A stretch of 64,000 bases of DNA from Octopus vulgaris. Its lineage: Eukaryota. Shown piece after piece: positions 1 to 64,000 of this stretch. The stretch covers positions 69,440,001-69,504,000 of the forward strand of contig OX597827.1 in assembly GCA_951406725.2 (NCBI GenBank), written 5' to 3'. Positions within the stretch are counted from its first letter, which is position 1. Every line of letters begins with the position of its first letter. The position numbers and the translations under genes are program-made. The notes beneath the pieces were generated by a model that was not told the DNA's origin, searched no databases, and saw only the letters and a list, made by a program, of their open reading frames with translations.

Positions 1-130
1 TATATTGTAGATTTGTATAACTCCCAAAGGGAGGCAGATAAAATCTGCCTTTTATAATAAGAGATATCTCTTATTATAAAAGGCAGATTTTATCTGCCTC
101 CCTTTGGGAGTTATACAAATCTACAATATA
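1..130. repeat. Perfect 130-bp palindrome (two Helitron-like 5' ends head-to-head)
   Basis: 1-65 is the exact reverse complement of 66-130; each arm starts A|TCTCTTATTATAAA. Confidence 0.85.
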
Positions 131-603
131 GGATTTCTTCAATTACAATTTACCTTGCATTTTTAAGAGTACAATGCATCGCGTCATGCCAGGTCCAGTT
201 TTTAAAATTTAAACTCCAATTAAGCAAAATTTACAGAAAACTCACATTGTGGTGTGTGTGTCAAATGCTTTTCTTAGTCTGGTTTACAGCACACGCAAAC
301 GCACACACACAGTGGGCAACGAATAAAATGAAAGTAATTGACTTACTGTAGTGAGTGATTCTTTCACTCTGCCTCCCACTTCCTCTTTCAACACATAGAC
401 ACGCAAATATATAAATAAAATTGTAAGCTAACGTGCGTGTGTGTGAGTGGGTGTGTGTGGGTGTGCGCGTGTGTGTGTGTGTGTGTGTGAGGGTGTGTGT
501 GTGTGTGTGTGAGGGTGAGTGTGTGTGTGTGTGTGCGTGTGGGTGGGTGTGTGACAGTAAAGTTTTTTACGACGAATATAACACCTATATCCAAGTAGCA
601 GAA

Positions 604-976
604 AGATAAGACAGTAAGGTGTGATTTGAGGGAGATTTGGCTGCTATTTCTACCATGTCTAGCTGCCATGTAGGGGTCTCCCTCATAGGCTCATACATAC
701 ATATATACATAGATAAGACAGTAAGGTGTGATTTGGGGGAAATTTGGCTGCTATTTCTACCAGGTCTAGCTGCCATGTAGGGGTCTCCCTCATAGGCTCA
801 TACATACATATATACATAGATAAGACAGTAAGGTGTGATTTGGGGGAAATTTGGCTGCTATTTCTACCAGGTCTAGCTACCATGTAGAGGTCCCCCTCAT
901 TGGCTCATATATATATACATACATAAGACAGTAAGGTGTGATTTGAGGGAGATTTGGCTGCTGTTTCTACCAGGTC
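604..976 (-). repeat. Tandem array of about 3.5 copies of a 107-bp unit with an HDV-like ribozyme fold on the minus strand
   Basis: Core units at 627-692, 734-799, 841-906 and a partial unit at 944-976. The repeat is certain; the ribozyme reading is an inference. Confidence 0.8.
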
Positions 977-1231
977 TGTTAGGCCTTCTCATGTAAACTC
1001 AAGCTTTCTCGTGCCTTGAACTCGTTTTATTTTTGTAAGCATTGTACTTATTCTATCTGTTTCCTTTGTCAAACCACTAGGTGACAGGGATGTAAACAAA
1101 CCAACATTCGTTGTCAAGCAGTGGTGGAGGACAATCACAAGCACAGACACGCACACACACACACATACATGCATACACATATACACACATACATACATAC
1201 ATACATATATATATATGTGTGTATATATATA

Positions 1232-1553
1232 TTGCAGCGTGGAAGGTGTTTGTAAGCCATTTAAGAAACACACAAAAACCGTTACATTCACTTCAACATT
1301 TAAATTTAATTTGCCAAAATATTTTCGTCGCTTTCAGACCGCGACCTGTTCACTGACAAAAATATCGTGCTAACAGGTCGCGGTCTCAAAGCGATGAAAA
1401 TATTTTGACAAATTAAATTTAAATGTTGAAGTGAATCTAACGGTTTTTGTGTGTTTCTTAAATGGCTTATAAACACCTTCAACGCTGCAACTGTTTTCGT
1501 TCCAGCACACGATCTCAGATCAAGTCACTTGCTATACAAGTACATCTCTGTAA
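1232..1553. mobile_element. Foldback (about 119-bp arms), Penelope-like remnant; second copy at 25988-26299
   Basis: 1232-1350 is inverted at 1371-1490; a hammerhead-like fold lies at the centre. Confidence 0.7.
1310..1360 (-). ncRNA. Minimal type-I hammerhead ribozyme-like motif with G3-C8 core variant
   Basis: UUUGUCA-GUGAACA-G-GUCGC(GGUCUGAAA)GCGAC-GAAA-AUAU-U-U^-UGGCAAA. Confidence 0.55.
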
Positions 1554-1652
1554 CTATATATATATTTATATATATATATATATGTATATTGTTAAAAACA
1601 GTAAGATAACAAAAGAAAGAAAGAGACCTCAATATCATGTAAATAGAGGAAA

Positions 1653-2047
1653 TCTTTATATATAAAAGTGAGGTTGTGTGTCTGTCTCCTATGATTTAGA
1701 TTCCTAACTACTCCCACATTTTGCGGTGCAGTTTAACCAAAACCGGGTATCTTATAGTCGTGATTCATATCGAGACCGTCTGGGTATTAGCGCGCGTCTA
1801 CGATGAGTCTACGATTTAAAAAAAAATTTACCATCAATTTTTCCCATTTTTAATCCATTTTTGACATATATAAGGGAAGTAACTCTCTAAAATTTATTAT
1901 TAAATCTCAGAACGTAAAAAGCTACAGTAACACCCCTCCCCCTTTGTGGTTAGCCATATTGAGATGGCTATTATACTTTACATCTCTAAAAATGCTTATA
2001 TAATTATTTCCCTTACAAACCCGAGCAACGCCGGGCGATACTGCTAG
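1653..2047 (+). mobile_element. Non-autonomous Helitron
   Basis: A|TC 5' end, subterminal hairpin cccgagcaacgccggg, CTAG|T 3' end, no TSD. Confidence 0.85.
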
Positions 2048-2094
2048 TATATATATATATAATATATATAATATTATGATGTATATATATATAT

Positions 2095-3365
2095 TATTTT
2101 TATTTTATTTTATTTTATCTAGTTTCAGCTCACAAGCTGTGGCCACGCTGGGGCACCGCCATTTGGTGTTGCTACATAATTTTACTTCACGAATGCTTTT
2201 TAGGAATTGACATTTGGTGCATGAGAGAGTTTGATGCAGCTGCCCTCATCTGCACCTCCTACCGCGAAGTTGGTTCATCTGGGACACTTGATGGGAAGAG
2301 GTCCAGCTTTGTTTTAAAGATACTTACATCTACCCCATGCAGGTCTCTCAGGTCCTTCAGGAGGATATTAAAGAGCTGTGGACCTCTGAAGCCTAGGCTA
2401 TTGCAGTATCTTGTCCTACATCTTGATGGCAAATTTGGAGTCCTTGGCACTATGCAGTGGTGCCTAGTTCTAGTATTTGTGTAACTCTCGATGCCAAAGT
2501 TTGGGACAAGTCCTTCCAGATATATATTAAGGCATATCTTTCTCGCCTACACTCTAAGGAATAGTCTTAATCTCTTGAGTCTTTCCCAGTAGCTTATATG
2601 CTGCACAGAGGATATCTTCTTTGTGTAGCTTCGTTGGATTGCCTCAAGTTCTGAGACTAATTTGACACTTGTTGGTGACCATAGCTGAGAGCAATAGTCA
2701 AAGTGGCCTAGGACAAGTGTCCTCCAGACGACCATCATGGTTTCCTGGTCTCTTGTTCTAAAAGTTCTAAGAATCCATCCGGTCAACCACCTGCATTCCG
2801 TTGCCAATTTAGCAACATGCACATGAAAGGTTGCAGCATTACTCATGTAAATGCCCAGGTCTCGCACTGACTGTGCCTCTGGGATTGCAATCTCTGCAGG
2901 TCCAGTTTATTTAATTGATATTGCATTTAGTTTTTGCATTCTGATAGCATAAGACTTGAAACTTTTCAGTATTAAACTGAATGCTATTCTTTTCAGCTCA
3001 CTTGTATATTTCGTCCAGCTCACATTGCAGGTGCATAGTGTCTTCAGGGTTCTGTATTACCTGTGAAACTTTTGTATCATTTGCGTAACTTGTGAACATG
3101 GCTCTCTGTGTGGGTGAAAGCATGTCTGAGAGGGCCATTATGAACAGTAGTGGTCCCAAAACAGTGCCTTGCAGAACACCGCTCACTATTTGCATGTCAT
3201 TGGAGATGGCCCCATGCCGAGATCACACAGTCTGTGACATATCATTCCATGATTTACTTTATCAAAGGCCTTTGCAAAGTCGAGATATATCACTTCCACA
3301 TTTGAGTGGTTGAGCAGCTGTTTCAACACCCAATCATAGTGTTGTAAGAGCTGAATCAGGCAGCA
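2095..3365 (-). mobile_element. Degenerate CR1-type LINE 3' fragment (RT C-terminus, 3' UTR, (ATAAA)n tail)
   Basis: Broken ORFs SGVLQGTVLGPLLF, YANDTK (YADD), RDLGI...DYCSQLWSP...LEAIQR...SYWERL, GPQLFN. Confidence 0.9.
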
Positions 3366-3549
3366 AGTTTGAAAGTGTTTAGTTACAAAAAATTATTTTT
3401 TAAATCTGTCGGTCAAAAGGTAAAGATCCATAGGTCTTGGTGTTTAAAAGGTTGGGATCACCCTGGCTTTTGCCCTCTTATTACTTCCTTCTGCTCATGT
3501 AACATACAATGATGATTTCATTTTCTAAATCTCTATATTGTATTTTCAG

Positions 3550-3713
3550 GTCACCAGTACGAAGAATGCCATCTAACGGATGGCATGTGTGTGAAAAATA
3601 CTACCGTTGCCTTGATCAGCGGAGCACTATCTGTCCAGGAACGCTACTCCTGCCAACCTGTAGATCTCTGCGATAATTTGAACTTGACCACTACTCATGT
3701 TTCCTGTGCCAAT
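3550..3713 (+). CDS. Internal exon of a Ly6/uPAR (three-finger)-like single-pass membrane protein
   Basis: Acceptor tattttcag|G. Reads (G)HQYEECHLTDGMCVKNTTVALISGALSVQERYSCQPVDLCDNLNLTTTHVSCAN. The phase-0 donor AAT|GTAGGT joins in frame to 8038 and creates an N-I-T sequon. Upstream exons were not found in the window. Confidence 0.75.
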
Positions 3714-3796
3714 GTAGGTAACCACACCAAACTAACAGTAACTTTTTTGTTTTTGTTTTCTAACCCACAACCACTTAATATTTCAAAGCACGGTAA

Positions 3797-4445
3797 CATC
3801 ATCATCAGCATCATCATTTAACGTCCATTTTCCATGCTGGCATGGGTTGGACAGTTTGACTTAAAGCTGGTAAGCTGGGGGAGCCACACCAGGTTCTGAT
3901 CAAATTCGGCATGGTTTCTACAGCTGGATGACCTTCCTAATGCCAACCACTCCAAGCAGTGTAGTGGGTGCTTTCTACATGCCACCAGCATGGGTGCCAG
4001 TTACGAAACACCAGCACTCCCCAAAACTATGATCTCACTTGGCTTGACAGGTCTTCTCAAGCCCGTATCTATTTCTACATATGCAAGCATCTTGTACAAG
4101 CGTGTAAATTTGTCACCAGCACCAAATCCACAGTCACCAAAATAGGCTCAACGTCCAGACAGCTGTGCTAAAATCACCAGTGTCCAATCTGATTTGGCAT
4201 GGTTTCTACGGCTGGATGCCCTTCCTGATGCTAACTGCTGCAAGAGTGTAATGGGTGGTTTTTATGTATCACTGACATGGGTGCCAGTTCTGTAACACCA
4301 GCATCAGCCACGACAATTTCACTTGGCCTGACAGGTCATCTCAAGCATAGTATATTGCCAAAGGTCACGGCCACTTGTCACAAGCCAGCCCAAGACAAAC
4401 TGTGCAGCCCATGCTAGTATGGACAATGGATGTTTGATGATGATC
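3797..4445. mobile_element. Cluster of SINE family C copies ((GAT)n tail, GGAAGGGCATCCAGCTGTAGAAAC core)
   Basis: The same motif recurs at 17525, 20460, 33680, 37100, 37890, 39102, 48162, 49190 and 63207. Confidence 0.75.
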
Positions 4446-4595
4446 TTAGTTATCATTAAGCTAGTGTTAGGAACATAAATTGTGACTAAGGTTTGGTGGA
4501 AGATTTTTGAGACATTTGTACTACAGAACCAGAGGCAGTTTCACCTGGGTGGGTATCAAAATGGTTAAGAATTGTTTCTCTATTATATATTTTAA

Positions 4596-4816
4596 CCCTT
4601 TCGTTACTGTATTTATTTTGAGATGCTCTGTGTTTCTTTCAATTAATTTTAAATATAACAAGGAATTTAGTAAAATAACTTAGTTATCATTCAGCTAGTG
4701 TTAGGAACATAACTTGTGACTAAGGTTTGGTGGAAAATTTTAATTAAAAACTTATAAAAACAAGACATTTGTACTCAGAGCCAGAGCTGGTTTCAGCCGG
4801 GTTGGTATCGAAAGGG
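4596..4816. mobile_element. piggyBac-like MITE
   Basis: TTAA-CCCTTTCG...CGAAAGGG-TTAA; partial copy at 4445-4568. Confidence 0.8.
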
Positions 4817-5589
4817 TTAAGAAATATTTTTTTATTATCTAAATCAGTGGTTCCCATCTGGAGTCCTTTAGGACCCTTAGGGTTCCACGTAAGATTTTCT
4901 TGTTAAAATTTATGTGCTATAAATTGGTTATACTTCTAAAATACACAAAATATTTTAGCAATTTTTTAAAATACAATTCCTTATATTTTATTATAAATAT
5001 ATAATTTTTTAGACATCAAATGGCTAGGAGGGTAAATCTGAGTAAATAGAAGAATCAAAGGAGATGAAAGGTAAAAAATGGCTGAGAATCTCTGATCTAA
5101 ATGAAACATCCTAGAAAAATGAGAGAAATATTAAACTTTCATTCACCTGTCAGTTTTTTGGCAACAGATGGATGACAACAAAATCATAGCAGTGTCGTGT
5201 GCCATCTTCGTGCTCAATCGAAGTTACATAAAACATCCTGATCAGAAATACAAGTTTTACATCTTGTATGGCAATCCTCTTGACCAAAATGTAAACAACA
5301 ACATCCAGATGGTATGAAAGGTAGAGTTGAAATACAGTGCTCGTATAACATAGTTTATTCATTTATGTGTTTCAGTCATTTGACTGTGGCCATGCTGGAG
5401 CACTGCCTTAAAGGGTTTTTAGCTGAAGAAATCAACCCCGGGACTTATGCTTTGTAAGCCTTAATACTTATTCTATCGGTCTCTTTTGCTGAACTGCTAG
5501 GGACATAAATGCACCAACACCGGTTGTCAAGTGATGGTCAAGGGACAAACACAGGCACAAAGACACACATACATATACTCTTACTCTCT

Positions 5590-5791
5590 CTCTTTTACTT
5601 GTTTCAGTCATTTTGACTGCGGCCATGCTGGAGCACCGCCTTTAGTAGAGCAAATCAACCCCGGGACTTATTCTTTGTAAGCCCAGTACTTGTTCTATCG
5701 GTCTCTTTTGCCGAACCGCTAAGTGACGGGGACGTAAACACACCAGCATCGGTTGTCAAGCAATGCTAGGGGGACAAACACAGACACACAA

Positions 5792-5834
<43 letters not shown>

Positions 5835-5990
5835 TACGACAGGCTTCTTTCAGTTTCTGTCTACCAAATCCACTCACAAGGCTTTGGTCGGCCTGGGGCT
5901 ATAGCAGAAGACACTTGCCCAAGGTGCCACGCAGTGGGACTGAACCCGGAACCATGTGGTTGGTAAGCAAGCTACTTACCACACAGCGAC
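5590..5990 (-). mobile_element. tRNA-derived SINE family A (full length)
   Basis: A/B-box-like head TGGCTGTGTGGT / GGTTCAGTCCC, internal (TA/TG)n, tail GGCGGTGCTCCAGCATGGCCGCAGTCAAATGACTGAAACAAG(TAAAAGAG)n. More than 15 full or partial copies in the window. Confidence 0.85.
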
Positions 5991-6477
5991 GGGCTTCTTT
6001 CAGGTATTTGTAGAAAATTTCATTTACCGAAATACCCCTTTTTCTGAAAATGATAAGGAAACAGACAGGAGTCGGGATGCGCACAATTGGATAGGTGTGC
6101 CAAAGTTAAAGAACATAGTTCCTGTCACTGGTTTCAGCCATTGGTCTGTGGTCATACTGGAGCATCGCTTTCAGTTAATTTGTCCTCCTTACCTCCTTCC
6201 CCCCTGTTTCTTTGGTTGGTAGCGAATTGAAAATCATGGAGTTATCCTTGGCGTAAAGGGAGATAACTCACAACGCAATACTGGCAAACTTCATCTTAAG
6301 GCTGTAATTAGTTCTAAGACATGGGAATTAAGAAGAGAAAAATAAAAGATAAAACCTAACACGAAAAATCGTTTATAAAAATTTATTACCTTATATCTGT
6401 TTTAATAAATAGCTTATCTGTATTTTCGTACATAATTTATTTGATTTTTCCACCACTTCAGTATTGATTTATAGTTA

Positions 6478-7080
6478 GGCGGCGAGATGGCAGAATCGTT
6501 AGCACGCCAGGCGAAATGCTCGGCGGTATTTCGTCTGCCGTTACATTCTGAGTTCAAATTCCGCCGAGGTCGACTTTACCTTTCATCCTTTCTGAGTCAA
6601 TAAATTAAGTACCAGTTACGCATTGGTGTCGATATAATCGACTTAATCCGTTTGTCTTTCCTTGTTTGTCCCTTCTGTGTTTAGCCCCTTGTGGGTAGTA
6701 AAGAAATAGGTATTTTGACTGTCGCTACGTTCTGAGTTCAAATTCCGCCGAGGTCGACTTTGCCTTTCATCCTTTTGGAGTCAATAAATTAAGTACCAGT
6801 TACGCACTGGGGTTGATATAATCGACTTAATCCGTTTGTCTTTCCTTGTTTGTCCCTTCTGTGTTTAGCCCCTTGTGGGTAGTAAAGAAATAGGTATTTT
6901 GCCTGTCGCTACGTTCCGAGTTCAAATTCCGCCAAGGTCAACTTTGCCTTTCATCCTTTCGGGCTCGATTAAATAAGTACCAGTTATGCACTGGGGTCGA
7001 TATAATCGACTTAATCCGTTTGTCTGTCCTTGTTTGTTCCCTCTGTGTATAGCCCCTTGTGGGTAGTAAAGAAATAAGTA
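6478..7080 (+). mobile_element. SINE family B, three tandem units
   Basis: Repeated GAGTTCAAATTCCGCCGAGGTCGACTTTGCCTTTCATCCTTTCGGGGTCGAT...AGCCCCTTGTGGGTAGTAAAGAAAT. Confidence 0.85.
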
Positions 7081-7442
7081 TTAATTTCTAGGTGTTGTTT
7101 AATTGTCTTATTTTTGCTAAGATCAATGTAAAGTTAGATAAATTGACTGAAATTGAGATTTAGTTTTTTCCTGTAAATTTCTTAAGAAAAAAGTGATATA
7201 AAGTCAAAATACGACAAGGCTGGCCCTTCAAAACACAGATACACTGAACAGTTTGCCAGTTGTGTGAACTGGAGTAGTGTGAAATAAAGTGTCTTGCTCA
7301 AGGACACAACACATCATTGGGTATCGAACTTACTAAGCCACGAGCCTTCGTATACACACTTGACACCCTCATACACATATGATGGGTTTCTTTCAGTTTC
7401 CATCTAAATTCGCTCAAAGGCTTTGGTTGAGCTTGGTTTACA

Positions 7443-7765
7443 GCTGGTTCAGTCATGTGGCCCGGTGTCTAGAGGGTGAGCTGATTCGCGATGTCCCCCT
7501 CCCCCCACCTCCATTTCCCAGCTGGCGCAAACGCATAGGTGGGTAGCTGAAGACCTGGGCAACGACGATAAAGGAGGACCTCTCCAAACTCTCGGGTCCG
7601 CAGGTGGTCAGTCTGCGCAGATGGAACCGCAAATGGCTCGCTATCTCCAGTGACCTCGCACAGGACTGTTGAGCGCAGGCCGCCATGGTTTGTGATGCCG
7701 TCAGGACCAGAGAAGAAGCTGGCTCAACCCACCCTGGGTGAATGCCGTCATAAGTAAAAGTAAGG
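7443..7765 (+). mobile_element. RTE-like LINE 3' fragment
   Basis: Degenerate WFSHVAR...WRKRIGG.LKTWATTIKEDL frame ending CAACCCACCCTGGGTGAATGCCG plus a short tail; related fragments at 12415-12630 (-) and 33230-33480 (+). Confidence 0.7.
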
Positions 7766-8037
7766 TCTACAACAGATGACAATTAGATTTCTTACAAAGC
7801 CTTTGCTCTGTCTCTGCATTTGATGAGGTGAACATATCCTATCTATCCACAAAACTTTTAGTTTTCATGTGAAGCCAAGTCAAAACTGTTATAAAAAATA
7901 CATGTAACACCAACCAAATGTATTGAGTGCTACTTTCTTTCATAATGAGTGCAGTATGATCAGAACTTATCTCTATATGGTCAAGATTTTATCTTTTAAC
8001 TGATCTCATTTTTTTTTTCTGTCCTTTTTTAATCTAG

Positions 8038-8472
8038 ATTACAAACCCACCTGCAACCAGTGAAATTTGTTGCTGTCCTTTTGATCTGTGTTTCGTCCCT
8101 ACCTGGTTCACCAACAACACCAACAACAATAACGGGGAATTGTCCTCCATACCACCGTCACAGGACTCCGGCTCCGATCACGGAAACAGCGACACTGCTT
8201 CTCCGAAAGCAACAACCACAGTGCAACAGCTAATCAGACCAGGTGTACAGCCGTCAGGTACGCACACCAAAGGGCAAAAGAACTGGCTCCTCGTCACCTG
8301 CCTGGTCTTAGTCTTCGTCATTTTCTTCTGCATAATCGGTGGAGTTGTGCTCGTTGCCGTTCGCTACCGCCTCACACGAAGGAAGCAGCCAGTAACGTTA
8401 GCATATACTCGGATCGCTGCAGACTCTCCGGCCGGCAACGGGGATGAAGACATTCAGATGCTTCTCGGCTAA
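8038..8472 (+). CDS. Terminal coding exon: end of Cys-rich domain, S/T/P stalk, TM helix, short cytoplasmic tail
   Basis: Polypyrimidine tract and TAG acceptor at 8035-8037. Reads ITNPPATSEICCCPFDLCF...NWLLVTCLVLVFVIFFCIIGGVVLVAVRYRLTRRK...AYTRI...DEDIQMLLG*. CCxxxLC is a Ly6-like C-terminal motif; a hydrophobic helix is followed by a basic stop-transfer segment. Confidence 0.85.
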   Translation: MTNPPATSEICCCPFDLCFVPTWFTNNTNNNNGELSSIPPSQDSGSDHGNSDTASPKATTTVQQLIRPGVQPSGTHTKGQKNWLLVTCLVLVFVIFFCIIGGVVLVAVRYRLTRRKQPVTLAYTRIAADSPAGNGDEDIQMLLG

Positions 8473-8880
8473 GATTGCTGTATTTTCTTTCATTTTCTAT
8501 ATACACACACACACTCACACACATACACACCTATAGGCATACACACATTGCATCTACCTTACACCCATGCACACACACTTGCGCATCCATATATGCACAC
8601 GATATCAATGTCTTTCTCTCACTCTCTCTCTCTCTCTTTCTCTCCCATGATTTAACAAATTTTGTTATTTTTTTTCGTACTTGAGGGAAAAAACAGAATT
8701 AAGGAAAACGTAATTCTGAGCTTGAAAAGTTAAAATATTATGTCAGAGGCAACGGCAACACACACTGTATGTATGTGTGTGTGTGTGTGTGTGTGATATG
8801 GTCTACCTATTTATCTTTGCAGCAGCATAGCATCAGTTTATGCAGGGTGCAATTGTACTAAGCACGTGCTCATTTGTGTG

Positions 8881-8913
<33 letters not shown>

Positions 8914-9819
8914 ATGTTTGTGTGTGTGTGTGTGTGCATGAACTTAGGTATAAAAACAATGAGCTAAGAAAGAGAAAAAAAAACCGAGGAAACAAGCTAA
9001 AAAAATTGAACCCACAAATAGGACCTTTTGTAATGATTTGGGCTTCATCTCCTATTCCCAGCTGACTTCTTTGCCAGGCAATACACCTTTCTTTTCTTTC
9101 TTTGTCAATGTCCCATGTATATTTTTCATTGACTGTGTGATACGGTAAACGCATGTGTGTGTGTGTGTGTGTGAGAAAGAGAGAGAACACATATTCTTAT
9201 ATGTGTGTATATGTGTTTGTTGAGTGCATGGTCATCAACATAGATGCACTGCTCCTTCATATCTATGATTACTTGATACTCTGCTCTTTACCAGCCAGTG
9301 AAACACAATTCAGTACAGACAGCACACAAAACAAACTCCCTATTCTATATTCTCCCAGACCCCCCCCCACTCCCATTAACAGTGGGTGACATATATATAT
9401 ATATATATATATATATGAAACCTATTTAGTTTGTTAGTGGTGGTGGGGAGTCTCGACTATAATTCACTTTATCACCCAGTCTAAGAGGCTAGATTGCTCT
9501 AAGATTCAGTCAAACGTAACACCAAGCATTAACACCACAGCTCGTGTGAAGAACTGTATGTGTGTGTGTGTGTGTGTGTCTCTATCTATCCATTATTGAT
9601 AATACCTAGAAGAAGGCACCTTCTTTTCCACTCACCAAAGAGAATGGAGCTTTGGCCAGGAGGAACTGAAACCATCAGACAGTATCCAATGGTCATCAGG
9701 TGTCTCAGGCCTGAACAATAACATCCTTCTGTTGATGGGTCAGCAGATATGGCCAAATCACTGCTTGTCAGCTCTTCCTGGCTTCCAGCTTAACTCCTCT
9801 CTCTCTGTCTGTCTGTCAG

Positions 9820-9885
<66 letters not shown>

Positions 9886-10040
9886 TGCAGGCATCGCTGT
9901 GTGGTAAGAAGCTTGCTTCCCAACCATGGGAAAACAACTGAAACGAGTAAAAGAATTAAAAAAATTCATACACACATATACACATATAAGAGAAATTATT
10001 ATGATAAATACAATTTTATATAGTTTACTCCCTATATATA

Positions 10041-10212
10041 GGCGTAGAGTGGCTGTGTGGTAAGTAGCTTGCTTACGAACCACATGGTTCTGGGTTCAGT
10101 CCCACTGCGTGGCACCTTGGGCAAGTGTCTTCTACTATAGCTTCGGGCCGATCAAAGCCTTGTGAGCGGATTTAGAAGACGGAAACTGAAAGAAGCCTGT
10201 CATATATATGTG

Positions 10213-10243
<31 letters not shown>

Positions 10244-10450
10244 ATATGTTTGTGTGTCTGTGTTTGTTCCCCCAACATTGCTTGACAACCGATGCTGGTG
10301 TGTTTACGTCCCCATAACTTAGCAGTTCGGCAAAAGAGACTGATAGAATAACTACTAGGCTTACAAAGAATAAGTCCTGGGGTCGATTTGCTCGACTAAA
10401 GACGGTGCTCCAGTATGGTTGCAGTCAAATGACTGAAACAAGTAAAAGAG
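10041..10450 (+). mobile_element. SINE family A (full length)
   Basis: Reverse complement of 5590-5990. Others at 11402-11800, 14020-14380, 29790-30178(-), 36268-36625, 41030-41672(-), 45385-45785, 51111-51720, 59250-59435(-), 63750-64000(-). Confidence 0.85.
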
Positions 10451-11226
10451 TATATATGTTTTATGGCTGTGGTGCAATGCACATGGTGATACCACTAAAT
10501 GATACTAGCGGCTACTATACTTTGTACTACTGTTACTTCTAAGTATGGTAATAAGCAAACCACTTTACTAAAAGCAGACTGGATGATGATAACGATAATC
10601 GTGTGTGGAGTTCTAAACTTCAACTGCTCTTATATACTACTACTACTAATAATAATAATAATAATAGGACAAAAGAACATGAATTAATGTAATTAACGTG
10701 TTAGCCGCTACATGTGCTGTTGGTGGTTCGTCACAAATTTCACAAAAACGCCAGTAACCGGCCATGGTGGTTAACATGTTAAATTCATTCCAGCATTGAT
10801 ATTGGTGAAATGAATGGAAGTTTTTTGCGGTTTTTTTTTTTGGTTTTTTTTTAAAGCTGATGGATTTTTATTTATGTAATTACGGTTATTTTGTCGTTTA
10901 TTATTGACGATATTTTAAAAAAAAAACAACAAAAAAAACTCGCTTCCTCAACCCCTGCCAATCATTGTACTTCTGTTGTGTTGTGGGTGGGTGTGTGTCT
11001 GCAAGTCTGAATGAATGGATGGATGGATTACTCTGATATCCTCACTACCTCATGGTCAATGCATGTGTGCAGAGCGGTGATTTTGAGTATTATTGTGAAT
11101 TCTAACGTACGGTTTGTTAGGATTACTATTTGCCCTGCTATGGCTAAGCAGAAATATCATACACATGTGTGTTAAATTATATGTGTATGTATGTATGTGT
11201 GTGTGTGTATATATATATATACATAC

Positions 11227-11263
<37 letters not shown>

Positions 11264-12372
11264 GAAGTATATCTCCAAACTTACAGGGAAAAATTCAATT
11301 TAGTATTAAATCAAATTTCACAGTATAAATATGTCTATCGCTGTTTGAATTGCATAATAGTGGTTTTATCTCTAATTTATATTTTATATATATATATATA
11401 TAGGGGTAGGTATGGCTGTGTGATAAGAAGCTTCCCAACTGCATGGCTCCGGGTTCAGTCCTACTGTGTCGCATCTTGGGCAAGTGTCTTCTACCTATAG
11501 CCTCGGGTTGCGCAAAGCCTTGTGAGGAAGTTTGGTAGATGGAAACTGAAAGAAGCCCATCATTTATATATTTACATGTGTGTGTGTGTCTTTGTACCTG
11601 TATTTGTCTCCCACTACTACTTGAAAACCAGTGTTGGTGTGTTTATGTCCCCCATTACTTAGCAGTTTGGCAAACGATAGCAATAGAATGAGTACCAGGT
11701 TTTTAAAAAAAAAAGGTCCTGGGGTCAATTCATTCAGCTAAAAGCATTTCAAGGTGATGTCCCAGTATGGCCACAGTCTAATGACTGAAACAAGTAAAAT
11801 GCACAGACTCACACAATTGATAATCCTTTTTCCAAAAGGCTTAGGACCAGAATTGTTTCAGTTTCTGGGGTTTCTAATGGTTGTATATTTACATTTATAA
11901 AATGGGACATCTTAGGAAGGAAAACAGCCCTCCTATCTAAACATATTTATCCATTCACAGATCCACAACCCAGCTAATATGCATACGTATACCCATGAAG
12001 ATAATTTTATATAAATTTGGCACTAATTTCCAATTATGCACTTGTAAAAAGGTTTGCTCTGCTGTGGGGGCCGTGGAGATAGGCTTGTGCTTTTCACCAA
12101 AACAAATCTGTCCATTTACTCTTTTGATTGACCAACCTCAGCCAGATGACGATTCCTTAGGTTGGGCAACAGCTGATGGCTAGAAGCATGGTTCACAGCA
12201 GCTGTTCACGTTCCTAAGGAATTTTCTTAGCACTTTCTGGAATTTTACACGTATCGCACTTCTCTCACTTGAGTGGGGCAGAGGAAGCATTTCAGGTTTT
12301 TAGAGTTGTTTTGTTTTTTTTTTTCTTTTGCCTTACAAGATTCTGAATTTTGGATAAAGGATTATCATCAAC

Positions 12373-12405
<33 letters not shown>

Positions 12406-12655
12406 CTTCTTTCTTCTTGTCTTGAGACAGCATTCACCCGGGGTGGGTTGAGCTGGCTTCATTCACCTTCAATGCTGCATCTCTCACAAACGCCAACTAG
12501 ACGTGGCAATTTGAGGCTAACGACCGCGTGATCTCCAACCACTCCTTATTCCAGCGGTGAACGCCGTAGATATGCGGGCCTAGGTTGGGTTCCAGATCAG
12601 CCTTGACTGTCATCAGCCAAATTTCAAACCTGGCTGAAATACACACACACACAAG

Positions 12656-12862
12656 GGGGTACTGGAAAGTTCCTGGGTTTGGATTAAAATGATACAAGAG
12701 GATCAGTTAATTATGATTTTATTCAACATATTCCCCTCTCAGATTCATACACTTATTGCAGCAGTCCTTCAGTTTTTCTGAACCCTGCAAAAGACCTCAT
12801 AAGGTTGGGCTTCCCACTACGCCTTTTACAATACTCTTAAAGCCAAGAACTTTTCAGCACCC
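12656..12862. mobile_element. Mariner-like MITE
   Basis: Imperfect TIRs GGGTACTGGAAAGTTCCTGG / CCAAGAACTTTTCAGCACCC. Confidence 0.55.
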
Positions 12863-14874
12863 TTTTTTGTGTGTGTGTTTGTGTATAATAATTGTTATGT
12901 AATCAAGTTTGGCTGTGTGGTTAAGAAGCTTGCTTCCCAGTCACATGGTTTTGGGTTCAGTCCCACTGTGTGGCACCTTGGGCAAGTGTTTTCTTCAGCC
13001 TTGGGCCGACCAAAGCTTTGCGGGCAAATTTCTGTGATAGGCAGAAATTCCATCGTGTGTGCGTGAACATGCTTGTTCCTTGTTTGATAGATAAGAGATA
13101 TCTACATTCATTGGTGTCAGCCTCTTAACCAGGGTCTATAATTAGTTATGTGTAATTAGGAATCCAGCACTAAAGTCATTAATTAGTGATGCAGCATGGG
13201 AAAGACCATATGCTTAGAATGTACTTTATCTGTTGGGAACACACTGATGTGATTTCAGTTTATACTGATTCCAATATTTGTACATCAGGCACAAGGGTTA
13301 TAAATAGTGTCAATTTCTCTCAACTTTTTCTCCATTTGTATGCATCCATCCATGAACCAGTGGTTCTGTTGACTTGAGGGAATGCCTCCTCAACTCATAA
13401 AAACTCTTTTGATACTGTGGTGGGAGGCAGGGGTGGAGTAGACTTGAACCCCAAACTAAAAGATTTACACAAAATGTTGGTGCAAACAATGCATTTGCCT
13501 CCTTGCTTGGGCTGGACCTCCTCATATGCCCCCTCTTTTTTTTTTTTTGTCTGGTTCGACTGGAGCAACCTGATTTACAGAAGTGAGTGGGCCTGGTAAG
13601 GATGGGAGAGACAAAATGCTGAGGGTTGAATGATTTCTTTGGCCAGTCAGCTGACTGCCCCCTGAATCCAGTGTCCAACTCTTATACTCCTGTCACACGT
13701 TTGTGTACCTGTGTATATAGGATAAAGATTCTTTCTGATCCCTATAGACTCATGAGATCGGTTTTCCTGGTTTCTGTGGCACATATATATTAATGAGAAT
13801 TTGGCTCAGTTCCATGTGACTTAAAGTTTCATGGACATGTAGGACAAATCTACTTCTTCTCTCGGTATCAGATGAGTTTATTCTATGAGCCCATGAACCC
13901 TTTAAGTCACATGGAGCTTATGTCGAAACTATTACTTAAAAAAATAATTGTAACCCCTACTAAATGCATTGAGTGCCAATTTTTAATTTGTCCACTTATG
14001 AGTGTGCATGATTATATATATATGAGTGGCTGTGTGGTAAGTAGCTTGCTTACCAACCACATGGTTCCGGGCTCAGTCCCACTGTGTGGCACCTTGTGAG
14101 TGGATTTGGTAGATGGAAACTGAAAGAAGCCTGTCATATATATGTATGTGTGTATATATTTATGTGTGTGTATATGTTTGTGTGTCTGTGCTTGTCCCCC
14201 CCCAACATCACTTGACAACCGATGCTGGTGTGTTTATGCCCCCGTAACTTAGCGGTTCAGCAAAAGAGACCGATAGAATAAGTACTAGGCTTACAAAGAA
14301 TAAGTCCCGGGGGTCGATTCGCTCGACTAAAAGGCGGTGCTCCAGCATGGCCGCAGTCAAATGACTGAAATAAGTAAAAGCCTAAAAGATGGACTCTCAC
14401 ATTGAAGACTACGTATGAGTGTCCAGCTTTCACCAAACGACCTGCCAAAATTATTTGTTTATAGTGATCAAATGTTTGTGCAGCATGTCACCTCACTTTC
14501 TCTCCATCAAGCCGATGTTACCTGAACAGGTGCACTGTGTACCACGAATCAGGTGTCAAAGTGATCGCAGGAGCAACATGGCATGATGTGTTCTGCTCGA
14601 GAACACAACACACTACCTGGTCTAGGTACTGAAATCATGATCTCAAGAGATACATATATATATATATAGTGTGTGTGTGTGTGTATTTCTACAGTATTTT
14701 TGCATAAAGTATGATATACAGAATGCTATGTATATATTATAAAATTTGTTTTAGTAGTGACCTCCTTATTGGTAGATATTCAGTTGCTATCCTTCTTTGA
14801 ACTGGCTTTTTGTAATAACATTAACATTTATATACACACACATACTTATAAAAATTTTCATTGACTTTTATTTA

Positions 14875-15163
14875 ATAATAATAATAATAATGAAATTATC
14901 ATATACAGTGCTCAGGTGCACCACAACTTGTCAAAAGTGCGTATAAAGCATATGCAGTAATGTACAAATGTCTGGAAAGCGAACAGTGTATGAGTCAGAT
15001 ACATGCTTGCGTGTGTATGGAGGGGAGGAAATCAGGTGTAGTGTTGGCGAATCTCAGAAAGCATGGAAGTTTTGAAGGATGTAGTGCTCCGACAACTAAC
15101 AACTGATGCCGGCAGTTTGTTCCATGCTTCAGCAACTCTTAGCGTGAAAAAATGTTTCCGAAA
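14875..15163 (-). mobile_element. CR1-like LINE 3' end with (TTA)n tail
   Basis: Minus frame FRKHFFTLRVAEAWNKLPASVV...SFK, a typical CR1 ORF2 C-terminus. Confidence 0.75.
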
Positions 15164-15827
15164 GATGATCTCTCTCTCTCTCTCTCCCACATGTGACATC
15201 TTACATCTATTAAATTCTCGTGTTTATTTTGAATCTCATATTGATACGCTGTCGAGGTTTAAACTTTTTCCCGATAAAGCTATCTCGGATTTTTATCTTT
15301 ATACTTTTTATTTAATTCAAAGTAATTTTCACATCTCTGTGTCCAGCCGACTTGCTCAACAAAATTACACTAATTTAATTCCCATCAGCATAACCTGTAT
15401 CGTTATTATTGTTTTACAACCCTAGGTCACCTTTGATAGATCAAGCAGACCTATGATTGAAATCTTTCCCACCATGACCAACCAGTTTTTTTTTCCTGTA
15501 TCTCCGTCACCCCCCCCCCCCCCCTAATTCCATTGCCTTCTTCAAAATAGACAGTCATATTGCATGAAGGTGTGTTGGCAGTTATGCCTTTCCAATAACA
15601 GGAGGTTACTACGTTTTCATTGAGGCTTCCATGTTGTTCTTTAACCCCCAAGACAACTCTGCTTATGCAACCTATGATCGTAGATGTTGCAAAGGAGACC
15701 ATCCGCTCTTTGTCCAATATGCCCTCACGCTCGAATGGTGTTTTTAACGTGCCATCGGCACGAAGGCTAGCTTGTTGCTCTGGCAACGATCTCACTCATA
15801 TGGTACTCTTAGTGCTATGTGTATCAT

Positions 15828-18800
15828 ATTTTCTGGCATACAAATTTATTTAAGTATGTAATATAAACATCTAATGTAAACAAACAACATCTGTCTTTCC
15901 AAATCCCGCTGCATTTAACACGGAATATTTGGTCCTCCCAAATCATCTTGGTGTATAAGTTAACCTACCTCTTTTTGGCTGCAAATTTTGGTCTGAAAAA
16001 TTCAACTTGTATACTGGAAAATACAATAATTCCGCTTAAATCCAGTTTATCTCTCAGCTCATCTGTACCATGTCATTCGTACATACTTACTAAAATTATA
16101 CATCCAGCAGACGTGTAGTAATACCCCAAGTTTTTCTCCAACCTTTTCGCATCTTTTCCATTCAATACCCACATCTCACTCTACACTTGGCTCAAAGAGA
16201 AAATCTCCCCGATTTTAGTAGGTTTAATAGCTCCCAGAATGTTTTTCACTTTGTTCTTATTTTGCTTTTAGATTACCCCTAATCCACAGCTGATTTGGGT
16301 GCTTAAGTGACAGGAGCTATCAACTAATTCTGAAGAACCATTTGTCACCTTGAGCAAGACACACAACACTGTTTGCTCCAGCTTGCCAGTTCTGTTCGCA
16401 TTTCACGACTGAGTAGTTAAAGGTAGGGTGTGTAGTCTGCTGTAAAGTTGGATTTTTTAAAAATCTTTACTCACGCTGGCATTGTTATATGTTTAAACTC
16501 TATATATCATAGGATGTGGAGGCACATGGCCTCGTGGTTAGAGCAGTGGACTCGCAGTCAAGGAATCGCGGGTTCGAATCTCAGACCGGGCGATGTGTGT
16601 GTTTATGAGTGAAACACCTAAGCTCTACACGGCTCCGGCAGAAGCTAATGGCGAACTTCTGCTGACTCTTTTGCCACAACATTCTCTCACCCTTTCCTTC
16701 TGCATCTTGCAACTCACCTGCGATGGACCATCGTCCCATCCAGGTGGGGAACCTATACGCCAAGGAAACTGGGAAACCGGCCCTTATGAGCCAGGCATAG
16801 CTCAAGAAGGAACAACAACATATCACAGGATGGCAAATGTGTATCCAGTGATATGATAAATCTCATTGTACGATAGCATTTGCTAGCCAGTTACCTGCAG
16901 ATGAGCTTTGTAAACTACAAGGTTTATACCCAAATTGAATTCACACACAGATATATATATAAGTAAATTGAAAACGTCCTTTGAACCTTGGCTGCTTGAC
17001 TTCAGGCTTTCCATGCTTGTATCAACAAATTTGCACTAAGTTACCAAAATCACCCAAGCATAATAATAATAATTATACAACTACTAAATAATTCTGTCTA
17101 CTTGTTCACCTGCCATTGCTTTTTTTGTGTGTGTGTGTTTGACATCTTGTTTGTCTGTTGCTCTCCAATCTCACCCACAAGATCCTTCCATGTTGTCAAC
17201 CGTCCTCTACCCAAAAGCTGTTTCACCAATTTTGTATGTTCTAATTCCTCATTTGCTATCCTTACTGCATTCTGTGTCTATAAGAACCCCCAAAACCCTG
17301 TCTTCCAGTAAATTAACCCCCTCCCCCGCTTCCTGGTTCATGCATGATCTATAATGCTTTCTTTCCCTGCTTGTTTTTACCGTCCACTGGTTTTCAGTTT
17401 TCGCCAAGCATTATGGCCATCTCCTGCTCCTTCCTGCCATATAAATACCTGCCTATCTTCTGTGTCAACTGATAATTCTCTGCTGCTCTGCCATGAATTA
17501 TGGCAAGCTGGCAGAATCACTAGAATCATCATCATCGTTTAACGTCCGCTTTCCCTGCTAGCATGGGTTGGACGATTTGACTGAGGACTGGCGAACCAGA
17601 TGGTTGCACCAGGCTCCTATCTTGATCTGGCAGGGTTTCTACAGCTGGATGCCCTTCCTAATGCCAACCACTGCGAGAGTGTAGTGGGTGCTTTTACGTG
17701 CCACCTGCATATATATATGCATGTATGTATATATATATGTGTGTGTGTGTATGTACATATATATATATGCATGCATGTATATATATGCATGCATGTATAT
17801 ATATATACATGCATATACATACATATATGTATGTATGTGTGTGTGTGTAATAGAATAAAGATACAAACAGGCAAATAACTGGTGAGGTTTCCCTGTGGTA
17901 TTTCTTGTGGCTCTGTACATTCTGGGTTCAAATTCTGCTGAGGTTCAAACCTTGCCTTTCATCTCTCTGGAATTTGTTGAAATAAAGTACCAGCCAAATT
18001 CAAGTTCTGACTTAGTACCGACTGGTCATCTCTTCTCAAAATGACTGGCCTTGTGCACAAATTTGAAATGATTTTTTTTCATATCTTGAAGCAATCAGCT
18101 TGTGATCCTGTTGTAAATTTATAGACCCTTGCCATTCCCTACTCTCACCCCTTGCTGTTGTACTTTGGTCATCTTATGGTGCTATTCCAAGTATTCCTGT
18201 TGTACTGTGGTCACCTTGTGCTGCTGTTGTACGCAATGACCATTTACCGCTCCGGCCATCGAACCCTGACGTGCTATTGTTGTTTTTTTATTTGCTCATT
18301 CCAACGGTGGTTGTCATTAGGAACGGCAACCGATTTAATTTAACCCCCGGCTGTATTGTGATAATTTTGTGGTGCTGATTATTTAACGAATGACTAACAT
18401 TTTTTTGCTCTTTGCCGCAAAGCCTCACCCACTCTTTTTTTTTTGGTTAATACTCTGGTGCTGTTGTTAATAAGTGACCGTTTCTTGTTCTTGCCATGTA
18501 TTCTAGTTGTGTTGTGATCTTCATGCAGTGCTGTTTAGTGTTATTTAGAGACCACTTTACTCCTGCCATCTTTTACACAGATGTGGTGATGTTGTGTGTA
18601 GTTGATAAATCCTTACTCCAACCATGGCCGTTTTTATCCTTTCTTTTTAGCTTCCAGTCATCCTGTTGTACTGGTGTGAGTGTATACTGACCATTATCTC
18701 CTTCCTGCCATGTATCCCTCTCTTGGCCATTTTTATGGTGCTTGCAATGCTCCTCTTTTTTTTTTTATTATTATTTGCCCTGCCTTGCTTCAATTCAAAA

Positions 18801-19170
18801 TAACGTGACCAAAATTCCAGATTCATAAACCCTTCAGTTTCTCACTCCCACCCCACTGTTATTTTCTGGCATACAAATCTATTTAGTATGTAATATAAAC
18901 ATCTAGTGTAAACAAACAACATCTGTCTTTCCAAATCCCGCTGCATTTAACATGGAACTTTTGGTCCTGCCAAATCATCTTGGTGTATAAGTTAACCTAT
19001 CTCTTTTTGGCTGCAAATTTTGGTCTGAAAAATTCAACTTGTATACTGGAAAATACAATAATTCTGCTTAAATCCAGTTTATCTCTCAGCTCATCTGTAC
19101 CATGTCATTCGTACATATTTACTAAAATTATACATCCAGCTGATGTGTAGTAATACTTCTAGTTTTTCTC
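15828..19170 (+). repeat. About 310-bp direct duplication (15828-16135 and 18860-19170)
   Basis: Near-identical blocks starting TTTTCTGGCATACAAAT. Confidence 0.85.
16517..16820 (+). mobile_element. tRNA-Arg-like SINE with V-domain-like core; second copy at 24064-24362
   Basis: tRNA head GGAGGCACATGGCC..GTGGTTAGAGCAG.GGACTCGC..GGTTCGAATC; core CCTGCGATGGACC..CGTCCCATCCAGG. Confidence 0.8.
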
Positions 19171-19184
19171 CCAAAACTGCAAGA

Positions 19185-20430
19185 TGATAGAATCGGCAGC
19201 GCAACAGACAAAATGCTTAGCAGTATTTCTTCAGGCTCTATACGTCCTGTGTTCAAACCCCACCAAGGTCAACTTTGCCTTTCATCCTTTTGGGGTTAAT
19301 AAAATAAGTACCATTCGAGCACTGGGTTGATATAATTGACTAACTACACCGACCCCGTTCCCCAAATTCCAGGCCTTGTGCCAAAATTTGAAGCCATTAT
19401 TATTACCATTGTTTAAGGCAGCAAGCTTGGCAGAACTGTTACCCCTCTGGGACAAAGTTTAATGGCATTTAAATCTTGGGTTTAAATTCTTCCAAGGTCA
19501 TCTTTCCTTTCAAGGTCAGTAAAGTAAGTTCAGCAGTGGGGTCAATGTATTTGGCTAGTCCCCTATTACAAAATTACGGGCCTTGTGCCTATATTAGAAA
19601 ACTTATTATTATTAAAGCGGTGAGCAGGCAGAATCTTTACCACGCTGGACAAAATGCTTAGCAGTATTTCACGTATCGCTACATTCCGAGTTCAAATTCT
19701 GCTGAGGTCGACTTTGCCTTTCATCCTTTCACGGTTGATAAATTAAGTACCAGTCATGTACTGGGGTTGATGTGATCGGATAGCCCCCCCCCCCACCTCC
19801 TCAAATTCCAGGCCTTGTGCCTATATTAGAAAGGATTATTATTAAGGTGGCAAGCTGGTAAAATCGTTAGAATGCCGGGCGAAATGCTTAATGGTATTTC
19901 GTCTGTCACTGCATTCTGAGTTCAAATCCCACCGAGGTTGACTTTGCCTTTCATCCTTTCGGGATCGATAAAATAAGTAGCAGTTGAACACTGGGGTCAA
20001 TGTAATTGCCTATCCCTACTGCCCTTGTGGCAAAATTTGTAAACATTATTCTTATTATTCTTAAGGCAGTGGGCTAGAAGAATCATTAGCACACCGCGCG
20101 AAATGCTTAGCAGTATGGTGCTTGCCGCTATGTTCTGAGTTCAAATTCTGCTGAGGTTAACTTAACCTTTCATCCTTTCGGGGTCGATAAATTAAGTACC
20201 AGTTACATCCTGGGGGTTAATGTAAGACTATCCCTTCCCCTAAATTTCAGGCCCAGTGCCCTTTATAGAAAGGATTATTATTCAAATTCCGCCAAGTTTG
20301 ACTTTGCCTTTCATCCTTCCGGGGTCAATAAATTAAATACCAGTTACAGACTGGGGGTCGATGTAATCGACTAGTCTCCTCCTTCCACAAAATTTCAGGC
20401 CCTGTGCATTTAGTAGAAAGGATTATTATT
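19185..20430 (+). mobile_element. Head-to-tail cluster of about 6 SINE-B-related copies
   Basis: Repeated GCCTTTCATCCTTT..GGGTCGATAAA..AAGTACC with a GGCCTTGTGCC tail and (TTA)n spacers; a similar minus-strand cluster is at 57870-59020. Confidence 0.8.
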
Positions 20431-22659
20431 ATTATTGATGATATCATATCAAGTTTCATTCATCATCATCATCGTTTAACATCCGTTTTCCATGCTAGCA
20501 TGGGTTGGACGGTTCAACTGGGGTCTGGGAAGCCAGGAGGCTGCACCAGGCTCCAGTCTGATCTGGCAGTGTTTCTACAGCTGGATGCCCTTCCTAATGC
20601 CAACCACTCCGTGAGTGTAGTGGGTGCTTTTTACGTGCCAGGGGAGGCTGGCAATGGCCACGATCAGTTGGTGGTTTTTATGTGCCACCGGTGCGGAAGC
20701 CAGTCAAGGTGGTGCTGGCATCGACCACGTATGGATGGTGCTTTTTACGTGCCACCGGCACAGGTGCCATGTAAAATAATTCATCAGCATTTTCACCACT
20801 TGGTAAATGTGTGTATGTATGTATATATTTATTTATGTGTGTGTGTGTAGAGAGAGAGAGCTGAACTACAGAATCAGATGCTGTTGGAAATGGCCCCACA
20901 GCAAACTTATATCTCATTGTATTGGAATAGTTCTTGCTTGCAAGGCCCTTATATCAGATCCTGCAACCCCACTAACAAAGTGTGAAATGTTTGGTGTGCT
21001 ACTTTTGTAGGTTTCTTATGAGAGGAAGGTTTGGCCAGGAGTTGAGGTCCCTTCTCGTATGGTCTGCTCACATCAAGCTCTAAGGTGTGTTTTCTGTTTC
21101 CTTGCAAAATTTTTCAAGGTGTTTGATGAAGGTAGACATGGTAAGGCACTGATTATCTTCTACCTGTAACTTTTATAACAAAAGATAACTAAAAAATATA
21201 TTAATCAAGGTTTTTTTATGTGTGTGTGTGTGTTTGTTCCCCACTGCTGCTTGACAGCTAGTGTTGGTGTATTTACATCCCTTTAACTTAGCAGTTTGGC
21301 AAGAGAGACTGATGGGATAAGTACTAGGATTGATTAATTTGACTAAGATTCTTGAAGGCGGTGCCCCAGCCTGACTACTGAATCAAGTAAAAGATATGTA
21401 TGGCAGTGAATCATGGCTACATAAATTTATTCTTATGCAAAGCCATATTCTGTTTGGATGGGGAAGGCACATGGGCCTTGGGCCTAGTGGTAAGAATGTT
21501 CAGTTGATGATCACAAGGTCAGGGGATCAATTCCTGGAGTGGGCGGTACATTGTTTTTAAGTAAGTCCCTTCATTTCACGTTGCTCCAATTTACTCACCT
21601 GTTTGTAAGTATCAACCAAGTACTGATGCAGTTTCTCTCTCCCTCCCCAGCTGTTACATCATTGATGTACCCCTGGGTTGAGAGCAGAGCGAATGTCTAA
21701 GAGAGTACTCAATGTCTATTTGTGACTAGACGAGCTCCTTGAACAATTAGCAATGCTAACCAAGTTACAAACTTATCTATAACCACAATCATTCAAGTCT
21801 TAACCATTCCATAATTTATATATATATCTTATCCCTGGCTTATATTGTCTTGTGTAACCCTTTTTTTTTCCTGTATTTTTCTTTTCTTAAATTTACATGT
21901 GATTTGGGGGAATATTTATTTGGCTGCTATTTCTTGTTTGTTGAATAAGCAACCACGTAGGGGGCTCCCTCATTGGTTCAATTAATCCAGGAATAAATAA
22001 GACAAGTTGGCTTGCGGTGAAGGAGAGCCGGGGAGGCAACAGTAAATACGACAACAACAAATTCCTATTTTACCGTCCTTAAAGGGTTTGTGTTTTAGAG
22101 TTGAAATTGTCAGGTATGTAGTACTGTTCTTCTTTGCTTTTTTTGTGTCTGTTCTGATGCCTTCATTAGCAATTATTGGCTCATATCAATTAGGTGGTGA
22201 ACTGACAGAATCATTAGTGTGCCAGGCAAAATGCTTAGCAGCATTTTGGCTGTCTTTTTGTTCCGAGTTCAAATTCCGCCAAGGTCAGCTTTGCCCTTCA
22301 TCCCTTTCAGGGGTCGATAAAATAAGTACAAGTTGAGCACTGGAGTCGATGTAATCGACTTAATCCGTTCCCCACTAAACATGCGGGCCTTGTGCCAAAA
22401 TTTGAAACCAACTGGGAGAGTTTTATTTATTTCCCTTAAATTTTTTTAAAATCCCGTTTTCTTGTTTGGATCTCCATCATTTTATTTATTTTTTTCCTCT
22501 GGCATTTGATCAGAGAAGGGAGGGGGAACTCCCCCCCCCGGTCCCCATATCATCTTCTTTACAGAATCTCCAGGACTTGTAGGAAGAAAACGGAAGATGC
22601 CATGACTCGTGGTTTGCCTGCTGCAAAAGGGGGCAGCACACCAAGGCTTGTTTGTTATA

Positions 22660-23538
22660 CAGTAATCCCTCAACTATCACGGGCGTTACGTTCCGAAACC
22701 TCCCACAGAAATAATTAAAATCTAAAAAAATGCAAACACCCATCACCTGCAGAAACTCACGATATACTGTAGAGTCCCATGATATAAATTTACATCTATA
22801 AGGCGGCGAGCTGGCAGAATCGTTAGCACGCTGGGCGAAATGCTTAGCGGTATTTCATCTGCCGCTACGTTCTGAGTTCAAATTCCACCGAGGTCGACTT
22901 TGCCTTTCATCCTTTCGGGGTCGATTAAATAAGTACCAGTTACGTACTGGGGTCGATATAATCGACTTAATCTGTTTGTCTGTCATTGTTTGTCCTCTCT
23001 GTGTTTAGCCCCTTGTGGGTAGTGAAGAAAGAGGTATAAATTTACATCTATTAGCCAGAAAAATCCGTGATGTGCTGAGTGTTTGTGAGTATCAACCAAT
23101 TTTTAGTTGATATATAAACTGCATTTGTTTCAGATATATATGTATATAGATATGTGAAGGCGCATGGCTCATTGGTTAGAGCGTCGAGCTTACAATCGTG
23201 AGGTTGTGAGCTCGAATCCCAGACCGGGCTGTGTGTTGTGTTCTTGAGCAAGACACTTTATTTCACGTTGCTCCAGTTCACTCAGCTGTAGAAATGAGTT
23301 GCGACGTCACTGGTGCCAAACTGTATCGGCCCCTTTGCCTTTCCCTTGGGTAACATCAGTGGCATAAAGAGGGGAGGCCGGTATGCATGGGCGACTGCTG
23401 GTCTTCCATAAACAACCTTGCCCGGACTTGTGCCTGGGAGGGTAACTTCCTAGGTGCAATCCCATGGTTTGTGTCGTGACCGAAGGGGTCTCAGATATAT
23501 TCCAGATAGGTGAACCACGATATGGCAAGGGATTACTG
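22660..23538. mobile_element. Tigger/pogo-like MITE with two nested SINEs (22801-23035 family B; 23154-23492 tRNA-headed)
   Basis: TA-CAGTAATCCCT...AGGGATTACTG-TA. Confidence 0.75.
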
Positions 23539-24655
23539 TAACGTTGTCAGCGAACCCAAGAGATTTGGACCGAGTGTTTGCAAAACGGATGAGATTCTTC
23601 CAATAAACGGTAACTTACGGCCAAGAGGTAATTTTTTTTTTAAAAACAAAAAAAAAAACCCCAAAAAAGAAGCTGGGTGGACGGATTAAATCTATCATTC
23701 TCCCACATATGCATACAATCATATATACATACAAACCCACACACACACATACATACATACATGCAATGAAACAAAAAGCGTGAAACAGGACATCAAATGA
23801 GGGTGGGTGGGGGGTGGAATATTAACTAAATAACTGGTTTTATGTTTTGTTTTTGTTTTACCCATTCTTAATATTATTGAAAAAAAAATTAACAAATTTT
23901 TCTTTTCACCTGTTTTTTTTTTTAAGAACTTAAAATAAAATTTGAGAAATGATTTCTGTTTTAATTTCTTTTGTGATTTTATGTGTGTGTGTCCTTTCTT
24001 ATTTAATCTCTCTGTCCAATAATGTTACACCACTATATTTAATGGCTATTTAAGCAATGAATTGTGGAGGCACATGGCCTAGTGGTTAGAGCAGCGGACT
24101 CGCGGTCGAGGGGATCACAGGTTCGAATCTCAGACCGGGCGATGCGTGTGATTATGAGCGAAACACCTAAGCTTCACGCGGCTCCGGCAGAAGGTAATGG
24201 CGAACTTCTGCTGACTCTTTCGCCACAACTTTCTCTCACTCTTACCTCCTGCAGGTCACCTGCAACGAACCGGTGTCCCATCCAGGTGGGGAACCTATAC
24301 GACATGGAAACCAGGAAACTGGCCCTTATGAGCCAGGCATGGCTCGAGAAGGAGCAAACAAGCAATGAATTCCTGGATGGTTAATGGGTTGGATGTGGCT
24401 CTGAAAATTCTTGAAATATGCCTATATATCCATTATTTATTTTTTCCATCTTCCAAGCACCATCCAAACATGGCTGATGCCAGCGCCACCTTGACTGGCA
24501 TGTAAAAGGCACCATCCAAATGAGGTTATTCTTAAAAAATAATACTGACAATGACTTGGAAGTTTTGGCCACTTAAGCCATTGTCAGGTGATGGCTTAAC
24601 TGGCCAAAACTTCAAAGTCACTATCAACAACATTCTTGTTTAAGAATAATAAATT

Positions 24656-24924
24656 TAAAGTATACTAGCCATCTCAATATGGCTAACCACTAAGGGTGGG
24701 TGTTACTGTAGCTTTTAGCCCCAGGAGATCATCGTCTCCAGCTGGCTTTAGGCACACTTTCTGTGCTCTTATGCTATTTGCAAATATGACCTCCCTTTGC
24801 AAATATCATAACGGCACAGAAAGTGTGCCTAAAGCCAGCTGGAGACGATGATCTCCTGGGTCTAAAAGCTACAGTAACACCCACCCTTAATGGTTAGCCA
24901 TATTGAGATGGCTAGTATACTTTA
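24656..24924. mobile_element. Long foldback/MITE-like element (about 125-bp arms)
   Basis: TAAAGTATACTAGCCATCTCAATATGG...CCATATTGAGATGGCTAGTATACTTTA. Confidence 0.8.
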
Positions 24925-25005
24925 CGTTGTCGAGCAGTTACTATTTACATCTCGTTCAGAGATTTAATAATAAATTTGTACTCTAGAAAAGTATGGAGTA
25001 ACCCC

Positions 25006-25038
<33 letters not shown>

Positions 25039-25114
25039 ATAAATATTAGGAATAAATCCAAATTTACAGGGAAAAAATCAGATTTAGGATTAAATCCAAT
25101 TTTATAGTAAAATA

Positions 25115-25280
25115 TTATAAAATATTATTAGAGACAAAACCACATTTTACAAAACAAACAAGGAAAGACTTAATCAATACATAAAATTTTAATAAATTGA
25201 CTATTTATTAAAATTTTATGTATTGATTAAGTCTTTCCTTGTTTGTTTTGCAAAATAGTGGTTTTGTCTCTAATAATATT

Positions 25281-25285
<5 letters not shown>
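25115..25285. repeat. AT-rich foldback (about 80-bp arms)
   Basis: Arms flank AATTGACTA at about 25195; a related single arm is at about 11265-11390. Confidence 0.75.
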
Positions 25286-25324
<39 letters not shown>

Positions 25325-27409
25325 GTATGTATGTATTATCTATTTAAATGATCAGAGATATCCCTTAAGTGGGCTTCAGCCATGTCTAACATATAGACAA
25401 TACCCGATGTGTGAAGTAATGTTACTCGACAGGGTGCAGAGATCAGGGTGTTTCTCCAGGTCAAGCTGCTACCCCTCTGCATTGACAGGTCACAGCTCCA
25501 GTTGACACGGGAAAGAATCAAAAGATGGGTTCTTCTCAATGACTCAACGAAAGCTTCACTGAAGAAGACCTTTAAGATCAACCCCCACCCCCCAAAAACT
25601 TGGAAAATGCAACCATAAGATCATCCTACCTGGGGAAGCTGCACCAACATAAGTTCTATCTCCTATGAACAAAACAGTATTGCAGGGGCACAAAGAAAAG
25701 GTGGACTGTACAAGCCCAGAGCTAACTCCTTGCCTTCAATCCAAGCAGACCACCAGAGCCCTTCCAAGCGCACACCAGACGGATCAGCCATACCTGGACA
25801 TACTGCGCCTCATCTTCTCCCAGGTGATATCCTTGGTCATCGTCGACAATGATGAACAAACTAATAAAATAAGAAGTCAAGTTAAGATCAAGGAACGGAA
25901 ACAAACGTTTTGCTCTGCGGGAGATATTGTATTTTCTGGCATTTAAGTTGAATTTTTCAGGCCAAAATGATATACTTTTATTCTTTATTACAGAGATGTA
26001 CTTGCATAGCAAGTGACCTGATCTGAGATCGTGTGCTGGAACGAAAACAATTGCAGCGTGGAAGGTGTTTATAAGCCATTTAAAAACACACAAAAACCGT
26101 TAGATTCACTTCAACATTTAAATTTAATTTGCCAAAATATCTTCGTCGCTTTGAGACCGCGACCTGATCACCGACAAAACTCTGCGCTGCATCAGTGATC
26201 ATTTATTTGGCAAATTAAATTTAAATGTTGAAGTGAATCTAACGGTTTTTGTGTGTTTCTTAAATGGCCTATAAACACCTTCCACGCTGCAATTGTTTTA
26301 TTCTTTAGTTTTAGTCAAAGAAATTGACCCTAGGACTTATTCTTGGTAAACCTATTACTTATCCTTCGGACGCATACACAAATACATATACAACGGGCTT
26401 CTTTCAGTTTCCGTCTACCAAATCCACTCACAAGGCTTTGGTTAGCCTCAGGCTATAGAAAAAAAACACTTGCCCAAGGTGCCATGCAGTGGGTCTGAAT
26501 CAACCCAGAACCATGTGGTTCGTAAGCAAGCTTCTTATTTCTTTACTACCCACAAGGGGTTTAACATAGAGGGGACAAACAAGGACAAACAAAGGGATTA
26601 GGTCGATTACATCAACCCCAGTGTGTAACTGGTACTTAATTTATCGACCCCAAAAGGATGAAAGGCATAGTCGACCTCGGTGTAATTCGAACTCAGAACG
26701 TAACAGCAGATGAAATACCACTAAGCATTTCGCCCAGCATGCTAATGTTTCTTATTTCTTTATTGCCCCCAAGGGTCTACATACAGAGGAGACAAACAAG
26801 GACAGGCAAATGGATTAAGTCGATTACATCAACCCCAGTGCGTAACTGGTACTTAATTTATCGACCCCGAAAGGATGAAAGGCAAAGTCAACCTCGGTGG
26901 AATTTGAACTCAGAACGTAGTGGCAGACGAAATCCCACTAAACATTTCGCCTGGCGTGCTAACGTTTCTGCCACACCTGTACCTACGTGATGACTGAGCC
27001 TCAGGAATGACTTTGAAAGACCATAAATCCTATGAGAAATTTAGAAATTTAGTAGTTTGCTGGAAAATATGACACAAGGGCTGCACCATTTGGAAAAGAG
27101 AGAAAGATATGTGAAGGCAGCCCTCTAGCACCATTACAAAAATAAATAGACAATAGACTATCGTAAAATTGATGTCTATACAAAGCAGTTTTATTTTAGT
27201 AGCTGCCTTATACAATACTTTGATATCCTTGCATTCATCCCTTCTTTCTCTCACTCTTTCTCACATATGTATATACATAGTTATACACACACAAAAAAAA
27301 AATATTATTTGTCCTTCTCCAAATACAACCTCTGAGTATATGTGAATGATAATTCCCACCCACCCACCCCGCCCCTATACATTTACACAGATGAATTTAG
27401 CCAGTGTTC

Positions 27410-27627
27410 TTATACAGCTAAAGATGAGGATCCAGAGCGAACAGCTTTGATCCAGTGCAGTCGATGTCCGTGAAGACGGAACTTCAGGAGCCAAATGAGC
27501 ATCTGGAATGTGGCACACACCATGGGGATGTAAACAAGTAAGTTGAAGCAGGCGATTCGGTGCTTTGGGTCTGAACTCAGATCAGATGACCGGACCTCGC
27601 TGGACGCGGCTGTGAACAGTTCGTGAC
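27410..27627 (-). CDS. MFSD13A: MFSD13A terminal coding exon
   Basis: GHELF...ACFNLLVYIPMVCATFQMLIWLLKFRLHGHRLHWIKAVRSGSSSLAV*; TAA at 27410-27412. Total CDS 1680 nt with consistent phases. Confidence 0.94.
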
Positions 27628-27764
27628 CTGCAAAAAGAGAGAAAGCAAAAGAAACTATTTAGAACATCTGTTCTCCAACATTCCTTCGGTGAAGGAAAAA
27701 GAGTGGAGAAGGACCATATTTGCTGTGATAAATGTTTAAGATCTTGTGTTTTTCAGTTGTTTCT

Positions 27765-28165
27765 GTGGCCATGCTGGGGCACAGCCTTGAACCAGTTGAC
27801 CATAATATTTATTTTTTATGCTTGGTAACAGATTCTGTCAGTCTCTTTCACTGAACCGCTAAGCTAATGGGATGTAAATACACAAACTTTAAATAGACTG
27901 TGGCCATGCTGGGGCACCACCTTGAAGGATTATAGTTGAACCAATTGACCATAATATTTATTTTTTATGCTTGGTAACAGATTCTGTCAGTCTCTTTCAC
28001 TGAACCGCTAAGCTAACGGGATGTAAATACACAAACTTTGAATAGACTGTGGCCATGCTGGGGCACCACCTTGAAGGATTATAGTTGAACCAATTGACCA
28101 TAATATTTATTTTTTATGCTTAGTAACTGATTCTGTCAGTCTCTTTCACTGAACCGCTAAGCTAA
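27765..28165 (-). repeat. Three tandem copies of about 127 bp of a SINE-A tail segment in the last MFSD13A intron
   Basis: Repeated CTGTGGCCATGCTGGGGCAC...GAACCGCTAAGCTAA. Confidence 0.8.
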
Positions 28166-29325
28166 GGGGATGTAAAAACACAAACACCAGTTGTCAAGTG
28201 GGAGGGGGAACAAACACACATGGAAGATACACATGCACACACACACACACATACATACATGATGGGCTTCTTTCTGTTTCCATCTACCAAATCCACTCAC
28301 AGTGGAAGTGTGTGGCTTATGAGTGTTGGACTCATGATTGTAAGATTGCAGTTTCAATTCCTGGACTGGGTGACCCGTGTTCTTGAGCAAAACACTTCAT
28401 TTCATGTTGCTCCAGTCCACTCAGCTGGCAAAAATGAGTAAACCTGTGAGGAACTGGTGGAGAATATATATACGCTATGAAAACCGGGAAACCGGCCCTT
28501 ATAAGTTAACATGACTCAAGTAGAAAACTAACTTAAATCTGCTCACAAGGTTTTAGTTGGCTCAAGGCTGTAGTAAAAGACACATACCCTTGGTGCCACA
28601 CAGTGGGACTGAACCCAGAACCATGTGGGTGGGAAGAAAACTTTTTACCACACAGCTATGCCAGTACATCACTACCTTCGTGGATGCAAGCATGGCTGAA
28701 TCGTTAAGAAGTTTGCTTTGCAGTCACGATGTCCTGGGTTCTATCCCACTGCATGGCATCTTGGACACATGTCTTTTCATCATAGCCGGACAGTGATTCA
28801 ATTCTTGTTTCAGCCAGTTTCAGCCGGGTTGGTAATGAAAGGGTTAACTTAGCAGTTCAGCAAAAGAGATTGACAGAATAAGTACTTATTTCTTTACTAC
28901 CCACAAGGGGCTAAACACAGAGAGGACAAACAAGGACAGACAAACCGATTAAGCCGATTATATCGACCCCAGTGCGTAACTGGTACTTAATTTATCGACC
29001 CCGATAGGATGAAAGGCAAAGTCGACCTCGGCGGAATTTGAACTCAGAACGTAACGGCAGACGAAATACGGCTACACATTTTGCCCGGCGTGCTAACGTT
29101 TCTGCCAGCTCGCCGCCCTGACAGAATAAGTACTGGGATCGATTTGTTTAAGTAAAAGCCTTCGAGGCATTGCTCCAGTATGGCTGCAACCCAATGACTG
29201 AAAGAACTAAAAGATAACAGAAAGACAATGATTGAACTGTAATTAATTTGGCACCAAAAGTTTTTTTTAAGAGAAAGCAAAAGAAAAGAGAATGGTAAAA
29301 AAAAAGAAAGGAGATTATCACTGAC

Positions 29326-29519
29326 CTGTCTGCCAGCTTAACATCCATGTCCCCAGGAGGGGTGCCAGTGTCTGACCTGGTTTTGATAGAAGAGCCACAG
29401 TTCCAAAGATCAGGGCCGATACTGGTTGATGCCTGCTGTGTATGACACAGTCTTCATCGACCAGATCGCTGACGACGAGGTTGAGGAGCTTACAGGTCCC
29501 TTCTGTGAAGACACGGTTG
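29326..29519 (-). CDS. MFSD13A: MFSD13A coding exon 5
   Basis: [24 protein letters not shown]...[14 protein letters not shown]; donor G|GTCAGT; 194 bp, phases 2/1. Confidence 0.95.
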
Positions 29520-30500
29520 CTGAAATATTAAGGATACATTAAAACCCCTTTAGCATTCGGATTGCTTAGTGAAATGTAATGCTTATTTATTCATAGTGTT
29601 TTGAATTAATCATGAATTATCTTTGAGATTTCAAGGATGTGATTGCTTAGTGTTAGAATGACATTGTAGGGTAGGTGTAAGAGGCTGGAAATGGCCAGTT
29701 TGAACATAAAACAGGGAGACTATATGGGTTTTAAATACTACAGGATTAATACTCAAAGTTCCTTTTTCTAATTCATATGAGCAATATCTCTACTCTTTCT
29801 TTTACTTATTTCAGTCATTTGACTGCAGCCATGCTGGAGCACCGCCTTTAGTCGAGCAAATCGACCCCAGGACTTATTCTTTGTAAGCCTTGTACTTATT
29901 CTATTGGTCACTTTTTGCCAAACCGCTAAGTTACAGGGACATAAACACACCAGCATCGGTTGTCAAGCAATGTACGGGGGAACAAACACAGACATACAAA
30001 CACACACACATATATATGATGGGCTTCTTTCAGTTTCCATCTACCAAATCCACTCACAAAGCTTTGGTCGGCTCGAGGCTATAGTAAAAGACACTTGCCT
30101 AAGGTACCACGCAGTGGGACTGAACCCGGAACCATGTGGTTGGTAAGCAAGCTACTTACCACACAGCCACTCCTGCACCCAATATGTTTATTGTTACGTG
30201 CTTAGATCTCCCCCACTTTCCTGATGATATAAAAAGCTTCTTCTCATTTAGCCCTTTTGGCATTCAGATTACTCTGTCAAATGTAATCCTTATTTATTCA
30301 CATTGTTTTAAATCAATCATACATGACCTCATAGCTTTGAAATTTGCTTGGTGTGAAAATTTAGTTTTAGGATGACATTGTTGGGTAGGTGTGAGAGGCA
30401 GGATCTGGTCAGTTTCAACATAAAACAGGAGGATTATTTGGGCTGGATATCACTGGTTTAAATGCTAAAAGGATGTAATTTGTAAGACAGGGTACTGCAG

Positions 30501-30668
30501 CACTAGTGTAGCTGGGGAGGGGGCAGTAGGGTCTGTCCACCCCAGGCAACACTGTTAAAGAGGCACCACTTTTGGGTCTGCTGTAGGCAATGTGTGTTTT
30601 TTGTGGGGGCCAAGAATGGGAAATGCAAGGGCCAATCCGGGTGGCACACATTCCAGCTACACTAGTGT
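30501..30668. mobile_element. Small hAT-like MITE
   Basis: 15-bp TIR CACTAGTGTAGCTGG / CCAGCTACACTAGTG. Confidence 0.55.
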
Positions 30669-30938
30669 ACTGCAGTGCTATAAGCATGTGGTGTGTACAG
30701 AGGATGACACTTGGGTAAAAATGTGCAAAGCCATTGAAATGGAAAGTTAAGCAGAAGAAGGAAACAAAAATGTGAGGAGAAGGGAAAGTTGGTCTCAAGG
30801 GATAGAATCTCACAAAGGAAATGACAAATAATAAACAGTGAGACACTGTGATAAAGAATTTCCATGTAAAAGTGTATGTAATGATGATGATGAGCAGATG
30901 TATACAAAAGAGAGAGAGAGATGGTGAGAAGAACTTAC

Positions 30939-31110
30939 CTTGCAATATAGATACAGATGGCCCAGATACAATTGGAACCAATTCCGCACATTGTTAGGGT
31001 CAATAGAAATTTCATAACAAACATAAGGAGAACCACTCTATAGACTCCGTGCCGTCGGCAAAGGGACAAAAAGTAGAGGTTGTTGATGTGTGGGAACACG
31101 AAAGAGACCC
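30939..31110 (-). CDS. MFSD13A: MFSD13A coding exon 4
   Basis: GVSFVFPHINNLYFLSLCRRHGVY...ICIYIAS; donor AG|GTAAGT; 172 bp, phases 1/2. Confidence 0.95.
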
Positions 31111-32420
31111 CTGGAAAAGAAACAAAACATTAATGGTTGGAGGAAGCACTGGAAACAACAACTGAGAAGAAAAACTAGAAAAGCATTCGGAGAGCACAGA
31201 CCTCTGCCAAGCAGCTCATTTCCACCCCTATACACTCATGCTGAAAATTGCCCAATTTCCCAAACCAACACTGGCAAAAACATAACCTCATAAATCATCT
31301 GAAGCAGTTATAATACATCGATGACAACAGCAAGCTAGTTTCACCATACAACTAAAAGGAAACAACAATTACCTAAAACTTGAATGTTAAGATAGATCCG
31401 CAAGTAAAATTACTAATAGAGAAACGAAAATAAACTTTGGAAACAGCAACGCCACCATAGGTTACGAGGAAATGATGAACGCGTTTTCAAGGGAGATAAT
31501 CAAAGAACGTAACTAATACTTCAAGTAAAGTAAATATAACATGAAAAATGCTTCAAGAATCCATAAAAATTCCCGGATCACTACCAAAATTTCATTATCT
31601 GTTCCTTGTGTCACTACCAACTTTTCCTGCAAGTTTCATCAAATACCGTTCACAACCTTTTGAGTTATTTTGCACACAGATGGACACACCAACGCCGATG
31701 AAAACATAACCTCCTTCCTTGGTGGAAGTAAAAACAAACAAACTAGAATTTGCTGATGAGGTCATAGTAAAAAAGAAACATGTCCAGAGTTGTTGCCCAT
31801 ACTTTGTGAAGTAATTGAAATACTATTAGTCATTAACTAATATGTTCCTCTTAGTCATCAAATATCTAATTATTTCTAATTTGATATTTACTGCTCCCCA
31901 CCGTAAAGTTAGTGGTTCCAGAGACATCGTCATGCACAGAGCTGACCAGGTCCACCAGAGCTCTCCATCAATGGCAGTCCTGACTCTCCATCGTTGAGGG
32001 TCCCAACTAACAGTAAAGAAGTGGAATTGAACCTGTGCATGTGTTGTTGCTATTGAAGTAATAATTTTCTCAAGACACAACAAAACATTTATATATATGT
32101 ATGTATACACAATGTGCTTCTTTCAGTTTCGTCTATGGATAAATACCCAGCCATCTTGCTCTTGGTGTACCTGTTGTGGAGATCACCAGCCAATAGAATT
32201 CAAAGTCCTGGAACTCGTGAAAACATTCACAAGGTGTCTTGATTTTTGGTTTATGTTATTATTACAGTCTTGAGTTTTACAGCTGGAATAAACAGACTTC
32301 TCACCTGTCTGGATAACCACTGTGTTTTCTTCTTTGCAAGTTAACACGAGAAGTATATTGAACCACAGACAACACACCTGTCTGAATTATTACTCTGTTC
32401 TTTGGAAGTAAACAAGAGAA

Positions 32421-32803
32421 GTGGAGGCGCAATGGCCCAGTGGTTAGGGCAGCGGACTCGCGGTCATAGGATCGCAGTTTTGATTCCCAGACCGTGCATT
32501 GTGAGTGTTTATTGAGCAAAAACACTTAAAGCTCCACAAGGCTCTGGCAGTGGGTGGTGGCGAACCCTGCTGTATTCTTTCATCACAACTTTCTTTCACT
32601 CTTTCTTCCTGTTTCTGTTGTACCTGTATTTCAAAGGGGCCAGCCTTGTCACACTCTGTGTCATGCTGAATCTCCCCGAGAACTACGTTAAGGGTACCCA
32701 TGTCTGTGGAGTGCTCAGACACTTGCACATTAATTTCATGAGCAGTCTATTCCATTGATCGGATCAACTGGAACCCTCGTCGTCGTAACCGACGTAGTGC
32801 CAT
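32421..32803 (+). mobile_element. Second tRNA-Arg-like SINE family; 5'-truncated copy at 34060-34380
   Basis: Head GGAGGCGCAATGGCCCAGTGGTTAGGGCAGCGGACTCGCGG; distinct 3' half ending GTCGTAACCGACG. Confidence 0.8.
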
Positions 32804-34538
32804 CAACACAAAACAAATAAGAGAAATATAACAGTACCCCTAGATCTGCTGTCAAAGCATGTATAAATACCCGAGTTAAAATACCCCAGTTAAATTCATT
32901 AACGCTTTCAGACCTAGGCCCCTGAGCATAAACATAAGTAATTCCCTACATAGCTCAAGATTAACAATTGCAGGCAAACTAGTGGGCAGAGTTACAAAAA
33001 ATATTCAGGAGAATAACAATGATAGACCTATCTCTCAACGACCATATGTGTTCGCTTGAATTGCAACTTTCCTCCCTATTTTCGCCAGTTTGATTGTCCA
33101 AAATCACTGTCATTGTCTACATAAGGGTAAAGTCTTTGCCTGAAGAAGAAACATCAGTAATTTCCTCAATTGCAAAGGGTTTCAGCCTTGCTTATTTACC
33201 AGACGAAGCAATTGCCCCAGCTCCACTTCAGGGTTGGCGAAAGCGATGTGGTTGACAACGAAAAACCTGGCTGATGACAGTCAAGGCTGATCTGGAATCC
33301 AACCTAGGCCCCCATATCTACAGCGTTTGCCACTGGAATAAGGAGTGGTTGGAGATCACACGGTTGTTAGCCTCAAATTGCCAGGTCTGGTCGACGCTTG
33401 TAAGAGATGCAGCATTGAGGATGAATGAAGCCAGCTCAACCCACCCCGGGTGAATGCCGTCTCAAGAAGAAGAAGAAAGAAAAAGATGAAGTGCTGGGTT
33501 CATTACACACTTGTTTCTTAACAAAAATTCATTTTCTTTTTCAATTAACGACAAAAATAAACAACAGCTCGGGGGGTGGGGAGGTTATTAACGAGTCCCA
33601 AATACATTTTGACTACAAAGCTGCAACATGATCAGTCATCTAGTTTTAGTACTTTATCTTCTTTTTCTTCGTGTGTTGTTCATCATCATCATCATCGTCG
33701 TTTAACGTCCGCTTTCCATGCTAGCATGGGTTGGACGTGTGACTGAGGGCTGGCGAACCAGATGGCTGCACCAGGCTCCAATCTTGATCTGGCAGAGTTT
33801 CTACAGCTGGATGCCCTTCCTAACGCCAACCACTCCGAGAGTGTAGTGGGTGGTTTATACGTGTCAGTCAGGCAGCATTGGCAACGACCTCGCTTGAATC
33901 CTTTTACACATGCCACCGGCGCGGGTGCCAGTAAGGCGATGCTGGAAACGATCACGCTTGAATGGTGCCTTTTACATGCCACTGGCACGGAGGCCAGATA
34001 GCCACTCTGGCAACGATTACGCTCGGATGGTGCTTTTAATACCCTACTAACACGGGCGATTCTCAGACCGGGCGTTGTGAGTGTTTATTGAGCGAAAACA
34101 CCTAAAGCTCCACGAGGCTCCGGCAGGGATGGTGGTGATCCCTGCTGTACTCTTTCACCACAGCTTTCTCTCACTCTTTCTTCCTGTTTCTGTTGTACCT
34201 GTATTTCAAGGGGCCGGCCTTGTCACTCTCTGTGTCACGCTGAATATCCCCGAGAACTATGTTAAGGGTACACGTGTCTGTGGAGTGCTCAGCCACTTAC
34301 ACGTTAATTTCACGAGCAGGCTGTTCCGTTGATCGGATCAACCAGAACCCTCGTCGTCATAACCGACGGAGTGCTTCCACTCCGCTAACACAGGGCTCTA
34401 CCACTTTAACAGGAATCTGGTAGAAATCACATTTATGCTATTCCTGCTATACCAGGAAGACAGTAAAACAGGGGGAAGACATTCAAAGATTTTCTTTTTC
34501 ATCAGAATACAAGAAAAAAACTGTGGTTACAGACATAC

Positions 34539-34632
34539 CAAGTAGCAGAGCTCCGAGTGAATTGCCGTTTTTTCCCAGTATGACATCCAAGAATAACGGA
34601 AAGAAGTTGCTGTTGAAATGACAATGGAAGAC
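34539..34632 (-). CDS. MFSD13A: MFSD13A coding exon 3
   Basis: [16 protein letters not shown] family signature; donor G|GTATGT; 94 bp, phases 0/1. Confidence 0.95.
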
Positions 34633-35234
34633 CTGTAAAGGAGACAAAGAAGAGGATTAAGGGAGCAGAGATCAAAACTGTGCTAAGAGGGGGTTATCTC
34701 ACATTTATGATAATACTGGTTCGTCAGTTACGGATTTGGTAAGTATTGGTAGATGGTGGCCATTGTTTACTGGGTTTAAAATAGCTTTCAAATCCTAAAA
34801 GTCTGCTGAATGCAGCAGGAGCAAAAATTGGCAAATAATTCAGTGTCTTGTGTGTAATTCCTCTCTAAGGAAAAGTTATCCATGAAGGACTAATTTCAGA
34901 GAAAGAGAGATTTGAATCTTGTTTACTTAATATCATGGAAACCAGAAATATATGTTTTCTAAAAAATTTTTAAGCAATGTAAAACTTCATTATATTTTGG
35001 GAAAGGTTCCCCCTATCAAATATACAACAGAAAATAATCCAACAGTTCAGAAGAAAAGCGTTATTATTGGCAGGCCATTGCTGGTGTCCTGTGACAGAAA
35101 ATATTGCTGTATTTTCTGTCACAGAATGTATTTATGTGTTGCGGTTGGTAAACATATGTATTACAATATTCTGAAGGTTTACACACACACACACACACAC
35201 ACACACTGTAGCTGCATAGATGTCTTCTCCTTAC

Positions 35235-35361
35235 CTGGATGAGATTCATGAGAGCAAACCATATAAAATTTTGATGAGTCGTTAACTGGCGGACATAATT
35301 CTTAAGGTCGTCTGTAGAACTTTTTGAACAGGATCCGAAATGACGGAGATAGTTGAGGGAG
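35235..35361 (-). CDS. MFSD13A: MFSD13A coding exon 2
   Basis: CAG acceptor; SLNYLRHFGSCSKSSTDDLKNYVRQLTTHQNFIWFALMNLIQ; donor CAG|GTAAGG; 127 bp, phases 2/0. Confidence 0.92.
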
Positions 35362-36624
35362 CTGTGAAGAATAACGAAGAATTAGTAACATTTTGATAAA
35401 AAATAACAACAAAGAGAGCATTGTGCTGTGTCAAAGAGGAAAATTAACAGACAATTAGGTGCAAATTTGGTTATGTGATCAGTTTACTTCTCAACCACAT
35501 GGTTCTGGGTTCAGTTCCACTGTATGGCACTTTGGGCAAGTGTCTTCTATTATACCCCTGGGCTGACCAAAACATTGTGGTAGATTTAGAAGATGGAAAC
35601 AAAGATACCAGTATGTGTGTGTGTGTAGTATGTATATATATTGATAGAAATGGTAAGACTACAAAAAAATGAAAGAGACTTCGATATTATGTAAATAGAG
35701 GAATTTATCTGTAAATATAATATGTGACAATTATTCAGTAGCCATAATAAAACTCAGAGTTTCAGATGTTGGACCGGAAACTTGGAGCCTTATCATGGCT
35801 ACTGAATAATTGTCACATTATATTTACACACACACATATATATATATATATTTTTATAGTCAACAGATGAGATCCAGAGATTCTAAGTATAGAAAACGTT
35901 TAGTAGCACTCAAATGATTCAAGCTTGGACTCCGATGTCTCTTTCTCTCATTTTGCATGTATACACACATACACATTTTGTCTATCAAGCCCAAGCTGTT
36001 ATATTTAATTTGCTTATCCACATTATTGCCCACCTCTCTCTATATATACATTATACACACACACACACACACACACATATTTGAAAAAAAAAAAAAAGAT
36101 GAATAGAAATGGCTTTTCTGATCATTTTTCCACTTTAATAATTAGACGTTATTAAAGTGGAAAAATTATCAGAAAAGCCATTCTATTCATTTTTTTTTTT
36201 CAAATATAATATTGTACAAAGGACTTGCTATTTCTTATTCTACCTCATATATATATATACATGTATAGGTGCAGAAGTGGCTGTGTGGTAAATAGCTTGC
36301 TTACCAACCACATGGTTCTGGTTTCAGTCCCACTGCATGGCACCTTGGGCAAGTGTCTTCTACTATGGCCTTGGGCCGACCAAAGCCTTGTGAGTGGATT
36401 TGGTAGACAGAAACTGAAAAGAAGCCCGTCGTGTTTGTGTGTGTGTTTGTCCTTCCAACATCGCTTGACAACCAATGCTAGTGTGTTTATGTCCCCGTAA
36501 CTTAGCGGTTCAGCAAAACGGACTGATAGAATAAATACTTGGCTAACAAAGAATAAGTCCTGGGGTCGATTTGTTCAACTAAAAGTGGTGCTCTAGCATG
36601 GTCGCAATGAAATGAGTGAAACAA

Positions 36625-36665
<41 letters not shown>

Positions 36666-39101
36666 CATAAACACATATTTGTATGTATGTACGTTTGTGT
36701 CTCTTGCCTTGACACTGTATGACTGTTGTAAATGAATGTTACTCATTTGCAGTATTTCTTGAAAACCTGTCTGGTCATGAGAAATATTGCTTTGGAAACA
36801 TGTGACAGGAAGGGTATCTAAGCATAAAAAAATCTGCCACAATAAACTGCATCTGACCCATGCAACCATGGAAAAATGGACAGCAAAACAATGAATGATG
36901 ATGATTTATTGAAAAAAAGTGCAGCAATTTAACAAATGGAATGGAGAACTGGCAGAATCGTTAGCACGCCGGGCAAAATGCTTAGCGGTTTTTCGTCAGC
37001 CGTTATGTTCTGAGTTCAAATTCCGCCAAGGTCGACTTTGCCTTTCATCTTTTCGGGGTCGATGAAATAAGTACCAGTTATTTACTGGGGTGAACAATAC
37101 ATTCGAGCGAGGTCATTGCCAGTGCTGCTGGACTGACTCCTGTGCAGGTGGCATGTAAAAAACACCATTTTCGGGTGTGGCCGTTGCCGGTACTGCCAGA
37201 CTGACCCTCGTGCCGGTGGCACTTTAAAAGCACCCACTACACTCTCGGAGTGGTTGGTGTTAGGAAGGGCATCCAGCTGTAGAAACTCTGCTAGATCAGA
37301 TTGGAGCCTGGTGCAGCCATCTGGTTCGCCAGCCCTCAATGAAAATCGTCCAACCCATGCTAGCATGGAAAGCGGACGTTAAACGATGATGATGATGATG
37401 ATGATCTAAGGTATTTTATTATTGCTGTCCGTTTTTTTATTTTATTTTAAATGAATTAGTTTCAAGAAAGGGTAGCAATGTCCAGAGTTCTCCTAGACTG
37501 GTGACATTGAAAGGCATTGATATGACAGAATTGAGTGTTTGCAAGTTGATGGTTGAAGATATAAAATAGAGCAATCCCGATTGCAAAACCTTTGATAAAA
37601 GACAGTCAAGATGTGATCATTGCCTTCTTTCTCAGGCATAGTACACCTGAGACAGTATTTATTCAATGTCACTTCCCCATTTTATAAAGACGTTATGAGA
37701 TTTAACTATTATTTCTAGCAGTTTGAGCAAGTGAGTAGTCATGCAGCTCCTCTACAGCTTGAAACTTGTTCTGCTCTGGCCTTTTCTCTTATGCTTTCTA
37801 AGGAATAAGGACAAGAGAAAGTACTTAGGGTGAGGTTAGAAGAAGTGAATGACTTAACGTAAACAATTTGAATTGTCAGACAACACGTCATGCTTGGAGA
37901 GACCTATTGAGACAAGTAAAATAAAAAATCAAATCACAATCAAAACTGGAAATTGTAGTTGTGACCTATACAAGTGCAGCCTGACTGGCTCTTGTGCTGG
38001 TGGCATGCAATAAGCACCATTCATGCGTGGGTCATTGCCAGTGCCATCTGACTGGCTTCCCGAGCCGGTGGCACATAAAAAGCACCATTTGAATGTGGTC
38101 AATGCCAGCCCCCACTGGCTACTGTGCCCCAGTAGCACATAAAAAGCACCATCCGAACATGGCTGATGCCAGTGCCGCCTGACTGGCTCCCATGCCGGTG
38201 GCATGTAAAAAGCACCCACTACACTCTTGGAGTGGTTGGTGTTAGGAAGGGTATCCAGCTGTAGAAACCTTGCCAGATCAGATCGGAGCCTGGTGTGGCC
38301 TCCTGGTTTTCCAGTCCCCAATCAAACTTATTTCTTTATTACCCACAAGGGGCTAAACATTGAGGGGACAAACAAGGACAGACAAACGGACTAAGTCGAT
38401 TACATCGACCCCAGTGCGTAACTGGTACTTAATTTATCGACCCTGAAAGGATGAAAGGCAAAGTCGACCTCGGCGGAATTTGAACTCAGAACGTAACGGC
38501 AGACAAAATACCACTGAGCATCTCGCCCGGCGTGCTAACGTTTCTGCCAGCTCACCGCCTTTCAAACCATCCAACCCATGCCAGCATGGAAAACGGACGT
38601 TAAATGATGATGAAGATGAATTGCTCTTACTTATGTTAATATCATGGTAGAAAGTAAATGCATTCAGCCCTGTCATAAGGCCTCTCTTGAACAGGGTTTT
38701 TCATGCATTTGAACCAAGTCAGTCCCTCTTCAGAGTCTATCCTTCCTCTATTTTATCATCATCATCATCATCATCATCGACTAACGTCTGCTTTCCATGC
38801 TAGCATGGGTTGGACGATTTGACTGAGGACTGGCAAACCCTTTAAAGATATTCTATTACTGTATTTTATAGTATACGAGTTTTCCAAATGAAAATTTACA
38901 GCCCTCCAAAAAAGGTAGGTCAACTTGGACAAGAAAACTTTAAAGGACCAAAAATTCCATGTGAAATGCAACAGGATTTGGGAAAAATAGCAACAATGTA
39001 TGAAGGGACACACTCTATACTACATTAACCCGTTTGCTGAAGAATATGGTCAATCAATATTATTAACCTGATAGACCTCTTGAGAGCTCTGAGCTTGAAA
39101 T

Positions 39102-39620
39102 TCATCATCATCATCATCGTTTAACATCTGCTTTCCGTGCAGGCATGGATTGGACGGTTTGACTGAGGGCTGGTGAGTCAGAAGGCTGCACCAGGCTCCA
39201 ATCTGATCAGGCAAAGTTTCTACAGCTGGATGCCCTTCCCAACACCAACCACTCAGAGTGTAGTGGGTGCTTTTTACGTGCCACTGGCATGAGGGCCATT
39301 CAGCCGGCACTGGCATCAACCACACTTGAATGGTCCTTTTTACATGCTGCCGCCACAGGAGCCATGCAGGCGGCACTGACAACGACCATACTTGAATGGT
39401 GCTTTTTACATGCCACTGGCATGGGACCAGTCAGCCGGCACTGGCATTGACCATGCTCAAATGGTGCTTTCTACGTGCCATTGACACAAGACCAGTCAGC
39501 CGACACTGGCAACGACCACACTTGAACGGTGCTTTTTACATGCCACCATCATGGAAGCCAGTCAGCCGGCACTGGCAACGACCACACTCGAATGGTGCTT
39601 TTTACGTGCCACCAGCATGA
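39102..39620 (-). mobile_element. SINE family C with about 6 internal tandem 60-bp units
   Basis: Repeated GGTGCTTTTTACGTGCCAC...GGCACTGGCAACGACCAC..GAAT; (CAT)n on the + strand. Confidence 0.85.
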
Positions 39621-39769
39621 GACCAATCAAATTTGTTTTGATTTAAAATTCATTAAATTAGTTATTTTTCGATAAGAAAAACAAATCCCACAGACTCTTT
39701 AATCATATGAATCTGACAGTGTAACTCAAACCAACCTTGCTGTTCCCCTTCAAAGTTATCTGATCACTT

Positions 39770-40280
39770 GATGTTAGTAAGAGAGTAGATTAAAGAAAGT
39801 ATGGAGCACAAGTGTAATTTCAATAAAGAACAAAATAAGAATTTTTAACACTAACATAAAAGCGGTGTTATTGTATGGGGCTGAGACATGGCGAACAACA
39901 GTTAAGTCAAATAAGCAGATACAATCATTCATCAACAGATACTTGCATAGTATACTTAAAATTAGATGACCCAAACACATAAGCAATATGGAGCTATGGC
40001 AAAGAACAAATCAAGTTTCAATTAAGGAACAAATATTTAAGAAAAAGTGGAAGTGGATTGGTAGCACAATTAGAAAAGACACACCAAATATAGTGAAAAG
40101 TGCTTTACAGTGGAATCTGGATGGATATAGAAAGAAAGGTAGGTCTAAGAACTTGTGGCGTAGATCAACACAAAAGGAACTAGAGAAGGGGGGACATTCA
40201 TGGCAGAGTATAAGTATAGAAGGGAAAAATTATGCGACATGCAATTCAACTATAAGTGGCCTATACTCCATGTTGGAGGG
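39770..40280 (+). mobile_element. RTE-clade LINE ORF C-terminal fragment
   Basis: KAVLLYGAETW...ISNMELWQRTNQ..KWKWIG..RK...ALQWN.DG.RKKGR.KN.WRR with in-frame stops. Confidence 0.85.
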
Positions 40281-40284
40281 TTAA

Positions 40285-40733
40285 CCCTTTCGTTACCAAC
40301 CCGGCTCTAGCTCTGAGTGTAAATGTCTTGTTTTCACAAGTTCTGAATTAAAATCTTCCACCAAACCCTAGTCACAATTTATGTTCCTAACACTAGCTGA
40401 ATGATAACCAAGTTATTTTACTAAATTCTTTGTTATATTTAAAATTAATTGAAAGAAATACAGAGCATTTCAAAAGAAAGGGTTAACATGTATAATAGAG
40501 AAACAATTCTTAACCCTTTTGATACCAACCTGGCTGAAACCAGCTCTGGCTCTGAGTGTAAATGTCTTGTTTTCATAAGTTCTGAATTAAAATCTTCCAC
40601 CAAATCTTAGTCACAATTTATGTTCCTAACACTAGCTTAATGATAACTAAGTTATTTTACTAAATTCTTTGTTATATTTAAAGTAATTGAAAGAAACATA
40701 GAGTATCTCAATATAAATACAGTAACGAAAGCG
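40285..40733. mobile_element. Tandem pair of piggyBac-like MITEs (40285-40482, 40514-40733)
   Basis: TTAA-CCCTTT...AAAGGG-TTAA ends; same family as 4596-4816. Confidence 0.8.
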
Positions 40734-41460
40734 TTAAAGGCAAAAAAAAAAAAAGAAGTTTCTCATCATGGCCCAGTTAGGAAAAAAATTTGCTGCAACA
40801 ACCTGTTTGGGACATCTTCATTTGCTGATAAGATCAAGTCACACAAAAGGTTTCAGTCACTTGTTTAAAAACCTGATCATGTTTTTCTTTTGTAAGGACA
40901 ATCAGTAGTAGTTGTCTATGCAATTAAGCTTTCAGTCTCTAAAGCAGTGATCCGCAACCTTTTTTCCACTTGCAGTACGCTTATTATTCTTTTCAAAATT
41001 TGGCAGCACACCTGAAAACGTGTCTGGCCATACTCTTTTACTTGCTTCAGTCATTTGACTGCGGCCATGCTGGAGCACTGCCTTCAGTCAAGCAAATCGA
41101 CACCAGGACTTATTCTTTGTAAGCCAAGTACTTATTCTATCACTCTCTTTTGCTGAACTGCTAAATTAGTAACGGGGACTTAAACACACCAGCATCAGTT
41201 GTCAAGCGATGATGGTGGGACAAACACAGATACACAAACATATACACATACACACACACACACATATATTTGACTGCGGCCATGCTGGAGCATCGCCTTC
41301 AGTCAAACAAATCGACCCCAGGACTTATTCTTTGTAAGCCTAGTACTTATTCTATTGGACTCTTTTGCCGAACTGCTAAATTACGGGGATGTAAACACAC
41401 CAGCATCAGTTGTCAAGCGATGATGGTGGGACAAACACAGATACACAAACATATACACAT

Positions 41461-41491
<31 letters not shown>

Positions 41492-41837
41492 CACACACAC
41501 ACACATACATATATACGACAGGCTTCTTTCAGTTTGCCTCTACCAAATCCACTCACAAGGCTTTGGTCGGCCTGAGGCTATAGTAGAAGACATTTGCCCA
41601 AGGTGCCATGCAGTGGGAATGAACCCAGATCCATATGGTTGATAAACAAGCTACTTATCACAAAGCCACTCCTGGGGAAAATATTTACAAAGCTTGAAAA
41701 CAGGTGACAGGTGGTGACAAAAAAATCTGCCTCAATAAATTTCATTCAACTCATGCAAGCATGGAAAAGTGAACATTAAAATGAGGATGATGATGATGGT
41801 GATGGTGATGAAAATATTTAGATTTAAAAAAATGTAC

Positions 41838-42712
41838 CTAGAAAGTTTTGACTGTGTATTTTCTACAGTCACAGATGAAGTCTTTGAACAGAGAGGAATG
41901 GCTGCTGTCCTTAGGAGACGGATTCCGACGTAGAACCCCAAGATGGATAAAACGGATAGGAACAAACAAAAGGCACGGAATGATACAAGGTTTTCTCGGT
42001 GCCAAACAGCATAAGATACAAATACTGACACAGATCCAAAGGCACTAAAGATTGCACTGCAGGCATTAAGCCGTGTCCGTACGTCTGCTGATATGGCCAA
42101 GTCCGCTAAGAGAGCATTGTGCTGGAGATCGACCGAAGTCAAGAAACTGTCGTAGAGGCAGAGACAAACGACAAACTGTAAGCCAGGTGACAGCCACGAT
42201 ACCCAGAAGAGGGCAAAGGAAATAGCAAACAGGGGTCCATTCCATGCAAGGGAGTTGAGGCGGTGTGATATTATCGATGCATTGATAGAATTCGGTTCGG
42301 ACTGTAATAGTTCTTGATTGCTCTGTCGGTTGCTGATTTTGCTGTAGTTGGAATAACTCGATGGGAATGTCTTTTCACTGTATTTGGATTTGTTGTATGT
42401 GTAGAGATTTTCTTCTTTGGACGACGACGAGGAGCCTGTATTGGTTTTGGAGTACGGTTCGTTGCTTTTGAAAGAAGATGCTGTTGGTTGTGGTGAGAGG
42501 TATTGGCGATCACTGAGCCAGCCGAAAAGTGGGTCGTTCAAGGAATTCCACACGAGGAATATGGATTCCCCAATCCAAAAGGAAAGTTTGTCGATTTTAT
42601 AAAAGGACACGAACATGTCGACATGGTAGAGAAGGAAAATGTTGTGAAGAATTGTGGTGAACAATGATAATGAACCATAACAAATATCCAGAGGAATGCC
42701 TGTGTTTGCCAT
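41838..42712 (-). CDS. MFSD13A: MFSD13A/TMEM180 coding exon 1 (in-frame upstream ATG at 42739; exon acceptor about 42927)
   Basis: [21 protein letters not shown]...[15 protein letters not shown]...[21 protein letters not shown] matches the TMEM180 N-terminus as I recall it. Start context AAAATGG; donor AG|GTACAT, phase 2. Confidence 0.93.
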
Positions 42713-43204
42713 TTTGAAGTCTCCCAGGAATTCTATCATATCAAAGAGACTTGTAATAGTAAGACAAACAAAAAGATATAATCAAAGAAGTGTGTTGCTT
42801 TACAAGAAGCATTCAAAAGTTGAATAGTGTCTTGTATAGAGTAAGGGATGCTTGTTGTTTCTGGGTTCATTTGGTCACAAATTTTGAGACTCTCTCAGGA
42901 ATTTCTCTTCTCTCATCGGACTGGGCTCTAAAAGAAAAGAAAAAGAGAACAAAGACAAAATCAGATGAAGGATGATAAGACAATTAATAAAGAGATAAAC
43001 CATGGAGAATTTATTTTAAAAGACAAAGTTTAAATTGATGAATAATAGACTGCCTGCCTTTGAAATGCAAATATTTCAACTACTGTAAATCTTTGAGTAT
43101 GGTCAACCCTTGGAGTTTGAGATAAGGAAGGAGTACAACAAGGAGAGGAAACTAAACATTTTATTAAAACCAAATTACAGGATAAAGTTGTTGATCAGCT
43201 CTTA

Positions 43205-43703
43205 CAGTAAATCCTCGAGTATAGTCCACCCTTGAGTATAATACGCAAGGGATTTTTAGGAGGCTGTACCTCTGAAAAACCTAAACCTTGTGTATAATAC
43301 GCACCCCTTCTCTAACTTGAGTCGTGTGTAATTAAGCCAGCAGCACATAGTCGAACCAACACTTCCACGCATAACATAATACAATAATGGTGGTAGCTTT
43401 TTGTGCATTTATGTGGCAGAAAATAAAATTGTTTTTATAACAGTAATAATGTTTAGTAAATGTGGCTTACTGCAAGTTATGGATGATTCTTTTATGACTT
43501 CATTGCTTTCAGGCTTAGCTTAAGGTATTTTCGCGCCCGACACCACAAAATGCGTTTGAATAAACATTGCCTGGACAGCAAATAGAGACTTGGACATTAC
43601 TTAGAAAATATTTTTCATTTTTAACCTCGTATATAGTACGCACCAGGGATTTTGAGCTTTAAATTTTGGGGAAAAAGTGCGGACTCTACTCGAGGATTTA
43701 CGG
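43205..43703. mobile_element. Tc1/pogo-type non-autonomous DNA transposon
   Basis: TA-CAGTAAATCCTCGAGTATAGTCC...GGACTCTACTCGAGGATTTACGG-TA. Confidence 0.85.
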
Positions 43704-43867
43704 TATCTTGAATCAATAAGGAAGCCTCTGCATCAAAGATCCCCACCCTGGGGTGGTGGCACCCACTTGGAGTTTGAGATGGCATTTCAATGTAGGAGTA
43801 CAACAAGGAGAGGAAACTAAACATTTTATTAAAATCAAATTACAGAATAAAGTTGTTGATCCACTCT

Positions 43868-44093
43868 TAATCCTTTAGCATTTAAACTGATTGTACCTGG
43901 CCCAATAATTTACCTGTTTTATGTTCAATCTGACCTGATCCAGCCCCTCACACTTATCCTACAATGTCAACCCAAAAATAAACTACCACCGCATCAAAAT
44001 CCTGAAGCTTCGAAGTTATGAATGATTAATTCAAAACAACAAGAATAAATAAGAACTACATTTGACAGAGAAATCCGAATGCGAAAAGGTTAA
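43868..44093. mobile_element. Second TTAA-flanked MITE family (also about 29540-29750, 30249-30475, 61640-61850)
   Basis: TTAATCCTTTAGCATT...AATGCGAAAAGGTTAA. Confidence 0.6.
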
Positions 44094-46835
44094 AGATAAT
44101 TTGGTTGTATGAAACATTCCAAGAACTGTTATTATTCCAAAATACTGTATGTGGTTCAGTTTTAAACCTTTTGGTACCAACCCATCTGAAACGGTCCCTG
44201 GTTCAATGATAAAAACTTCTTGTTTTACAGTAATCTATATTAAAAGCTGCAATCCAAATTTGATTTTAATTTTTATTCAAAACATCTAGTTTAATAAATA
44301 TTCTTTTATTCTTTTACTTGTTTCAGTCATCTGACTGCAGCCATGCCTTGAGTAGAAAAGATTATTATTATTATTATTATTATTTTCCTTCTTTCTTCAA
44401 ATTTTCTTCCGTTTCTCGCCGAGTGTTTTCCATACACCTAGGGCAGAGAAGCTCATTGTATGTATTCCCAGATTACACACGCAAATTCACAGATAAAATA
44501 TGTGCTTAAAAATTAATAAATAAACAAATTCATGGATGGATGTTGTTTTCACAGCGATAATGCTCTTCTCAGTACATAAGCCGTTCCAGTTAATACGATT
44601 TTTTAAAATTATTATTATTATCATTATTATTATTATTATTAAGGCAGTGAGCAGACAAAATTGTTAGCATACTGGGCAAAATGCAAAGTGACATTTAGTC
44701 TGTCTTCGTGTTCTGAGTTCAAATTCCACCAAGGTCGACTTTCTGGGTTGATAAATTAAGAACCAGTGAAACACTGGGGTCAATGTTATTGACTAGTCAG
44801 CTCCCCCAAAATTTCAGGTCTTGTGCCTATAGTAGAAAGGATTATTATCATTATTGTTAAATCAGTGAGTTGGCAGAATCACTAGCATGTCAGGCAAAAT
44901 GCTTAACAGCATTTCTTCCAGCATTGTGTACTAGGTTCAAATCCCACCAAGGCTGTCTTTGCCTTTCGTCCTTTCTGGGTCAATAAAATAAGTACAAAGT
45001 TATGAATGATTAATTCAAAACAACACGAATAAATAAGAACTACATTTGACAGAGAAAATGTTTAGTAAATCAACTAACCCCCAACGCATAATATTGCTGA
45101 CCTTGTCCCAGAATTTGCTCACAACCAGGGCTGGATTTAGACCTGGTGGGGCCCTGTACTAATAGGTTTTGGGAGTTTCTATGATTTTGCAAATACAAAT
45201 TTTATATTAAGATAATAAAGGGGGTCCCTAAAAAGTTTGAAGAAGCCTCTAAACTTAAAAGGACTTGGTAGAATCAGAGGGACTCAATCAAATTTAATAT
45301 ATTTTTAAACCTGAAAGAGCCCAATAAATCAAAAAAGGGCTCAATAATTTTAAAGGAACTCTATGCAATTAAAAAATTTAAACGTGGCTGTGTAGTAAGT
45401 AGCTTGCTAACCAACCACATGGTTCCGGGTTCAGTCCCATTGCGTGGCATCTTGGACAAGTGTCTTCTGCTATAGCCCTGGACCGACCAATGCCTTGTGA
45501 GTGGATTTGGTAGACGGAAACTGAAAGAGGCCTGTCGTATATATGTATATATATATATATGTGTGTGTGTTTGTGTGTCTGTGTTTGTTACCCTAGCATT
45601 GCTTGACAACCGATGCTGGTGTGTTTACGTCCCCGTCACTTAGCGGTTCGGCAAAAGAGACCAATAGAATAAGTACTGGGCTTACAAAGAATAAGTCCCA
45701 GGGTCGATTTGCTCAACTAAAGGCGGTGCTCCAGCATGGCCACAGTCAAATGACTGAAACAATTAAAAGAGTAAAAGAGTAAGTAAAATACATGTTACAA
45801 ATGATTTATTTGATTTGCTATAGATATATTTTTTAAAATTCTTAATTACAAACTTTAGATCTCTCTCTCTTTCCCCCTCTCTCTGGGGTACATGGTTCAT
45901 AGGTAAATTCAGCCCTGCTCACTACGTTGAATATGTAAACACTAAATCACTTTTGATGCACTGTCACCTGTGAGTAATTCCTGTCAGTCACAGGTGTTCT
46001 TAAATAATAATGTATTCCCATAAAAAAAAATTTTTTTTTTAAATTTTATTACAAATGAATTGGCACTCCATTGGCTATGACAGCAGGGGTTCCAGTTGAT
46101 CAGATCAAGATAATAAACTGCCCAGGAAACCAACACACAAGTGGCTGAGCACCCTACAGACACGAATACCTTTAACAAGGTGGCGAGCCGACAGAAACGT
46201 TAGCCCGCTGAGTGAAATGCTTAGCAGCATTTCGTCTGTGAGTACGTTCCGAGTTCAAATTCCACTGAGGTCAACTTTGCCTTTCATCCTTTCGGGGGTC
46301 GATAGATTAAGTACCAGTTACGCACTGGGGTCAATGTAATCGACTCATTCCCTTTGTCTGTCCTTGTTTGTCCCCTCTGTGTTTAGTCCCTTGTGGGCAA
46401 TAAAGAAATAAGAAACGTTAACACGCCGGGCGAAATGCTTAGCAGCATTTCGTCTGCCGCTACGTTCTGAGTTCAAATTCCGCCAAGGTCGACTTTGCCT
46501 TTCATCCTTTCAGGGTCAATTAAATAAGTACCAGTTATGCACTGGGGTCGATGTAATCGACTTATCCCCTTTGTCTGTCCTTGTTTGTCCCCTCTATGTT
46601 TAGCCCCTTGTGGGCAATAAAGAAATAAGACATGAATACCTTAATCATAGTTCTCAGCGTGACAGAGAACGTGACAAGGCCGGTCCTTTGAAATACAGAA
46701 GCAATGTGAAATAAAGTGTTTTGCTCAAGGATACAATGTACCACTGGAAATCGAACTCACTACCTTGTGATCATGTGCCAAACACCTTACCCACTAATCC
46801 ACATGCCTTCACTATATGTAAAACAATACACTTAC

Positions 46836-46975
46836 CTTAACGAAGCTCTGAGGATTCCAGTACTTAAGGGCTAATAGCTACAAAATTAGACCTGGATACA
46901 CGAGGTAGCAAACTATATGACTGTAAAGCTTTGTTGCCTGTCTTGTCTTATCTAGCCTCCTAATGTCAATAACAA
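46836..46975 (-). other. Possible 5'-UTR exon of MFSD13A
   Basis: Minus-strand AAG|GTAAGT donor at 46836 and a ...ttgtgtgacag acceptor at about 46976 in non-repeat sequence. Confidence 0.3.
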
Positions 46976-47325
46976 CTGTCACACAACCAATCAAAATTGA
47001 AAGGAAAATCAATTGACACACAGTCGTGTTTGTCTTAATAACACTCAGCCATCCTGTGTCTTTTAAGAGAAAACAAACGACTAGTTAACTCCACAGTTAA
47101 ATTGAGAAATAGGAAACTAGGTTAAGCTTGGCCGACTCAGAAATCGTTTGTGCTTTCAAATAATTTAGGATACTCATGTGAATATTCATACACAATCTTT
47201 AATAAAAAAAAAAAAAAAAAAAAAGAATATGCATACGTGTGTCTGTATGCATACACAGACACACACATGTGCATATAGACATGCGTACAAAATGAGAAAG
47301 AAAAATTATGACACACACATATATA

Positions 47326-47537
47326 CAGGGTGGCCCAAAAGTAGGTTTACAGTTCTTCAACTAACTCTTTCACATTCATATATTAACAGTTTGGATCTTA
47401 ATTATAAAAAAATATGAAACCATTATTCTATGCTAATTTAGTTAATTGTAAGGTAGAAATTTAAATGTAATAAAATGTTTTAAAAGAAATTTAAAGTGCC
47501 TACGTGATAATTGTAAACCTAATTTTGGGCCATGCAG
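47326..47537. mobile_element. Tc1/mariner-like MITE
   Basis: TA-CAGGGTGGCCCAAAAGTAGGTTTACA...TGTAAACCTAATTTTGGGCCATGCAG-TA. Confidence 0.7.
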
Positions 47538-47698
47538 TACATATACATATAATTATATATATGAGAATTATTGGTATCCAGAAGACCCAAGGTGGCAGGT
47601 AACGCTATGTAAATGCTATGGAAGGACCATAGTTAAACTTTCGTTTCGATAATTATATGAGTGAGGAGTCTAATGCGGGTCTTGTATGAGCATGTATA

Positions 47699-48053
47699 TC
47701 TCTATATATAAATGGCAAAATGTCTGTGTGTGTGTCCTTTATACAAATCCACAATTTTTCAGTTAGAGGTCTCGCACTTTCTATGGTCATTCAAAACCGT
47801 CCAAGGGTGGTCGTGCATATCTTTACATTTCCCCGCAAAGCCATTCAAAAAATCAATAGAAGTGACTTTTTTGTGAATTTTCTATCCAAAACCCAATGAA
47901 AATGCCCGAAACTTGATACGCCAATTGAATGCCAGCTGGCTGTATGTGATTGGTTGGAGATTTGGACAGTACTCAAGTGTATGTGAGCCACGCATGCAGC
48001 TGTATATGCATGCACTGGCACTATGACCCGGCAACGCCGGGTCATAGTGCTAG
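47699..48053 (+). mobile_element. Non-autonomous Helitron
   Basis: A|TC start, perfect 15-bp stem at 48018-48050, CTAG|T end. Confidence 0.88.
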
Positions 48054-48057
48054 TGTT

Positions 48058-49130
48058 AAATAAAATGAGACAACAAAGCCAAGGCTGTGTGGAGTTTTCA
48101 GAACATTCATGAAGAAAAAGATAGTCTTGCAGCTGTTTCTGAGATATTAGGGATATCCCTTTGCTTGCAAAGACCTATTGAGGCAAGTGTAAACAAACCA
48201 AAATCACTGACGTGGCCAATGACAGTACCACCTGATTGGCATTCATGCCAGTGGAACCTTGAAAGCACATCTGAGCGTAATTGTTGCCAAGGCCATGGAT
48301 TGGCTCCCATGCTGGTGGCATGTAAAAAGCACCATTTGAGCATGATCTTTGCCAGCGTTGCCTTACCAGCACATGTGCCAGTGGCATGTGAAAAACAGCA
48401 TTCAAGCATGGTCATTGCCAGTGCCACCGGACTGGCACCCGTGCAAGTAGCACGTAAAAACATCTTTTGAGTGTGAGTGTGGTCGTTGCCAGAACTGCCT
48501 GACTGGTCCTCATGCCGGTGGCACGTAAAAAGCACCTACTACACACTCGGGGTGGTTGGCGTTAGGAAGGGCATCCAGTAGTAGAAACCTTGACAGACCA
48601 GATTGAGCCTGGTGCAGCCTTTGGCTCACCAGTCCTCAGTCAAACCGTCCAACCCATGCCAGCATAGAAAGCGGATGTTGAACGATAATGATGATGATGA
48701 TCCCTTCATCAGAGACGATGTGAGATGGTTAAATAGAGGGAAATATTAGAGTTCAATACAGGAGTTAATTTGGAAAAGGAAACAAATAAGGAGAAAATAG
48801 GGAAATAGGAGAATGAAGAAATAAAAATAAAAATGTATAAAGAAATATGAACAGGAAGTGCTTCTACCACTTCTACACACCACTTTCCTTAGATAATGGA
48901 ACTGCAGCTATAACATCATTTTTCATTTTTATTTCTACATTCATTCTCCTATTTCACTATATACTCCTTATTTGCTTCCTTTTCCAAAATAACTCCTCAT
49001 ACTGAACTCAAATATTTACCTCTATTTAACCATCTCACATCGTCCCAGAAACAGCTGTAAGACTAAGTTTCTCTTTGTAAATGTCCTGAAAATTCCACAC
49101 AACTTTGGCTTTGTTGTCTCATTTTATTTA
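48058..49130. mobile_element. Penelope-like foldback interrupted by a SINE-C insertion (48162-48699, TSD ATCCCTT)
   Basis: 48058-48140 plus 48714-48835 are inverted at 48917-49130; ATCCCTT occurs at 48155-48161 and 48700-48706. Confidence 0.75.
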
Positions 49131-49135
49131 ACATA

Positions 49136-49186
<51 letters not shown>

Positions 49187-49325
49187 GCTTTGGCGTTAGG
49201 AAGGGCATCCTGCTGTAGAAACATTGCCAGATCAGACTAGGCCTGGTGCAGCCTTCTGGCTTCCCAGACCCCAGTTGAACCGTCCAACCCATGCTAGCAT
49301 GGAAAGCGGACGCTAAATGATGATG

Positions 49326-49367
<42 letters not shown>

Positions 49368-49944
49368 TAATAAATAAAGCATATGCATATATACATACAT
49401 ATATGTACGTACCTACCTCTACATGTATATATACACGCATATATGGGTACAGGACACCAAAAATAGTCGAACACAATGAGAAACGAAAACATAAACACAA
49501 AACCAAGGAAATGGACATTTTTCTTAAACAACGAAAAAATAGAGTACAGGACATACAACACGCGGAAAATTCCCCTTCTTCAGTCGCCTCTGTTTCATCT
49601 ACTCCGCGATATATATCTATAAAGCTGAAATGTGAAAAGTTTGTTTATCTCATTTTGGGATTGGAATGGGTCACTAGACCACGGCTTTCAACCGATTCTG
49701 ATGAAACTTGACACACGCATAGCCCAATGTCATAATTCAAAACTAACGCAGCGAAAATTTTGAAAAGTTCCCCCAGTTCTGAAAAAAATCGATAAATTCG
49801 ACATGGGGTCGAGAATCAGAAACACAAACCACAGACTGTCTAGGGGACGCACATCGACCTTTTTAACTAAAAAAAAATCTACATCTTAGAGTGTGCTTCA
49901 TCTCTTGGATTTATGTTTTTTACAAATGATATACACACACACAT

Positions 49945-49976
<32 letters not shown>

Positions 49977-50212
49977 CACTAGATGGGGTCGGATTGGCTC
50001 CAAAATTTCAAGAGGCCACGTGCCAACAGATTTTTGGGATCTGGGTTCATTCCTTTACTGCGGAGCACCTTGGGCCCATAAACCAGCCTTGCTCATTTTA
50101 ATATAGCCTTGGGCTCTACATCTTTGAGTGGATCTGGTAGACGGAAACTGAAAGAAGCCCTTCGTATGTGTGTGTGTGTGTAGTATATATATATATATAT
50201 AAATAGATCGTA

Positions 50213-50252
<40 letters not shown>

Positions 50253-50454
50253 ATAGATGAGTGTATTTTTTCCCTGTTAACAAATTATCTCTTCACATAA
50301 TAACAAGCTGTTAAATATTAATACAGTTACTAATACTAACATTAATTTTTTATTTGCTGCTAATTTGCTGCATGGTAGATTTGAAAAATTATAATATATA
50401 AGGATGAGACATGTGTTATTCTGTCTCTAATTTATATGTTAATGTTTTGGTATA

Positions 50455-50526
50455 CCTGCTGATGAGAACTTCACCTTGCAAACTATTTTATTTGTTAATT
50501 AAATGTTGAAACCTAAGGTCCAGCTG
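50455..50526 (+). ncRNA. Degenerate type-I hammerhead ribozyme-like motif
   Basis: CUG-CUGAUGA-GAAC...GUU-GAAA-CC(UAA)GG-UC^-CAG: canonical core and GUC triplet, imperfect long stem II. Confidence 0.5.
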
Positions 50527-50661
50527 TAAAACATGGTAAATGTTTTTATTTTTCATTCCCCTTCGAAATTGCTCTTAACTGTGGTTTGAACTTTTGACTG
50601 TTCCTTCTAGCATGTAAGGCAACCTGTTAAGGCTCACCTCTTTTTGTGTTTAAATGTACAC

Positions 50662-50706
<45 letters not shown>

Positions 50707-52573
50707 CAGGCTTCCACACAGTTTCCACCTAACAGATCCACTCACAAAGCATTAGTCAGTCTGGAACATCAGCAGAAAACACTTGCCCAAGGTGCCAGGC
50801 AGTGGGACTGAACATGGAACCATGTGGTTGGGAAGTTAACTTCTAACTTCTTACCACCCAGCCATGCCTGCACCTATAAATGTGTATCATATTCTGATTG
50901 AATCTTCCATGTGTTGACATGTACCTCCTTAAGAAAATGTAAACTTGCATTTAATCAAGATATCATTGACTTGAAGAGTGCCCTGCGGTATACACCTCAC
51001 TCGGATATTTATCACTTCTGAGATTCCACTCACTATGAAACATATGTAGCCTAGATCTTATCTACTCCATATCTTTACTCTTGTATTATATATATATATA
51101 CACATATATAGGCATAGGAGTGGCTGTGTGGTAAGTAGCTTGCTTACGAACCACATGATTCCGGGTTCAGTCCCACTGCGTGGCACCTTGGGCAAGTGTC
51201 TTCTACTATAGTCTTGGGCCGACCAAAGCCTTGTGAGTGGATTTGGTAGACAGAAACTGAAAGGCTGCGGCAAGTTGACAGAATCATTAGCACGCCGGGC
51301 GAAATGCTTAGCGGTATTTCGTCTGCTGCTACGTTCTGAGTTCAAATTCCACCGAGGTCGACTTTGCCTTTCATCCTTTCGGGGTCGATTAAATAAGTAC
51401 CAGTTATGCACTGGGGTCGATATAATCGACTTAATCCGTTTGTTTGTCCCCTCTGTGTGTAGCCTCTTGTGGGCAGTAAAGAAATAAGAAACTGAAAGAA
51501 GCCCGTCATATATGTGTGTCTGTGTTTGTCGCCCCAACATCGCTTGACAACCGATGCTGGTGTGTTTACGTCCCCGTAACTTAGCGGTTCGGCAAAAGAG
51601 ACCGATAGGGTAAGTACTAGGCTTACGAAGAATAAGTCCTGGGGTCGATTTGCTTGACTAGAGGCGGTGCTCCAGCATGGCCACAGTCAAATGACTGAAA
51701 CTAGTAAAAGAGTAAAAAGAGTATATGTGTGTGTGCATGTGTCTATGTATACCCATGTGTGTAGGGGTGCATGTGTGTCTGTATCTAAAAGGTGTGTCAA
51801 TGGAAAAGAGGAGGAAAGAAAAAAACGGAAGAAGAAATAATTGTGTTGACATCTATACAGCTGCTCAGTTCTTCCAATCCAATGTTTGATTCCTGTTTCC
51901 ATTTCCAAAAGCCAAGAATCACTTCCTGACCAGCTGCAAAGATGTCAACACACATATTTTTCTCTTTTCCATTGACACCTCTTTCAGATACAAAAGCACA
52001 CACACACACACACACTCTCTCTCTCTCTCTCTCTCTCACAAGACAATGATAAAAAGAAATCCAGACAATTTTTTTCAAAATTACATTTCCCTCCTTGGAG
52101 TGGCCACCTGGATTTGCCATTTCTAAAAGCTAAGGACCACTTCCTTATTGAAAGAACTGACCAGCTGCAAAGATGTCAACACATATTTTTCTCTTCTTTC
52201 TCTCTTCCTTCTTCCTTTCCTTCTCTTTTCCATTGACACCTCTTTCAGATACAAAAGCGTGCGCGCGCACACACACACACACTCTCTCTCTCTCACTTTC
52301 CCCCATTCCTCACCCTCTTGTACTATCTTATATATCTCTCCACCTCTACACACTCAATAATACTAGAAAAAGAGACAAATTTCCTGAAAAAGTTCAATCT
52401 GAAGACTCCACTAGAGTGGACGCAAGCGCTAATATATGATTTATAAAAACATGTAGCATATTAATAAATATCTGTAAATATAAAACCATCCAAATTTCTG
52501 AGTACCTTATTTCTTCTAATATATAATACCTGTACATCATCTCCAAACCTTCTGATATATATATACACATACT

Positions 52574-52623
<50 letters not shown>

Positions 52624-54248
52624 TGTGTGTGATAGTATGTATACATTTATTTATATATAAACGAATTATATGTGTATATGTATACACGTTTGTATGTGTC
52701 TATACGTGTGTGCGCGCGGGGGAGAAGTATTCTTTTTAGTGAGAAGCCATGCAGGTGTATATAAATGTTATGCAATAATACCCAACCAATAACACGATTA
52801 ACCGAATTCTGTACCTAACTAAATTCATTAACTTCTGGATCCGGGACGATCTGATAACCAACAATGAGGACAATACGAATCAGTGGTGCGTGTTTTTATG
52901 TATAGCTGTGTGTCGTCAACTTGCACCTGTAATTGAAAACATCACACACACACGTACACGTACACGTCTAATTTGAACCCCACCCGCTACCAATCTTACG
53001 TGATTGTTGATTTGTTTTACCCCAGGTCATCCGTAATCGAGTAGTCTAATACCAAAGGCATGCTAGCCGTGTCCACCCTGTCATTTCTGGATGAACAGGG
53101 AACCCCCAAACTACGTTATCCAACGAGTCTTATTCATTTATTATTATTTTTAAGACAGAGTATTATTTGAGGGAGATTTGGTCGCTATTATTTTTAAAAC
53201 TGGTCGAGTGATAACGTAGAGAAGCCCAGATCGTCAGCTTGATAACACGATAGTTGTGTAAATAAATGTATGTGTTTAGACTATATATCAATACATATGT
53301 ACACGGAATAAAACATCTGTTTGATTGTGACATACATATTATTGAGAAATTAAAGCGACGAAAGTACAAAAGAGAAAGAAAGCTTTGCACCCCCAAAATG
53401 TGACACTTGTTAACATAGTGAATGAGGGTCACATCTTCGATGATAGCATGTCATGTTAAAAGGTTACAAGCACACACACACACACACATATATATACGCT
53501 TATATATATATATATATATATAGTCTTCCTAGTTATAGACAAAACCTAAAATGTCCATGGTCTCTAGTACTCGACCGTTACTTTATTCTATCGACCCCGG
53601 ATAATATTTAAAAGGCAAAGTCGCTTTCGGCGGCATTTGAACCCGGAATCTATCTATCTATATATATATTTCACACCGAAATAGCGGCGTCCTTTGGCGC
53701 AAAGAGCTGTTATGTGGTTAGAAATAGCAGCCAAATCTTTCCTTTTCTGGGGAAAGGAGCCGTTTCCGCATGATGTTAATGTTATATTAGTTGAAAGTAC
53801 GCGAAATAACCCGGAAAAGAAAAACAAAAACTCGCGAAACAAACTCCGTAGGTGAGAAACTCCGAGGCCCGAACTACCCTTCCTCTTTTCTTTTCCGGGA
53901 AAAAAAGTGGCTCGCGTCAGGTTTGGAGGTCAGATACGTTGAATGCACCCGAAAAGAAAAAAACCGTGGGAAAAAATTATTTCACACCGAAGTACGAACG
54001 GGTCCTTTATGAAATACTTATCGAGAGAAAGAGAGAACCGTCTTAAGGTGTGGGCACAAGCGGCTGGTGACTTCTCAATAAATAAATCTTATAGGATTCA
54101 GTGCATTGATTTATACGGGGCCCTAAAATGCTTCTAAGATGGTTCTCTGTGTATATATATACACGGGGACACACAATCTTATTCTATTTATGGGAGGCTT
54201 TTATCCCCCACATAAGTATTTACTTTCTCATTGGTGATGCTTTTCCCT

Positions 54249-54311
<63 letters not shown>

Positions 54312-54677
54312 AAGGAGCTTCTACAGGACTAGAACTGTTTCATTCAGATGAGTACCTTATTTACTGTGGTTAACCCCGACTCAACCCGGGACCTACATAT
54401 ATATATATATTGATAAAAACGGTAAGACAACAAAAGAAAGAAAGGGACCTCGATATTGTGTAAATAGAGGAATATATATATATATATACATACATACACG
54501 CAGAAATGCAGTTCTTTTTTCCTAAATAAATGCCACTTCGTATTCGAGGTTCCGACGAAGTTTACAAGGAGTTACGCAGGCACTCAACTATGATTCCACA
54601 ACATTGCAGAGAAACAGCCGAAAGCCAATGAAGTTCACATAAGACAACCCGTTTATTCCTTTGCCATTTCATTTTCT

Positions 54678-54753
<76 letters not shown>

Positions 54754-54872
54754 AGGAAATATTTCGAAAGTTTAAACTATTTTATATATAAATAAACAAC
54801 AAAAAGACTAGGAATACCTTTGTTTTTGCTGGTTTGTTTTAGTGGAGAGAATAATGAATAAAGTAAGCTTAC

Positions 54873-55100
54873 CTTTCAGTTGTTCCTAGACATAATCTGG
54901 ATTAACCTGTTAATCTCTCACGGCTGGCTGCTTTCTGATGCTTCTTCTTTCAAATTCGCTGATATTTTTCTTGGTCGCTCGTCGGTTCATCTCCACCCCC
55001 TCCTCACTGTCTCACTCTCTAAGCTTATACTAACGGTGTCAGCGGATATATATTCCCGGCTTGATATTAGTTCCAAGCCTAATGAGACACGCCTACACAA
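54873..55100 (-). promoter_or_regulatory. Probable non-coding first exon / TSS region of MFSD13A
   Basis: Strong minus-strand donor AAG|GTAAGC at 54873/54872 in unique, relatively CpG-rich sequence upstream of the gene. The 5' limit is a guess. Confidence 0.4.
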
Positions 55101-56161
55101 TCGTGCCCTCCGGTTACATCCACAGAGTTTTTTGTTTTTTTTATATAAATGACGATTATACTCTCTCTCTCTCTTTTACTCTTTTTCCTTGTTTCAGTCA
55201 TTTGACTGTGGCCATGCTGGAGCACCGCCTTTAGTCGAGCAAATCGACCCCCCCCCCCCAGGACTTATTCTTTGTAATAAGTTTTCTTTTGCCGAACCGC
55301 TAAGCAAGCTACTTACCACACAGCCGCTCCTACGCCTATTATATTAAAATTTGTTGTGAAAAAAAAAAATTAGAATTAGGGGTGAAATGGGAGAAGAGTT
55401 TCGATTACTTCACACGAGTTGCATTCGTTTCTTCATAACTTTCAGAAAAATGAGAATTTTTTTAAAGAAAATTTTCTATGCAAAAGGATGTTAATTACGA
55501 TTGTAGGAATCTAAGAAATAGCTTACAAACCACAGAATTTTCTCAAGAAAGCCAAGAGAAAAAGATGTTTTATGTAACACATTCTACCAGTATACGAAGT
55601 TTAAAAGTGTTTAGTTACAAAGAAATTATTTTAAAAATCTGCCGGTCAAAGTGAAAAGATCCCTGTTGTGAAAAAAAAAATGTTGGGCGTGTACTGACAC
55701 ACGTTGAAACTTCAAAGTTTTAAAAAATCGTGACATGTCCGTATGCATTCTTTTTCACATTCAATCCCGATAACGCCCATCCGAAAGATATTTGTAGAAA
55801 TTTTCATTGAAAAATATCCATTTTTCTGAAAATTATGCTGAAACAAATTAAGTGGGGCACGTTTGTGTAGGTATGCCCCAATAGCAACTAGTTTGTGACA
55901 GAACACCTCTTTGCTTTATTCTTTCACCGGTTTCATGATTTAAATTGTGGCTTGCTTAAAGCATCTTAGGCGAATGTTTCCGTCGATTAATATCGACCGT
56001 TGACGATAGCAAATTGACAGAAACTTCTGGGTGTCCTTGGAATATTTGTTCAGGTTGTTTGCAATCTGATTGATTTCTCATTCCGCTGAGGTTTTAACTT
56101 TATTACTTCTCATCCTCTCGTGATTGATGAGTAAAGTACCTGACAAATATTGACGTTGATA

Positions 56162-56897
<736 letters not shown>

Positions 56898-57255
56898 ATT
56901 CCTTCCTTCCTTCCTCTCGCTGTGTTTGTAGTTTGGCTGCGTTGCCCCATGGGAGAGGAGTTGCAGAAGACCACTCCACATCGGTTCTTCCCCCAGAAGT
57001 GGATAATGGTTGAGCGAGAAGTCAAAAATTCTCCTCGCGCAGAAAAACTGATACGCGACTGAAACCGCTCAAAACACAGCATAGTAACGACAATAAACGT
57101 TTCTAGCACTTCTGATGGAAGGGTTATGGTCAGTTACATTAACCCCAGAACTTAACCGGTACTTTATTTTATTGAGAAGCGGAGCCAAAAGAAAATATCA
57201 TACAGTGTTTGCTCGATGCTCTAACGATTTTGTCAGCTGGTGTTACATTAATAAC

Positions 57256-57860
57256 ACTGTGTAACAAAATTTTAGTTTTCATTTTTTTTGTCTTTGGTCA
57301 GTAAGTATTGCCTCCGATTTGTTTCTATCTGGAAATCAAAAGAAATGACTACTATTCCCTTCAAACTTTGCTTTTGTAACCTGGATATCAATGTTTTGAA
57401 ACTGACTTATTTTCCATTACATTTCAGACGCAGTGCTGAGTTGCTGAAGCAGAAATATCGTTATAGCGAATATTGTGCTCAATACCGCAGACTTCCTTAC
57501 CTTAATCACTTGAGCATGTCTCTTAGTGGTTGACAATATATGCATCTCTGATCATGAGCAGGAGTGGTGGGGAAGCATCGTAACAATGTATTGAGAGGGA
57601 TTCTTTGGGGTTTGAATAAATGTAACAAAAGCGAAATTTGAAGGAAATATTAGCCAATTTTCAAACTTTTCAGGAGCAATTACAAAAATCGTGTTACACA
57701 ATGAATAGGAGTAGTGGGGGAACATCATAGCCATATGTTGAGAGGAATTCTTTGGGGTTTGAATAAATGTAACAAAAGCAAAATTTGAAGGAAATATTAG
57801 CCAATTTTCCTACTTTTTAGAAATAACTAGCTTCCCAAGGACAAAAATTGTGTTACACTG
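57256..57860. mobile_element. MITE-like element with internal tandem duplication of about 135 bp
   Basis: TIR-like GTGTAACAAAATTT...AAATTGTGTTACAC; 57560-57670 is repeated at 57705-57810. Confidence 0.5.
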
Positions 57861-59542
57861 TAATTTATTCTACAATATAGGAACAAGGCCTGAAATTTTG
57901 TGAGAGAGGGTTAGCTGATTACATCGACCCCAGAGCTCGACTTCGAACGGATGAAAGATAAAGTCGACCGCGGCAGAATTTGAACTCAGATCGTAAAGAC
58001 GAGCGAAATGCCGCTAAGCATTTTGTCCGGCGCGCTAACGTTTCTTAGTTCTTTACTGCCCACAAGGGGTTAGCCACAGAGGGGACAAACAAGGATAGAC
58101 AAACAGATTAAGTCGATTATATTATTTAATCGATTATTTAAGGATGAAAGGCAAAGTCGACCTCGGCGGAATTTGAACTCAGAACGTAATGGCAGACGAA
58201 ATACCGCTCAGCATTTCTCCCGGCGTGCTAACGTTTCTGCCAGCTCGCCGCCTTAATAATAATGGTTTCTAATTTAGATACAAGGCCAACAGTTTCGTGG
58301 GTATACTACCGCCTCCAGTTCTCAACAAGTACTTTAATTTATCGACCTCGGAGAACGAAAGGCGAAGCTAAACATAGCAGGATTTGAACAAAGGACGAAT
58401 AGATTCAGAAGAAATGTCGTGAAGTGTTATTTTTCTTTTAGTTTGTTTGTTTTTCCGACGATCTAACGATTCTGCCAACCTTTCAATCCAAATTGTTTAA
58501 AAATAATTTAAGCACAAGGTCGGCAGTTTGGGAGTGGGTTAGTTAATTGCGTCGATCTCATTATTTGACTGCTATTTTATTTTACCCATTCTGAAAGGAT
58601 GAAAAGCAAAGTTGACCTCGGCGGAATTTGAAGTCAAAATGTTAAGAGCTTGGAACAAATACCGCTAAACATTTTTTTTCCCGATGCTCTAACGATTCTT
58701 ACAAAACAGTTTTTAATTTAGGTACGAGGTTAAAAATTCTGGGAGGAAGAGTGGTTGGTCGGTACCATCGACCCTCAAAGAATGAAAGACAAAGTTAACC
58801 TCGACAGAATTTTACGGAACAGTATTAATTATTTGTAATTTAGGTACAAGCTCGGAAAATCTGAGAGGATGCGTTTAGTCGACTTTATTGACTCCAGTAC
58901 TCAACTAGTACTTTATTTTATCGACCCTGCAGAGAATTGCCCTCAGCAGGATTTGAACTAGTAATGGGATTGCTATAATCGACCATACCCCTCCCCTCAA
59001 AAGTGCCGCCCTTGTGCTTACAATGTGAACAGCCAAAAGGAAATGCCTTCGGCGTGCCAATCATTCAGTCCCATTCACACTTAGCTGCTATTTTTAGCAT
59101 GTCAAGCAACCACGTTGAAGCCGTCCTTAGAGGAGGGAGTTGTGGTGGGAGATAGTCCTGAGAATGGTAGTAGCGAATTTTTAAATGCGATCGTCTGCAG
59201 GGATGAAATGTGGAGGGGGGGATATCTGAGCTGCAATTTATAAACATTACTCTTTACTCTTTCACTTGTTTCAGTCATTTGACTGTGGCCATGCTGGAGC
59301 ACCGCCTTTAGTCGAGCAAATCGACCCCAGGACTTATTCTTTTTGTAAGCCTAGTACTTATTCTATCGGTCTCCTTTTGCTGAACCGCTAAGTTATGGGG
59401 ACGTAAACACACCAGCATCGGTTGTCAAGCGATGCTGCTGCCATTTCACACTTAGGGCTATTTCTAGCAACCTTGTGTGGCATCCATTTAGCCCGTGTTT
59501 CACTGCTGTACTATAGCACTGATTTCACAGTTGCATTGAACA

Positions 59543-60186
59543 TGTAGTGGATCTTGCATGCATGAAGTGGATTTGATCCACCATAGCCAAATTTAAAATT
59601 AATACTGCAACAGAACTTTTCCCACGGTGGAACAATGGTTTTTCTGTGACAGCAGTTTGATATTCGCCAGATTGCCTTCAGCTAGGTCGAAATAATGTCT
59701 TCACCACTTGACCCTTTCTAACCTCTTCTACTTCACCAAAAGCTAGAATAGAGATAACAAGACCACCAACTAAATCTATTGTTCTCAATGATATATCTGT
59801 CCTTCTGGATAGTTATAAAAGCAAGAACACCCCAAGCAAAAATCAGTTGGTGACGACTCAATGAATTCAGTCACATGGTGATGACTCAATGAGAATGAAG
59901 TCTGGCTGGCCAGCTAGAACCTTGGTCAAGGGGAGAAATGAAGTTTTCTGTCAGCAACTATGAGACAACACCCTACAACTCTCACTAGCTCTAATTCTGT
60001 TCTCTCACAACATCATTCTATCTCTCTCTGTATTTACTACTAAACAATGAAGAGGACACAAACACAAACTTTGCTTTGCATGCTTTTGAATTTATAACCT
60101 GCCTGTCAAGGCAAGGTATTTGTAACGTAACAGTAAATAAATACTTTCTTAAAACTTTATGCATTGTTTATCTTTCACATCCTACA
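59543..60186 (+). mobile_element. Possible degraded solo LTR
   Basis: TGTAG...CTACA termini and an AGTAAATAAATA poly(A)-like region near the end; no matching TSD. Confidence 0.35.
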
Positions 60187-60683
60187 GTAAGCAATTATAA
60201 CAACAAATTTTTATCATTACAACGGCTGACTCCAACATTTCATTATTTTCTATAATTGGTGGGCTATTAGTAGTATAAAATATTTGAAGTAAATAAAACT
60301 GATTTGATATTTTTTTAATGTTAAATATACTATCAACACATCTAGTAAGCATTTCTTTCACAGTTACCAGTTATTAGATCAACCACTTCGTATGATGCAC
60401 TCAGCTGAAGGATATATCAAGGACTGCTTTGTCTTCTGACATGAGATGGCATTTAAAGTAGAGGAGATATACATGAACAAAGAACATTTAGCTTTATTGC
60501 ATTAGCATATTAGGACTATAATCTGATAGAACTACTACTAAACTACCACTTGACAAAACTGCCTACAGTGTTTCCAAATTTTGACTTTTGCATTTTTTAT
60601 GAAGAGCTTTATGACAATTTGAACAATGTGTGTGTGCATGCACACATGATGTATACATACACATATATATATATATACACACT

Positions 60684-60912
60684 AAGGCGGCGAGCTGGTA
60701 GAAACGTTAGCACGCCGGGCGAAATTCGTAGCCGTATTTCGTCTGTCGTTACGTTCTGAGTTCAAATTCCGCCGAGGTCGACTTTGCCTTTCATCCTTTC
60801 GGGGTCGATAAATTAAGTACCAGTTACGCACTGGGGTCGATGTAGTCGACTTAATCCCTTTGTCTGTCCTTGTTTGTCCCCTCTGTGTTTAGCCCCTTGT
60901 GGGTAGTAAATA
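60684..60912 (+). mobile_element. SINE family B (full length)
   Basis: Same as 22801-23035, 28885-29117(-), 38330-38560(-), 46178-46630, 51264-51487, 58045-58253(-). Confidence 0.85.
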
Positions 60913-62524
60913 AATATATATATATATGCACACATGTATATATGTCAGGTCAAATTCGAGTGCTACTGGTAACATGTAACCCAGTATAACCTGTTGCATG
61001 GTCGGGTCATCGGCGACTAAACCGGCAACCCCACCAAGCTTGCTTGGTGAGGAGGGTGTTTATTGGACACCCTGCGGCATGAAAAACAAAACCCGTCAAA
61101 GGGCGGAAGAACTCTTGAGAGTCAACGGCCATCCAATAAATGTCTTAAGGCTGTATCATGCGCGGGGACATAGAAATAATCGGACTGAATACCCGATCAC
61201 ACGGTTAAACCATTGGGAGTGAAGGACTCCTAGCCTTTGTTAGGGCATCCTTCAAGGAGAAGGTAACTCAGGTAACTGGGATAACTCCGACATAAAACCT
61301 GCGGTTCAGTGGTTACCGATGATGTTGACTTGTTCTTCTTTTCGGATTATGGCTGCTGTTGCTTAGTGAGTGGGATTGACTCAGTGCACAGCGTTTCCTC
61401 ACTTTAAAAAAAATCTTTTTGCACAGGCATTGCACGATAACAAAATTGATTAAGCTTCGTGCAGTGGTCATACTCGATAACGAGGGGGCAGCCACCATAT
61501 ATACACATACATAATATTGTGTACCTATTCATATTTATCGTTACAAACAGCTTGATTCTGATTTTGACTTTTTTTCTAATTCACATAAGCCATATGTCTA
61601 AAGCTACAAGTTTCGATCTATGCTATTGTCCTGATAATATAAAGAGCATTCAAACTGGCCATATCCAGTTCAAATATTCTACTTGTTTTTCTGTTTAAAC
61701 TGACACCAACCCTGCTGTGTAATTCTAAAAATTAACAGTCACATCATTGAAATCTTGAAGCTGAGAGATAATGCTTGTTTAATTCAAAGCAATTTGATTC
61801 AATAAACGTTATATTTGACAGAGTAATCTAAATGCCAAAAAGGGTTAAACCAACAAGAAAATGATAAATGAGAAACTTAAACAATGAATGAATCAATACA
61901 ATATGTTAGGCAAGTTTATTTTAATGATTAGCTCTAAACACCCACATAAAGAAACAAACACACACACACAAAGAAAAACACAATATGCTTCACTTAATTA
62001 CAAGCTTTGTTGATGTCACTACTGATTGACTAATTATAGGCGTAGGAGTGGCTTACAAACCACATGGTTCTGGGTTCAGTCCCACTGTGAGGCACCTTGG
62101 GCAAGTGTCTTCTGCTATAGCCTCGGGCTGACCAAAACCTTGTGAGTGGAAGTAGATTGACAAAATTATTTTTTTAACCTGTTGAAGACACACAAGATGT
62201 CAAAATACCACCGTTCACTAGATAACAATGGCACTCTTCTTTTAATTCTGACTCTATATCTTCTGGAGAAGTTACCTCAATCCTTTATATATTATTTTCC
62301 ACGAGTAACCTTTCAAAGCGTCTCCCCCATTGGGAGTTTTTTACTTGTTATATTTTCATTTTTATCTTGCATTTTTACACGGACAAAACCCTTTTTGTAA
62401 CTTTCGTCCTGTATTTTGTCCCTACATGTTTTATCTAATTTTTGTTAGCCCTTGTGGCCAATAAACGAATTTATTATTATTATAATCATCATCATCATCA
62501 TCATTATTATTATTTAGATTTGGT

Positions 62525-63205
62525 TCAGGTTCAGTTTTATTCCTGTTAGGACTTATGTGGATAGTGGGTTACTACTTGTATAACCTTAGGTACCCAAAAG
62601 TTTTTGGCAGTCTGTCAAGTGTTTAGGGTTAGGGTTCAGAACCCTCCTGATAATCCTTGCTGTCCCTAAGAGACAAACTTTCTGTATGAGCTCTACCAGG
62701 CATTCTATATCAATCTCCTTCAGCTATTTGTCTACATCTTGGCTTACTGTTCCCAAGGCACCAATTATTATTGGCATGACCTTTACTGTTTACATGCTCC
62801 AAATTCTTCCTATTTTAAACTTTAAGAGTTTGTGTTTTTTTTTATTTGTTTTTCTTCCTCATTCTTTATGACCCTGGAATCAAACGGGCCGACAAGCAAG
62901 CCACTTCGCTTTTCCTTACCTACAATTGTTATATCTGGTCTATTATTTTCTAATTTCTTGTCTGTTTGAATAGGAAAGTCCCACAAAATCTTACATTCCT
63001 GACATCAGTACTCTTTCAACTTGGTGATTGTACCATGTGTTTCCAGCTTCAAATACCCGTTTCTGGCACAGTTTCCAGTGTATAACTTTTACAATCTGTT
63101 CATGCCTCCATTTCTTATATTCTTCCTGTGCCAACTTGGGGCATTCTGCCATGCGTGCCACTGCCTCAATCTAAGTTCCACAGGTACTATGTTTTTCTGA
63201 CACAT
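62525..63205 (-). mobile_element. R4/Dong-type (restriction-like endonuclease) LINE C-terminal fragment
   Basis: Minus frames HEQIVKVIHWKLC...WY.H...KILWDFPIQTDK..NNRPDI...PIIIGALG...LLGTARIIRRVL, disrupted. Confidence 0.85.
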
Positions 63206-64000
63206 TCATCATCATCATCGTTTAATGTTTGCTTTCCATGCTAGCATGGGTTGGACGATTTTGACTGAGGAATGGTGAACCAGATGGCTGCACCGGGCTC
63301 CAATCTTGATTTGGCAGAGTTTCTACAGCTAGATGCCCTTCCTAACGTCAACCACTCCGAGAGTGTAGTGGGTGCTTTTTACGTGCCACCGGCACATAAA
63401 AATATTTCTTATTATTATCTTCTCATCTTATTTATATTATCATCTCATCTCAAAGGTCCAGCATCTCACTCTTTTGTTGCCTAATTTTTGTTAAATTACT
63501 CTGCTTTTATTTCAATTAATCTTGACAATAACGAAGGATCTATTTAAGAAGCTTTGTTGTTTGTTAACTGAAGTTTGCAACATGAAAGTTTGATCAAAAG
63601 TTTTAATTAAGACTAGCAGAGATAAGACTTGCTCGGGATTAAAATGGCATAGTTTTTTTTTTTTTAATTCTTTTACTTGTTTCATTGCTCAACATAGGGT
63701 GGGCTTTACTGGTCATTGTTTTTGCAGTGATGTTATATTTCATCATATTCTTTTACTTGTTTCAGTCCTTTGACTGCTGCCATGAAGGGTTTTAGTTGAA
63801 CAAATTGACCTCAGGTTTATTTTTTTCAAAGCCTAGTACTTATTCAATTGGTCTCTTTCACCGAAATGCTAACTTACAGGGATGTAAACACACCAATACT
63901 GGTTGTTAAGCAGTGATGAAAGGACAAACACACATATATCTGACGGGCTTCATTCTACCAAATCCACTCACAAGGCTTTGGTTGGCCCGAGGTTATAGTA

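What the first reader, a model, noticed from the sequence alone, without database searches (positions are those of the whole stretch)
604..976. 107-bp tandem array whose minus strand folds like an HDV/CPEB3-type ribozyme
Seen: unit 3 (841-906, minus) reads GAGCCAA-UGAGGGGG-ACC-UCUACAU-GGU-AGCUA-GA-C-CUGGUA(GAAA)UAGCAG-CCAA-AUUUCCCCCA. The order matches P1, P2, P3, a 7-nt L3 (cf. CPEB3 UUCACGU), P3', P1', J1/4, P4, J4/2 C-N-A-A and P2'. Unit 1 has a perfect 8-bp P2 (UGAGGGAG/CUCCCUCA). Caveats: P1 is only 4-5 bp, P1.1 is poor and J4/2 is slightly long, so these copies are probably decayed. Inference: if active, a transcript through the array would be cut into unit-length RNAs, like hammerhead retrozyme tandem repeats but with an HDV-type motif.
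Basis: partly seen in the sequence, partly recalled or inferred. Interest (0 to 1): 0.72.

Follow-up and report, generated by a model that had tools for sequence, protein, structure and literature searches.

The report
Helitron-borne satellite of decayed ribozyme heads
This 107-base repeat is the worn front end of an old jumping element that likely once began with a self-cutting RNA; it grew into a satellite and now rides inside a young rolling-circle DNA transposon, and its copies are predicted to be unable to cut.

Summary
The array is real (107 bp x 3.5, 94%) and the HDV-type strand order is not chance (0 of 20,000 shuffles). But it is not a retrozyme. Each unit is the first ~85 bases of an old, dispersed 215-bp retroposon plus a TATG spacer. 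That parent's consensus starts exactly at the first base of a near-complete HDV-like fold. The tandem units have lost key parts: the L3 guanine needed for catalysis is A in all but 24 of 2,627 units, P1 has 3 Watson-Crick pairs, and window units 1-2 also break P3. The array is cargo of a ~2-kb non-autonomous Helitron (67-2047, A|TC...CTAG|T), with 635 exact junction matches genome-wide; first and last unit types are fixed and only the middle unit varies in number, which points to DNA-level expansion. Longer arrays (48+ units) lie on three small chromosomes. Cleavage and circular RNA could not be tested. This scan had already noted the parent element on other DNA of this genome (e1-8825069). 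Each step (ribozyme-headed retroposon, SINE-derived satellite, Helitron-carried repeats) has precedent.

The parts
604..977 (-). 107-bp tandem array: one partial unit (from P4 on) and three full units
841..907 (-). Unit 3 HDV-like relic: P1 5' 907-902, P2 899-892/848-841 (7 of 8), P3 3 bp, L3 888-882 (A at 883 in place of G), P1' 878-873, P4 870-855 (5 of 6), candidate catalytic C 854
734..800 (-). Unit 2 relic: P3 broken (2 of 3), L3 first base C, L3 G->A; the unit type whose number varies among Helitron copies
627..693 (-). Unit 1 relic: perfect 8-bp P2, P3 2 of 3, P4 4 of 6
67..2047 (+). Non-autonomous Helitron carrying the array: starts TC after A, ends CTAG before T, no target duplication; this copy lacks ~135 bp near 1021 that other copies have
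2020..2047 (+). Helitron 3' hairpin and CTAG end
1653..2047 (+). Inner short Helitron with its own TC-type 5' end; supplies the 3' end of the composite; median 99% identical among 29 copies
1242..1490 (.). Long inverted repeat (MITE-like) also carried as cargo
   Evidence: (self-match in reverse)
1..130 (.). Perfect 65-bp-arm palindrome: junction with a second, inverted copy of the same Helitron (6 units) left of the window
53012..53227 (-). Dispersed near-full copy of the 215-bp parent element (others at 21768-21977 and 37572-37738; three fragments)

Best explanation
The array is a short satellite made from the 5' head of an old 215-bp retroposon whose head likely was a working HDV-like ribozyme; the tandem units are predicted to be catalytically dead and are spread as cargo of a young non-autonomous Helitron. 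Steps: (1) shown: a dispersed 215-bp element with an (AAC)n tail, median 29% diverged from consensus, begins at the first base of an HDV-type fold; inferred: the ribozyme cut the element's RNA out of host transcripts for a LINE partner to copy. (2) shown: the 107-bp unit is that head plus a TATG spacer, in arrays of up to 48+ units on C28-C30; inferred: one decayed copy was duplicated in tandem at the DNA level. (3) shown: a piece of array sits in a ~2-kb Helitron with hundreds of near-identical copies; inferred: it was captured once and the middle unit slips in number.
For: Parent consensus from 230 copies fits a relaxed HDV descriptor from nt 1 (C-G pair at the cut site, P1 5 of 6 with top mismatch, P2 6, P3 3, 7-nt L3 with U..CG, one P1.1 pair, P4 6, CCAA); 0 of 20,000 shuffles do. 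Conservation stops at nt 1 in 37 anchored copies. R2 ribozymes have 6-7-bp P1, a quarter with top mismatches (PMC3774820); C-G at the cut site occurs in active fungal and L1Tc ribozymes. Tandem units: L3 G in 1 of 182 satellite and 0 of 88 Helitron units scored, 24 of 2,627 genome-wide; loss of this G impairs cleavage (PMC13635239; sow bug R2). Last unit of array L091 runs on into the parent body. Helitron ends: A before TC in 25 of 26, T after CTAG in 28 of 28 of 31 copies examined; 635 exact junction matches; fixed first/last unit types, 0-3 middle units.
Against: No cleavage assay. The parent consensus fails the strict descriptor (7-bp P1, short J4/2) and 98 of 100 listed copies have the 6-nt P1' spacing, so even the parent may have been a weak or dead version. 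No covariation in 115 unselected parent copies (28 double changes vs 31.7 shuffled); a slight excess in all 230 (68 vs 56.7; 20 of 500 shuffles) is confounded by pattern selection. No partner LINE found among 30 RT loci or upstream of 30 tails. The satellite has a better P2/P3 than the parent (8 bp and 3 WC pairs), which decay alone does not predict. Descriptors were tuned after seeing the sequence.
Confidence: 0.8

Rival explanations
1. HDV-type retrozyme: units still cut (weakly, or through a P1 borrowed from the preceding unit), give 107-nt linear or circular RNAs, and the long arrays arose by reverse transcription of these; the Helitron later captured one.
For: Catalytic C region, P2, P3 and the single P1.1 pair are kept in most satellite units (P3 3 of 3 in 169 of 182; P1.1 in 181 of 182). 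An alternative 5-pair P1 (two G.U) can form with the previous unit's P4 strand. Weak monomer ribozymes rescued in dimers exist among hammerhead retrozymes (PMC7229834). Some arrays begin with partial units.
Against: L3 G lost in 99% of units; P1 mismatch next to the cut site; high identity among units explains kept features without selection; array starts do not fall on either predicted cut site (read by eye); positional unit types are fixed across Helitron copies.
Confidence: 0.06
2. The parent head was already a non-functional or promoter-only relic of a LINE 5' end (like Pr77, which doubles as an internal promoter), and the element spread without self-cleavage.
For: Family-wide 6-nt P1' with a C.C mismatch and 2-3 extra J4/2 bases; no covariation; the CGTG downstream promoter element of Pr77 (+25 to +28; PMC4748587) has a counterpart at nt 23-26. 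A C-C mismatch in P1 has been blamed for inactivity elsewhere.
Against: The element starts exactly at the predicted cut base and all five helices are present.
Confidence: 0.3
3. The resemblance to an HDV fold is chance in an ordinary repeat.
For: No Rfam hit; modest folding z-scores; post hoc descriptors.
Against: 0 of 20,000 shuffles; coincidence with the element's 5' end, the known place of such ribozymes in RTE, Ingi and R2 elements (PMC5786205).
Confidence: 0.05

Closest known systems
Pr77/L1TcRz heads of L1Tc, NARTc, RIME, SIDER (PMC3185411, PMC4035085, PMC4748587; passages, section 5 of PMC4035085)
   Same: HDV-like fold at nt 1 of a short non-coding retroposon; C at nt 1; one-pair P1.1; CGTG in L3/P3; many decayed copies
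   Different: L1TcRz P1 is 7 bp and activity is shown; here 6 positions, untested, partner LINE not found; animal host
R2 ribozymes and R2 SIDEs (PMC3774820 passages; PMC3414825 listing only)
   Same: 6-7-bp P1 with top mismatch tolerated; dead copies lacking the L3 G
   Different: Not rDNA-targeted; P1 5' strand is inside the element
Cg_HINE Helentrons of Pacific oyster (PMC7492417, abstract)
   Same: Non-autonomous rolling-circle elements disperse short arrays related to classical satellites
   Different: Here ends are of canonical Helitron type and the repeat is traced to a ribozyme head
SINE-derived satellites (reptiles PMC10702118, abstract; limpet PcH-Sat PMC11121367, listing only)
   Same: Tandem repeat made from part of a dispersed retroposon
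   Different: Source part is an HDV-like head, not a tRNA-type SINE
Animal non-LTR retrozymes (PMC7229834, passages)
   Same: Short tandem units, one ribozyme-like motif each
   Different: Those have active hammerheads, 150-450-bp units and circular RNAs; here the motif is HDV-type, broken family-wide, and spread is by Helitron

Membership tests
HDV-like ribozyme (tandem unit) | P1-P2-P3-P1.1-P4 in nested double-pseudoknot order | tested here: met
   unit 3 fits loose descriptor, 0 of 20,000 shuffles; units 1-2 do not
HDV-like ribozyme (tandem unit) | P1 of 6-7 bp, mismatches only at the top | tested here: not met
   3 WC + 1 G.U, mismatch at position 2; 158 of 182 and 86 of 88 units have 3 WC pairs
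HDV-like ribozyme (tandem unit) | U20.G25 pair in L3 | tested here: not met
   A in all three window units; G in 24 of 2,627
HDV-like ribozyme (tandem unit) | Catalytic C in J4/2 and at least one P1.1 pair | tested here: met
   J4/2 is 1-2 bases longer than usual
HDV-like ribozyme (tandem unit) | Self-cleavage | not testable with these tools
   needs assay
HDV-like ribozyme (parent head consensus) | All helices, L3 U/C/G, catalytic C, start at cut site | tested here: met
   relaxed descriptor from nt 1; strict 7-bp/short J4/2 descriptor not met
HDV-like ribozyme (parent head consensus) | Covariation in helices | tested here: inconclusive
   none in 115 unselected copies, as expected for neutral decay from one master
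Non-LTR retrozyme | Tandem units each with an intact ribozyme | tested here: not met
Non-LTR retrozyme | Unit-length linear and circular RNAs | not testable with these tools
   only assembled contigs were on offer
Non-LTR retrozyme | Dispersal through RNA | tested here: not met
   29 of 30 top loci share the Helitron 3' segment; origin of long arrays on C28-C30 not settled
Non-autonomous Helitron | 5' TC, 3' hairpin + CTAG, insertion in A|T without duplication | tested here: met
   25 of 26 and 28 of 28 ends found in 31 copies
Bipartite non-autonomous LINE (SIDE) | 5' and 3' ends shared with an autonomous LINE | tested here: inconclusive
   no partner in 30 RT loci of 56,077 candidates, none upstream of 30 tails
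Bipartite non-autonomous LINE (SIDE) | Target site duplications | tested here: inconclusive
   one 12-bp case by eye (L105); no clear pattern in 60 old copies
Retroposon-derived satellite | Tandem unit homologous to part of a dispersed element | tested here: met

The most novel reading that the evidence does not exclude
The satellite units, or the G-retaining minority, still cleave (possibly with a P1 borrowed from the neighbouring unit), making this an HDV-type counterpart of retrozymes that yields 107-nt RNAs and puts cut sites at over 600 Helitron insertions.
Probability: 0.06. Interest if true: 0.75.

Novelty: new member of a known kind. Interest (0 to 1): 0.27.

Why it matters
As read, it is a tidy three-step history (ribozyme-headed retroposon to satellite to Helitron cargo) and a warning that tandem ribozyme-like repeats need not be retrozymes. 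The parent head is a testable natural HDV variant (6-position P1, C at the cut site, long J4/2) that Rfam misses. I found no paper on this chain in the held library (searches: HDV-like ribozyme + octopus, 0 papers; ribozyme + octopus; HDV-like + tandem; retrozyme + HDV; listings only), but each step has precedent and subscription papers and Repbase were not searchable.

Tried and rejected
Rfam scans: no HDV family. Strict descriptor over 741,588 bases of loci and window: 0 hits. First shuffle test was uninformative: the consensus had an alignment error and the loose setting matched no unit; redone with a better alignment and P2 minimum 5. Subfamily with 7-nt P1': 1 of 100 listed matches has one extra base, 1 has two. 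Partner LINE: top RT loci were one CR1/L2-like family (24), one RTE-like family (4) and two singletons by my reading; none shares head or tail; only 30 loci were looked at. Expression: no RNA holder listed; contigs of four runs cover the unit but cannot show ends, strand or circles, and the 'goes back' joint is what the tandem DNA gives. Alternative P1 partners up to 350 nt upstream: one all-paired 6-mer with four G.U pairs in flanking DNA and the previous unit's P4 strand; neither restores the L3 G. Hammerhead, twister, pistol readings: rejected by eye from recalled consensus motifs, not tested. Ruminski 2011 and Webb and Luptak 2011 were not held; their descriptors may differ from mine. PMC13708176 and PMC4758252 (passages) added little. 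No supplements were read.

Full report
Observation. The array is at 604-977, period 107, 3.5 copies, 94% matches. Scored in a fixed register, unit 3 has P2 7 of 8, P3 3 of 3, a 7-nt L3, one P1.1 pair, P4 5 of 6 and a CCAA after P4, but P1 has only 3 Watson-Crick pairs plus a G.U, with a mismatch next to the cut site. Units 1 and 2 also lose a P3 pair. All three have A at L3 position 6, where HDV-type ribozymes have G25. Rfam shows no HDV family. The order of helices is still beyond chance: 0 of 20,000 shuffles of unit 3 fit the loose descriptor that it fits (tuned post hoc).

Context: a Helitron. The window is C14:69.44 Mb of a 2.8-Gb genome, probably an octopus (earlier notes and recalled repeats; not tested). 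A 131-base query had 828 candidates; all 40 scored were 100% identical. In 30 fetched loci the shared sequence extends over window 64-2050 or so. The ends are TC after A (25 of 26 found) and hairpin plus CTAG before T (28 of 28 found), among 31 copies, with unrelated flanks. The terminal 395 bp are 99% identical at the median. A junction motif matches 635 times, a unit motif 2,627 times. The element also carries an inverted repeat, a SINE-like fragment and an inner short Helitron, the pattern of capture by read-through (inference from established Helitron biology). Inside it the first and last unit types are fixed in most copies and the middle type occurs 0-3 times. Copying from a monomer RNA circle would not give fixed positional variants; slippage or unequal exchange would (inference).

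Longer arrays. Pattern hits cluster on C28-C30 at 107-bp spacing. Nine stretches fetched there hold arrays of 2 to at least 48 units; none matched the Helitron's 3' end, one held a separate 5' fragment. Several sit in locally duplicated blocks. The last unit of L091 continues into the body of a dispersed element. Of 182 in-register units, 1 keeps the L3 G and none exceeds 4 WC pairs in P1; genome-wide 24 of 2,627 motif matches keep the G.

The parent. A hairpin motif found 233 dispersed matches. Profiles built from these and further loci give a 215-bp element with an A-rich middle and an (AAC)n tail, median 29% from consensus in 165 copies, with 6 hits (about 1.3% of bases) in the rest of this window. 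Conservation begins at a CpG two bases before the profile start in 37 anchored copies. With CpG sites restored, the consensus fits an HDV fold from that first C: C-G at the cut site, P1 5 of 6 with a top mismatch, P2 6-7, P3 3, L3 with U, C and G in place, one P1.1 pair, a 6-bp P4 with GAAA loop, and CCAA plus 2-3 extra bases; 0 of 20,000 shuffles fit. It fails a strict 7-bp descriptor, and 98 of 100 listed copies share the short spacing. R2 ribozymes have 6-7-bp P1 stems, a quarter with top mismatches (PMC3774820, passages). L1TcRz starts with C1 and has a one-pair P1.1 (PMC3185411, passages); fungal variants with C-G at the cut site cleave (PMC5640933, passages). RTE, Ingi and R2 are the LINE clades that have both 5' ribozymes and bipartite short derivatives (PMC5786205, passages). 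Unselected copies show no covariation. No partner LINE was found.

Are the units dead? Predicted so. G25A gave no observable cleavage in 60 s in a nematode HDV ribozyme (PMC13635239, passages); a sow bug R2 lacking the L3 G did not cleave, and single P1 mismatches are linked to inactivity; CPEB3 P1 is especially mutation-sensitive (PMC9901934, passages). The units carry both defects. Against this: P2 and P3 are better in the satellite than in the parent, and a weak alternative P1 with the previous unit exists. RNA data could not address ends or circles.

Comparison. It works like a SINE-derived satellite (PMC10702118, abstract) dispersed by a rolling-circle element (PMC7492417, abstract). It descends from something like the Pr77-headed short elements. 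It resembles retrozymes (PMC7229834, passages) only in layout and fails their defining intact-ribozyme test.

Verdict. Real feature, correct ancestry, ordinary mechanism. New member of known kinds; interest 0.27. Residual chance of an active HDV-type retrozyme about 0.06.

Noticed in passing
window 1-130; L100; L018; L020: Head-to-head inverted pairs of the same Helitron joined at their 5' ends (perfect 65-bp-arm palindrome in the window); also head-to-tail chains, e.g. six matches 2.18 kb apart at C2:206.16 Mb.
   Followed up: partly
L091, L093, L129, L130; many matches on C28-C29: The 3' part of the same 215-bp parent also occurs in short tandem duplications of about 125-150 bp, so both ends of the element seed tandem repeats.
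   Followed up: no
parent element, last ~50 bases (consensus): By eye the 3' end can form two interlocking stems (an H-type pseudoknot) just before the (AAC)n tail; possible LINE recognition signal; not tested.
   Followed up: no
L084/L085, L086, L211-L213: Older, more diverged satellite variants with 91-111-bp periods, some keeping the L3 G; candidates for the ancestral array.
   Followed up: partly
L138-L166 (24 of 30 RT loci): A young LINE family with 949-aa open frames and (ATT)n tails, many copies near-identical.
   Followed up: no
window 6525-7082, 19571-19997, 26532-26969, 41053-41475, 46193-46630, 39266-39613: Several other 2-5-copy tandem repeats of 66-230 bp that look like duplicated SINE pieces, so tandem duplication of repeat fragments is common here.
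   Followed up: no
window 2547-2867 (-): 106-aa frame resembling the C-terminal part of a LINE reverse transcriptase (resemblance recalled).
   Followed up: no
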